The position numbers and the translations under genes are program-made. Below the pieces are notes generated by a model. It was not told the DNA's origin. It ran no database searches and saw only the letters and a list, made by a program, of their open reading frames with translations. Below are positions 1 to 64,000 of a DNA stretch of 64,000 nt, piece after piece. Source of the stretch: Protoeuglena noctilucae. Its lineage: Eukaryota. The DNA is taken from assembly GCA_958009085.1 (NCBI GenBank), contig OY253668.1, forward strand, positions 434,001 to 498,000, written 5' to 3'. The first letter of the stretch is position 1. Each line of letters opens with the position of its first letter.

Positions 1-764
1 GGGTACCGCCTGTTGTGCCGTCACGGCCAGAGCGGGGGACGCGCCAGCCGCTCCCAGGGGCGACCTGTGGACCAGGCAGAGCAAGGATAAGGTCTACCAC
101 TGCCTATGCTAACCGCCAATGAAAAGCTCTCGTTTGGACAGCGCAGAGGCTTGAGACATGGCCAGCGAGCGTCGCTCACGTGCTTGCGCCTCCGAAGGTG
201 AGGGACGAGGAGCCGAATGCCGACCCGCCAAACGCCAACCCGCCACTCGACGCCCCGAAGGAGAGGGCGGACGAGCTCTGTGGGGCGCCAAAGCCCGAGA
301 ACGAACCCGACGTGCTGGCGGGGGCTCCGAACAGCGGCGAGCTGGAGGGGGCCGCCCCAAAGCTGAACCCGGACGACGCCGCCGCGGAGCTGGCTGCCAC
401 GCCAAAGGCGCCAGCGGATGCGGCGCCGAAGGAGAACCCCGTCAACGACTGCGGCGCGGACGCTGCGCCGAAGAGGCTCGTGTTCGCGCTGCTGCTTGGC
501 AGCGACGTAGAGCCAAAGAGGGGAGACTGGGATATCCCAAACGAGCTGCCCGTACCCCCACCAAACGCAGGCGTGCTCCCAAACGCAGGTGTAGCTGCGG
601 GGATCGTGCGGGTGAGGGCGTCGCGATCGCTGATGCACTGATGCCTCGCAGTACATGCAAGTGACTCGTTGCGACGAATGTGTGGGCCGCGGCAGAGACT
701 CACAGGGTGGCTGGCTTGTTGGCCCCCCCGCCCCAAAAGAAGGCTGGCCGAATCCAAACGACAT
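1..764 (-). CDS. FG-repeat nucleoporin, 5' part (runs off window start)
   Basis: ATG at 764 (MSFGFGQPSFGAGG). Intron ~595-703, then an S/A/G-rich exon with many FG/FSFG/LFG repeats (PAFGSTPAFGG, SLFGAA, GFSFGAA). Confidence 0.8.
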
Positions 765-1150
765 TTCCAAGACTCAGAGACCCATGATGCTGCAAGAGCG
801 CGCCGAAATACGGCGTATGGGCGCCACCTTGGACGCCGGCCCCTGCGTCACGCCCCGCAGTCTGAGCTTGGGCGCAAGCCTGGTTGAGAACACCTCGGTG
901 GAGAAGGCCGCCTGGCAGATATCGGGGCAGCGATCCGTTGTGATCCGACTCTCGCCCCAAAGAGGGGCGAATCGCCCCAAGCGGCGCCAGTGTTGCGGCG
1001 CCAGAGGTGCTACGCCTGCTGAGGACCGTCAGCACCGCCGGTGACGCCGATCTCTCGCCCACCGACGTGGTCACAAGAGCGAGAACGCGCGCAGTCCCTT
1101 TGCAGGACGAGCGGCTGACTTCGGCGGGAGCAGGACGAGGGGAAAGGCGC

Positions 1151-4100
1151 ATGACGGACGTTTTACTTGATAAGGTCGTCCTTGGGAGCCATGCGGGAGG
1201 GGTGAGCTGGCTATTGTCCGTGGATGGAGCCCCGAGCATGTGCTGAGCTCAGGGCCGGGCGTTGCATGGCAGTTCGCAACCCCCACACACGGATCTCCTT
1301 TGCGCGCTTCTTGATGCGCGCACCATGCTGAGTGAGCTTTGACGCATAGATGTGGATCTCATGATGACGTTGCGCGCGGAGCGGGTTGCCATCGGACCCA
1401 CCCACGAGCGCCACGGGCCAGCAGGCATAGCATGGAGCCATTCATTCGCGCCCCGCGCCTTTAGAGCCTTTCACTTGCATCCACTGGACGTGTGGGTAAC
1501 GATCGCTGATCTACGCCTGTTAACATCCTTGCGCAGGCTCAGGGATCGCTCAAGCTCACGCCGGCCGGGGTCCAGTGGCGTCCAGCCCATGGGGGCAACG
1601 TGCTGACCCTGCGGAAGGATGACATCGACTCCGTGGAGCTGACCCAGGTCCCTGGAGCGTTAACACTCGAGTTGCGGGTGCGTCTAGATCGCCTGGCGCG
1701 GCGGCGGGCGTGGGCGGCGCTCAGCGTGGGTCCCTTGGGCTGGCCGAGCTCCTGGCGGACTCTGCTGCCGATTGGCTTATGTCAGTCGCTGTTCGTACGC
1801 ACATTGGCATATTCTCAGCAACGGGCCTGCCAAGCACGCGTCCCTGCCCTCACGCGCGCTCCGCGAGACCCCCGATGTGCGCTGCGTGCAGACGTCGGCC
1901 GGAAAGAGCTTCTCGTTCGCGGGTTTGAGCGCCGGCGCCGCGGCCGGCACCAAGGCAGTCTTCGAGGCGATGGGGAAGAAGCCCGCGGAGGGATCCATGG
2001 CCATCAGCGGCCGGAATTGGGGCCAGCTGGACTTGGCTGGATCCAGCCTCGTTTTCCGGCGAGTGAAGCGCCTGGCTGCGCTGTGCGGACGTCGAGATCG
2101 ACACGCGCATTGCCTCACGAGCCGTGCGACCCCGCGCGATCCCGCAGAGTGGAGGGCAAGCGCGCGTTTGGCGTGGGGCTCGGGGAGGTCAGCGGGGTGC
2201 AGATGGTGGGCAAGACGGACGTGATGATGGAGTTCCCGGTGGAGGAGGCGGAGGTGGAGGGGGACGCGCTCGTGGAGATGGCGCTGTACGTGCCGGAGGG
2301 GGCGGAGGGGTTCGGCAGGCGGGCGGTGGTCCAGAACGGCGACGCGTCAGCCTCCGCGGCGGCAGACGGGAACGCGGAGGGGGCGGGGAACGACAAGGTC
2401 GAGGTCTTGGAGGTGAGAAGCAGGCAGCGTCCTTGGTCACACATGCTAGACTGGACCCTTACTGATGTTACACATGGAGAGGCGCTTGAGGAGGGAGCGC
2501 GAGCGGGGTTTCTTATTCTTCCCGAGCAGGTGCACCCCGCGGCTGACTTGATGGAGCGGATCCGCGGCCTGGCGGGCATCGACTCGGGCTCCTCCGGCGA
2601 CGCGGTCGCGACGGTTGAGGACGTGTCGCTCGTGGTGCCCCGTGGCAAGTTCCACCTGGAGTTGCACCTCACCATGCTCAAGCTCGTGGGTCAGAGCCAG
2701 GACTTCATCGTCCGGTACTCGTCGATTGTCCGGCTCATCGTGATGCCCCGGCAGGCCTCGCCCCACATGCTGGTGGCCATCAACCTCGACCCTCCCATCC
2801 GCAAGGGCAACACCTACTATCCCCACATCCTGATCCAGTTCAACGCAGCGGAGGAGCTCGACATCGAGGAGATCAACATCACAGACGTGAGCTGCCCGGG
2901 AGGCCAGGGGCGGGCGGCACCGTCCCGGCGCCCTGGGCACCAGGGCTACCCACCCACGCAGAGCGCAAGCTGGGTGGGTCTCTGTCCGCTGACTCGTTGC
3001 CTTTTGCTCGCATCGATGCAGGAGCAGTTCCAGCAGAAGAAGGAGAAGGCGAAGGGCAGGCTGGAGCGCAGCTACTCGGGCCTGGCGTACGAGGTGTTCT
3101 CCAAGCTGCTGCGTGGCCTGTCGGGGACCAAGCTGATCGAGGCGGGCAGGGAGGGGTCCTTCCGATCGACGGACGGCGGCTGCGCGGTGCGGTGCTCCTA
3201 CAAGGCCGACGACGGATACCTCTACCCCCTGGACCGGGCCTTCTTCTTCGTCGTCAAGCCGGCCATCCTCATTCCCTTCGAGGAGGTCCGGGGCGTGGAG
3301 TTCGGGCGCGACGGGCAGGGTGCGCTCATGAACAGCAAGACGTTCGACGTCAAGGTCCGGACGTCCAGCGACGCCGTGCACGTGTTCCGCGGCATCGCGC
3401 GCACCGACTGGGACCCGCTCCTCACCTTCTTGCGCGAGAAGAAGATCCCAATCGACAACCTCGGGGAGGCCCTGCAGGGCCCGGCGGGGGCGCGCGCGGC
3501 GCTCGACGACGGTTTCGACCATTTGGCGGCCTTCGTGGGGAGCAGCGACGACGAGGACGAGGACTTCGAGGTCAAGGCGAGTGGCGGGCAGTGGCGGGAG
3601 CTCGTTGCGTCCCCAACGCGCTGCAGGGGCGCTCGCACGTGCTCACGCGCACTTGCATGCGGTGCCTGGGTTGCTCTCATGCGTGGGCGTCCCTGTGTCC
3701 CCGGCTGGCCGTGCCGGGGTCGCGCGGTCGGACTGGCAACGTAGCTGTCGTGGTTGCCTCAGAGTGCGGACGAGGCGGAGGCGGCGGACGTGTCTGACGT
3801 TTCGGACGGGGACGTCGGCGGGGACGACGGGGCGGAGGAGAAGCCGAGGAAGAAGGAGAAGAAAGCCAAGAAGGAGAAAAAGGAGAAGAAGGAGAAGAAG
3901 AAGGCGAGTTGGTGATGGCGAGGGGATTTGTGTGACTGTTATGGGTGCTGGTGCTGGCTGAGCCCGCTTGTGGGTGAGGGTGGGCGTGCACGGTGTGCTA
4001 CGGGTCGCGCACCTGAGATCTCTCTGCTCTTGGCATTCCATTCGGCTGAGACTGGGTTGACGTGGATGGTATGCTGCCCGCACTGCAGCACAAGGCCAGA

Positions 4101-4677
4101 CACGGTCAACACCCCAGAGGCCCCTTGTGGACCGACACCCGTCCGTCGTTCCGCAGAAGTCCAAGCGCGACGAGGACGGCCACGACTCGGACGGGTCGCA
4201 CGAGAAGGGCAAGCGCAGGAAGCGGTCGCGGAAGGGCGACGACGCCCCCCAGAAGCCCCTGTCGGCCTTCATGTGCTTCAGCGAGGAGATGCGGAGGAAG
4301 ATTGAGGAGGAGAACCCCGACATGCCCACGGGCGAGGTCATCCGCAAGGTCGGGGAGCTCTGGAAGTCCACGACGGCCGAGGAGCGGAACGTGTTCGAGG
4401 CGAGGGCAGGCCTGGCTCTGAGATCTGTCAATAGATGACCATGGATGATATTGATATAGTAGGTAGATTTCCTTTGATCAATTCTGTTGCAAGCACTGTC
4501 CGTGTCCCTCTCACGCAGGAGATGGCTGCCAAGGACAGGGAGCGGTACGAGAGGGAGATGGAGGAGTACGAGAGGCGGCAGGCGGGGGACATGATGATCA
4601 AGGACGCGGGTGGGGCAGTGGGCAAGGAGGAGCCTGCCCAGGCCGGCGAGGAGGAGAAGCCGTCCCAGGGCGCATGA
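1151..4677 (+). CDS. SSRP1: FACT complex subunit SSRP1/Pob3 with C-terminal HMG box (9 exons)
   Basis: Motifs SGRNWGQLDL, VPRGKF, LDPPIRKGNTYYPH and CSYKADDGYLYPL, an acidic/Lys-rich linker, and an HMG box PQKPLSAFMCFS...KVGELWKS. Introns at 1202-1536, 1678-1891, 2059-2147, 2413-2529, 2887-3021, 3577-3762, 3904-4157 and 4400-4518. Confidence 0.95.
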
Positions 4678-5053
4678 CGAGGGTGCTCGGCTGCTGAAGG
4701 GCCACTGGCTTTGTCGGCCGTTGACGATGCCATGAGTCGCTAGTTGCGCCGACACCCCGGCATTCGCTGCTCATTCTTTCCGTCCCTCCTTTGCTGCTGA
4801 TGTGCCTGTCGGCGTTCGCGGGGCTGTTTGTGCGCGTCACTGGCAGGCAAACAAGACCTATGCTTGAAAGGGCGCTGCCATCTGCGCGCGGGACTGGGGA
4901 AGACGCCTCTGTCCTGAGCAGGGCCGTCTTCTCACATCAAAAGGCGAGGAGGCTTGGTTGAAACAACAACCATAGCTGTCCACCAACGGCCAACGAGAGA
5001 CTTCTGACCCTCAACAATGGGCCGTCTCTTGCAAAGGCCCGACAACGCGCAGC

Positions 5054-6953
5054 CTAGCCCTGCGCCGCCCCCACCAGTCCTGCGCTCTCCCGGCGGCTGT
5101 TGCCCTCCCGAGGCGACGTGGCCGCTGGGCTGGGCAGGCCGGACCCACTGACGCCGTCGCCCTCGGTCGGCACGTCGCTCATGATGCTCATGGTCCGGCT
5201 CAGGGAGCGCAGAGACAGCGTGGACTGCAGCGGAAAGCACGAGGCCAGTCCAGCATTCCGCATACACACTCTCAGGCTCCTGGCCAAGCGAGACACCCTC
5301 GCAAGCGCACACCTTCAGCTGCACGCTGGACGTCTTGGGCGGCTTGCCCGTGAGCTCCTCCACCATCTTGGCCAGGTTGTCCCGGTCCTGGATGACGGTC
5401 TTGAGCTGCGCCATCATCTCCTTGCGCCGCTCCCGCAGCCGAAGCGTCTCCGACTTGTACGCGTCCTTTTTCTTGGCCAGCGCATCAAAGTCCTTCAGCG
5501 CCGCCTGCATCTGCGCCCGCAGCTCCCGCTCCCGCTCCGCGACCTCCTCCGCCTTGGCACGCAGCGCTCGCTCCTGCTCCTCCAGCGACGCCGGGCCCCC
5601 GCCCGAGGCCTCCCGGCCCTGCAGCGCGGAGAGCTCCCCGTGCGCCTGCTCCAACGCAGCCTCCTTGGCCCTGATCTCCGCCGCCATGTCTGCCGCGTTC
5701 TTCTGCAGGGTCGCCTGCCGCGTCAGGAAGCGCCGAGACTCGGACTCCATCAGGCTGCGCACCGAGTTGCGCTCCGTCTCCGCCGCCCGCTGCCGGTCGC
5801 GGGCCTCGTTCAGCTCGCCCCGCAGACGCGCCACCTCCGCGCGCGCCGCGGCCAGGTCCTTGGCCGCCGCGCGCGCCTCGTCCCGCTCGACCTCCGCGCG
5901 CGCCGTCGCCGCGACCGCCGCAGCCAGGCGCTCCCTCCAACGGTCAGTCGACTCGACCGCCTGCGAGCCGGGGCATGCGATTGGTCGAGAGCTGTCGGCT
6001 CTCGCTCAGCGCCGCTCGCGACCGCCACGGTCCGCTCACGCACTCACGTCCTCGAGCTCTTGGGTCTTGGCCTCGGCCGCGCTCAGCTGCCCCTGCAGGG
6101 ACTGCTCTGTCCCCTCGGCGCGGGTGGCCCGCGCCATGAGCGCCTCACGCTCGCCCGCCGCCTCCGCCAACACTTGCAAGGCGCGGTCTCGCTCATTCCC
6201 AGCAAGGTTGACGGCCTCGCGCAACTTTGCCACCTCCGCCAGTGCTGCAGCCAGACGCGCCTCCAGAGCGGCCACTGTGGACACCTCCGCCGCCGCTCCG
6301 TTCGGGGTCTGCAAAGCAAATGCTTGCTCGCATCGATGCACGTGCAGCACAGGCCTCGTCGCCCACGTGCCCCACCCCGCCTGCTCATCACCTTCGTCCC
6401 GTCGACGTGCGCGGCCGGCACGTTGCCGTTGACGCGCTGCGCTTGCCGGTCTCTGAGCAAGTCGTGCGCCTTGCTGGCCTCGTCCTGCACACGCGAAGTT
6501 GTTGCACGTCGCTCGTGCCGGGGCCTGGCCAAGGCTCCAAGCGCCGCCAAAACGCCACTTCTCACCTGCGCGCGCTTCTCCGCGCTGCGGGCGTCCTTCA
6601 AGGCCTTCGCGAGGTCCGCACATTCCGAGCATTTCGCCGCGAGCTGCTTGGCCAGCGACTTGTTCGTGGAGTGGAGGGTCTCGAGGTCGCTGCGCGCCTT
6701 CTCCGTCACTCCATTCGTACTTCCCGACGACCTGGGATGGATGCGAGCGCGCAGGTCCGCGAGTCGGCCGCCCGGGCCCGATAGCGCTGGGCAGGCCTCG
6801 GCCAGGTGCCCGGCGCGGCCAACCGCGGCCTTACCCGCGAGCCCCGTCGACACTTCCATGTCGTGAATAAATCACGTACGCTCCGGCTGCGGCCGCCAGT
6901 CCGGCCGCGACGCCAACGGCCAAGCCCGGGGCCCAGCCCGTCCCGCCGCCCAT
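5054..6953 (-). CDS. Uncharacterised coiled-coil protein with N-terminal transmembrane segment
   Basis: MGGGTGWAPGLAVGVAAGLAAAAGAYVIY (hydrophobic), followed by long E/K/R/A/L heptad-rich exons (LRGELNEARDRQRAAE...). Confidence 0.6.
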
Positions 6954-7801
6954 CTCCCCCAGCCGAGCGTGCCCCGCGTCGCCCTGCGTCACACGTCGAG
7001 TCTGGCAAAGATGATGGGAGCCAGCGGAGATGACCGTCGAGTCGCCCGTCGCGCTGGCGCCGTGCGAGGCATCGCTCGCAGAGTCTGTGCACGTCGCGCT
7101 CGATGGGGGCCGAAGGCGCGGTTTCTGCAGCGCCCTGCCCCCTGATAAAATACAGTCTAACCACAGACCATTCAGATGGAGGCGGATATGCTCGGCCCAC
7201 GCCCATGTGCCGCACCTCTCCTGTGTGCCGGGCCGAGATCGCCCCAGGAGGTATGCGTATGTCGCACTTGCAAATGCGCCTCTGTAGCGTGGGTTCGCTG
7301 TGGTACCGGGCCCCAACAGCGCTGACGAAGGAGCCCGGGAAGCGCCCGGGCCGCGCGCGAGGCCTGCGCGATAGCTATTTCCTAATCCATGCCCACATTC
7401 CAGGCAAGTAGCCGCGAGCATGGTTGCGAAGTCACTGACACGTCAGATGGAGACGCCAGACGGGGACAAAGCCGCGGAGGGAGCCCGTCTCTCGATATTG
7501 TGCGGCCCGTACCATCTCACTGGGGCAGCAGCAGCGGACGCTGGTCCCATCTAGCCTTCTACGTTCAACTTGGAGCGATCGTCAGCTGCGGCTTCCCGCA
7601 GCCTCGCTGCGGCGTCACACACTACGCCGCCGGCTCGGAGCTCTTGATTACCATCCTTTGTGTGTGGTCGAAGTCGTGCAACGCCCAAGTCGTGCAAAGA
7701 CGCAGCCCCCTGCGTTGCCGGAGGTCGCGCCCCGAGCCCGACAACGGTGCTGCAGCGGCGGCCCCGAGGCGGCTCGGGCCTTCTGAGGCCTCCTCAACAG
7801 C

Positions 7802-10800
7802 ATGGCGGGCTCCGAGGAGCAGTACTCGTGGTTCTCCGAAGTGCCGCAGCCCGTAAGCTGGCCGGCGGGCTACCAGGTGCTGCCGCCCAGCCTGCGCAAT
7901 GCACCCTGCGAGAAGCCGCGGATTGCGCGGCGTTCAGTCGATCAGATGGCCTTTGCCGCACACTTCGTGTGTATGTTTGCACGTGTCGCTACGCGCACCG
8001 GCCATCGGAGCACCAGCCCGCTGCAGGCATGGCCTCAAAGTCGCCCCCTGGCTGCAGGTCGTGCCCCTGCACGGCATCCCTCTTCATGGCGGGGCCCCGC
8101 AGGTGAGATGCGCGATAACGCGGACTTTCTGTTGCTGATGCGGCCGTCATCGTTCGGCGTCAGGTCCTCGCGACTTGCCTCACACGACGGCTGCCGCTTG
8201 AATTCCCACCCTGGGATCCCGTCATCCGCTTGGCCTCCCCTTCCCCGTCGCAGCATTCGTACCAGACGGTCGCGCATGGTGGCTTCATCGCGCCCATGTG
8301 CGTGGGGATGCCCCCCGTGCCCCTTTTCCACATGCCAGGGTGAGCTCTGGGGGGGCTGCTCCGGTCACACTAACTCAGCTGCTTCCCCAAATCCTCCCGG
8401 ACCTTCGCATTTCTAGCTGTTCGCCACAGGATCCCCGGCTTCGGTGCCCCGATGGGTCCTGTGTACGTGGGGCAGCAGACGAAGCCTGACGCCAGGCCCC
8501 TTCCGAGGGGCTCAGGCAAAGCCCTTCGGGAGCTCCCCATGCTGCGCCCTCCGCCGAGGAAAGACATCGCATCCATGGACAAGTTCCAAGACAACCTCGA
8601 CGCCATCCTGGACTTGCCGGCCCACGTCCTCACGAGCCGCATCAAGGACGCCAGCAGTCTCGGCCGCCTGCACGCCCTGTCCCTCGCCTCTTGGTGTCAC
8701 ATGAACAGCATCCACGTGTCGGCATTCATCTGCAAGGCGAGACGCGCGCGCGCCGCCGCAGCGACGGGGTCTCTCACGCACGCCGTGCGACACCCGTGCG
8801 CATTGCCCGCAGGCGGCTCGGCTCATGTCCTCCGGCAGGCAGGACGGCATGCAGTGGTGGGCTGCGCAGGAGTGGTTCTCCGCCCTCCTGCGCGAGGCTT
8901 TCCAGATCCAACAGGACTTAAAGCCCCGCGAGGTGGCCAACATCGCATGGGCGTGCGCCAAGGTCCAGCAGGCCCTGACCCAGCAGGGCAGCGCGCTGGA
9001 GCCCGCGCTCCTGCAGGCGCTGTGTTCGGCCGTCCACGCGGTGCTGGGCAACATGGACGCCCAGGGCCTGGCGAACTCCCTCTGGTCGCTGGTGAGAGTC
9101 GCGTTGACGCACACCGGAGCAGCGGCCACAACCAGCATTTGTCGGTGGCTTTTCAGCCATCACACTGCGTCCTCTGGCCCCCCTCTCGCAGTCCAAGCTG
9201 CAAGTTGGCCTCTCCCGCGACTGGCTCATGGTGTTCAACCACGCGCTTGAGGCCAGGCTCTCCGACTTCAACGAGCAGGAGCTCTCCAACACCCTCCTGG
9301 GCCTCGCGCAGCTGGCGACGCGCGAGCTGCGGGACCTGGTGCTGACAGCCGCCCACATGGTCATCCGGGAATCGTGCAGCAAGATGGCCACGTTCAGCAC
9401 CCAGGGCCTCTCAAACACGGTCTGGGCCGTGAGCAAGCTCAACATCAATCCCTCCGCCGAGTGGCTCAAGGTCTTCCTCAAGGCTTGTGTCGAGGTGAGA
9501 GTGGGACCGCGCCGTGGTCGCTGCCCTGGACCTGACTGGCTGCGTGAGTGACGGGGTGGGCCTTCTGCAGACACTCACCGCCATCACACCTGCACCTTCG
9601 AACTCCATCGCAGAGCATCGACGGTTTCACGCCTCAAGGTCTGTCCAACACGCTCGCCGGCCTCGCCGCGCTGCATGCCCGCCTTTCGCCCAAGTTCTGG
9701 GAGGTCGCCGTGGCTAGCGTGACGGCCAACGCGGCAACGTTTTCGGCACCAGCCATCAGCACCACGCTCAACGCCTTCGCCACGCTCGACCTCCCCGCCC
9801 CGACGGAAGCAGGTGCGGGCCAGCAGGGGGGGCCCTGTGTCACCGGTGCGCATTGTTTCACACCTAGCTGGCTCGACCTTCACCCAACTTCCGCGCCCTG
9901 CCGCGCAGTGTCGGCGCTGGTGGCGCAGATGCAAGCGACGCTGCAGGGCTTCGGGTCGCCCGCCCTGGCCTCCACGATCTGGTCGCTGGCCAAGCTCGGC
10001 CACGCCATGACGGCGAAGGAGCGGCAGAGCCTGATCCAGAGGCTCGAGGAGGTCGCCATGGACCTGGGCCCGCAGGTGCGTGCCGCTGTGCACTGTTGCT
10101 GTGCGCTTTGCTCGGTATGACGTGCGTGACCTGGAGCTGTGCATCGTGGGAGGGTGCCCGTCGCTGCGCCCCTTCAGGACGTGACGAACTGCCTCCAGGC
10201 GCTCTGCGCGCCTATCTGGGGCGCCAGCTCCTGGACCATTGACCGCCTGTGCTGCAACGTGGAGGCCGTGGCGTCGAGGATGCAGGGCGCGCAGGTCGCC
10301 AGCGTCCTCTCGTCGCTCGCCACGCTGCGGCACATGCCGTCGGCCGGCACGGTGGCAGCGCTGGCGGCGGCCTTTGCAACGACCCTCGCAAGCATGCAGG
10401 CAAGAGCCGGTCCCGCCAGCGACGCAGGGAACGCACACATCCGCACACATTCTTCTTGCCTGTCCTGCTGCAGTCACGTGACGACGTGTCACGAGTCATG
10501 CGACGCGTGCCCTGCCGTTTACTCCCAGGAGACGGAGCTGGTCTCAGCCCTGCAAGGCATGACCGCCCTCAACTTCTCGTCCCGCGCGGCAGCGGCAGGT
10601 GTCAACGCAGATTACATCTTCTCCTCCGCTGCTGCATATGTGTCGGGTGCCATCGCCGGTGGCACCTCGCCCTCCTTCGTGGCTGGTGCGCTCCACGCGC
10701 TCGCCCATCTGGCCCCCGCGACCCTCACGGCATCCCTCGTGGGCGCCGCCCTGGCCTCTTTGGGCCCGGAGCCCTGGCCCCTGCGCAGCACAGCTGCCCT

Positions 10801-12721
10801 GCAGCTCGCCATCGCCCTGAAGGAGCACTTGGGGGCTGCAGCAGGTAAGGGCGGTGACTGCCGTTGCGCGACCTGCAGAGGGCTTCCTGGGCGTTCGCAC
10901 GTCGCCATTCCTCAGTACCTCTGAGCATCGCCGCTGACAAACACTGCCTTCCTTGCCCGCAGCCGCGAATGAGGACCCCGCCCCGGGCGCGGAGGACGCC
11001 ATTGCGTCGCTTGCCGAGGCCGCAGGGGCTGCAGCGGATGCGGAGGCACCCAACCCCCTGCGGGGCGAGGTGCTGGCCATCCTGCGGGACGTGGGGGTGC
11101 CAGCCCTGCCATTGGCCCCCATCCTCGGCTCCCTGTACGTGGCCGACGCCCTGATCCCCACGTCTCAAGAAGCCCTCGAGATCGTCAACAGCTCGGGTGA
11201 CAGCTGGACCGTGTCGGTGGTGTGGCTGGGGTGCGAACCCCACAAGCGGGTTGCCCACGTGTACGTGCTGTGCTTCGCTCACGCGTCCACTATCCCATCT
11301 TCGCCGCAGACGACCACAGGAGTCGGCAGGACCGCGCCCAGGCCCTGGCGGCCCTCGGCCCAGACCACTCAGCCGTGCTCTTCGTGGACGGCCCCTCCCG
11401 GTTCGCGTCCAACTCGGCACAGCCCCTCGGGCCCACGCTCCTGCGCAACAGCCAGCTCCTGCGCGCCTCCTGGAAGCTCCTCCTCGTGCCCTTCACCCGG
11501 TGGGCGGCCCTGGCCGGCGCCAAGGCACGCGCGGACTTCCTCGCCAGCTGCGTGGACAACCTAGGCCTCACCTTCAAAATTCCAGTCGAGCTGCACGTCG
11601 CGTACGACATGGGCCCCGTCGCTGAGGTGAAGGTCGCATCTGCTGCGACCTGAGTGGTGCGGGACTCGCCCTGCCATGATGGTGGTCTGGCATGGCGCCT
11701 TGCACGCAAGGCACCGTGTGTCCTATGCTCATTGCGCCTGATCCGGGTGCCCCCAGGACTCGGTCCATTCCCCATCTAAAAGCTTGTCTGCCAAGGCCGC
11801 CCCGTTCGTGCCCAGCCTTGCGTCGTCCGGCCCCACCTCCCCGACCACGCCCAGCGTGCACGGCCATGGTGCAGCCCGGCGGGTGCCCTTCACCCCCGGC
11901 GAGCGCTTGGAGGTCGGCCCTGTCCGGGTGGGCAAGCGGCAGGGCCGCACGCCCCGGCCAAACCTCACGAGTGGCAAGGGAGCGCCGATGGGTGACGAGA
12001 ACGCCCCCGACGCCCTCGGGGGCCCCGCGACCGTCACGCCGACGCCAGTCAAGGTCCGGGAGGTCCTCAAGCGCGGCGCGGGCAGGGCCCCGGACGCCGC
12101 ACTCACCAGGTAAGCACCAGGACACACCTTGCTGAAGCAGGCTTCATCCTGCTTGTGCCTCAGCTTGGTGCAGCAAACGTGCTTTGGGAAGCGCTGGTGG
12201 CGTGTTGGTGACGGGGAGAGGCATGTTCCCGGCACGCAGGGTGGAGGGCATCACGCTGGGGGCAGGGCCTGCCGTGACACCGATGGGAGCGGTCCTGGCT
12301 GGCGTGGCAGACGTCGACAGGGCGACGGCGGGCCCTCACAAGAGTCCGCTTCCCATGGGAAGGTGAGGATGTCGACACGAGATTCATGCAGAGATGGCCG
12401 GCGAAGGGAGTGGGGATGCACGCATGCAGGGCGACCCTTTTGACGCTTCATGCCTGTCTGGTCCACAGGACGCCCAAGCCAGCGGGTCTGCCGCACGGCA
12501 GGGCAGCGCAGGAGACGCCGAGCTTGGGGAAGGCGTCCACGGGGCACGGGGACGGCAAGGCCTCCCGCCGGCACAGCCGCACCCGGAGCAAGGTGCGGCA
12601 CGTGGCAGCTACCCTCCCTGCGCGCTGTCCGTCGCCGCAACGGAGACTTCAATGCTGTCTCGCGTCCCCTGTCACGCAGGCGCCTTTGACCGAGCGCCAG
12701 ACAAATGTCCTTGAGTTCTGA
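7802..12721 (+). CDS. Octotricopeptide-repeat (OPR) protein with RAP domain and long low-complexity C-terminal extension
   Basis: Repeats PREVANIAWACAK, AQGLANSLWSL, EQELSNTLLGLAQL, TQGLSNTVWAVSKL and PQGLSNTLAGLAAL. RAP domain VLFVDGPSRF...LGPTLLRNSQL...WKLLLVPFTRW. Phase-consistent GT-AG splicing (11627-11756 onward) links four further exons to TGA at 12719-12721; the unspliced stop would be 11653. Start codon uncertain. Confidence 0.8.
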
Positions 12722-13051
12722 CCCTGAGAGAGACACGGCTGGGGTTTCCCTGTCCTTTGACACCCTTGCTTCTTGCTTGCACCCTTCCGCCGGCGAACAC
12801 TGGCGCGCAGCAGCCGGTTGCCCTTTCGCGTGGCTTCGGACCATAGACAGGTAGGCAGGCCCTCGCATGTGAAAGCACAGAGTCTTCACCACGAGGGCTA
12901 GAGGAACGCCGGGAGCGACAGGGAGGCTTAGCGCGTGGTGGGCCAATCTTGAGACACCGCGTCGTGGGCAACGCTGCCGCCTGCGCCCTGCTGGGTGGGC
13001 GGGGTGGATGCTGGGAGTAGACCCCCACCTTCCGTGGCGGGCCAGGGCACC

Positions 13052-13819
13052 TCACGCCTTGCCATCCTCATCATTGTCTTCGCTGACTGGGGGCAGGGAT
13101 GGGACTTGTTGGGGTTTGCATGCCAGCCTCGCACGCCACACAGCACAGCACCGCCTCCTGCAGAGCTCTATGTCACCTGCAAAGAGGGACCCCTTGAACC
13201 CAAACTGCTTCAGCAGCCCCTCCGCCTTCTCCAGCTGCTCCCGCTCCAGCTCCCCCAAGGTATCCAGCTCGTCGCATGCCGCGCTGACCGCCTTGCCCAG
13301 CCTGTGCGCACATCGTGGGTCATCTGAGCGCCTGCTAAGCGCCACCCTTGCGTAACTGTTTGAAGAACACAATGCTTCAATAAATCACCTAGTTCTGGGA
13401 TTGATGGCGTCCTCATAGGTCCCCGGAATCTCCTCGTCTTCCTCAGGAAGCAGGAAGGGCTCCCCATCCTCATCCAGGGGCACGTCCCGCGGGCCCGACC
13501 AGGCGACGAGCACACGTTCTGCCCGCCTGCAACGACGCCCCGCCAATGGACGCGCCTTCAGGGCCGTCGGCACCGCCTGCTTGCACGGAGAGACGGACCA
13601 GAGTGGGCGGTTGCAAACTGATTTAGTTGACTATCTCGGTCGAGCGATTGGCACACAGTGGCTCTTGAGCCAGGCGCGTGGATCCAGACAGGCGCCGTGC
13701 TGGCGCGGACGGCACGATAACACGGCAGCCCGCACCTGGCGTCCGCCCACCACCTTGGGCCCCCCGGCTGGAGGCGGGCACAGCCGCGCTGCGCCCCAAT
13801 ACGCAAATGCTATCCCCAT
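13052..13819 (-). CDS. Small hypothetical protein, possibly organelle-targeted (4 exons)
   Basis: Phase-consistent GT-AG exons: MGIAFAYWG... | AVPTALKARPLAGRRCRRA...YEDAINPRT | RLGKAVSAACDELDTLGELEREQLEKAEGLLKQFGFKGSLFA | VSEDNDEDGKA*. The N-terminus is R/A-rich and transit-peptide-like. Confidence 0.55.
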
Positions 13820-14403
13820 GAGCGAGCGCGATGACCCCGAGCCCTGTGAGAACCCACTTCTATCCCAAAAGCTGCACACAGACCCTGACAGCGAGCGGCG
13901 AAGCACACGTGTGCGTGTCTGTCACAATGCACTCGCGCTGGAACATGCACGAACTGCATCTGGTCTGTTTCTTCGCCCCGTCAGTCAGTTCAAGTCTTCT
14001 GACGCCGCCGACGTGCCCTCCCGGCGCGTCCTGAACCGACCCGCGTGCCAGCCCGGCGTCCAAATTCGCGCCACTGTCGGCGCGTCTAGACTCTGCCGAA
14101 GGAGAGGCCATCGGGTCGCGCGCCTGTCGTTCGGCATGTTGGCATCCGGCCATTCCTCTTAGCGCTGAACGGGAGCGGCAGCCATTGCGCAGACACCATG
14201 GGCGGCCCTGCAAATACCACAGTGCGGGAGCGGGAGCTCGTCGAGCCTCTGCATGTCGTCCCTGCGGCGCCTGGTAAGTTGCACCGCCTGCGTCGCTTCT
14301 CATGCGCCGCTCATGTCCTCTGATGCCTCTCGCCGTCGCCCTTCCCTTTTGCTTATGAAACAGAGCGTCGAAGGATGCCTACGGTGACGCCAGACTCAGG
14401 GCG

Positions 14404-17400
14404 ATGCCACCTCCTGCACCCGCAGCAATGCCGCACCCATTCCACGCGGCCGAGGAGCGGCGCCGCGCGGGCCGCGGTGACGATTGGCAGAGAACCGTGC
14501 GAGACCCCCCCGGGGACATGGCCGAGCCTCCGGAGTCCCTCCGCGGGCGCGTGTTGACGGCGGAGCAGGAGTTTGTCCTGTCGCAGTTCCGGCCCTACCG
14601 CCCGGGAAGCCCCGGCGACGTCGCTCTGTCCGAGGGGGAACCCGCAAACGACTCTCTGGCACAAGCGACGTCGATATCCCACGCGCAGGCCATGGACATC
14701 CCGCTGTCGCTGCTGGCACGCCCCGGCTTCCCGCTGTCGTACTTTGCGGGCCGCGGGGAGGCGGCCGTGCGCCGCAACATGACGCAGCTGTCGGCCAAGA
14801 TGCGCCTCATCAACGACTCCGTCCGCGGGCTCCTCGCCGACGCGCGATCCCACGCGGCCACCATGTCACGGGCCGACTACGCGGCAGTGGACGCCATCTC
14901 GGCCATCCTCGATCGCACTCAGGGCGTCTTCCCGCGCCCGAAGGAGCTGCGCGAGGGGTCTGAGGCNNNNNNNNNNNNNNNNNNNNNNNNNNNNNNNNNN
15001 NNNNNNNNNNNNNNNNNNNNNNNNNNNNNNNNNNNNNNNNNNNNNNNNNNNNNNNNNNNNNNNNNNNNNNNNNNNNNNNNNNNNNNNNNNNNNNNNNNNN
15101 NNNNNNNNNNNNNNNNNNNNNNNNNNNNNNNNNNNNNNNNNNNNNNNNNNNNNNNNNNNNNNNNNNGGGACGCGCAGCTGGGGGACCTCAAGGGCAAGCA
15201 CGAGGCTTTGCAGGAGGAGGCAGAAGGGTTAAAGGTGTCCCTGGAGGCGCGCAAGAGGGAACTTGAGGCCGTGAGGAAGGACCTGGAGTTCTCGCGGGGC
15301 AGGTGCAAGGAGTTGGAGGACGTCCGAGACAAGCAGGCGAAAGCCCTGGACGACCGCTCGGGGGAGTTTGAGGTGAGCGGGTGGTGGAGGTGCATGGGCG
15401 TGAACGAAGTCACAAGTGCGCGTGTCGCTGGCGGGGCCTTACAGTGGACTTGCGTCGCAGCGTGCCGGCATGTCATGCGTAGTTTAAACTGGCAGAACCG
15501 CCCCCGGTGCTTTTCTACTCCCCGCAGAGTCTGCAGCAGCAGGTGTCGGCGGCCGAGGCGGCCCGGCTGCAGATGGAGCAGATGCTGGCGACGGCGCGGC
15601 TGGGCATCGAGAAGCAGCGTGCGGAGTGGGAGCTGGCGCGGCTGGCGGCGGCGGAGCGGGTGCTGGAGCTGGAGGTGAAGGTGGAGCGGGGCGAGAGCGA
15701 GCTGGTGCGGCTGCAGGGGGTGCGGCGGGGCCTGGAGGCCTCGGTGGAGGCGATGAAGGAAGCTCGGAGGAAGGCAGAGGACCGGGTGCTGGAGCTGGAG
15801 GCGGACCGCGAGGAGATGAAGGGCGTCCTGGAGGACGTGGGGACGCTCATGAAGCGGGTCGCGGGGGGGCGCGAGTCGGTGCAGCGGGCGGCGCGGATGC
15901 TCGACAAGGACTGGGACGTGCTGGGGAAGCTCGGGCGCATGCAACAGACGCTGGTGAGCGCGGGGAGCGGCGGGGTGCAGAGTGGAGGTGGCGCTGGGCG
16001 CAGGGGCCGGGAGCCATGCCCTTGGGACATGATTGGGCGCCCCGCTTGTACTATACACCCGTCACCGGCATTGTTCCATTCACCCCGCAGGCTGCCGTGA
16101 TGGACAGTCTTCAGTTCCAGGGCCAGTCGATCGAGTCTCTGCGCGAGCAGCTGGGCGAGTGGAAGGAGCGCGCCGAGTTGATCCAGAAGGACCGCGACGA
16201 GATGGTCAACACGGTGCTGGACGCCAAGACGCTGATGGAGCGTGCGGTGGCCGACGCGCGGCAGGCGGAGAAGATCAAGGAGGACGCGGTGGCGGAGCTG
16301 TCGGCCCAGGTTCACCAGGTGCAGTCATACCAAGTCGAGAACGAGCAGATGGAGAAGGTGATATCGGATCTGCGGAGCAAGATAGCGCTGCAGCTGGAGC
16401 GGGACGCGGACCGGATGGCGCGGTTGGAGCGGTACGAGCGCATGGAGCGGGACATGAACCGGCTGCTGGGGGTGAAGGAGGAGGCGGACATCACGGTCGA
16501 CGCGACCATGCACAGCCTCAACCAGGCACTCGCGGAGCTCGACGCCAAGACCCAGGAGGCGCTGCGGTACCAGGTGAGGCTTGGGTGATGAGCCAAACGA
16601 GCGCGCGAAGGACGTGGGTGCAGCTCGGCCCTCCTAGCGACGGTTGTGGCTGCGGCTGGGCACGCTGGGACCCTCTGTGTCGTGCCCGCGCCATGGCGGT
16701 GTTCTGAGCGCATGGCGTCGCTCCTGGGCACGCAGGGCACGATTACGTCCCTCCAGAAGGAGAACGCCGAGGTGCACGACGAGTTGCGTGCGACCAAGGC
16801 CGACGTCTTCCGTTTGACCATGGAGGTCGAGAGGCTGAACAAGGAGCTGGCGCCGCTCTACGTGCAGCAGGAGAACGAGCGGGCGGCAGCCGCGGCGCTG
16901 CTCGTGCGCAACTCCTTTTTGGAAGAGGCGCTGCGGCGGGGGCAGCGCGCGCTGCGGACGTCGCAGTTCCTCGTGTCGCAGCTCGGCGCGCCCCCGACCA
17001 TGGAGGCCGTGGTGCCGACCGAGGCGCTGGACGCACCGCGGGGCGGGCCGCGCGTGCGGGTGCCCGAGGTGGTGCCCCACCGGCCGCGGCCCTTCCCCGC
17101 CGCCGACGCTTCGCGTCCTGCCGGCGACGAGCCCTCGCGGGCGCCCGTCGGGGCGCTGCCTCTCCGGGGCATGGAGAACGTCGACCGGGTGGTGGGGGCG
17201 GCCATGGAGATGGGGCTCACGGCCGGGGCTGCCCCGGGAGACCGTATGGTGCTCTTCACGGACTACGTGGCCGGGGGTGGTGGCACGGGGGCGGAGAAGC
17301 GGCCGTCCACCGCGGGGCTGCGTGGCCACGACGCCATCGCCATCCCGGGGCTGCCGGCTGCGGACAGTCGGCCTGGCAGCAGCCGCGGCGGCGGGGCGCA

Positions 17401-19606
17401 GTCCGGGGATGCGACGCCGCAGAGGCCCGCGACGCCGCCCCGGGCTGCCCCAGCGGCCGCCGCGCCGTCGCGGACGCCGCCCCGCACCCCCGAGACGCGC
17501 GCCTCCCCGATGCCGACCGTCCCAGAGGACCGCGCCTCCCCCGCCGGGTCGACGTCGTCCGTGTTCCAGCCGCCCATGCCGGGGCTGTTTCTGGTGGCAG
17601 ACGCGCCCCGGCCTGGGACGACGGGCTCGCTGGATCGGCAGAGCCGGCGGCCGGGGACGTCAGAGAGCGGGCGGGTGTCGCAGGCGGGCCTGCCCTTGAC
17701 GCGCGAGCGTCGGGTGCGTGAGATCCGCCGGCACCTGGAGGAGCTCGGGGAGGTCCCCGCGGAGATTGAGGAGTTGGTGCGGCCGCCGCCGCGCGTGATC
17801 CACAGCGTGGCGGACCTGGTGGAGCTGGAGGTGGACGTGGCGATGGCGCAGACGGAGCGCGAGGCGGCGCTTCTTGCGGCAGAGAAGGTCCGGGCGGTGA
17901 TGGCCGGGCACGTGCGGGTGTACCTGGACGAGGCGCAGATGCGGTGGGTGATGGACGAGGCGGGCGCGGACCCCTCCGTGATGGACCCCGACCCGAAGGC
18001 CCGGGCGTCAACGGACCGGCTGGTGGACGAGGCCGGGCGGGAGCTGGTGCGGAAGGACCAGGCGGACGCGGTGGTGCGGGAGCTGCGGGCGCGCATCTTC
18101 TGGATCCGCGCGTCGATGGGCGTCGTGGCGGACTTTTCTCGCGCTCTGCGCAAGCGCATCGAGGGTCTGGAGAAGGACAATCTCGAGTTGGTGGTGATGC
18201 TGGACCGGACCAAGGTGGAGATGATGGAGCTGCTGATCGCGCAGCAGAAGCGGTGGCACCACCGGAGCCAGGGCATCATGGAGGACCGGCAGCGGGAGGT
18301 GGCCGAGGTCCGGCAGGCGCTGCACGCGCTGCGGGTGGAGGCGGCCGAGCTGCAGAACACGGCCAAGAAGGCCGCGGCCAACCTGGCGCTGCGGGACACC
18401 TTCCTGGCGGGCGTGGCGCGGGTGGAGGCCAACCGCCGCACGGCCGATTGCCAGGCGGGGGCGTCGTCGGGCGGAGAGGCCCGGGCCTTCCTGGCCAGTC
18501 TGGGCCCCAGGCGCAACGCCGTCCACATCATGTCCCCTTAGGAGACGCTGCGATTCGTGGTCATGATATTCTCGCACCGCTCCGACGTCGTCAACTCGGC
18601 CACGGGCACCAGCAAGCACAGCCTGATGGTGAGCGGCTATGAGGGTGCCGGGGTCCCTGGTTTCTGTTTCTTTGCGGCCATCGACAGCCTGGTAGCTTTG
18701 TGACCTCTCTCTCAGCCATTGCTCACGCCTTTGCTGCGCCACATGCGTCGCGGTCCCTCCCCAATGCACAACGTTGCTCACAGCGCAGCGTTCGCTTGCA
18801 AACAACCCTCGTCGTCGTCGTGCCTGCAGGACGAGGTGATGGACCAGCCCATGTTTGACACGGTGGTCGAGTTCATTCTGACGCTGGACCTGGAGGCCGG
18901 GGTGGTCATGCAGGGTGCCTCCGGGTACCTGGCGCAGATCCTCGCCTCGGCAGAGGAGAATTGGGAGTCGCACACGGGCGTGCGTCTGTTCGCGCGCCTG
19001 GCCGGGGTGCACCCCGAGAAGGAGCGCTGGCTGCCCGTCAAGGGGTGGACGGTGGTCGCGCAGGTGCTGGTGGCGCTGCGGAGGCTCTTGGGCATCAAGT
19101 GGCGGCTGCTGTCCAAGGAGTGGCTCAAGGGCCGGGCGATCGTCTCGGAGCAGCTCGTCCGCGACCTGGTGGGGAACCTGTACAACACGGACGCCGTCGA
19201 CGCCCTGGAGGCGTGGGGCTCGGTGTTCCAGCCGCGCCTCACCGCGCACAACGGCGCCGACGGGGAGTCGCGCGCCATGGCCGTCGACGACCTGCTCGAG
19301 GCGTTTGCGGACCGCTGGCACTCCGGGGACTGCCCGCGGCCTCCCGTGCTCTTCCCTCGCCGCGTGGCGGCGGGAGACGGGGGCGACAGTGCCGACTTGG
19401 TGGTCAAGAAAGGGGACCCGCGGGTGGTCACGGGGATCCGCGGCATGGACGGGGGCAAGGGCGGGCGGAACACGCGGGGTAAGGACGCCTCGGCGAGCGA
19501 GGAGGAGGCGGAGGAGGACCTCAGCTGGAACCCCAGGGGTCTCGCGGCCGTGCGTGCCTCGGCCAAGGCGGACGTGGCGTCAGAGACCTCGGAGTCCACC
19601 CGGTGA
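14404..19606 (+). CDS. Large coiled-coil protein (spans assembly gap; apparent in-frame TAG at 18539-18541)
   Basis: Long E/R/L/A-rich heptad exons at 15170-18540, a Pro-rich central region, and a helical C-terminal domain (FDTVVEFILTL...HTGVRLFARLAG). Linkage across the N gap is assumed. Confidence 0.6.
14967..15166. other. Assembly gap (200 N)
   Basis: Run of N characters. Confidence 1.
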
Positions 19607-20071
19607 GGACCGTGGCGTGGTGATCAGTGGTGGCATTGATGAGCTCAGTGAAGGCGGCGCATGTGTCTTTGCGTAGACATGCCTGGGACACCGGCATGGT
19701 TGGCGCGGGGAGTGCTGGCGCCGGCTCGTCGTGCGGGGTTCGAGCAATGAGCCCCGAGCGTGTGCTTGCAGGGCACGCGTCGGACTGGGCGAAGTGCTCA
19801 AGATGGGCAGCAGCAAGCGGTCCATCCAAGGAGGCCCCAGCGTCGGGCGGCAGCGCAACACCTCGTCGATGCGATCCGTGGAGCCTTGAGCACTCTTGAG
19901 CACACTCGTGCGAGATTCATGCCATGCTGTACACTCCTCGACCGCACTCTAGCCCACCCTATCGTATCCGTGACTTTGCTAGGAACCGCGTGCTTCTAAC
20001 CCATAGCCCACCGTGTGCATTGTCAAGCATGGAAATCGCGATCACACGTGGGATGGTCAACCGCATGCTCG

Positions 20072-21832
20072 TCACGTCCCCGGTTCGGAACCCCCTGGGA
20101 ACCGCATCAAATCGCTCGCATCGCCTTGGAAGTAATACTTGGCAGCCGCCTTCATCCGCTCGTGCTTATCTGCAGACACCACCGCTTGACACCATTGTTT
20201 GGTGTGACAAAGACGTACTGACACACACGACATAGCAAGCTGGCAACACATGGCCACCCTGGCTGCTCTTGATTCACTGCCCACACTTGAGACGGACATC
20301 TGTCTCGGTGCGGTCACCTGGGTGGTAGTTCATGTGTATCATGGCTGGCTTGGGCTGTTGCGACCGCGGCAGGTGCCTGACGGTCTTGAAGAGGCGCTTG
20401 GAGTTCATGAACACGTCGATCTCCATCACCCGCACCGTGGCACGCGGGCTCACGTAGTCCCCATGACTCATGAAGAACAGCTCCTCGTTGTAAACCGTCT
20501 GATCCCAGTATTTCTCCTTCTCCAGCCTTGCAGCGCAACGGCGCATCAAGTCCAGCGACGCGGCCGTCGGGCTGCGTGGCAAGACAGGGGCGACACGTGG
20601 CGGGGTGGGTGCAGTGATGGCGCTACCCATCAGACCTACAGTTGGCTGGCTGAGGAGGGCGGATCAAGCAAGAGGACTTCCAGACCACCCATGAGACAGC
20701 TGGGCACTCGCCTGAGATAGAAGAGGCCGGAGTTCATGGCGAAACGCTTGTAAATTTGTCCGTACCGCGCCCAGCCCATGCTGGGATCGTCAAAGCCGTC
20801 AATCATCCCGTACGCCCAGCGATCGTCGAATCCGTCCGACATGCCCTCCACGTCGTGATCGCGGCGCAGGAAAGGGAAGGGGTCCTGGACGGTGAGCACG
20901 TCCACGTCACTCAGCAGCACGCCCCAGCCAAGCTCCAGGAAGTCCGCGATGATGGCGAACTTGGCTGCAGGCGGAGGCGGGGACGGAGAGGAGAGATGAG
21001 TCGCGTCAGCATAAGCCACGGTAAGCACATATGAGCCGAGTGCTGGCTAGAGGTAGCAACACTAGGCCCGGGCACCACACGCGCTCGCACCTGCGGAGAT
21101 GGCGTGGTTGTCGCCCGTGTTGTCCTGCGCCTTGGGAGGGCGTGTCGTGCGGTTCCAGCAGTGCGTCTTGGTCTCCCTGCACCACCTCTGGATGTCGCCA
21201 TCGATGGCCACAATGGCGTAGTTGTCGACGCGGGCACGCTTGACGGCATCGAGCCATGTCAGGAGCATCCCGTTGAGGATGGGTGTGTTGTTGCTGATAG
21301 CCACGAGGACATCTCCCTGCACGGCGCGATAGAGTTGCATGGAGGCCCGTTGTGCAAGGGACAAGCCTGCAGCCGACAACAGCGCAGCAGCAGCCCGCTC
21401 ACGGAGGGTGCGACCTGCTGCAACAGGGAATGCAGCTCGCGGAGACGCTCGGGGACGGCATCCGTCGACGTAGGCTTTGTAAGAGGCACGCACGAGGGGC
21501 GATTGCCCAACGGTGGGACCTGGTTGACCTGGTGGAGGATGGGCTGCGAGTCGAGCGCCGTGCAGGTCGGGCAGTTGTCGGATACCACGCGAATCGCATC
21601 CCGCACGTTACGCTCGTGTCTCAAGACAGCCAGGTGCGCTGCGAGGGGCGGAGGAGCCGGCTTTTGGCGGCAACGCTGCATGCAATGGGAGATGCGCACC
21701 CTCTGTGCATGCCCAGCTGCAGGGACGTCGCGGCGGATCACCTACAAAGGCCCAAAGCGCAATACCCAGCACGAAGACGATCGTGATGGCCCGCTTGCGC
21801 CCCGCATAGTCGCTATCCTCGTGCTCCTTCAT
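20072..21832 (-). CDS. RRA: GT77 nucleotide-diphospho-sugar transferase, RRA-type extensin arabinosyltransferase
   Basis: Type II TM (ITIVFVLGIALWAFV), DxD motif (VLLSDVDVL), DVEGMSDGFD...AYG, MNSGLFYL, WDQTVYNEELF, MNSKRLFKTVR, HMNYHP|DKHERMKA...FPGGS. Confidence 0.88.
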
Positions 21833-22287
21833 GAGGGCGCCCAAGCAGGGCCCGCACTAAAAGGGCTGCATGCCCAGACACCCCAGCGCTGCAAGGGCAC
21901 CGAGCTGCTGCTGAGCTTGGGGCTATGAACGACTAAGAGCGCCGGGTTCCTCGGCTGTCTGGCACGTGAGCGTCAGAGCTCGGCGTTTCGCCGTATCCGT
22001 GCGCTCTCTGAGCGCAGGAGACAAACTGAGGGCGCAGTGGAGTTCAGGTTCGCACCCTTGTCGCGTTCACTGTGCAAATATTGGTTTGTAGGTGGCACAA
22101 GCGCCCATTCCCCACTTCAAGGCTCTGTTCCGTGCGGGAAAGCCAAGGCTTGGAACTATTATTGTTGACGGCAGGGTTCCCTGCGTCTAGGCGACCTTGG
22201 CGTGTCCAAGGGAGCCCAGGCAGGCCGTCGAGCGCTGCCTGGGCCCCGTGAGCCCGCGTTTGGCTCGAGGAAGGAAGCTGGGACACC

Positions 22288-25200
22288 ATGGCGATGGTTT
22301 ATTGCCCTCGCTGCAAGACGGAGACGGAAGCTGACCTTTATGAGGCGGGCGGCTTCTCCGCCTGCACCCGGTGCGGGATGCTGCTGGAGGACAACACCTT
22401 CTCCACGGATCCGACTTTTGCCAAGGTGACCATGCTCCCTATCACCCGTTCGTTCTAACGACCCTGCGGTGTCGCTGCGGGCGGCGGCCTCGCGCGGCGC
22501 GCGTCGTCATCGGCCAACCGAGGATTGTTGTCGCACACAGGGTGCGGACGGGGAGTCGGAGATGGTGGGCAACTTCGTCTCTGAGACGGGAGTCGTTCGA
22601 GGCGTCGCGCGGGTCTACGGCCGCGGCCTGAGGATGGGCAGTCGGGGAGACTCACACGAAAAGGTTGGCTGCAGTGCGGTGCCCGTGCGCGGCGTGCGGC
22701 GCGCAGTCCCCTCACACCCAAACCCCCGACTTCCTCATCTTCAGACGCTTCTCCGTGCGCGAGACAACATCGCGGAGCTCGTCGACCGCATGGGAGTGCG
22801 CCCGCGGGACGACACGATCGCGCAAGCCCACCGCATCTACAAGATTGCCCTCGAGGGGAACTTCACGCGCGGCAGGAAGGCGGAGCAGGTGCGCTACGCC
22901 GTGCCTGCATCCACAGTGTTGCCCAGGCTGTGCCAGGCGTGCGACACAGTGGCACTCAAGACGCAGCTCCCTCTGCCCCTTGACGAGGCGACGAGGGCGC
23001 AACACGGGCTCTCCCCCGCAGGTGTCGGCCGTCTGTATCTACATCGTGTGCCGGCAGGACGACAAGCCGTTCATGCTGATCGACTTTGCGGACCAGACCG
23101 GCGTCGATGTGTACCGTCTCGGTGCCGTGTTTTTGGAGCTGATCAAGCGGCTGCGGCTGGAGCACCACCCCGCCATCTCGCGGCCCATGGACCCTTCCCT
23201 GTACATTCACCGGTGCGTCTCCGACAGCCGCGCCGGCGGGTGCTGTTGTGGCAGCAGAGCCCAAGCACACACAGGGAAGACCCCAATCGCCATCCCTTCT
23301 TCCGCTCAATTTCAGGTTTGCGGACCGCCTCCGCTTGGGCCGCGGGATGCATGCCGTCGCGGCCACCGCCCTCCGCCTCGTGTCCTCGATGAAGCGCGAC
23401 TGGATTCAAACGGGCAGGCGCCCGGCGGGGGTGTGCGGCGCCGCGCTCTACCTCGCGGCCCGCATGCACGGGCACAAGGTCACGAAGCGGGAGATTCTGG
23501 CGCTGCTGCACGTGGGCGAGACCACGGTGGACAAGCGGCTAGGGGAGTTCGCTGCCACGGAGGCGGGCAGCCTGACGCCCGAGGAGTTCATCGAGCACTC
23601 GCAGATGGAGGAGGCGGAGGCGCGGAAGCTGCTTGAAGCGCCGCCGAAGCCGGTGAGCTGCGCGGCAAGGGAGGGCACCACACATGCATGCATGCCGCGG
23701 GGGCCGTCCCGGCTGTCTGACAGGTCCAGGGCGCCTGCGTTTGCAGATTCCGCTGCCCGAGTCCGGTGGCTGCGAGCACATCCAGGCGGGGGAGGCGCAG
23801 TTCAGCATCGGACTGTGCCGCGCGTGCTACAACGCGTACATTGCCCTCTCGGGGGGCCACCAGCTGCGCGCGCGCGACCCCGTGGCGTTCTCCGCCGCCC
23901 GGAACATCGCAGGACTGCTGGTGAGCCTGGATGCCAGCTCCTCTGCCCCAGCGCCGTCCTGCCTCACGCGCAAAGCCACCTGCCGACCCCCGCCACGGCG
24001 CATCCGCCTCCACCACTCCCATGCTCTCTTCGCTGATTCCCCAGGAGGCGCCCGGGCCCGACAGGGACGCGGAGGGCGTCGAGAACGACCGCGAGGACCG
24101 CGTGGAGATGGACCGAGCGATTGGGGAGATGGTACAGGCGTTGCCGGGGAGGAGTGGGAACGAGGACTCGAACGGGGAGAGCCCTGCGGCGACGGCCTCG
24201 CCCCGATCAGGGCCCGCGGACGGCCGGGGCGCGGGTGCGGGTGCGGAGTTGCCCGAGCGGGGCGAGCCTCGCTCTGGGTCGCAAAGCCCCGCACCTTCGC
24301 GGTCAAACGCCCTGGCCAAGCTCTCCGCGACGGCGCGGCTGCTGGTGGAGCAGCGGGCGGCTGCCGAGGCGGAGGCGGCGCGTCGCCGCGCCCGGCGCAT
24401 CGAGGAGGTGCGGGCGTCGGTGCTCCTGTGGCAGCGGCGGGCGGCGGTGGAGGGCCAGGGCGGAGATGCGGGGAACGGCGGGGATGGCGAGGCGGGCGGG
24501 CGTGACGGGGGCTCCGACTCCGACGATGGCCTGGCGGACGTCCCTGTGGAGGCCGTCATGCATATGCTTCACACGGAGGAGGAGGCGGAGGTGAAGGGGG
24601 AGCTCTGGATCGAGTTGAACCACGAGTGGATGGAGCAGGAGGCCCGTAAGAAGGCGGACGGGGCGGGGAGGGAGGCGGGCGTGGCGCGGAAGGGGCGAGG
24701 GAGGCCGCGCGCCAAGGCGGCGGCGGCGGAGCAGCCGGAGCCGGAGCAGACGCCCGAGGCCGCGGCGATGCGGGCGCTCGAGTCGGGGCGCCTCAGCAGT
24801 AAGGTCAACTACGACGCTCTGTCAGAGCTCTTTGGGTCCATGACGCCTGTGGAGGGGCAGACGGCGGACCAGGGGGCGGCGGCGGGGGTCGACGGGGGCG
24901 CGCTCGCGTCGGGAGCTGCGTCTTCGATGGATAAGGTGCGTCTGCTGTGTGGCTGGCTCAACACCCAAGGCGCCACTGGGTGGACCCGACGTGCCACGTC
25001 TGTGCCCTCTGCAGGGGGCGGAGGTCGCGGGAGTCGCGCACCGGCCGAGCCTAGAAGAGCGGCCCAGGAAGCAGAGCCGCCTCTCCCGTGTCACGCTCGC
25101 CGACGACCTGCTGCCGTCCGGGGCGGATGCGCGGAACGACGCGACGGGGGCGGCGCCAGCGGCCCCCGAAGCGTCCCGCGCCCCCGCCGAGGAGTCGCGG

Positions 25201-25308
25201 CGTTTCCGTGTGGATGCGTTGGACACGGGCATCGGTGTGCTGGGGACCGGCACCTCCGCCGGACGGCAGCGCAGCACGTTGTTCCGGCCCAGCAAGGCAC
25301 GACGGTGA
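22288..25308 (+). CDS. BRF1: TFIIIB subunit BRF1 (TFIIB-related factor)
   Basis: Zn ribbon YCPRC...CTRCGMLLED. Cyclin folds (NFTRGRK, MLIDFAD, DPSLYIHRFADRL, MKRDWIQTGRRPAGVCGAALYLAARMHG). C-terminal LHTEEEAEVKGELWIELNHEW and LSSKVNYDAL. Confidence 0.95.
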
Positions 25309-25763
25309 CGCGAGCCCGGGCCCTGCCGCGTCGCGAGTCTTGCAACGGGCAAGTGGTATCCGGGAGCTCAGCCGCGCCCGGCCGCTGCGCCGGTTGGGGA
25401 TGCCAATCGTTAGGGCAACCCTGTCGGAGGACCGCTTGCTCTCGTGAGTCCACGCCATCGCTCCATCTGGCCAGATCTGCATTCTGCGGATGAGTTGTAG
25501 TGCTCTCCCCTGCGCATTCGCCATCTTAGGCCCGCCCGTGTCGCTCGGACGATCAGAGGCCTGAACCGTCTTTAGCCGCCGCCCGCCCCCGGCAGGAGCG
25601 CTGGCTGTTTGCATCTGTTTGCGTGGGCTTCTTCGCATCGGAATTAAACTGCGCAAGTGCATTTCTCGGGCAATCCGTCGCTCCGCGGCCACTTTCGACG
25701 TGGGGCCAGCTGGGTGGCCTAGCCCCCGCGCACACCGCGCACATCGGCGCTGCGGGCCCGATC

Positions 25764-28700
25764 ATGGTTTCCCGGCGTGTGTTCCTATGCGCCGTCCTTC
25801 TCGGCGTCGTCACGGCGTTCGCCGGGGTCTCCCTGGCTTCCCCTACGGGTGAGCGGGACACCCGTTCAGACTGCACGGCGCAGCCTCGTTCACGCTAGCT
25901 CGGCTCAATCAGGTGGGTCGCCGCCGCCGCAGACGCCGACCATTGGGGTATGAAGCTGGGCATCCCGTCCCGGAGCCTGGCGGGGTGCGATCGGTGTGAC
26001 GACGGCACCTCCTACTGCCCTCCCACCGTCTGCACCGACTGCTGCCAGTTTGGAGTGTACTTCTCCATCAGCCCGACCGCGACCTGCACCCAGGACTGCA
26101 CGGGCATCTCCAAGCCTAGCCCGACTCCCAGCCCAGGTCCCTCGACCCCCGCGGCCTCGACCCCAGCCTCCACCTCGGCACCCACCTCGGCACCCACGCC
26201 CGTGTCCACAGCGTCGCCGACACCGAGTGTGACCCCGGCGGGCAGCCCCGGCGCCACTCCGGCCGCGACCCCCGCCTACGACCCGACGGCCCCGGTCCTG
26301 GGTGACCCAGCGGTCCCAGGCACAGGCACGGCCATCTCCATGGTCACGAGCGTCTACACCGCCTACCTCTCCGTCAACGTGACTCCGGCGGCGGGCGCGA
26401 CGGGGACAGACGCCACCAACGTGTTCGTCTCCTTCGCTCTCTACGATTCCGCAGCCACGTGAGGCCCCATTGCGCTGGCACTTGCACTGGCATTGGTACT
26501 GAGCCCAGTCACGCGTGCCTGAGCTGTCACGGCGTTCGATGCTCAGCTTGCGGTGCTCAGCTCCTGGCCCACGCTGCCCCGTGTTTCTGGCTGGGCAGCG
26601 TGGCTGGTCCCGAGTCCCTGCGAAGCGTCGAAGTCCTCGCTCGCCCCCGTGCTCGCAGCTTCACGGGCTCCAGCGACCCCAGGTACCCTCCCTGGCGGGA
26701 CGTGGTGACCTGTGCCTGCAACGTCGGCACGGGCTTCACCAACGACCAACTCCAACAGGGCACCAACGCCCAGTACCTCATCGGCTGCAACTCCGGTGAG
26801 GTCCAGGACACGGTCCCTTACACCGACACGACCCACTGGGACCAACAGTTCGTCTTCTTCGACGCCACCATGTCCACCAGCACCACGTATCGCTACTGCG
26901 TCGTGCCGCAGGTGATTGGGGTGGAGAGGGATTGACGTCCGGTGTGTGCGCTGTGATGCAGCTTTGACGTGACCTCCGCGCAAACCACGCGCGGCGCGCC
27001 ATGAGCTCGCCCCGCTGCGCCGGCGCCTTGCTCGGGGCTGTGCCTGGCCATACATGCCCCGGGCGCACATGGCGGGGTGACCGCACCCGCTCGCGTCCCT
27101 GCGCAGAATTCCGCCGCTGCTGGCCACTGCATGAACCAGCCATACCAAGGGACGGGCTACATGGTGTGCGGAGATGTGGTGCCTGTGGTCAACACCCCCG
27201 TCCCAACGCCGGCCGCCACCCCCTCGACCACGCCATCTGCGAGCCCTGCCCCCGGATCGACCGCCACTCCGGCCGCCACCCCCACGCCTAGCCCCACCCC
27301 CACGCTGGCCCCGACCCCGACGCCTGGCCCGACCTCTCGGCCCATTGACTCCAACGCCCCGGTCATCACCAACTGGCTGTTTGAGCCGGCCACGGGGGGC
27401 CAGGGCACCAGCGTGTGGCTCAACTTCGACGTCACCCCGGGCGTGGAGGTGTTCGACGGGAAGGTCTGGATATCCTGGACGCTCTCCACGCTTTCGTACG
27501 TCGACCCGGTCACGGGCACCAACGTCGCAGACTACAGCACGATCATCGCGTGCGGGGCCTCGGGCACGCCCCAGGACCCGGCGATCCTCGCGTGCGGCGT
27601 CAGCAGCGGCACCGTCAACGCCCAGTTCCAGTGGAATGAGGCCGTGGTAGCCAACAACCTGACGCCGTACACGACCTACCAGGTCTGCGCCGTCCCGCAG
27701 ACGACGGCTGCCAAGGGGCAGAACGTCCTTTCAGGCACCGGCCACCGCGTGTGCTCTATCGTGACCTCCGGCGCCACCCCCGCGCCCATCGTGGCCCCCA
27801 CGCCCGCGCCCACCACCCCCGCACCCACCCTGTGGGTGGCGCCGACCTCCACGCCCATGCCGACCTACTTCAACATCCCCCTCGCCACCCTCCCAAGCAT
27901 CCCAGCTCCCGGCTCCTCCCCCAGCACCCCGTCCCCGGCGTCCCCACCCCAGGTAAGCCATGGCTTGGGTTAGGTCCATTGCGCGCTGGGATTCGCATCT
28001 CTGCCAAGCGCTGGCCATCACCAGCACGGGCTGCAGAGCGCAGCGGGGAAGGCATCGAGGCCGTTCAACGCAAGCATGTGTCCTCTCATGCGCAGGGCAG
28101 CGGGAGCACGCCAAGGGCCACCCCCGCCCCTCCACCGACGTCGCCGCCACCCCCCATCATCGGTGAGGCCCCCCTCGCTCCGTTGTCGGCCATCTCTAGG
28201 TTTCGATGTGCACACCAGGGCCATGTCACGTAATCGTTGGTACGCTGGGTATCCTCGCCCGCTTGGGCAGTGTGGCGTGCGACCCGCCTGCCCCCGCCTG
28301 CCCCCGCAGTCGACTTCATGCTCACCTTGTCAGACATCGCGTGCCCCGACCCGGGATCGTGCCTGTGGAACGTCGTGATGCGACAGGCCTTCACGGCAGA
28401 CCTCTCCAAGGCCTTTGCGCTCTCTGGGAATGAGTCAGCACTGTCCTGTGCAGAGAACCTGGTGTTCGTGGCGAAGACCGAGTGCCAGATCCTCAACATG
28501 ACCAACTTCATCGCCACGGGCTCCTCCTCCCGCAAGCTCTCCCAGATCACCCCTGGGCCCACGCGAGCCGCCAGCGCCGTGCAGGGTGAGCGTTAGAGCT
28601 TACGCAGCAATGATGCAGTCGTCGCACCTTCGGTGTGAATACGTGATGAGTCCTGCTGCCCACCGCGACGTCTGAACCGTAGCCCAGTCCGGGCACCCCT

Positions 28701-30033
28701 GCGCTGTGTGGCCCATCGTACGACACCCTCCCACCTGCTGTCCCGCAGTACACGCCGCCGTGACTTTGAGCAACGGCACCACCGCCGACCAGGCCCAGCG
28801 CTTCGTCAAGGCCCTGTACGCCATCTGGCAGACACCGGACGTGGTGTTCCCAGATGTCTCGAGCCATGTGGTACTCGACCTGTCCTCCATCCACGCCCCT
28901 GGCCCTTCCCACCGCCCACGCCCGCACCCACCACGGCGCCCACGGTACCAAGCGGCGCTTCCGAGACCCCCACGAGCGTCGCGTCTCCCACGGGAGCCGG
29001 AGGGGCCTCCACCCCACCACCTGCCTCTCCAGACGCCTCGGCCTCGAACGTCACAGAGTCAGGTGCGTCCTGATAGCATCAGCTAGCCCGTCTGCCAGCT
29101 CTACAGCGACTGTTATCCATCGAATTGTGGCCTTGGTCGTCCGGCACACACGCGACCTCCCACCCCTTGGGCCCACCTCACTCGCAGGCACCTCACCAAC
29201 CTCCCGCTTGCCCTCCTGGGCCGCGGCTCTTGCCCGGCGCTCTCGATCGCGGATCGTCGCCATCGCGTGCAGCTGCGTGTTCGGCACCCTCTTCCTCGCC
29301 CTCGTGGTGTCGTGCACGCGCTACGGTCCCCGCGCCATCGCCAGCCGCCTCACCTGCGGCCTGGTCAAGCGCCGGCGCTCTATGGACCTCGAGCACCGCA
29401 CCCGGACGTTCGCCGGGTGCAAGATCGAGTTCATCCGGCAGGAGGAGGACGAGGAGGGCACCGAGGGGCAGCCGGTGCTGACCTTCCCGGGCACGCACGA
29501 GGTGCTGCCGGTGACGCTGGAGAGAGAGGCGGGATCGGACGGGGACGCGGTGATGATCGCGGAGCTCGAGAACGGGCAGAGGCTCGTGGTGGGGGCGGAC
29601 TGGCGCATCGTGGGGCCCTGGGTGCCTGCCGGGAGTCTGGCGTCCACACTGGCAGGGACGGGCGCACCACTCGTCCGGGCCAACAAGTCGGACGCGTTCT
29701 CGCAGCAGGACTTCGGGGACGTGCTGGCGGAGGTGAGGACAGTGGCAGTGACGTAGCAGCGCGTGCTTTCATGCATGCATGATGCCATGGCAGGTGGCTT
29801 GCACGGTGGGCACGTGTGTGGTTCATGAGATTGTTACGCGTCGCTGCGCCCGTCGCCCGCAGATGATCGACAGCCACAAGTCGGCCAAGCCCCCCAGCAC
29901 CGACGGCACCAGCCGCAGGAACAGCGAGTCCGGGGCAACCACGGTGTCGGGGGCGTACAACGCGCTCGCCAGCACCGTCAACAAGTCGTTCCGTGCGCTG
30001 TGGCGCAGCAACGACTCGACGAGATCCGAGTGA
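25764..30033 (+). CDS. Type I membrane / cell-surface Pro-Thr-rich glycoprotein with Cys-rich, duplicated beta-rich and SEA-like domains (apparent frameshift at ~28908-28910)
   Basis: Signal peptide MVSRRVFLCAVLLGVVTAFAG, Cys-rich N-domain, PT/PA-rich linkers, TM IVAIACSCVFGTLFLALVVSC, and a cytosolic tail ending in TGA at 30031-30033. Confidence 0.75.
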
Positions 30034-30345
30034 GCGAGCCCACGCCCTCGCGCGCGTTTCAAACAAACGCGGTGCGAGTCGCCCTCGTCAGCCAGCATTC
30101 GGCAATCGCTTGGCGGGTGGCCCTGGCGCACGCTCGTCGCTCGCCGCCCTGCAATGCGGGCCAATGCAATTCCTTTCGGTTCATGTCTGCGTCCCGTTAC
30201 TCGTCCTACTCCTCGGGTGGCTCTGAGGGTGCCTGCAGGCGCGAGTGCGTGGGTGGATGATTGATCGCCTTGTGCACCCGGTCTGCGCCCTCTCTTCCCG
30301 CACCACTCCGTAGGGCATAGCGGGTTGCAGCCCCCCCAGCGTCAC

Positions 30346-31929
30346 CTATGGCAGGTCCTTTTCATGCTTGCGGGTGTACGCTTCCCAGTTCTTGTGTTTC
30401 AGGCCGTCAAAGGTATCGAGCTTGGCTATGAGAATGAGGTAGTCCTTGATCCGCAGCAGCTGCGGGCATAGCAACATTGAAACGTTTCGTTTTCTTCGAT
30501 TGTCGTAAGTTGACACGGTGGCCCACCGTGAAACCGGGACAAGTGCCAATGCGCTTGCCACGACAGCCACGGAGGGAACCCGGTGCTCCTGGTCCCGTGT
30601 TACCGCCGCACCTCGTTGTCACCGCCGCCCGTGCCCCGTGCGTGCTTGAAGGGTTTGATCTTCAGGCCCTGGCGGGGGTTGGCGACGAAGTTGCGCCCCA
30701 GATCGTCGATCATAATCGTGTTGTGCTCGTTGTAGGCCTCAGGGAACTTGGCCCACAGCACCTGCAGCGTCGAGACGGTGGAATGGTCACCAGTTGGCGC
30801 TCCATGTCCTCTCGTGGAGCCCCACCCTCGCGAACACCAGCCTCGCCAGTGACAGTCCGCTCGCCTGCAGCGGCTTGCAGTTGAACGTCCCGTACTTTTC
30901 GGTCGTCACCGTGACCATGGACAGTCCATCCATCAGCGCCGTGACCTTGTAGCGGTCATGGCCCAGCAGCCCCAGCTGCCCCAGCTGCGGCATGAGCGAT
31001 GGCAGCCTCATAAGCGAGAGCATGGGCAAAGGCCGCATCAGGAGCACGACAAGCGGGGCAGTGGTGCCGACGCAGGCCCGCGTGTTGCAGCCGCGGCGCC
31101 CCGCCCTCACACCTTGCCCTCGACCCACTTCATCGACGTGGCGCTCCACACCACCAGGTCGTAAGACTCGTACGCAGACTCCAGAAACTCGTGCAGGTAC
31201 GGCCGCGCCTTCTCGCCCGCGTGCTCCCCCGGCGTCCCGAGGTCGAAGAGCGTATAGTCGATGTCCAGGACCAGGCAGCGCTTCCCAGGCCGAGGGGGCT
31301 GCAGCACGATGATGGGCGCCTTGCCGATGCGTCGCTGAAGCTTCTCCTGGAACACAGGGTCCTCCCACACGTTCAGCTCGCCCACAGCTTCGGGGACGTC
31401 GAAGTCATTCTCCACCTCGGGCGCTTGCTGCAGGCAGGGCAGGGAGGGCTTGCGACAAGGGAGGGGTCGCCCGTCAAAGTGAGCAAGGCTCCCCGCCCAT
31501 GCGCTTGCTGATGGCATGCGTGTGTGCGATCGCCGACTCTCGTCCCCTCTCACCTGCGCGAGCTGCTCCATTTGCTGGATGACCGCCTTTTCCGTCCCCA
31601 CGAGCATGAGCTTTTTCACCTCGAGTTCCCGCAGCGGCTCGTCGTCCGTCGGCTGGCCAGGGCGCCCCTTCCGCTTCAGACCGATGAGCTTCCTAGGCAC
31701 AGCGAGGAGCCAAATCGTCATTCATAGAGGAGGACGGCTGTGTGGGGGCGAAGCACACGCTCTGCACCTACCCTTGCACGCTTGTCTGCTGCTCGATGCG
31801 TCGCTTCAGGTCGGCTGCGGTGTCGCTGCCATCACACACAATCGTAATGTCTTTGCCATTCCATCGTACGACGATGCTGTGGCCCGGTGCGGGCGTCCCG
31901 CTCCCCGACGTCGAGGGCTCCCCCTCCAT
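30346..31929 (-). CDS. UBLCP1: Ubiquitin-like domain-containing CTD phosphatase 1
   Basis: UBL domain (IVVRWNGKD...KLIGLK...KLMLVGT). FCP/HAD motif LVLDIDYTLFD, RPYLHEFL, VVWSATSMKWVE, CKPL, TIMIDDLGRNF. Confidence 0.93.
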
Positions 31930-32178
31930 CGCGCGAAGTGATCACCAGAGCGTCGTCAGCTCGCAGTGCAGGATACCAGTCACATGGCACGAAGCAGCCG
32001 CACAGCTGCATGGTCGAGAACAAGCGCACAGTTAAGACTGTCGCCAGCGGCGTCGTCAGAGAAGCATGCCCGAAAGCAGCCTAAAACGCAAGCCCGATGC
32101 GGGTCAAGTTTGAGGTTCCCTGACTCTGTTCGTAGCGATAACGGGCCCGTCCTCTGGGCATTGATCCCGCAGCACAAG

Positions 32179-32832
32179 ATGGCGCAGCCTTCGCGCATCC
32201 CCGACGTCTCCCCGGAGGAGCTGGCGTTTGAGAACAAGCCTTCTGTGTGGGATATGGCGGTGAGTGGCTTACTGGTTGTTGTGGACCGCGCGTTTGGGAG
32301 CGCCGGCGCCCGGGAATACAGACGGTCGGGGGGCGCTGCGCCTCTACCGCGGGTCTCTTCCAGCGAGACACGCGTCGGGTTTGTCAGTTATCCATGATAT
32401 CTGTACGCCGGCTCGATGTGCCTGCTTGCTCGTGGCGCGAGTTCGCAGAAAGGCGAGGAAATCCCAGAGGATGCCTGGGAGTACCACTCGCGGAAGGCCA
32501 AGAACGATGCGGTCTACAGGGGCCTTCAGGTGCGGCCTGCGATGCCTCGCATGCGACTGCAGACCCGCCAGGCTCGGAGATGGCGCGTATGGGCACGGGT
32601 TAGTGACGACCGAAGTGTGGTGAAGTTCAGGCTTCCAAGCCGACACCACTGCACGGCTGCCATGTTTTGATGCCAATGGTGTCAAACCCAGACTCGCCAG
32701 CACGGCTGGGGAGGATCCAGGGCACGTGGTGTTCCCCCCATGCAGTTCGTTCCCTATTGCACCACAATGCCGGTGACGAAGGGGACGGAGTGCGTCAAGT
32801 GGATGTGGGAGAAGAAGGGGACGAAGCACTGA
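32179..32832 (+). CDS. Small 82-aa hypothetical protein (3 exons)
   Basis: MAQPSRIPDVSPEELAFENKPSVWDMA | KGEEIPEDAWEYHSRKAKNDAVYRGLQ | FVPYCTTMPVTKGTECVKWMWEKKGTKH*. Two phase-0 GT-AG introns and coding-like codon usage. Confidence 0.55.
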
Positions 32833-33023
32833 GTCGGGAGCGCTGCTCACTGCGTCGCTCGGCCAGCGTGCTGCACCCTGGCGTTTCGGTCCTGCCATCC
32901 TGGCTTGAAGTGCCGCTTGTATTGAATGTTATTGCCTGATTGTTGACGATAACCTGTGTTGCGTCGAGGCCGTGGGTCACGCTCTTCGCACAGGCCATCA
33001 AAACCACTGCAGCGCCCTGCCTG

Positions 33024-34148
33024 ATGCGCCCTCTGGCCCGGCTGGGCCCGGGGCTGGCGTATGCGACGCGGGCCACTGCTCACTGTCGTCGAACATGCGT
33101 GACGGGGGCAATTAAAGTGAAGGTTTGCGGCGTCACGAACGCGGGGGATGCGGACGTGGCCGCTGGGGAGGGCGCTGACTTCGTCGGCATGATTTTGTGG
33201 CCAAAGGCGCCGCGCAGTGTCAGCGACGAGACAGCAAAAGCGATCGCCGGAGCGGCGGCGAAGCACGGGGTGCAGGCGGTGGGTGAGTGTCTCGGAACGC
33301 TTGCGAGGGGGCATGAGCCACATGAACGCGATGGCCAAGCATTCCATGCCCTGCGCATACGCACGCATTCAGGTGTTTTTGTGGATGAGGACGCGGCGAC
33401 GATAACTCGACGCTGTCGGGCATTGGGCGTCGCATTTGTGCAGGTGACGGCAGCGCCTGGCCATGCCATCCATCTGGGCGTGACAACGAGCCATGCGTCT
33501 CACACACAAGCTCCACAGCTTGCTTAATGCTAAGACGCACTAGTAGAACCCTTCCCTCTCTACAGCTGCATGGCGACAAGGCACGGAAGGCTCTCTTCGA
33601 CCTTCCACCGGACATCAAGGTCATATACGTGGTCCACGCGCAGCCTGACGGGGAGGTCGTCACGCCTTGGCCCAACGAGCTGGCCCAGCAGCTTGGTAGG
33701 GAGCCAAGGGCCGTGGATTGGGTGCTGGTGGACAGCTTGAAGGTGTGGCGACGCGCTTGACAGGACTCGCGTGACTAGAGCGGTGCCCTGACTTTGGCGC
33801 AAAGGCGGAAGCCGCCTCCACCCTCGCAGGGGGGCTCGGGCGTCGCCTTCGACTGGAGGCGTGTGCGCGTGGACAGCGGGATTGCGCGGGAAGGATGGCT
33901 GCTTGCGGGGGGCCTGAATTCCCACAACGTGGCAGAGGCAGTCGTTCTCGCGCGGTGAGCCGCGTGCTGCCTGGGGGTGCTGGTGCATGCTGCGCAGTGT
34001 GAGCCAACATGCGGCGACGATTCGGCGATGCTTGCGCAGGCCGTCGGGCGTGGACGTTTCAAGTGGCGTGTGCGGACCGGACAAGCTGCGAAAGGACCAC
34101 GAGAGCGTCAGGAATTACGTACGCAACGCCAGAGCCGCGCTGTCCTGA
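33024..34148 (+). CDS. PAI: Phosphoribosylanthranilate isomerase (TrpF), probable plastid transit peptide
   Basis: VKVCGVT, ADFVGMILWPKAPRSVS, GVFVDE, QLHG, LVDS..GGSGVAFDW, LLAGGL, GVDVSSGV. Confidence 0.95.
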
Positions 34149-34179
34149 TCACTCCTGCTCATCCTGAACCCAGCTGCAT

Positions 34180-34184
34180 TGTAA
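34180..34184 (+). promoter_or_regulatory. Chlorophyte-type polyadenylation signal TGTAA (PAI)
   Basis: TGTAA about 30 nt after the PAI stop codon. Confidence 0.55.
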
Positions 34185-34281
34185 AACAGTCGGGCTGTGC
34201 CTATTGTATGCGAAGCGCGCTCTCAGTAGCTGTGAAACGGGTGGCGTGGCGTCTTCTGAGACACGTGGTCGGTGTGCAGCC

Positions 34282-36979
34282 ATGAAGTGGACGCCCGGCC
34301 GGGCGTTCTCGGAAGCATGCGTGGTGGTGCTAGATGTCACCCATAAGCCGGTGATTGGGAGTGGATGGGAGGCCTTCGCGGCGCTCTTCATGTCGCGGCT
34401 CGCGACGACCTTCAACATCACCCGACAAGAGTGGTCCGCCCCTAACGACCCCATTGCCCTCGTTCGTATGGGCACGAACGGCACGAGTAACTCGCTACAC
34501 GCGATGTTCAAGGACGAGGACGGGCCTGGCCAATACCTTCACCTGACGGAAGGTAGGAGCCACGCGGAGGCCACGATGCCGCGATTACTGTGGCGCTTGC
34601 ATGCCTATGGGAGCCAGTCGTGCAGCTGGTGGTTCCGTTTGCCTGAGGAGACGCGAGCAGGGGTCAGCGTCGCCCAGCGCAGACCTCCCGCTGGATGTGC
34701 ACGACGAGAGGACGCTGGACTTGTCCCAGCCTCCGCCAGGTGCGTGCATAGCTTTGTCGCCTTCGCGGCTTGCGAGGCACGCGGTGCGCCCTGCGCGCTT
34801 GGGAAGCCTTGCCTGCGTCTCGGGGACGTGCCGCGGGCCGGCAGACGACCTTCGCCGCGAAACCACTTGCAACTCCACAGTTGCAGAAGAGCGTGGCACG
34901 GCTGACATCCTGGATGCCCTCGCTCTCGCTTGCCACATCCTGGGCGCCAAGAAGGAGATGCAAGGCAACATAGGTCGCCGCATCGTCCTCATCTCGCCGC
35001 TGCTGGGGAACTTTGCAGAGGATGAAGACAATGAGGCGACCAAGGTGATGCACCTAGTGTTTTATCGGCTGCAGCCCGCGCCTGGTGCACGTCTCAGCTC
35101 ACGTGACCGGCGTGTGACTTCATCGGTGCAGGCGATACAAACCGTGATGGCAGAGATGGGTGCGCGACTCGACGTCATCCACCTCGCCACCGATGGCCAC
35201 GATAGCAACGTCGCCGTCCAGCGGAACCGGGAGAAGGCACGGCTGCTAGTTATTGCATGCAGTGCAGTGTGCGTTACGTGCTTTGGGTACCACACCTGCA
35301 CGCTCTGTTCTCGCAGCTCCAGGAGATCTTTGCCGGGCACGGCAGAGGTGCCCCTCCCGTGCACGGCCGGATACGCGTCTGCCGGGACCCGCCGTCGGTG
35401 CGTGCAGTGGGGCTGCGTTGCACTGCTACGGGCTTGGTGCAGACACGCCCCGGACCCTTGCCACGGTCCTTTGCGGCCGCCGCCGCGTCAATTCTTAAGC
35501 CTTTGCCCTGCAGACCGTGGCAGCCGCACTGCCGGAGATTGTCAAGCCGCCAGCGGGCCAGAAGAACGGCGTGCTGTGGGTGGGGAGGAGCGCATCCGTG
35601 GAGGTGCAGATATGGAAGGCTCACGCGACACCCAACATGCTGTCTCCCAAGATGGAGGCAGTGGGGGCGGCCGGGCCGTCGGGGGCGGGCTCTGCGGACC
35701 GCCTGGTGGATCGCCAGACGATTTACGTGGTGGAGTCTGCAGAGGGAGAGGCCCCGCAGGAGGTCATGCCGGAGGACAGGCGCAAGTCGTACCGCTTCGG
35801 GGGCGACCTCGTACCCCTGTCGTCTGTGAGAGGCGCGCAGCTGGGGGTCAGCACCCCGGTGGCGCGGGTGCGGGGCTGGCGCCGTGATGAGAACCCATGC
35901 CCTGTTCCCCGTTGCAGGCGGTGGAGAGGATGCTCAAGTTCGACCCGCAGGATGCTCCGGGAGACTCTGGTACCCAGGTATGTGCCTAGCAGCCAGCGTC
36001 TTGCCCGACGCGAGGTGTCGGATCAACGTCGATTGGGCGATCCATGATGTGTGTCCCCGCCTGTGCGTGCAGAGCCTGCAGCTTCTGGGGTTCGTGCCCT
36101 CGCGTTGCGTGGCCCCGTGGACCACCAGGGCCCCACCGAGCGTCGTGGCGCCGCGCAAGCACGGTGCGGCGGCGTGCACGGCGCTGTCGGCCCTGAGTCG
36201 GGCCATGCGTGCCAGGGACCAGGTGGCCATCGTCCGGCACCTCAACCGCACAACGCACAGCCTCGCCGTCTGCGCTCTCGTGCCGCACCCAGAGCGCGAC
36301 CACTTCCTGGTCCTGAAGCCGCAGGCGAGTGTGGAGTGGGTCAACACGTGCGTGCCAGATGGCATGCCCGGAGCCAGTGCCAGCCTCCCCTGGTCTCGCA
36401 GCCGCATCTTCCAGTTGCTTCACACGTTCCCCTGGTACCACAATGAGGCTCTGCCCACAGCGCTCTGCCCTGGGTCACCCATCCCACCTCCGCTCTGCCC
36501 GCAGCTGTTCGCCGAGGACCACCGGGGCTATCTCTTCCCTTCCTTCGCGTCCCTGCCCGAGGTGCACAAGCCGACCAAGTCCGACCTGGAAACAGCGGAT
36601 GCCCTCATCGGGGACATGACATGGCCCCGCGGCCAGACGCTCTCCTCCCGGTTCCCTAACCCCGCGGTGCGTGGAGCCGCCGGCCTGCTAACCAGGCCAC
36701 GCATCGTGCCGCGCAAAGACTCTTCCCTTCCACATGGCTGTTAGATCGCAAAAGGGTCGGGGGACTGGCGCGTCACTAGCGTGTCACTGGGATGCATGAC
36801 GCGCCCCTCGCTCCCCGCCACTGCAGCGTCACCGCGAGCTGAAGCTCGCCCACCGCGCATCGCTCGGGCAGGGCCCGCCGGCGTGGGAGGAGGAGGCACT
36901 GACGCGGGCGATCCGGGAGATGGGCGGGGACGCGCAGTCAGCAGGCGCACGGCAGGCCTGGCGCGAACTGTTCGCTTAG
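34282..36979 (+). CDS. KU80: Ku80 (XRCC5)-like NHEJ DNA end-binding protein, lacking C-terminal domain
   Basis: vWA domain (CVVVLDV, IALVRMGT, ADILDALALA, RRIVLIS), beta-barrel (KSYRFGGDLVP, LQLLGFVP, ALSALSRAM...VAIVR), LFAEDHRGYLFPSF and FPNP. Ends WRELFA-TAG. Confidence 0.85.
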
Positions 36980-37008
36980 CTCACTACTACTCTATGCGCC
37001 TATCCCTC

Positions 37009-38941
37009 CTAGGTCGAGAGGCCCCATGCCCTGGCCAGGCCATGCTTGTAAACGGCGAAGGCCGCCCAGCACGCGAGCATGATGCCGCACGTGGCTCGAA
37101 AGACGGTCCGCGCCCCGTTGCCGTAGAAGTAGATCCACCCGCCCAGGATGCTGCCGATGCCTAGGCCTATCCCGAAATAGATGCACTGAAAGATGCCCTG
37201 AAAGGTGGAGGAGAGGCCCGGGGGCGCGCAGCGCTTGGCGATGAGGCATCCGACGGTCCACGCGCACGCGAAGGTGATGCCATGGAGCAACTCGGCCGGC
37301 AGGACGGCCCAGGGGCTCGGGAGGAGGCGCGTGCCGAGGAGACCGTACCAGAGGAAGCGGAGGGTGAAGGCGCCAAAGACCACGTGGATCATGGGGCGCT
37401 CCCCGACCCAGGAGAGGATGGGCATGGCGAAGTGGAACACTGCAGGGCAGGGACAGGTGCGCGTGGCGTGTACGCGTGGCGGCACACGATGCGCGGCTGG
37501 ACCTACCCCCACCGCCGCCCCCGCCCCCGCCCCCGCCCCCGCTGCCATCCCCTGAGCCTCTTTGGCGGCCGCACACGCGAGGCCCACCTGGGATCTCTGC
37601 GACGGCCGTGACGAAGAGCGTGAGTCCCCATAGCACGGCGGGCGAGGACAGCTCGTCCAGGAAGAGGAACAGGAAACTCTCAATCACTCCGACGCCGATA
37701 CCCCAAGTCGTGCCCAGGAAGACGAGTTCGAGGAAAGGGGGACGGGAGAGGGCATAGAGTAACGAGGGGGGAGCAGTCGACAGGGAATGCGGTGAGGGCT
37801 CGCCCCCCGAGCTGTCAGCCCCTGCGTCCCTCGCCCTGCCGTGGTGGGCGGCGCGGTGGGCCACCGTGGATAGGGCCTGGTGATCTCCGCCGTGCGTGCC
37901 TTCTGGGTCAACGCTCTCCAAGATGGGCGCCAACTCGATGTCGCTCACCTCTCCCGCCTTGCCCCTGAGCATGCCCTTCTTGCCGGCCTGGTCCCCTGAA
38001 ACGGAGGCACCGACACCCACGGCCAGCAGCCTGTAGTCGAAGTGACTCGTGGGGACGCAGGCCAGCAGCGCCATCACCACGTACAGCGCGAACGCCGCGT
38101 CGATCGTGCCGAGGGCGGTGATGGCGCCGCCGGCGATGAGGGCGAAGCCGCCCCAGCCCTGCGCGGACGAGAGGGGGCGGTTGTGTGAGGGAAAGCACAT
38201 TGTGCGAGGGAGAGACAACCGCGGTGTGATGGTAATTGCCAGAAGATGGGACTCACGACGGCGCCCCACAGTCGCTGCTTGCCGTAGTCGTCCCCGTTGC
38301 CGAGAGTGATGGCGTCCGCAATCACTGCGGGTGGCGACGAACGCGTCTATGGAAGCACCCAAAGCACAGTCCATGGACTCACAGTGCCACCCTGGTTGGC
38401 TTGGGCCGCAGGGCGCCGGACTTGCCACTGATGGGCCCGCTCGCGATCTCCATCAGCACCACCATGACTCCCAAGTACCCCATCCTTGCGTGTGACGAAA
38501 CCTGCCTCCCCAGCATGAGGGCCACGCGTGTCTGTAAAGGGCGAAGATGGCGTGGTGTGCCAGCGCATGGTAGGGAGCCAGCTTCCGGTTCCACTGACGA
38601 CTCCCGCTCACCAGGAAAGCCGCCGTCATGCACATAGCTACCACCAGCCGGTGCTTGCCCATCCGGTCCGCTGCAAAGGCCCACAGTGGGGCAGTAAGGC
38701 CCGAAGCCCATGGCTTGAGCGCACCCAGTACTCCGATCTGGCGCTCATTCAGACCAATTCTCCTGTAGTAGACGCTCAGGAAGGGATGTAAGCATCCTGC
38801 GGCGCCGTAATAGATGCCTGCGGCAAGGAAAAGGACGTGGGAACCATGATGAAAGTGAAAGCCTTTCAATGCACTCTGTGAGGTTCGCTGCGCTCGCTGC
38901 GCCTCACAATACCAGGATTTCATGACAACGGGTCGCCCCAT
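37009..38941 (-). CDS. Major facilitator superfamily transporter (MFSD6/MFS_1-like)
   Basis: PFLSVYYRRIGLNERQIGVL, PLWAFAADRMGKHR, YGKQRLWGAV, FLFLFLDEL, ELLHGITFA, multiple TM helices. Confidence 0.88.
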
Positions 38942-39111
38942 GGTCACTCGAGTTTAAAGCAAGGGTCCGTGGGGCCTGTAGGCGCCATGGGAAGTGCTTG
39001 CAGCAAAATCCATCGCCACCGACCGTGGCCGCCCTGTTGGCCGTGAGCCTAGCCAGGATTGTGCTCGTCTGGCGACAATCTAAGATGCACTGGCTCTGGA
39101 AGAGCGCGCAT

Positions 39112-39134
39112 GCATGGATCCAAATCGTGCTGTG
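39112..39134 (+). repeat. 23-bp direct repeat, left copy (GCATGGATCCAAATCGTGCTGTG)
   Basis: Exact match to 43261-43283; flanking bases differ on both sides. Confidence 0.95.
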
Positions 39135-39476
39135 ACCCTGACACATGGCGCAGGAACATGCGTTGCGTGCCCAGCTCGTCCAGCTGTCTCGTCTCTTTCG
39201 CTGCTCCTTCTTTGCTGAGGTATAAGCGTCGTCTGATCCTCTGTGGACTTGCCCCACAGGTGCTAGGGTCAAGGCGTGAGACGAGGAGAGCCTCAGGGTG
39301 GCTGGGCTGGGTGCGAGTCCCTGCAGGACGCCGTCGATCTGGTCGCAGCGTCGACGCGGGCATGCATGTGAGTGGAAGCCCGATTGTTCAAAACCTGGGA
39401 CTGGAGAACGGGCAACATAGGGCTGAGCCCATGGCTATCTGCCAGCGAAGTTGCGCCCCCCAAAGCACAGCAAGGT

Positions 39477-42400
39477 TCAGCATCCATGCGTGGCCCATTC
39501 CCCGCACTCCAACACCTGGCAGCTGCTGTGCTGCAGACGAGATGAGTGATCACAGTACAGGCCGTACCGGCGACACCCACTAATTCTCACGTCCCGCACC
39601 TCCGCCTCCCCGGCTGTCTGACACCAAACGCCAGTATCGCCAGACCCCGTGATGCGCCCCCCCTGCACCACCACCTTGGACCACTGGCCGGTGCAGAGCA
39701 CGCCACAGCTCTTGCAGTCGGCGATCTGCACGTCCCGCACCTCCGCCCGCCCACCCTCTTGGCACGACACCCCGTGATGATCCTTGGACCCCGTAATGCA
39801 GCCCCCCTGCACCACCACCTTGGACCACTGGCCTGAGCACGACACGCCATTGCCCTTGCAGTCGGCGATCTGCACGTCCCGCAACTCCGCCCGCCCGCCC
39901 TCTTGACACGACACCCCATGATACTTCTTGCACCCCGTGATGCGGCCCCCCAACACCACGACCATTGACCCGGCATTGAAACATGCCACGCCACTCTGTT
40001 TGCAGTCGGCGATCTCGACGCCCCGGACCTCCACCTGCCCTCCCTGGTTGCACGACACCCCGTGAAGCTCCTTGGACCCCGTGATGCGCCCACCCTGCAC
40101 CACAGCCTTGGAGCCCTGGCCTGAGCACCGCACGCCCGATTGGGGTGCACCTGACACCTGCACGTCCGTCAGCACCACCTTCCCGCCCCCGTCGCAATAC
40201 AGCCCCGTCCCCACCACCCGCACCCTTTCCAGCCGCAGCTCGCCCGGCCTCGCGTTGAGAGCGTACCCACTCCCGACCGATGCGTCCACCACCAGCGTCC
40301 CGTTCCGCACAGTTAACGACTGTCCACTCCGCACCGTCACCTCTGTGGACAGCCTCCACTCCCTCCCATGGAGGTCGATGACCCCCCCAACAGGGAACTT
40401 CCCCCGCTGCAGAAAGCCGTCCCTATCAGCCGCTCCCCTCTCCTGAGCCACCCGCGTCTCTGCAGCCCATCTCTCCCCAGCAGCCCGCCTCTCCCCAGCA
40501 GCCCGCCTCTCCTCAGCCGCCCGTCTCTCCTCAGCCACCCGCCTCTCCTCAGCCACCCGTCTCTCCTCAGCCACCCGTCTCTCCTCAGCTGCCCGCCTCT
40601 CCTCAGCTGCCCGTCTCTCAGCAGCCCGCCTCTCCTTGGGAGCAAGCGTTTCCAACCCCCCTTGACCGTTTCCCACGTCTTCCGACCGCAATCCCGCCTC
40701 CCGGATCGCCGGCAGCCGCGCCACAGCCTCCCACACCGCCCTCCGCAACCTCTCCGGCACTTGCTTCAGGAATCCCAGCGCACGCTCCCTACGCAGATCG
40801 TGCTCGTTCTGTCGGAACTCTGCCTCCGTTCCGAACACGTTGGGTCGCCTTGGGTTTCTCTCACAGTTGGCCACGTGCCTATGCGCGTCCTCCCCGCAGT
40901 CCACCAGGCACCACGCGCAGATGGCCGCCCCGCACCCGCCCTCCCTCTTCGGGCACAGCAGCGCCATGCACTCCGCGAAGTCCACCATCTCCACCGCCCG
41001 CCGGCACCGCGGGCATCGCATCACGTTCAGTTCCTCCTCCAGCATCTTTCGGTGCGCGTCCACCGCCTTTGCCTCGTCCCGAACCTCCAGCTCCGCGATG
41101 CGTGCCCTCAGCCCCTCCTCAGCCCCCATCCTCTCCGCCCTCTCCACCTCCGCCGCGTGCCTCCGGCTCGCCTCTAGGAACCGCTCCCGCGCAACGTCCG
41201 GCACCCTGGCCGCCACCGCTGCCGCACGCAGCACCCCCCCACACGCCTGCCCCGTGCACTCCCGACACCGCAGGTGCCCCTCCCCCGTGAACGCCGCCCG
41301 GCTCTCCATAAGCATCCCGACCCTGACCCCCAAGCACTCTCCGCACACGTGGTGAAGGCCCTGCCCTGTGCAAGTCGCCGCCGCCCGCATGGCCACCCTG
41401 TCCAGATGCACGCAGCACTCCACCATACTGCGGATGCGAGAGGTGCACTGCTACCGTCGCCTCTGCACCAGCTCCGAGTCCCTCCCTGCCCGCCGCTCGC
41501 GCTCCTCGCCTGCACTCCCTCGCCCCCGCCAGCATGTCCGCCACGCTTGCACGCTGCGCGGGGTCCCTCTCCAGCGCCCGCAGCGCCGCCGACCGCAGCG
41601 GCTCCGGCACCGACTCGGGTATCTCCGGCTTAACCCCATTCACGCACACCGCAAACATGACCTGCGCCATGGCCTGCCCCGCAAACGGCTCACGCCCCGT
41701 CGCGAGGTGCGACAGCGTGGCCGCCGCCGAGTACGCGTCCGACAGGGGCGTGATCTCCTTCGTCGGGTCGTATTGCTCGGGGCTCATATACCCGAACGTG
41801 CCCCAGGCTTCCTGCCGCGTCGTCCTCCGGGTGTGGCGCTGCAGGCGTCGGGCCATGATGAGGCATAGCATAGCATCGCCGCACATGGACGGAGCCATGC
41901 CTCTTTCCGCAAGCATCACGCCCCTTCGCCATGACGTGCTCCCTCACCGCCATGGACGCCCGCTCCTGCGATATCTTGGCCAGGCCGAAGTCCCCCAGCA
42001 GCACTGTGCCGCGCCGGTCCAGCAGCAGGTTGTGCGGCTTGACATCGCAGTGCACCAGCCCCGCGCTGTGCAGGCTTTCCAGCCCCTCCAGCATCTGCTC
42101 CGCCACGTCCACCAGCTCCCCGACCGGCAGCCCCGTCCTCAGCTCCCGCAGCCGCCGGGCGAGTGACCCCAGCTCCGCCAAGGGCATCACCAGGTGCAGC
42201 GCGCCGTCGATGGTCGACGTCCCTAGCACCCTGCGGACGCCAACACCCGCATCCTCGAGACAAGCCCGCAACTCAGACGCCCCCTGCTCAACAGCGCCTG
42301 CCACCCCGCGAACTTACCGGCACACGTGGGCATTGTTGACCGTCGCCAGGGCCAGCCGCTGCACCTCCTTCGCCGCCCGCTCGTTCGCCCCCGCCTCCGT

Positions 42401-42547
42401 CCCGTCCGTCAGCCGCTTAACCGCGACATCCTGCGCCCGCCACCTCGCGCGCCGCACCTCTCCCTGGTTGCCCTCTCCGGTCCCCAGCACCTCCTCCAGC
42501 ACTATCTCGCTCGCCGGAATGTCCGGGACCCTCGCCCTGACGTCCAT
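39477..42547 (-). CDS. Multidomain protein (~930 aa): non-RD Ser/Thr kinase + RING1/Rcat (RBR-like) E3 ligase + charged helical repeat + right-handed beta-helix
   Basis: Exons 42547-42318, 42230-41948, 41838-41510 and 41427-39477 (2793 nt, frame-consistent; third intron GC-AG). Kinase motifs LGTGEGNQGEV, VAVK, HCDVKPHN, DFG, GTFGYMSPE. RING CCVH...C..HHVCGEC...CREC. Rcat-like CPRC...ECMALLC...CG..ICAWC...H.HV..C. PbH1-type GVxC repeats. Confidence 0.85.
39567..40136 (-). repeat. ~4 tandem 144-bp (48-aa) coding repeats forming beta-helix coils
   Basis: ACCCCGT(G/A)ATGC recurs at ~39644, 39788, 39932 and 40076. Unit GVxCxxxxSKVVVQGGRITGSKxxH-GVSCQEGGRAEVRDVQIADCKxx. Confidence 0.92.
40437..40636 (-). 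repeat. 18-bp coding minisatellite (~10 units, (A/V)AEERR)
   Basis: Repeated GCCCGCCTCTCCTCAGCC-like units on the + strand, encoding AAEERR/VAEERR/AAGERR. Confidence 0.92.
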
Positions 42548-43260
42548 GGCGCCGTCTCGCGCCGGGTGCGTTTTAGATGGCCGGCACACTCTGCGGCCGC
42601 CTGCGTCGCGCTACGGGGGCGCGGCAGGGTGGCATGCAAGCTATCGGACACACATCGACCCCGCTCGCACGTCTGCATGCGCACGCAGCCTCCCCAAAGA
42701 CCGGTCAACGCATACGGCATATCGTGCTCTTGCGCAACGTCGTCACCACCTCTTCCGGAGCCGGCCCGCTCACTTCCGCTGCAACATGCCGTCATATTCA
42801 ACCCGTTCGCACCTGCAAATCTCCACGATCGCCCTCCGCAGCTCACCTTGGGGGCTCTGTCTTTCGTCAGCAAAATCGTGGTCGACAGCTTGGTTGTCAC
42901 GACACCAGGACAGCGTAAGTATCTTGCATGCACCATCTGTTCAGTGTTACTGCGGGCCCGTGGGATTGACTCCACGCCAGTGCCATGCAAGCCCCGTACG
43001 GTGTCAAAGTCACGCAAGAGAAGGTCCGGTGGTCAGAAATGACGTGCGCAGGCTGCCCCGGGACAGCTGCATAACGAGTTGCTCCAGGGCTGGCATGAAT
43101 GCACGGTTTTTCGATCTCTCGCAATGCCGCATGCGAGGCCCCTGCAATGCGGCGGGCATGCCCGAGTAGCAGACGTTCTACGCGGTCGTTGCAGCGACCT
43201 CAGCAGCGAGGGCCGCCATCTGGCCTCGGTAAGCGCCTGGCGTCGCGATCCCTCACTCAG

Positions 43261-43283
43261 GCATGGATCCAAATCGTGCTGTG
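43261..43283 (+). repeat. 23-bp direct repeat, right copy
   Basis: Identical to 39112-39134. Confidence 0.95.
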
Positions 43284-43327
43284 GGTCTACGACAAAGGCA
43301 TAATGGATAACACCGCTCGCGACCTCG

Positions 43328-44432
43328 TCACGTCGACTGCTGCTGGGCGAGGAATGCGTGCATCTTCCCCTGGGGCCGCTTTGCCGCTGGCTTCTCTTCC
43401 CCGTCCTCGTCCTCGGCATGGCGCTTGCCCGGCCGGCTCTCCTGCGCCTTCCTCCGCATTTCCAGGATGTCTGGCATGACATCCCCCATCAGCACGTCTG
43501 CATGGGGCAGGAGGCGGGTCGATGCCACCGAGGGCCAACCAAGTTGACACTCTTCCGACCACCGACGCACCACGCCGCCAGGGCAGCATACGCGCGCTGA
43601 CCGTCTGCCATAACAGCCCACCGCCAGCGATTCCCTCGCCTTGCAAGAAGAACAGTGGACCCTCCCGCTTCATGTCTTGCGTCACAACCTCGACCATGTC
43701 CTCGGGCTTGATGGTTTTGCGTTTGGCCTCCTCGGCCACGTCCTTGCAGCGAGCCACGAGATCCTGCGGGTGCCATCACCAGACTCGCGGGCGTGGATGA
43801 GCGAAACGCAATCGCATCGTGTGGCCATCATGGCTCAGCGGATGGGTCGCAAAAACTCACCCGGAGGAACAGGTCCGTGGCTCGGTTCACAAGATGCAGG
43901 GCCGCTGGAGTCACCCGTTTGATGTCCTCGTCAATGAGAACGATTTTTCTCACCGCCGACAATGGCAGGCCCGGGGTCGCCGTCCGCCCCCCGCGTGCCC
44001 CACCCCGCTCGTCATCGCTGTCGTGAGCTTCTGGGTGACGGACGCGAGAGAAAGTGGCATTAGTGTCCGTAGATCCAAGCGCGGAATCACGGCGCCTCTC
44101 CCGCGCGCTGGGCGCCGCGCGCACCTGGTTTGTTCTCGGCCTGCTCTTTCGCCCCCTCTTTCCAATGCTCCTTTTCCTCCTCGCTGAGGCCCTTCCAACG
44201 CGCCCCTATCTCCTTTGTTACGTCCGCCAGGCGAACCTTCCCTGCAACGCGCGGGGCGCTTCCGCCCGGCTCTCACGCTGCGCCCAGCATTGAAGGCATC
44301 GCGCGACGCGCCGCCGCCGGCACAGGCGCACCAGTGCTCACCATCTGCCGCATTCTTCTTCAGCTCCGTCGTCACCGACTCGCGGACCTGAGAAGCGAAC
44401 AAGATGTACGGGGTGGTGCCCTTGGGGCCCAT
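43328..44432 (-). CDS. HMG-box + H2A-like histone-fold (Dpb3/CHRAC/NF-YC-type) protein
   Basis: HMG box PKGTTPYILFASQVR...DVTKEIGARWKGLSEEEKEHW. Histone fold LPLSAVRKIVLIDEDIKRVT..ALHLVNRATDLFL...KRKTIKPEDM...FFLQD. Confidence 0.8.
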
Positions 44433-44836
44433 CGTGGCCAAACAGACAATCGAACGACAATCTGGTCCTGTGCTGATGCTTGCAACTCCGTTCTCAACCA
44501 GGGGCTGTTTCTGCACCGTGCAGGGGTGGAGGCTGGAGCAGTAAAACTTGGCTCCGACGGCACAGACTGGCGGCGCAGAGGGGCATCCAGCCGAGCGCCG
44601 CCGCCGGCCCGGCTCCGCACACGCAATTTCCCGAGCATCGGAGCGTCGGAGCGGGGTGGCATTTTCTGATAGGGTCGGTCTTGGCGGCGCGAGCTTGCCC
44701 TGCTAGGGCAGACGGGGAGAGCGCACTGGGCAAGCAACGAAGGGTCGAGATTTCTCGGATAACGCCGTGTGACTTTGAGCGAAGGCCAAGGTTCCTCGGG
44801 CGCCTGTCCTTGCGGAAGGGGGCGGCGGTGGGCGCG

Positions 44837-46037
44837 ATGGGCCCGGCGGCGGGAGGGAAAGACGTGCAGGTGGACCTCGTTCAGACGAGGAAGGCGGTGG
44901 AGGCGCTGAAAAAGTGGCTAGGGAAGGCAAAGGTGAACCATTGGCAAGCGGGGAAGCGGGGGCCGCTGCGGCCGAGGCCCGGGCTTGGCAGCGGCTGCCT
45001 CCCTGTCGTCCGCAGGACGGGGGGACGGACTTGCTTGCGGAGGACGATGACGTCATTTACATGCACATAACGCTCAAGTCGGTCCCCACCGGACCGCGAA
45101 AAGACAAGCCCGTCCGCCTGGTGCGGGGCGTGAGGGCGCCGGCCGGTGCTGCTTGGCCGGCCCCGCCCCCGCGAGCCTTGCCCGTCGCGTTCCGCAGGCT
45201 CTCCCCCATCCCATCTACGAGGTGGGCAAGGCGGAGGTCTGCCTTTTCGTCAAGGACCGCGCGGGAGAGGGCCACAAGGAGGCCAAGGAGCGGCACCAGC
45301 GGATGGAGCGGGCGGGGAAGACGGGCATCTCGAAGGCGAGCTCGCTCGCCATGCGGGCGTGCAGCGCATGGCTCGGGAGCCCCCGGCGCCGCGCGTATTC
45401 GGCGGCGCGGGTCCCGACCGCGGAGTGCTGCAGCTTTCTGCGCAGGTCATTGGCATTTCGCAGCTGCGGAAGAAGTACGAGTCCTTTGAGGCGAAGCGGA
45501 ACCTGTGCAACCAGTTCGACGTGTTCCTGGCCGACGACCGCGTCCTGCCCTCGCTGCCCAAGCTCATCGGGAAGAGTTTCTTCCGTGCCAAAAAGCAGCC
45601 CATCCCCGTGAACGTCCGCGGCGACAACTGGGCCAACGAGGTCCGCAAGTCCCTCTCGGGGACCTTCATGGTGCTCCCCCAGGGCTCCTGCCTCAACATC
45701 AAGGTCGCCCTCGCCACCCAGTCGGAAGACGCCATCGTGGAGAACGTCGATGCCGCCCTCAAGGCAGCCTGCGAGAAAATCCCCAAGGCGAGCGGCATGA
45801 CGTGGCGCTTGCGCTGCAGCGACCAGCCGGCCCTCTGGCTGCGGCAAGCTGCATGTCTGGCGCACTGCTCGAGCTTCGCTCCTTCCGTCTCTGCCGCAGA
45901 AGTTCGCCAACGTGCAAGCGGTCTTCCTCAAGACGGCGGAGAGCGCCGCGCTCCCCATCTACCAGGTGCTGCCCGACGTCCAGAAGATTGGCGGGAGCGC
46001 CGTGCTGCGCAAGGGAGCGAAAGCCAAGGCTAGCTGA
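44837..46037 (+). CDS. RSL1D1: Ribosomal L1 domain-containing protein (RSL1D1/Cic1/Utp30 family)
   Basis: LPHPIY..AEVCLFVKD, VIGISQLRKKYESFEAKRNLCNQFDVFLADDRVLPSLPKLIGKSFF, FLKTAESAALPIY. Confidence 0.92.
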
Positions 46038-46133
46038 GGGACCCTGCGGCAGCGCCTGACGTTTAAACGGCTACCAAGCAATGGCACCCGCTCCCTCCCA
46101 GCACCGCACCGCAGCGCCAGCGTAAGACGCCTC

Positions 46134-49100
46134 TCAGCTCCCCGGCTTGCTGCTCCTCACGACCGCTGCTGAGAGATCCTCCCTCGCCATCGCGGCCTTG
46201 ATCCCTCCCCGGGCGTACAGCGCCCCCGCCGCATCGTCCAGAAGCGTCTTAAGCGCCTGCGACCCCGCGGGGCTCGCCATGGGCGCCAGCGACCTCGCGA
46301 TGAGCGCCAGGTCCAGCTGCAGCTGCTTGACGGCCCCGGGAACCACGTGGCTGTCCCGTATGAGCTCCACGAGCGTCTTCAGGGCGATCTTGGCCACGGC
46401 TGCCACCAGGCTGCCCTGGGCCGCCTCCACGGGACCAAACACCTTGATGCGGTTGCCAAAGAGCACGTCCATCTCGCGCTCTGCGGGGCCAAGCAGACAC
46501 AAGAGAGTCGCCAATCGGGGCGCGTGGGTGACGCGGCTTCAATCGGCTCCAGAGACCGCGCGTGCTCACCGATGTTGCCCGACTGCACGACGCTCGGTGC
46601 CCCGGCGAAGACGTGGGGCGGCGGCCCCAGCCACGCGGCCAGCGCGTCGCTGCCCCCACCGCGGTTGGCGCGGTCCGGCAGCGCCGCCGCCACCTCTGCC
46701 GCGGCGCGCTCCAGCCCCTCCACGACGGCGCTGCTGACCACCGAGGGACCAGCCGGGGCGCCCCCCGCGCGCCCCGCGACGCCCGCCACGGAGCCGCGGA
46801 GCGCCGCCGAGATCTCCCGGCCTCGCAGCTGCACCCACCGCGCTAAGAGGCGGCTGGAAGCCTCTCCCAGCTGCCGAGACACCTCCGAGGCGTCAAAGGC
46901 TTGTCCCGTCCCGATCGCTGCCCCGGGGGCCGCCGAGGTTAGCGCCTCCGACACGCGGGCCACCACCGATTGCTCGAGCACTCCCGCAGCGAGGCGCGAC
47001 CCGGCCAGCGCCGCGACGGCGGCGTCCGGCGCCCGCGCTGCGTCGCTCGCCAGCTCCCACGCCACCCCGCACGCCCCGGCGGCGGCCGTGTCCACGAGCG
47101 ACTGCCCCTGGCGCCACGAAGAGGGCCCCAGGCAGGCGGCTTTCTGTACCCGGAACGACGCCGCGTCCTTGTCTCTCCCACGCATGGCCCCGCCCTCTGG
47201 GTGTGGGCCCTGCCCCACCATGCGCATCATGTGCCGCTGCAGGTCGGCGAAGCCCTGGGAAAGGCACTGCGCGGCCCACTTGGGCATGTCGTACGGCACC
47301 GGCACCCCTACCAGCGCCTGGGTCGGGACCAGGACTGGTCGCAAGCTCTGGGGGCGGAGGGCACGCATGCATGGTTGAGGAGCGGCCGGGCTCGCGGGCC
47401 ATATAAAACTAATGATACCGCTCGGCAGGCACCTGGAAGCAGGCCTCGAGTCCACTGCGCAGTGCACTCCGGCATCGTTCCATGACGTCGGCAGAGAGGG
47501 GCACCGCTGAGCCCGGTCGCGCAGCCTCCCTCAGGCAGAGCAGGGTGGCAGCGGGCCCGAATGCCACGCACGAGGCCACGTGCTGGCGAGCGCAGGCGAG
47601 GGCCAGCGACGCGCCCACCCAGGAGCTCCGCGCGCCTAAGGCGTCCAGCGCCGCACAGCCGTGCGTGTCCTCGAGCACCTGCTTGATCACGTTCAGCAGC
47701 GCCTGCGTGGGAGAGAGTAACGTATGCTCGGAAGCATGCACGCACCGGCTTGGCAATCCGCCTCATGCAAGCGTGGTGGCAATGCATCCAATCATTGATG
47801 GGGCACTTACCTGCGTGCCAAAATCCAGCTTCCACAGCGCAGGCGTCGCGAAGCCCTCCCACACCTTCTTCCCGCCGACGACGGACGCCCTGCAGCACAC
47901 AGAACGACGAGGGTGACACCCCATACTCGTGCACACGATGTGCAGCGAATTCAGGCAGGCGATGCAGCGCAGGGTCTGCGGCGCAGAGCCGCCGTCACCT
48001 GGGCGCCAGGCTGCTCGCGATGGCCGCCACCTGCCGCATGTAGCACCCCACCAGGGGGAACACGACCCCGGCGTCGCGAGCGGCCGCGGCCTTATCCTCC
48101 TTGGAAACCGGGAAGAGCGTGCGGTGGCGATTGACGGCCGCTGTCAGCGCCCCCAGCACCGCCGCGCCCATGTGCCGGACGAGGTCCTCGGCCCCCGAGG
48201 GCAGCGGCACGTCGGAGGCCTTGACAGCACTGGCAAACGAATCCCCCGCCGCTACCGGCGCCGCGGGCGGGAGCAGCTCCGCTTCCGCGCATCCCGACAG
48301 CCGCGCGGCCTCCTTGGCGCACCGCTTCAGCTCCCTCCGCACCGGCACCAGCATCCCTAGCAGCATCTCGTCGCGCAAGTCCGTGACGTCGTCTCCGATC
48401 TTCTGCGGGCATGATCCAGGCCGAGAGATGTCTTACAGAACGCGGAAGCATAGTGCTACCAGCTGATAGGGCTCCCAAGCCTGCACTGTTGATCCCAGGC
48501 ACCATCGGCCTCACCTCCAGCAGGTCGAGGGCCCCCTCCTCGCCGTCCGCGAGCCGGGCGCGGAGGCTTCGGCGGAGTCGGTCGACGAGCGGGCGGCACT
48601 CGGCGAGGACGGTGCGCAGGCCGCCCTGGTGGCCGAAGGCATCGAGGACCGGGCGGGCGGCCGCGTAGTAACCCGTGGCGATGTCGAGGGAGCCGCGGTC
48701 CAGCGCCATGCGGAGCTTGGTCGGCAGCGCGAAGACCGTCTCGAGGCGCTGCAGCACCGACCGCACCTCGCCCAGCTCGCCGACGCTCTGCCGGCGGGGG
48801 CGGATGCGGGCGTCGATGCGGGCGCTGCTGTCCGCCACCCGCTTCATCTCGCCCTGCAAGTCGCGCAGCCGGGATCCCATGGAAAAAAGCTCCTTGCGCA
48901 TCACGCGGATGCTGTCCGTGCTGTCGAGGAACTTGGAGTAGTTCTGGTACACGAGGGCTTGAAGCTCGGAGTTGAGCGCGCGGACCTCGTGCGCCATGGC
49001 CACGTGCGCGGACATCAGGTCCCGCAGCCTGGAAGCGAGCGATGGGATGTGAAGTCGGGCGAATACGTTAGGCGAGGCTAGCGAGGGCAGCAAGAAGGGT

Positions 49101-49485
49101 GCAAACCGCAGCGTACCGTAGCTTCTGCATCATGCTGTTGACGAAGTTGTCCGGATTGAAGCCCGAGATGTCCAGCGGAGAAGCCCCCACCATCGATGAG
49201 GTGCTTGAGTCGGTTGACGCGCGGGAGAGCCGGGGCTTGGAGTCGGAGCCCCCCGCCCCCTGGCTCGCCGCTGTGGCCAGCGCGTAGGGGGATCATCTGC
49301 CTCCAAACCAGCCACCCGTCCTTAAGTATGGTCCAAACATCTCGATGTCGCGAGCAGGAAGCGCTGCCGGGGCGCGGCTCACCGTGGGCATGATGGTGCC
49401 CCTCCGCACCATAGTACGCCTCCAGCAGGTTCTTTACTCGTCTCGCGCGCTCATCGATCACGGGATTCGCACCCTGTTGACTCAT
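46134..49485 (-). CDS. VPS51: GARP complex subunit VPS51
   Basis: DERARRVKNLLEAYYG, LDISGFNPDNFV, EVRALNSELQALVYQNYSKFLDSTDSIRVMR, KIALKTLVELIR..QLQLDL. Confidence 0.9.
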
Positions 49486-49855
49486 TTTTCGAGGAGCGGG
49501 GGCCGCAGCCCCGCCCGGATGGCGTGCTAGCCTTGACCGATGGTTCACGGGGTGTGGAAGGAACGCTCGGGGACGGCAGGCACCGACCACCCGGGCACAG
49601 CGAGCTCCAGACCGCAAAAGACCCAGACCCACCGAGGACGGGCATGCGGGGAAAGAAATTCGCTTCGACAGGGTGGTTTCTGACGCGCGTCTCGACTCAA
49701 GTCGGCTGCTGCCGGGGCTCGAGAGCAGACGCAGCGATTGGTGCAGGCGAGAGAGGCCGGCGAGTCCGTTTGCCCTTTGGCCGCTTCGGCCGCGCCACCC
49801 GGGCCTGGGCGTGTGCGCTTGTTCCCGGCTCCGGCCAGCGCGACTCGCAGTGGCG

Positions 49856-52800
49856 ATGACGCGGAAGCAGGAGCAACCCGTGAGAACCCCTGGCCGCACA
49901 GTGGGCCAGAAGGCCAGTCGCGGTGAGCGGATGGTGGATTGTTGCGACGTCGGCCATTCGAACTCAAGGGGGCTGCTGGAAGGCTTCAAGACTTCCACTG
50001 CCGAACAATCCCACCTCTCAGGAGTCCTGAGAGATGTTTGAAATTGAGGCTGATGCTTTCTGCGAACCTGCCTGCAGAGGAGGTCCAGAAGGAGTCGGCG
50101 GCGCGCATCCTCAGCGAAGTCTGCGCCATATGCCTCGATGACCTCGCTTCGTTCGCGACGTTGGGCCGACCAAGCGGGTGCGGGCATCTCTTCTGCGAGC
50201 GCGACGTCACGGCGCACTGCAAGTCGCGCCCAGCGGCACAGGTCCGTGCCACACCTGCTTCCCAGCCCCGCCCCGCCTCTTCGACGCCCCCTCAGCTCTC
50301 AAACATCGCCGTTCTCCACGCAGGAGCCCATCTGTCCGTGCTGCCGCACCGAGTTTGAGCTCATCGAGCTGATCGATACGGCGTCGCTGCGTGATGTGGC
50401 TGAGGGCAGGCGGGAGGAGCCAGAGACGCGCATGGTGCCCGTGCCAGCTGGCAAGATATCGGAGAACGCAGAAGGTGCGGCACAGAGATGCGCCACAGGG
50501 CCGCGCTGGGTGGGCGACAGCCTCCGCATCCCCATTACGCGCTGTCGCTGCTTGCAGAGGAGGATGGCGGCGTGGACGCCAGGGAGTGGTACCAGTCCCT
50601 GCGCTGCGAGGTGTGCGAGCGACAGGACCAGGAAGACCGCATGGTGCTGTGCGATGGGTGCGACCGAGGGTACCACATCCACTGCATGGACCCTCCATGG
50701 TCGCGCGTGCCCCGAGGGGACTGGTACTGCCCCGCCTGTCAAGGTAAGCACAGGTGGCGCAACATTGCCAGGGTGGAGCTCGCCAGGGCCGTACACCCTG
50801 CCTGGCGGTGCCCGTGCTCGCCCGGGTCACCTGCGCCAACGCAGAGCCGCACCGCCTGCAGAGCTCCGCGAGCAGTACCTGGCGTACGAGCGCGACCTGG
50901 ATCGGCAGTACGCAGAACGCCGTGCGGGGCGCAGCGGGGCGCGCGGCACCAGCGGCGGGCAAAGGCGGGGCTCGGCGGCGGGTGGCGGGCAGCGGGGGCG
51001 CGCCCGCCTGCGCCGCACCTCTCGCCGCGAGTCCGACGGCAGCGCTTCCGACGACTCCTTCGTCGTTCCCGACTCGGACCTGGAGGACTCGGACGAGGGG
51101 TCGGTCCAGTTTGTGTCGAGCAGCGGCGACAGCAGCGACGAGAGTTCCGGGGAGGGCCCATTGGAGGAGGAGGTCGGCGGGAGGGGCAGGCGGGCAGGGG
51201 AGGAGCGGGGGCAAGATGGTAGTGGCTGGGTGTCGCGGCGGCAGCGGCGGCCCGCGGGGGCGGGGACGGGGGCAAGAGGGCGCGCCAGGGACAGGCACGT
51301 GGAGCGGGGTCCGTCGGGACGGGCCGCCAGTCGGGGCCGGAGGCGGCGTGAGAGCCCCGCTCCCATCGAGCGGGTAATGGCGGCGATGAGCGACCCCCGG
51401 GCGAGGCGCCGGGAGGCGCTGCGGGCGGCGGCGGAGCGGGACTCTCGGGTCGTGGAGCCGGTGCGCCAGGCCCTGGCCCGCGCACGCAGCGGCGCCGCGG
51501 CGTTCCCCGTCTCGGCGTCGAGTCCCTCTGGGGACGCGGAGGGCGCGGCTGCAGCTGCCGCGACGCAAGGGCCGGGGTCGCGGCAGGCGACGCGAGACCG
51601 GCTCCGGCAGATTGCGGGGCGGGGCGCATCGGCATCTGGAGGAGAGCGCGGGGGCGCGGGGCTGCGGGTGGTGGACGTGAGTGACTCGGAGTCCTCCAAG
51701 AGCGACGCGAGTTTGGACCGGCTGCCTCTCCGGGCCCGCCTACTCCTGCGGCAGGGGGGAGAGACGGGGAGGGCAGGCGCGACCGGCACTGCTACGGCAG
51801 TCCGGGGCGCTGCGGCTGCGGGTGCGGATGGCGACGACTACGACGCGATGCAGAGGCGTCTGCGGAGGGCGGCGTTGGAGGCGCGGAGTGCGGCTGCGGC
51901 GGCGGCCCCAACGCCCCGCACACCGGTGGCCCCCACGGCGGGCGGCGCGGGGCCGGGGTCTGCTCGGGGCACGGGGCCGCCCTCGCGAGGGCGCGGGTGG
52001 ATGGTCTTCCCGGGCGACTTGGCGTCCGCGGAGCCTGCCGTCGCGAACGGCGCCCGGCGTAGGAGCGGCGGGGCGGCGACGCCTGCAGCTGCAATGGCAG
52101 CCGCGCGCACGCCCTCGGCGGTTGCGGGATCCCCTCCCCGGCCGACGCCCGTGCCGCTGTCGGCGTGGGGCGGCATGCGGAGCCCGGGGTACGTGGCGGG
52201 GAGTGGGTTGCGTGCAGAGGCGTCGGGGAGGCCCCATCCCGTGGGAGACTCGGCGCGGGCGTTGTTCAACAGCTTCGGCTTTGGTCAGGGCGCGCCGGCG
52301 GGCGACGGGGTGGGGGTGCAGGGCAAGCACGACAGAAGCGATGCGGGGCCTGATGAGAGGCCGGGGCCGTCGGAGGGGGGGCGCGTGGCGAACCCGTTTG
52401 CGCGGCCGCCAGTCGCCACGCCGAGCTGGGCACCGCCAGGCCCACGGATGGTCCTGAATGCGAATTCCGGGGTTCATGGTGTCAATGGGAGGGTGCCGGA
52501 TGTGCTAAGACATGAGAGAGCTGGCAGGACGCGCCGAGAGGGGGCGGGGGAGCCTCGGCCTGGGGACAGGTCTATCGGCCTCAGCGGCGGTGACCGGGGG
52601 GGCAGTTGGGCAGCGGACCAAGGGGGCCCGTCGTCAGGGGAGGGTGGGAGCGGGGCGCGCGCTCGTAGGGCTGAGGAGCGGCAACTGAAGGAGGCCCTGG
52701 CCCCCCGGTGCAAGGCTGCACTTAAGAGCATGAAGCTCGGGCTGGGGAAGGAGGGCTTCCGGGACGCGTGTCGTGCGGCGACCCATCGCCTGGTGGCGGT

Positions 52801-52966
52801 GGCGATGGGCTTGGGGGGCGCGGGGGCGGTGGGAGAGGAGGAGGTGCTCCGAGCGGTGCGGGCGGCGGTGGGCGACGGTGCGGGGCATGCGGCCGGAAGG
52901 GGCGGGGGGTTGGCTGGCGAGGCGCGGGCGGACGGCGTAGCCGCCGACGAGGAGTACTCGGCGTGA
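49856..52966 (+). CDS. RING + PHD finger protein (PHRF1-like) with disordered middle and SRI-like helical C-terminus
   Basis: RING CAICLD...CGHLFC...CPCCR. PHD CEVCERQDQEDRMVLCDGCDRGYHIHCMDPP...GDWYCPAC. C-terminal KAALK..LGKEGFRDACRAATH. Start exon inferred. Confidence 0.8.
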
Positions 52967-53078
52967 GAGACGTGACAGGCGTCGATCATGGGGAGATGCT
53001 TGAGCATGGAGTGTGGCTGGCGCTTTGCTGGTGGCGCAGTTTGCGTTGAAGGATGACCTGGACGTGGTTCAAAGCGCG

Positions 53079-53083
53079 TTACA
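53079..53083 (-). promoter_or_regulatory. TGTAA polyadenylation signal (cyclophilin)
   Basis: TTACA on the + strand, about 22 nt downstream of the cyclophilin stop codon. Confidence 0.5.
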
Positions 53084-53104
53084 CCCGCAAGACCTCATGC
53101 CAAT

Positions 53105-54655
53105 TCACGCCTTGACCTCGCCCGAGGCCTTGATGACGATGGCCTTCTGGGGGCGGTCCATGCGGTCCGTCTTGGCCGCCTCGATCTTCTTCACGATGTC
53201 CATGCCCTGCAACGGACGTGGCTAATCAGGAGATGTCGAATTCAAACACCGCAGACCCGCGCAAGCAACAACAAACACCAACTCGCCGAACATCGCTACC
53301 AGCCACCCAATCCTTGTCCCCGTATGTCACCTCCACGACCTCGCCACACGTCACAAGCCCCTGCGGCCCTCGCCTCGACGACCCCGCCACATGTCCCCTC
53401 CCACAGCGGCCCTCACCACGTCGCCCTCCCACCGCGGCCCTCACCTCGACGACCTCCCCGAAGACGACGTGGCGGCCATCGAGCCACGGGCACGGCACCG
53501 TCGTGATGAAGAACTGGGACCCGTTCGTGTTGGGGCCCGCGTTGGCCATGGACAGAAGGCCGGGGACCGTGTGCTTGATCTTGAAGTTCTCGTCGGCAAA
53601 CGTGCGGCCGTAGATGGACTTGCCGCCCGTGCCGTTGCCGGCCGTGAAGTCGCCGCCCTGGATCATGAAGTCCTGCGCACCGAAGCAGACCCGAGGCAGG
53701 CCTGTTCCAGGTTCGCACGGCCGCTCGCCGTCGGGGCGACGCGGCGTGGCTCAGCGCAGCTCGCTCAACACTCAGCTCGCCGGCAGGCGTAAGGCGAGGC
53801 TGGCGGGTCCGGATCGACGCTGCGGGTCTGGTGCTGTCACCTTAATGACGCGGTGGAAGCCGCTCCCCGCGTAGCCCATGCCCTGCTCCCCCGTGCAGAG
53901 GGCGCGGAAGTTCTCCGCCGTCTTGGGGACCACCTGCGGGAGTTGCATGACATGAGAGGTCAAACACGCGATCTACTTGCTGGAGGGACTGCTGAGGAGG
54001 ACCTCGAGCTGGGCTGCACGCTTGTAGAAGACACTCACGTCACCGTAGAGGCCGAAGACCACGCGACCCAGGGGGCTGCCGCCCTCCTCGATGTCGAAGT
54101 ACACCTTGGTCGTGACTGCGGACGAGGAAAGCAATCAAGTTAGGCTCTGCCGTAATCCCATGGCACAGGCACGGGCAGCTTGCTGGGGTTGAGGTCAGGA
54201 CGATTGCAGCGCCTCACTGTTGTTGCCGGTCTTGGAGGCCATGCACCGGACAGCGCGGACGGACGAGGGCTTGACGAGCGTAGCGGGCTGCAGGGACCTG
54301 CGAGACGAGATCGGCTGTGGGTGTGGGTGTGATGGCCAGCAGGTGGGCCGCGCCCCACCAACCCCTCTCTTCCAGCCTCCTCGCCTGACAGAAGCGGACG
54401 CGAACCCACGGCACGAAGAGACGATGCCCCTCGCGGAAGCCCGGGGCACCTCGGCGCGGGCGGCGGCCGCCACGGAGGCGGTGGCGCGCGTCTGCAGGCG
54501 AAGGGCTCATCAGAGCGCCTCAGCGGCGACAGCGGCGCGCGCGATCCCTGAAACCGTGCATTACAAGAGCCAAAAGCGCTTGGCTTCGTGGGGTGGAGCA
54601 GGGATGCGCGAGAGTGGCTCCAATCTCGTGCGGTACGTACCACGGACGAGATCAT
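53105..54655 (-). CDS. Cyclophilin-type peptidyl-prolyl isomerase with organellar transit peptide
   Basis: [74 protein letters not shown]-terminus is R/S/A-rich. Confidence 0.95.
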
Positions 54656-55055
54656 GATTCCTGGCGCGCTGGGTGGGCGATGCAGGTCGCTGCGGGAGAT
54701 CGAGTCGTCCGGAAGTCTGGGGCGACGGTAGGCTGGGCCGCCCGGGTCGAGTTGGAAAGGAAACACTCCAACTGGCGTCAGACGCAGCCGAGCTTGTCAC
54801 CCGCGCGGTCGCCGCGAGGCAGGAGACATCGGTGGGGATCGAACGAGAGGCTGCGAGTCGGGATTGTCGGATTTTGCCGGAAGGAGCTTTGCGCCGCCCC
54901 GATTGCCCGCCCGGGCTACCAGGAGTCCCCTGGGCATCGAGAAGCATCATTGACGTGTTTCTCGACCTGCGTTGTTCGGAGCCTTGCGCGTTTGGGCACA
55001 GCTCAGCCATCTCCCGCGTCCGGCGACCCCGCCCTGGAGAATTTAACCCGCTTCG

Positions 55056-56840
55056 ATGCCGCCGAAGGATTTAAAGGCGGAGAAGCGGCGGGTGGAGACT
55101 CTCAAGAAGGCGAGGACCCTCGCAGCGGCGACTCCTTGCTCGCGGCTGCAGTGGAGGACGAGCGGCACGAGGCAGGGGGGCACGCACCACACTGGAAGCA
55201 ATCTGGGGCGTCGCGCTTCCTCCCCGCATCCGCGACACCCTCGACGTGGTGCTGCCCGGTGGTCCCGTGGTCGTGAAGCCGCCATTCGTTCCCAGTGCTG
55301 CGCCGACCCCTCCGCTCCCTCGACCATCTCGCAGGTCGCAGAGGACAAGACGTTCGGTCTCAAGAACAAAAACAAGTCCAAGAAGGTCCAGCAATATGTC
55401 GCTTCAACGCTGAAGTCGGCCGCTGACTCGTCGCGCGAGCTCGCTAAGGCTCAGAAGGCGCAGGTGCGGCCGGGAGCGCGACGTTCTGCGTGGCGGCGGT
55501 GCGCGCGCCGATCCATTCCGCGCCGACGTGCTATTTCGCGGCCGGCGCCTCGCAGGCGGAGGCGAAGCTGGCCCGGGAGGAGAAGAAGAAGGCGGCGGAG
55601 GCCGTCAGCGCTCTCCTGGAGGGCGTCATTGTTCAGCCCAAGCTGAAGCCCGGCCAGGACCCCAAGTCCGTGTTGTGCGAGTTCTTCCGCCACGGCAAGT
55701 GCAAGAAGGGCGAGAACTGCCGGTACAGCCACGACTGGGGCGTCGAGGTTGTGCGCAAGGGGCCCAAGATCGACCTGTTCACGGACCAGAGGTGCGCGGC
55801 GCGGCAGAGGAGGCGTCGGCGTCGCTAGATCCCGCTCACGTGCCATGCATCGCATCGGTTGCGGCCCCCAGGGACGATGGCATGGAGAACTGGGACCAGG
55901 AGACGCTCGAGCGTGCCGTGGCCGAGAAGCATGGCGCAGAGGCTGGCAAGCCCAACAAGACCAAGATCATTTGCAAGTTCTTTTTGGACGCCGTCGAGAA
56001 GCGGCAGTACGGGTGGTTCTGGAAGTGTCCCAACGGGGAGGCGTGCATCTACCGGCACGCGCTGCCCCCGGGCTATGTGCTCAAGTCGGAGATGCAGCAG
56101 ATGCTGGCGGAGGAGAAGGCCAACCAGGCGAGACGCGAGCCATGGCGGGGCGGGCGAGGCGCAGGGAGAGGCGGTGGGGTGCGGGCAGCCTGGCGCGTGC
56201 GGGGTGACGAGGCGACCCGACGGCGTGTCGTGTTTGCTGCAGGTGGATATCTCGGACACTCTCGAGGCCGAGCGGCAGAAGGTGGACGCCAAGACGCCCA
56301 TCACGGAGGCGGTGTTCCGGGAGTGGCGGCGCGGCAAGGTCGAGGAGCGGCGGGCGAGGCTCGACAAGGAGCGCGCCGAGCGGTTGCGGGCGGGGCGGCT
56401 CACGGGGAAGGAGATATTCGAGTCGGATGGGTTTGTGGCGGAGGACGACGACGCCGCGGGTGGTGGGGATGACTACCAGAGGGAGATCGGTGCGTGGGGT
56501 TGCGGGTTTGCGAGTTGCACTCGTCACGACCGTCACCGCCACCAGCGCGAATGGTTGCTCGGACACTGCCGTTATTCATGCTTACTGGCGCCCTCCCTTG
56601 CTACCTTGGGCCCTTCCCTCACGCGCAGATTGGGAGGCGGAGGAGCGGGCGGTCAAGGAGGCGGCGGCACGTGCGTTAGACGAAGCGCGGGGCGCCATAT
56701 CCTCTCTGGGTCTGGACGACCAAGAAGCTGAGGAGTTGTTCGGTGGCGACGACGATGACGACGACGACGAGGGTGATGGCGATGGGGTGGATGGGGAGGA
56801 CGACGGTGACGGGGATGGACCAAGTGAACAAGGGGCATGA
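55056..56840 (+). CDS. ZC3H15: CCCH zinc finger protein ZC3H15/Tma46 (DFRP1 family)
   Basis: EDKTFGLKNKNKSKKVQQYV, DPKSVLCEFF..GKCKKG..CRYSHD, ICKFFLDAVE..QYGWFWKCPNG..CIYRHALPPGYVLK, LTGKEIF. Confidence 0.93.
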
Positions 56841-57179
56841 TGAGTCGCACACCTGGCTGCCGCGGCCTCAGCCGTCGAGGTCGTTGTGTGGCGTGCGGAT
56901 GTCTCGCGTGCGGCTGAGTTGCCTGGTCTTTGCTGCTTGGGAAGTGCGACTGTCGCTGAGAAGCGCTCTCTGGAGCTGCTCGCTTGCCCAGGTGTCCTGT
57001 GAGAGGTTTGAATATTGTGAGACTAGGTGCGCCAGTCGGGGCGCGAGTCGCAGTAGGAAATCACGTACGAAAACGGAGCCATGGCTCATCCTGCCGCAGG
57101 AAGCTCCCCCGCAGTGTGCCATGCAGCCCTGGATGATCACAGCATCGATCACAGCTCTAGCAACAGCCCAGCCGTGGCC

Positions 57180-60100
57180 CTATGTCCCCGCCACACCGTC
57201 CCCGGCGCCGAGCAGCCCCACCCACACGATCCTGGCCTCGACCAACGTGCCCGCCTCCTTCCCCGGCCCCGACTCGACAGGGAAGGCCGCGTCGAGGGTG
57301 CAGTTGTGCCCTGCGATGCACAGGGAGTGTCGCGCCGCAGTCGCCGCGAGACTCAATGCAGTGTCAAGGGCCCTTGCTTCCCCCTGTGCTGCAACTAGAC
57401 ACATCGCTGGTATCTCTGCAGTGACCGAGAGGTGCTCTCACCCGTGGAGATGACGGTCTCAATGGGGACTGTGACGGTGCCAACGACTTCGTCGCGAGTG
57501 AAAGCGTCATAGTCCATCACTGTGAGGACCACCGAAGCCGACCGCCGCACGTCGAACCACTCGAAAGTCTCCCTGATGCACGGCAAGGGAATGGTCGTGT
57601 CAGCGCCAACACTCAGAAGCAATCAGCAGCCCTGACTGCAGCTGGCCGGTGTGTTGGAGGAAGGAATGTCACCCCCGCAGTGGAGCTGCGTCACACAACA
57701 AACATCATCATCCCTACCATCCACGCTGCTCGCCCCGTCCGCCTCACCCGAACCACACCGCGTCGTCCTTTCTCACGGACTTGCGGATGGCAGTGCGGCC
57801 GCGCCTGCCCTCGCTTTTGCTGCCGCCCTTCGCCTCCCCGCCGTCCAGAAGCCTGGCGACGATGTAGGGATCGCACCAGCTGAACACGTCCATCTTGGGA
57901 AGACGCAGCACCTGCGATTCGCAACACAGTCAACGTCTATAGGTGCTGACCCGCCGCTTGCGCCGCAACACAAAGGGCCGCTCGTGCAGGCAGCCGCAGC
58001 CGCAGCTCGCGCTCGCCTTGAAGATCTTGAGCACAACGGCCCCCATGTGGCTCTGCCCCGAGGCGGACGTCGATATGAAGGTGCAGTTGAGATGCAGGAC
58101 GCCCTTGCCCGCGCCGCAGCCGAGGTCAAACCCCAAGGGACCCAACGGCACCTTGATGACGCGCCCGGTCGGCTGCGACGGAGGCAGGGCAAGTTGGGCT
58201 CACAGTGTCACACCGGTGACAAGCGGATACCTGACATGCGGCCCGGTCCAGTAGAGAGCCAGTCGTGTGCTGGAACGACGCCGTAGTACTCCGTGCAAAG
58301 AATGGCCCCTTGCGTGGTCCCGCGCCCTCACCACCCGCGTGACCTTGGGCGCCCCCCGCTGCTTCGCCCCGCTCCCTTCCCGGGTCGTATCGTCACCGTC
58401 GTCTTCCCTGACGAGTTCCAAAACGTGCTCCACGTGCAGCAGACCCCTCGCAATGACTTTGTCCATGGAAATGGCACCCTCCCGCGCCACGGCTGCAATC
58501 AGGCACATCGATGGATGACTGGCTTACCCAGGCGGTCTCCTCTGCTCTCCACAGCTGCTGGCTGGCTCAGCGTATGCATGCACCACAGGCATTCGCTAGT
58601 ACTAACTCCGGCACTCACCGACATGCAGCTTCTCCCATGCGGGCTCCTTGATAAGGAATTGGAAGCGCTCGTTGTAGACCGGAGACGTGCCCCTCCGCGC
58701 CGAGGTGGCCTTCACGTCATGCGGGCGCACGAACAGGTCCACGTGGGACCGCAGGGAGCGACCCTCGGACGCCTCCAGGCCCTCAGCCTTAATCACTGCG
58801 GGTGCGGCACGGGACACACGTCGTTGGCTTAGCCAGCGTCAGAGCTCGTCAAGCTGCCAGGCTTAGTTACTGAGGTGTCATCACTTTCATGTGGCCTGTC
58901 CTGTGCTCCTCACCGACCACGTCGAGGCATCCCGTGACCTTGGGCTCCATCATCTGTGGCCGCCATCCCTGAGGGCACGGAGCAGGCGTCGCAAGGCATG
59001 TCAGTCTCTCTCTTGACACCCTGTGCTGTGCCAGGCACCCTGTGCTGTGCCAGATATCCAGTGCTGTGTGTTATATGCCTCGCCGCGCACCTCCGGGAGG
59101 TGGTCTTTGACCAGGAAAGAGAGGTCGATGATCTGCCGATCTGGCCAGACAAAGGCCTTCACGAGTTTCTCCGTGACGAGGTGGGAGATCCAAGCAATGA
59201 CGGGGCTCGCGGCCGCCACCGCTGCCGTGGTGACGCCGCCAGACACTGCGGTGGCAAGCGACGACAGGTGACGTGTGCTGGCAGGCGGGGTGGTCACAGC
59301 GTGCTGCGCCATATGGCCACATGCGCGACAGACTGGCGGCCCTCTCATGCAGCCCGCACATGCCAAGACGCACACACCTGTCGGGCGGTACCGTATCAAG
59401 GGTTCCTCGAGGAACGACACCGTGAAGCCGCCAAAGGGAGGTATGGCGCCGACGAGGGGCGTGACGATGATGCGGACCCTTCCCTTGAACGAGATGTCCT
59501 GCACCTTGACAATCATGGACCCCACGTGACGGGAGAAAAAGTCCCCCAGTCTATGTGGCACGGTCTTCACCATGAGCTGTATGTCGGCATCGCTGCTCCA
59601 CGTGGACGACGCGTCGATGACCAGGTCCCCCGTGACCCAGCGCTGCGCAGAGATGCTGTCGATGCAGAGTGGGGTCGATCCGAAGTTGATCCGCTTGAAC
59701 TCGATCCGGGAGATGTAGGGAGGCTGGGGACAGGGACAGTGGGCGTGCGTCAGCCACTGCCGTCGCCGTCGCTGCGCATCTAGCCACTGCCGCTCGTGCT
59801 CAGGGCGTGTCGGCGGCGACATTGCGTCCCGACATCGCCAGCCCCTCGCCTTGTATCGCTCCAGAGGGGGTTGCAGCCACACCGCCAGATTCTCCGCCAA
59901 TGCCTGGTCGTAGAAGGGCCAGCTGTTCTCGATGGCTCGGTTGAGCCACGCGCACTGCTCGGCGTCCTGCAGGTCGACCCACTCGGGCCACCGGTCCAGC
60001 ACCGCCCTGACAAAGGCGGGGCCCGGCGTGAGGCGCAGGGCGCGCGCCACGACGCGGCGGTGACGCAGGCGCCGCATCTTGACCAGGGCCCCTGCCAGGC

Positions 60101-60663
60101 CCAGCAGGAGGCCAAGAGTCACGCCGATCAGCGTGCTGGCTGGGCGGGTGAGGATGTCCTTGCCCCAAGCTACCAGGTGGCCCGTTGCAAACCGGGCGGG
60201 CCAGCCCAGGCGAGGAGACTCGCGGAAGGTCACTGCGGCACGGCGCGATGGTCGGCAGACGATGGGTGGTTGGATGGCCACAGCTGTGCCCTGCCCGTGT
60301 GCGCAGCGACGCGGGCCGCACCAGAGAGCGTCACAGCGGTGACGATCCAGCAGAGCACGACCCACGTCACATCCACGTTCAGCAGCTTGGCAAGCGCACG
60401 ATTCACGCGAAGGGGCTTCCGGCCCAACCCCGGCCCAGAGAAGAGAGTGCCTGCGAGCAGGGCCTGTCCCCACGCACCGAGCCCACGACGCTCCCATGGC
60501 CGGTACTCCACCGCGCCGGCCACGCCCACGCCACCCTGTGGGAACACAGGCGAGATATGTGTTGGCACGAGCGGAAAGACAGCGTTGGATTCGCGAGGCT
60601 GGGGCCGGGCGTCACCTGCACGGGGATGCCATCCCCTCCGCGGCCGCAGCAGCACGCCAACAT
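57180..60663 (-). CDS. Extended-synaptotagmin/tricalbin-like SMP + C2 domain membrane protein
   Basis: N-terminal TMs. SMP domain PEWVDLQDAEQCAWLNRAIENSWPF...IEFKRINFGSTP. C2 motifs SPVYNERFQF and VMDYDAFTRDEVVGTVTVPI. Confidence 0.82.
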
Positions 60664-61063
60664 TCGCGCCGATGCGGCCGATGTCACGAGCAGAAATTGC
60701 GCAGTCGAGGGCGGCCTAATCGGCCATCGGCGAGCACGATGGGCACATCACGGCCACCAGGAGTGTTTGCATGTGTAAATGCTTCACGGAGAGGCTGAGG
60801 GGGCAGGGCTTCCTCTCACGCTCAGAGAGAATGCGCAGTTGTGCTCCGATTCGCATCCATTTAGTCCCCATGGGACGATCTGAACGTACAACATGCAGTT
60901 GCGTTGCAGGAAACATTGCGTTGCCCACCAAATCGGCCGCGGTAGAACACCAAGCGTTCGATTGGCGCCGCAGACGGAGCGAATGCTTACAGATGCTCAT
61001 GAGGGACGCGGTATAATCGACTAGATGCCGGGCCAGGCGCCCCCTGCGCCGTTGACGTGATGG

Positions 61064-62527
61064 ATGAACAGCGCACCAGGCCCGCCGCCGAAGCCGCGGG
61101 ATCTGAACGCATGGCGGGCGTCCCGCTTGCACTGGGGATGCAGTGTCCTGGATCGCGCGATGGTGCGTTGGCGTGCATCCACCGCATCCTGCTGTGCATG
61201 CTGGCCTCCATCAAAGTGAGCGGGCAAGCTCGTTCAGAGCGTCTCAACGTCTGATGTGCGCAGGGTGGGGGTTTTAGAGCCGGTATCGTCACTGAATTCG
61301 TGGGAGAAGCCACAGCAGGTGCCGACAGAGCCACGGACAACACAGTGCACGACATGCATGGTTTGCCGCGACCATCACCCGCCACGTGCAGCTCCCATGA
61401 CGGGATATTGTCCTCGACCTCCCCCTCTGCAGGCAAGAGCCAGCTATGCGTGCAGCTCATGCTTCACTGCCAGCTGCCGGTCGAGCGCGGTGGGCTAAAC
61501 GGGAGGGCGATTTACGTGTACACCGAGGGGAGGCCCGCGACGAAGCGCATTGGTGAGGAGCGACCGCGACTCGCGCTGCTTGGCGTGGGCAGAGTGGGGC
61601 TGCACGGACCTACTTGTGTGCACATGACCGACGCCCTCGTCTCGTTTTTGTCATGATGCAGACCAGATGTGCGCGAGGTTCCAAGCGCGGGAGCAGCTCG
61701 GCTGGGATTCCCGGGAGCGGATATCGGTGCGCAAGGACGTCGGGTCGCCCGCCGAGCTGCTGGCATGCCTGCGCTCCGTGGCAGCCGAGGTGGCACGCGA
61801 GGGCGGGACTGCAAGCAAGCAGCCTCGGGTGCGCCTGGTGGTCGTCGACTCGATCGCGAACGTGTTTCGAGACTCGGAGCTCGATCCCATGGCCCAAGGC
61901 GCGGACGACGTCGATGGTCCGGGGCTGGGTGCGGTGATGGGTGCGGCGCGGGCTGCACAAATGTTTGAGGTGGCCTGCGTCCTCAAGGCCATGGCCTCTC
62001 GACACGAGGTCGTCGTCGTTACCACGAACCAGGTGAGGGACAGCCTCGGGGGGGTTGATGCATGACGACCGACTTGGAACAGTGTCATGATCAGCCGCGC
62101 CGCCTGACGTGTCGCCTCGCCTGATCGTCTGTCACAGGTGACGGACGTGCTGGGTGACTTCGCCGACGCCAGCCAGGCCGCCGTCTTCGGTCCGCTCGTG
62201 ACCTCCGGTAGGCGCGTGCTGCCGGCCCTCGGCCTCGCGTGGGCCAACTGCGTCAACCACAGGGTGTTCCTGTCGCGGGCAACGAGCGTGGGCGCCGAGG
62301 GGAACCTGGGCGGCGCCGTCGCGAGGAGAATGCAGGCGACTTGCTCAGCAACGCAGTCGAGCGTGAGTGAACGGGCCACGTGGTCGCGGAAAGGCTGCAG
62401 AGCGAGTCGTGCTGTGCCCTCCTTCCGTGTGCTGCAGGTGCTGCTCAGCCCGTACCTCCCGGCGCGCTCCTGCCCATTCGTCATCGACGACGATGGCCTG
62501 CACGGCTGTGCAGAGCCGCAGCAGTGA
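61064..62527 (+). CDS. XRCC3: RAD51 paralogue XRCC3
   Basis: WGCSVLDRAM|GGG...TEFVGEATAGKSQLCVQL..QLPVERGGLNG..IYVYTEG, Walker B LVVVDSIA, VVTTNQV, PALGLAWANCVNHR. Confidence 0.9.
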
Positions 62528-62740
62528 CACCTGGCGTTTCATCCTACAGCTCTGCAGCTCACTGTCTCACAAAACGCGCGGAAACTTCCTACTAGCAAGC
62601 TTCCTGATTAGCAGCACGCAAATGGGGGCACGGCAGTAGTAGGATGAACTCTAGAAATGCGGACACCACTGCACACGACTCGCAAAGGCGCGTGCTGGCA
62701 CACGGCGTGAAAGGCTTTCTACGTGCGCCATGCCGGCTTC

Positions 62741-64000
62741 TCACGATGCAATCACACGTTTCGCTCCGCCCGAACAGACTGCCTGCTCTGCGACGTCCCA
62801 CACGCGCGCACCCTGCACGACCACGCGCCTGCTGCTGTCCATCGTGTACGCGACCACGACCCCGTCCAGCACCACCTCGTAAACGATGTCATTGTGTTGT
62901 AGGCCCGCATCGCCCTTGACTCCCCTCTGATGCACCGACCTGCACGGGTGGGAGCGACACCGCACACTAGGCAGGCAGAAGCCCAGGCTTTCCAGTGCTC
63001 CAGGGCTGGCGGCGTGGCGAGGCAGACAGTGCGCAGCTGAGCACGGCAACCTCGACCGTCGCGCTGCTCACCGGATGTCGCGCGAGAGGACCTCCGTCAC
63101 GAGCGAAAGGAACTCGGTCGCGCGAGCAAAGAGCGAGCCCTTGGCGCTGGACGCGACCTGCTGCCAGGCATCAGCGATCTCGCGCTCTGCGGCGTCCGTC
63201 ACCACCACCGCCGCCACGTGCAACGGCTCGTTGTCCGCTACAGGGGCCACCCAGTCAGGTGCTGACGCGTTAGCGACCGCGTCGCAGAAAGGGACGTAAG
63301 GTTTGATGTCCAGGACGGGGGATCCGTCGACTGCGGGGGACGCGAGATAAGGGTTAAGGCGTGTCGTTGAGCAGGGCTGATGTGACATCCTACCATACAG
63401 GGCGCGCAGTGGCACGCGGGGGTTGACGCTCACCGAGGTCGCAACCCCCCAGGACGAGCCGACCCTCCCGGGGGTGCACTTCGACGATGCGGGCGACGGA
63501 GAGGCCGAGAGGGCAGGGCCGGTGCGGGGAGCGTGTCGCGAGGACGCCCATGCGCCCGCCGTCGAGGCGCGGCACGGACACCTTAGCCTTGATGCGGCGC
63601 TGGCGGTGATCCGAGGCCCAGAGCCGCTGCAGGTCCGTGTTCTCATGGAAGACGTACAGAAGCCAGCAATGAGAATAGAGGTGCAAGCCCTCGATGCAAT
63701 CCACAGGCACTGCGGGCGCGGGGATCCGGCGTCGGCGGAACGCAGAAGTTGGAAGGGCATCCGCGGCGCGGCCTCAGACGCAGACACACCACCGGAGAGG
63801 AGCGTGAGGCTCGCCCGGGCCGTGGGGACGAGCTGCGGCTGCCTCGGGGTGCCATTGCGCTGGGAAAAGCATGAACGGAGGAACGCGATGGGCCTCATGG
63901 GAAATGGCGGCGCGTCGGCCCAGGCCAGGGCGGCTCCGGCCCACGTCGGCGCCTCGACGGGCACGTCTGGCGTGCCCCGCCGGGGTTGCGAGAGCGTCAG
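62741..64000 (-). CDS. TRMO: tRNA (adenine37-N6)-methyltransferase TrmO (TsaA/YaeB family), 5' end outside window
   Basis: PIAFLRSCFSQRNGTPRQP, SHCWLLYVFHEN, VPRLDGGRMGVLATRSPHRPCPLGLS, DGSPVLDIKPYVP, EVLSRDIR. Confidence 0.9.

Follow-up and report, generated by a model that had tools for sequence, protein, structure and literature searches.

A perfect 23-nt direct repeat brackets 4.1 kb of DNA holding one complete, intron-bearing gene for a protein with a kinase domain, an RBR-like Cys-rich module and a beta-helix, between an HMG-box/histone-fold gene and a gene for an MFS transporter. The two copies are best explained, although with slightly less than even confidence, as a target-site duplication left when a staggered break was filled in and took up the 4.1-kb gene fragment. 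All coordinates are those of the 64-kb window, i.e., the whole stretch of DNA that was analysed.

The direct repeat and its junctions

The 23-mer, GCATGGATCCAAATCGTGCTGTG, has exactly two matches in the window, at 39112-39134 (copy 1) and 43261-43283 (copy 2), both on the + strand, as had been predicted, and the count is still two when up to three mismatches are tolerated. None of 100 dinucleotide shuffles contained two or more matches and, by our own arithmetic, about 3e-5 chance pairs of 23-mers are expected in 64 kb, in agreement with the earlier view that a chance match is very unlikely. A repeat search lengthened the pair to 26 nt with one mismatch (39109-39134 and 43258-43283, CA[T/G]GCATGG...). 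These 26 nt were the sole block returned by a Smith-Waterman comparison of the two copies with their surroundings (about 1 kb each), and the four comparisons of 500-nt flanks scored 10-12 against shuffle means of 11.4-11.7; similarity around the copies thus ends abruptly, as the original prediction had it. The window contains 11 exact repeats of at least 18 nt, 10 of which are tandem or periodic, with spacings of 6-144 nt, and the 23-mer pair, with a spacing of 4149, is the sole dispersed one. No 11-mer of the 26-mer occurs anywhere else in the window.

Contigs with zero differences cross 37553-39687 and 42366-45500 in both the metagenome X2 and the isolate X3, as well as 38859-39599 and 42967-43413 in the metagenome X8. 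Both junctions being bridged by error-free contigs of the isolate and of two marine metagenomes, the repeat is not an assembly join, which had been envisaged as a refutation. An artefact or accident (assembly join, polishing error or random match) might be suggested by the N gap at 14967-15166, which marks the assembly as unfinished, but such a reading is ruled out by these independent contigs and, as regards chance, by the shuffles and the expectation given above. The filled form is present in all three DNA runs (X2, X3 and X8), and an empty-site joint, linking 39112-39134 to 43261-43283, was not seen in the 15 joints, out of 24, that are listed for them.

The bracketed gene

The gene lies on the - strand at 39477..42547 and comprises about 928 codons in a model drawn by eye, with four exons (42547-42318, 42230-41948, 41838-41517 and 41427-39477; stop TGA 39479-39477) separated by three introns, all GT..AG (42317-42231, 41947-41839 and 41516-41428). 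The introns are supported by paralogue contigs, which break there (joints 42242 to 42316 and 41818 to 41933/41941). The domains follow one another as protein kinase, RBR-like Cys-rich module, EERRAA repeats and right-handed beta-helix. Against a cut-off of 31.7 bits, the Pfam domain Pkinase reaches 66.3 bits in exon 2 and 33.0 in exon 3, the motifs VAVK, HCDVKPHN and DFG can be read by eye, and the N-terminal part is accordingly predicted to be a protein kinase, apparently active. The C-terminal part matches Beta_helix (75.2 bits, cut-off 25.9) and NosD (31.6 bits). Four 144-nt repeats of 65-100% identity at 39643..40218 (- strand) correspond to 48-residue beta-helix units of the PbH1 type, and 18-nt tandem repeats at 40422..40644 (- strand), reported as 9 overlapping copies of a 79-nt unit, encode (A/V)AEERR hexapeptides.

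The family profile of the Cys-rich module (A1) aligns to RING1 (5caw_A residues 99-181) and RING2/Rcat (258-307) of parkin and also matches RING2 of ARIH1, with modest E-values from 1.1e-5 (best) to 3e-3. The Cys of the 'GC.ALTC' stretch, aligned to parkin 'GGCMHMIC', is kept in the window protein (AECMALLC). The putative likeness to these RBR E3 ligases resides in the RING1/RING2 alignment and the conserved Cys, whereas a helical segment of about 60 residues replaces the IBR; no IBR or RING Pfam domain matched the module at an E of 1 or less. The RBR-like module is otherwise found at the C-terminus of giant helicase/AAA proteins, and we know of no described RBR architecture in which a kinase, an RBR and a beta-helix are fused. 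An apparently active kinase fused to an RBR-like module and then to a beta-helix would make the predicted protein notable in itself.

The gene belongs to a family that is multi-copy in this genome, as indicated by a depth of 4-8x baseline over 39556-40123 and 41544-42395 and by many contigs that are 90-95% alike over these parts; within the cassette, the kinase and beta-helix coding parts alone are multi-copy. Between the bracketed gene and the nearest paralogous pieces, exons diverge by 5-10%, and neither introns nor flanks are shared. Its GC3 of 0.81-0.94 is native-like (0.63-0.86 in the neighbours) which, together with the multi-copy family, makes a donor in the same genome plausible.

Flanks, neighbours and spacer

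Inside the bracket, the 3' flank of the gene (39135..39476, - strand, 342 nt) is non-coding DNA, present in a single copy at 90% identity or more, with a depth of 16-19 against a baseline of 15 in X2 and of 63-67 against 56 in X3. The 5' flank (42548..43260, - strand, 713 nt), to which an RNA contig maps at 42826-43092, is single-copy at the same level from 42680 rightwards. In X2, X3 and X8, sequences at least 90% alike again give a depth at or close to the single-copy baseline over 38988-39555 and 42680-43247.

The upstream neighbour, on the - strand at 43328..44432, encodes an HMG box together with a histone fold (CBFD_NFYB_HMF). Its 3'UTR (43096..43330, - strand) extends from the stop TGA at 43330-43328 to a poly(A) site at 43096, documented by one metatranscriptome contig (43096-43420) with 21 non-templated T before 43096, and includes copy 2, 44 nt past the stop. 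Copy 1 lies 343 nt 3' of the stop of the kinase gene and 170 nt 5' of the ATG (38941-38939) of the downstream neighbour, an MFS_1_like transporter gene on the - strand at 36992..38941. Both copies are thus in non-coding DNA and enclose exactly one complete transcription unit. The original prediction of a single gene between the copies holds to that extent, but the interval also contains the last 165 nt of the upstream gene's 3'UTR, with its poly(A) site. Without one copy and the interval, the distance from the histone-fold gene's stop to the MFS gene's ATG would be 44 + 23 + 170 = 237 nt, exactly as had been calculated; non-coding runs in the window have a median of 160-195 nt, a weak comparison that rests on a crude segmentation by coding signal.

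Origin of the repeat

We infer both that an insertion took place and the route by which it did. Opposite-strand nicks about 23-26 nt apart would have led to a staggered double-strand break within the 3'UTR of the upstream histone-fold gene, and 4.1 kb of DNA with the complete, intron-bearing kinase/RBR-like/beta-helix gene would have entered the short spacer between this gene and the MFS gene. Both overhangs would have been filled in, and Ku-dependent end joining would have trapped an extrachromosomal or ectopic fragment between the filled ends; alternatively, a replication template switch may have had its return point 23-26 nt behind its departure. The product would be an insert between direct duplications of the overhang, requiring neither an element-encoded enzyme nor element termini. 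The mRNA of the histone-fold gene would afterwards end at the poly(A) site 165 nt into the inserted DNA, and the kinase gene would probably use the former terminator region 3' of copy 1. If the repeat is a target duplication, the single mismatch in the 26 nt would be one later substitution.

What we observed is a direct duplication with abrupt ends and without features of an element, as a staggered-break insertion would be expected to leave. Abrupt ends of similarity at both copies are expected of a duplicated overhang, and a Ku70/Ku80 beta-barrel domain (47.6 bits, cut-off 25) in the ORF at 35830-36741 indicates that end joining is available to the host. The earlier proposal of a recent DNA-level insertion with a long target duplication is retained as the best single explanation, in view of the direct non-chance repeat, the abrupt non-coding ends, the single intron-bearing gene and the 237-nt spacer. 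Its 'recent' is not retained, given the divergence of the paralogue exons and the lack of common introns and flanks. No donor locus of the cassette was found, its non-coding ends being single-copy at 90% identity or more in X2, X3 and X8; the event would therefore be a relocation, or the donor was lost, or the event is old. An old event would make 25 identical non-coding bases out of 26 somewhat surprising (P about 0.08-0.25 for 10-15% divergence). Several points count against the insertion: the joints listed for the three DNA runs include no empty site; overhangs of 23-26 nt that trap 4 kb are no documented standard outcome; the upstream gene has its poly(A) site within what would be the insert, so that a new terminator must have been adopted; and, the genome being compact, it is not very improbable for an arbitrary pair of non-coding sites 4 kb apart to bracket one gene.

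The main rival, unlikely on balance although to be taken seriously, holds that the kinase gene is native to this place, that one 23-26-mer is a short insert templated by the other site 4.1 kb off (by a polymerase-theta-type event or a short conversion patch), and that the bracketing is coincidental. The common stretch is indeed just 26 nt, the poly(A) site inside the cassette would need no special explanation, and such an indel would be tolerated at two non-coding sites; the lack of a donor, of an empty allele among the listed joints and of any element feature would fit as well. Templated inserts of more than 4 bp at breaks are documented, some of them with a same-chromosome template at a distance of more than 250 bp, but templates mostly lie less than 250 bp away, as opposed to 4149 nt here (PMC5730883). 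Moreover, an inverted orientation would have been equally possible, the template must have fallen in the minority non-coding fraction, and removal of the interval would only happen to give a spacer of normal size. Improbable in our view is a second explanation, in which the 23-mer is a cis-element (a target of a small RNA or RNA-binding protein, a terminator or an insulator) under selection in two same-strand 3' regions. Each copy is located 3' of a minus-strand gene and the two have the same orientation, copy 2 is within a transcribed 3'UTR, 23 nt is within the size range of small RNAs, and selection would account for the perfect identity. Against this, there is no third or partial copy of at least 11 nt in 64 kb with more than 20 genes, no Rfam match and no remarkable folding (z = +0.04, +0.19, -1.26 and +0.96 for the four combinations of strand and copy). 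RNA depth is 0 over 38420-39271 (X9), which covers copy 1, and an identity of 23 nt would still require a copying event.

The original prediction had also proposed that the cassette could be an att-like recombination product or a non-autonomous cargo element that moves genes around. In such a scheme the enzyme would be encoded elsewhere and the 23-mer would be a long target duplication or an attL/attR core, for which speak the direct, perfect repeat of att-like length and a cargo of signalling/defence type from an expanded family; furthermore, copies were counted in the 64-kb window, by read depth and in metagenome contigs, and could exist genome-wide. We nevertheless regard the scheme as very improbable and found nothing that supports it. 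The absence of visible terminal inverted repeats and transposase, already reported, was borne out: the 300-nt cassette ends have no inverted match of at least 10 nt in common (the best ones, 9-mers, lie 60-100 nt inwards and so are not terminal), and the repeat search of the window gave no inverted pair at the borders. None of the 26 alternative-frame ORFs of the cassette matched a Pfam family, and the 73 scanned out of 74 window ORFs of at least 250 aa held no recombinase, transposase, integrase or reverse transcriptase; no tyrosine or serine recombinase of the kind that acts on attL/attR sites was thus found among them, in or beside the cassette. The ends of the cassette, whose recurrence elsewhere would point to an element with several genomic copies of the same termini, have baseline depth both in the isolate and in the metagenomes, which leaves no second copy at least 90% alike. 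Paralogues have exons but not introns or flanks in common with it, and no excision or empty joint is among those listed. The 23-mer had no match in JGI metagenome contigs and IMG/VR, a weak point since the organism itself is seemingly absent from those collections. Relatives were likewise not found in the metagenome contigs, and the nearest SSRP1 relative is 46% identical. Known target duplications of DNA transposons have a fixed, family-specific length within 2-11 bp, compared with 23 bp exact or 26 bp with one mismatch here. Still more doubtful would be an undescribed eukaryotic mobilisation system with target duplications of 23-26 bp or a 23-bp att-like core, which would shuffle kinase/RBR/beta-helix genes of defence type in a deep-branching marine green alga, the multi-copy family being its product and the older copies lacking flanking signatures. 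Finally, a LINE-type insertion, in which the gene was copied via RNA, comes nearest to the 23-26 bp observed, as target-primed reverse transcription gives long and variable duplications of roughly 7-20 bp or more. It is close to refuted, and the claim that the gene is no processed retrocopy is upheld: the three introns are kept, no A-run occurs at the 3' end from 39135 onwards (the sole run of at least 5 is TTTTT at 43107), 713 nt of upstream flank lie within the bracket, and no reverse-transcriptase domain was found in the scanned ORFs of the window.

If the staggered-break insertion is correct, the locus would be an unusually clean natural case in which break repair moved a whole, working gene with introns to a new place in a compact picoalgal genome, with a long fill-in duplication as scar and an upstream gene that adopted a new poly(A) site in the insert. 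It would then bear on how lineage-specific signalling and defence families spread, and on the erosion of gene order without transposons. Were the repeat merely a templated patch, it would be a curiosity.

Comparison with known systems

Pack-MULEs, Helitrons, fungal Starships and att-site integrative elements similarly carry host genes, have defined ends and are bordered by direct repeats, but the cassette lacks terminal inverted repeats, a hairpin or CTRR-type end and a 'captain' recombinase or integrase, and its ends have no second copy; the length of its repeat is also outside the 2-11 bp of cut-and-paste families. LINE-1-type retrogenes resemble it in their long target-site duplications around a gene-sized insert, whereas here introns are kept, the upstream flank is included, and neither a poly(A) nor a nearby reverse transcriptase is seen. 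In grasses, genes reportedly moved through double-strand-break repair with 'filler' DNA (work attributed to Wicker, Buchmann and Keller, Genome Res, 2010). The likeness lies in an intact gene fragment placed between neighbours without transposon features, the neighbours being conserved and the gene non-colinear in the grasses, but the signature there is said to be a short microhomology, in contrast to a duplication of 23-26 bp here. Duplications by fill-in and end joining of staggered breaks are likewise said to have been described by Vaughn and Bennetzen in 2014 and by Schiml et al. in 2016.

Templated inserts made by polymerase theta are short stretches copied from the same chromosome, which fits a 26-nt identity with abrupt ends, but such inserts are usually shorter and usually have templates less than 250 bp away, as against 23-26 nt and 4149 nt at this locus (PMC5730883). 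Nearby nicks on opposite strands lead to breaks; their overhangs undergo fill-in and Ku-dependent NHEJ joins them, so that the overhang is duplicated (PMC8355091, PMC5730883), and inserts at breaks can originate more than 250 bp away, on other chromosomes or as free DNA (PMC5730883). As far as the excerpts of these studies go, the products of paired nicks are tandem duplications and small inserts rather than gene-sized captures with such duplications (PMC5730883, PMC8355091). The present locus differs from them in having 4.1 kb with a whole gene between the copies and in being known from its sequence alone, and resembles them in a direct duplication of tens of bases with abrupt ends, without an element enzyme, in a window that carries a Ku gene (Schimmel et al., 2017, PMC5730883; 2021, PMC8355091).

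Structure of the repeat pair

The 23-mer GCATGGATCCAAATCGTGCTGTG matches the 64-kb window at exactly two places, 39112-39134 (copy 1) and 43261-43283 (copy 2), both on the forward strand, and the count is still two when up to three mismatches are allowed; a third copy is absent. Two matches arose in 0 of 100 shuffles that preserved dinucleotides. A repeat search lengthens the match to 26 nt, one of them mismatched (39109-39134 and 43258-43283), and this 26-nt block was the whole result when about 1 kb surrounding each copy was aligned locally. Similarly, the 500-nt flanks scored 10-12 in the four pairwise comparisons, against shuffled means of 11.4-11.7 and maxima of 16-18. The original prediction of an exact direct repeat beyond chance, with similarity ending abruptly at both copies, is thus borne out, and the pair is real. 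The window has 11 exact repeats of at least 18 nt; ten of them, mostly within the enclosed gene, are arranged in tandem or periodically at a spacing of 6-144 nt, and the 23-mer pair is the sole dispersed one. No further 11-mers of the 26-mer were found elsewhere in the window, where its shorter words occur as two ten-mers (1.0 expected) and 11 nine-mers (5.0 expected).

The enclosed gene and its neighbours

The interval between the copies holds one gene (hereafter the cargo gene), placed by reading the minus-strand sequence from an ATG at 42547-42545 to a stop at 39479-39477. Three GT..AG introns (42317-42231, 41947-41839 and 41516-41428) were read by eye, and are backed indirectly by paralogue contigs, whose matches follow the exons and stop at 42242/42316 and 41818/41933-41941. 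Exons 2 and 3 encode a protein kinase domain (66.3 and 33.0 bits) with visible VAVK, HCDVKPHN and DFG motifs. Exon 4 encodes a Cys-rich module of about 250 residues (40650-41426) that is not covered by any Pfam family, then about nine (A/V)AEERR units, whose coding sequence is a run of 18-nt tandem repeats (40422-40644), and lastly a right-handed beta-helix (75.2 bits) made up of four 144-nt repeats (39643-40218).

The "E3" label given to this protein holds in part. Pfam found no RING or IBR domain in it at E ≤1, but a profile built from 22 homologous Cys-rich modules matched RING1 and RING2 of parkin and RING2 of ARIH1 (best E = 1.1e-5), and the cysteine aligned with the GGCMHMIC stretch of parkin is present (AECMALLC); the module looks RBR-like. 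An exhaustive library search returned 1452 proteins at E ≤0.001 and 446 at ≤1e-10; in many of them, very long and often helicase or AAA proteins, the module is located at the C-terminus. In 15 of these proteins, we found AAA_11/AAA_12 helicase domains (4/15), a DEAD helicase with RING (2/15), an AAA ATPase (1/15), a beta-helix (3/15) and LRR (1/15). The protein search gave no match to the window's own cargo protein at near or longer lengths.

All three genes of the locus lie on the minus strand. Downstream is an MFS_1_like transporter gene (36992-38941, ATG at 38941-38939), in the region of which a (CCGCCC)n-type simple repeat (37505-37558) cuts the public-run contigs (37500-37552). Upstream is a gene (43328-44432) whose last exon ends with TGA at 43330-43328, and which unusually pairs an HMG box (31.4 bits, exon 2) with a histone fold (CBFD_NFYB_HMF). 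A spacer-length distribution based on the GC3 coding signal was too noisy to carry much weight.

No close relative of the organism turned up in the protein search. A search of 5.8 billion proteins with the SSRP1/POB3 (FACT) gene product (1510-3744, plus strand) returned the window's own protein and then 46% identity at best, the nearest relatives being 37-46% identical. Trebouxiophyte green algae were the best named matches (Botryococcus 44%, Micractinium 37%), and Atlas returned broad eukaryote clusters only. From this protein, the organism appears to be a marine chlorophyte and to have no closely related sequenced species in the protein collection.

The locus in public runs

Window positions 37000-45500 were compared with contigs of four public runs: an isolate carrying the organism's name as label (X3), a marine metagenome (X2), a second metagenome sample (X8) and a metatranscriptome (X9). 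X2 and X3 each contain contigs with no differences over 37553-39687, crossing copy 1, and over 42366-45500, crossing copy 2; X8 does so over 38859-39599 and 42967-43413. These three DNA data sets carry the filled form, and their contigs rule out an assembly join. Among the 15 listed of 24 joints in them, none links copy 1 to copy 2, and neither an empty nor an excised form appeared. A 200-N run at 14967-15166 of the window is an assembly gap or a masked stretch.

Depth in the isolate falls from 55-56 on the contigs left of 39687, through 42-47 in between, to half the former value, 28.6, on the contig right of 42366; the metagenome X2, unlike X3, has equal depth on both sides, about 15. Biased GC coverage is one possible cause of the step, a hemizygous or aneuploid culture another. 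The isolate also has two contigs, with a depth of about 22-24, that match up to 38993 and 45373 and then diverge into sequences that do not occur in the window. In X2 the bin before 38993 has no comparable surplus, and the bin before 45373 exceeds the depth of its contig by just 0.8. These loose ends are probably paralogous or second-genotype pieces.

Copy number and composition

Depth, counted at a likeness of at least 90%, answers in part whether the cassette ends have other copies. At the non-coding interval ends it was 16.3-19.3 and 14.6-16.4 in X2, against a baseline of about 15, and 63-67 (against 56) and 28.6-33 (against 28.6) in X3, so the ends are at or near single copy at this threshold. 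The beta-helix repeats (39556-40123) and kinase exons (41544-42395) reached 4-8 times the baseline depth in both isolate and metagenome, which makes the cargo gene a member of a multi-copy family. Many contigs are 90-95% alike over these same parts and break at intron positions; the paralogues have exons in common, not introns, flanks or ends. No recently copied donor is present at a likeness of at least 90%. In GC3, the cargo exons (0.81-0.94) match or slightly exceed the neighbours (0.63-0.86), and nothing thus looks foreign.

The 23-mer had no match in JGI metagenome contigs or in IMG/VR, which is weak evidence because the organism is seemingly absent from both collections. The N-terminal exon of the MFS gene, used as a synteny probe on metagenome contigs, gave 364 pattern matches, none of them confirmed by tblastn.

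Transcripts around copy 2

A metatranscriptome contig covers 43096-43420 and then continues with 21 T absent from the genome. As this single contig supports the site, we infer, rather than report, that a poly(A) tail is added at 43096 on the minus strand; the contig is hard to explain otherwise. With this site, the HMG/histone-fold mRNA would carry copy 2 in its 3'UTR, 44 nt past the stop and 165 nt ahead of the poly(A) site, and the interval would therefore also hold the present terminator of the upstream gene. Another RNA contig (42826-43092) possibly represents the kinase 5'UTR. RNA cover is zero over 38420-39271, which includes copy 1, and is uninformative on its transcription. A GTGCAT-like word precedes the 43096 site and occurs downstream of copy 1; it was rejected as a shared poly(A) word, TGCAT being inconsistent across 10 gene ends.

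Origin of the repeat

We tentatively favour, with somewhat less than even confidence, a one-off repair insertion. A staggered break in a non-coding spacer would have received one complete gene, and fill-in of the overhangs would have left a direct duplication of 23-26 bp. This is favoured because the duplication is direct and abrupt, lies in non-coding DNA on both sides and encloses one complete gene, and because removing the interval with one copy leaves a spacer of 237 nt from the HMG/histone-fold stop to the next ATG. It is also favoured by the literature on staggered-break fill-in and inserts and by a Ku70/Ku80 beta-barrel domain ORF (35830-36741, plus strand) adjoining the MFS gene, from which it follows that the genome encodes end-joining machinery. 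The main rival, which we consider rather unlikely, has the gene native to its position, with one 26-mer copied in as a repair patch from a template 4.1 kb away. Such a patch needs neither donor, empty site nor new terminator, but its template would be unusually far, in direct orientation and within the minority of non-coding DNA, and the sensible spacer size would be left to coincidence.

A selected motif at both copies is improbable: Rfam gave nothing at gathering score over the window or at E ≤1 over 38800-43600, no tRNA was found at the copies, and the fold energies of 141-nt windows over both copies and strands were ordinary (z = +0.04, +0.19, -1.26 and +0.96). A genuinely mobile element, carrying cargo or of att type, is distinctly improbable. 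The 300-nt interval ends share no inverted repeat of at least 10 nt, none of 26 alternative-frame ORFs of at least 80 aa inside the interval matched Pfam, and no transposase, integrase or reverse transcriptase was found in 73 of the 74 window ORFs of at least 250 aa, the unscanned one spanning the N gap. Retro-insertion is very improbable; the same ends have no A or T run of at least five except TTTTT at 43107. Artefact or chance has a negligible probability. The suggestion of a mobile signalling-gene cassette finds no support. The repeat is real, and the broader idea of an insertion with target duplication stays reasonable.

Two papers on break repair (PMC8355091, PMC5730883) describe how breaks arise from nearby nicks in opposite strands, after which the overhangs are filled in and Ku-dependent end joining seals the ends, so that the overhang is duplicated. 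Inserts at breaks can come from sources more than 250 bp off, other chromosomes or free DNA. The locus is of modest interest as a probable instance of gene insertion by break repair with target duplication, a kind of event that is already known.
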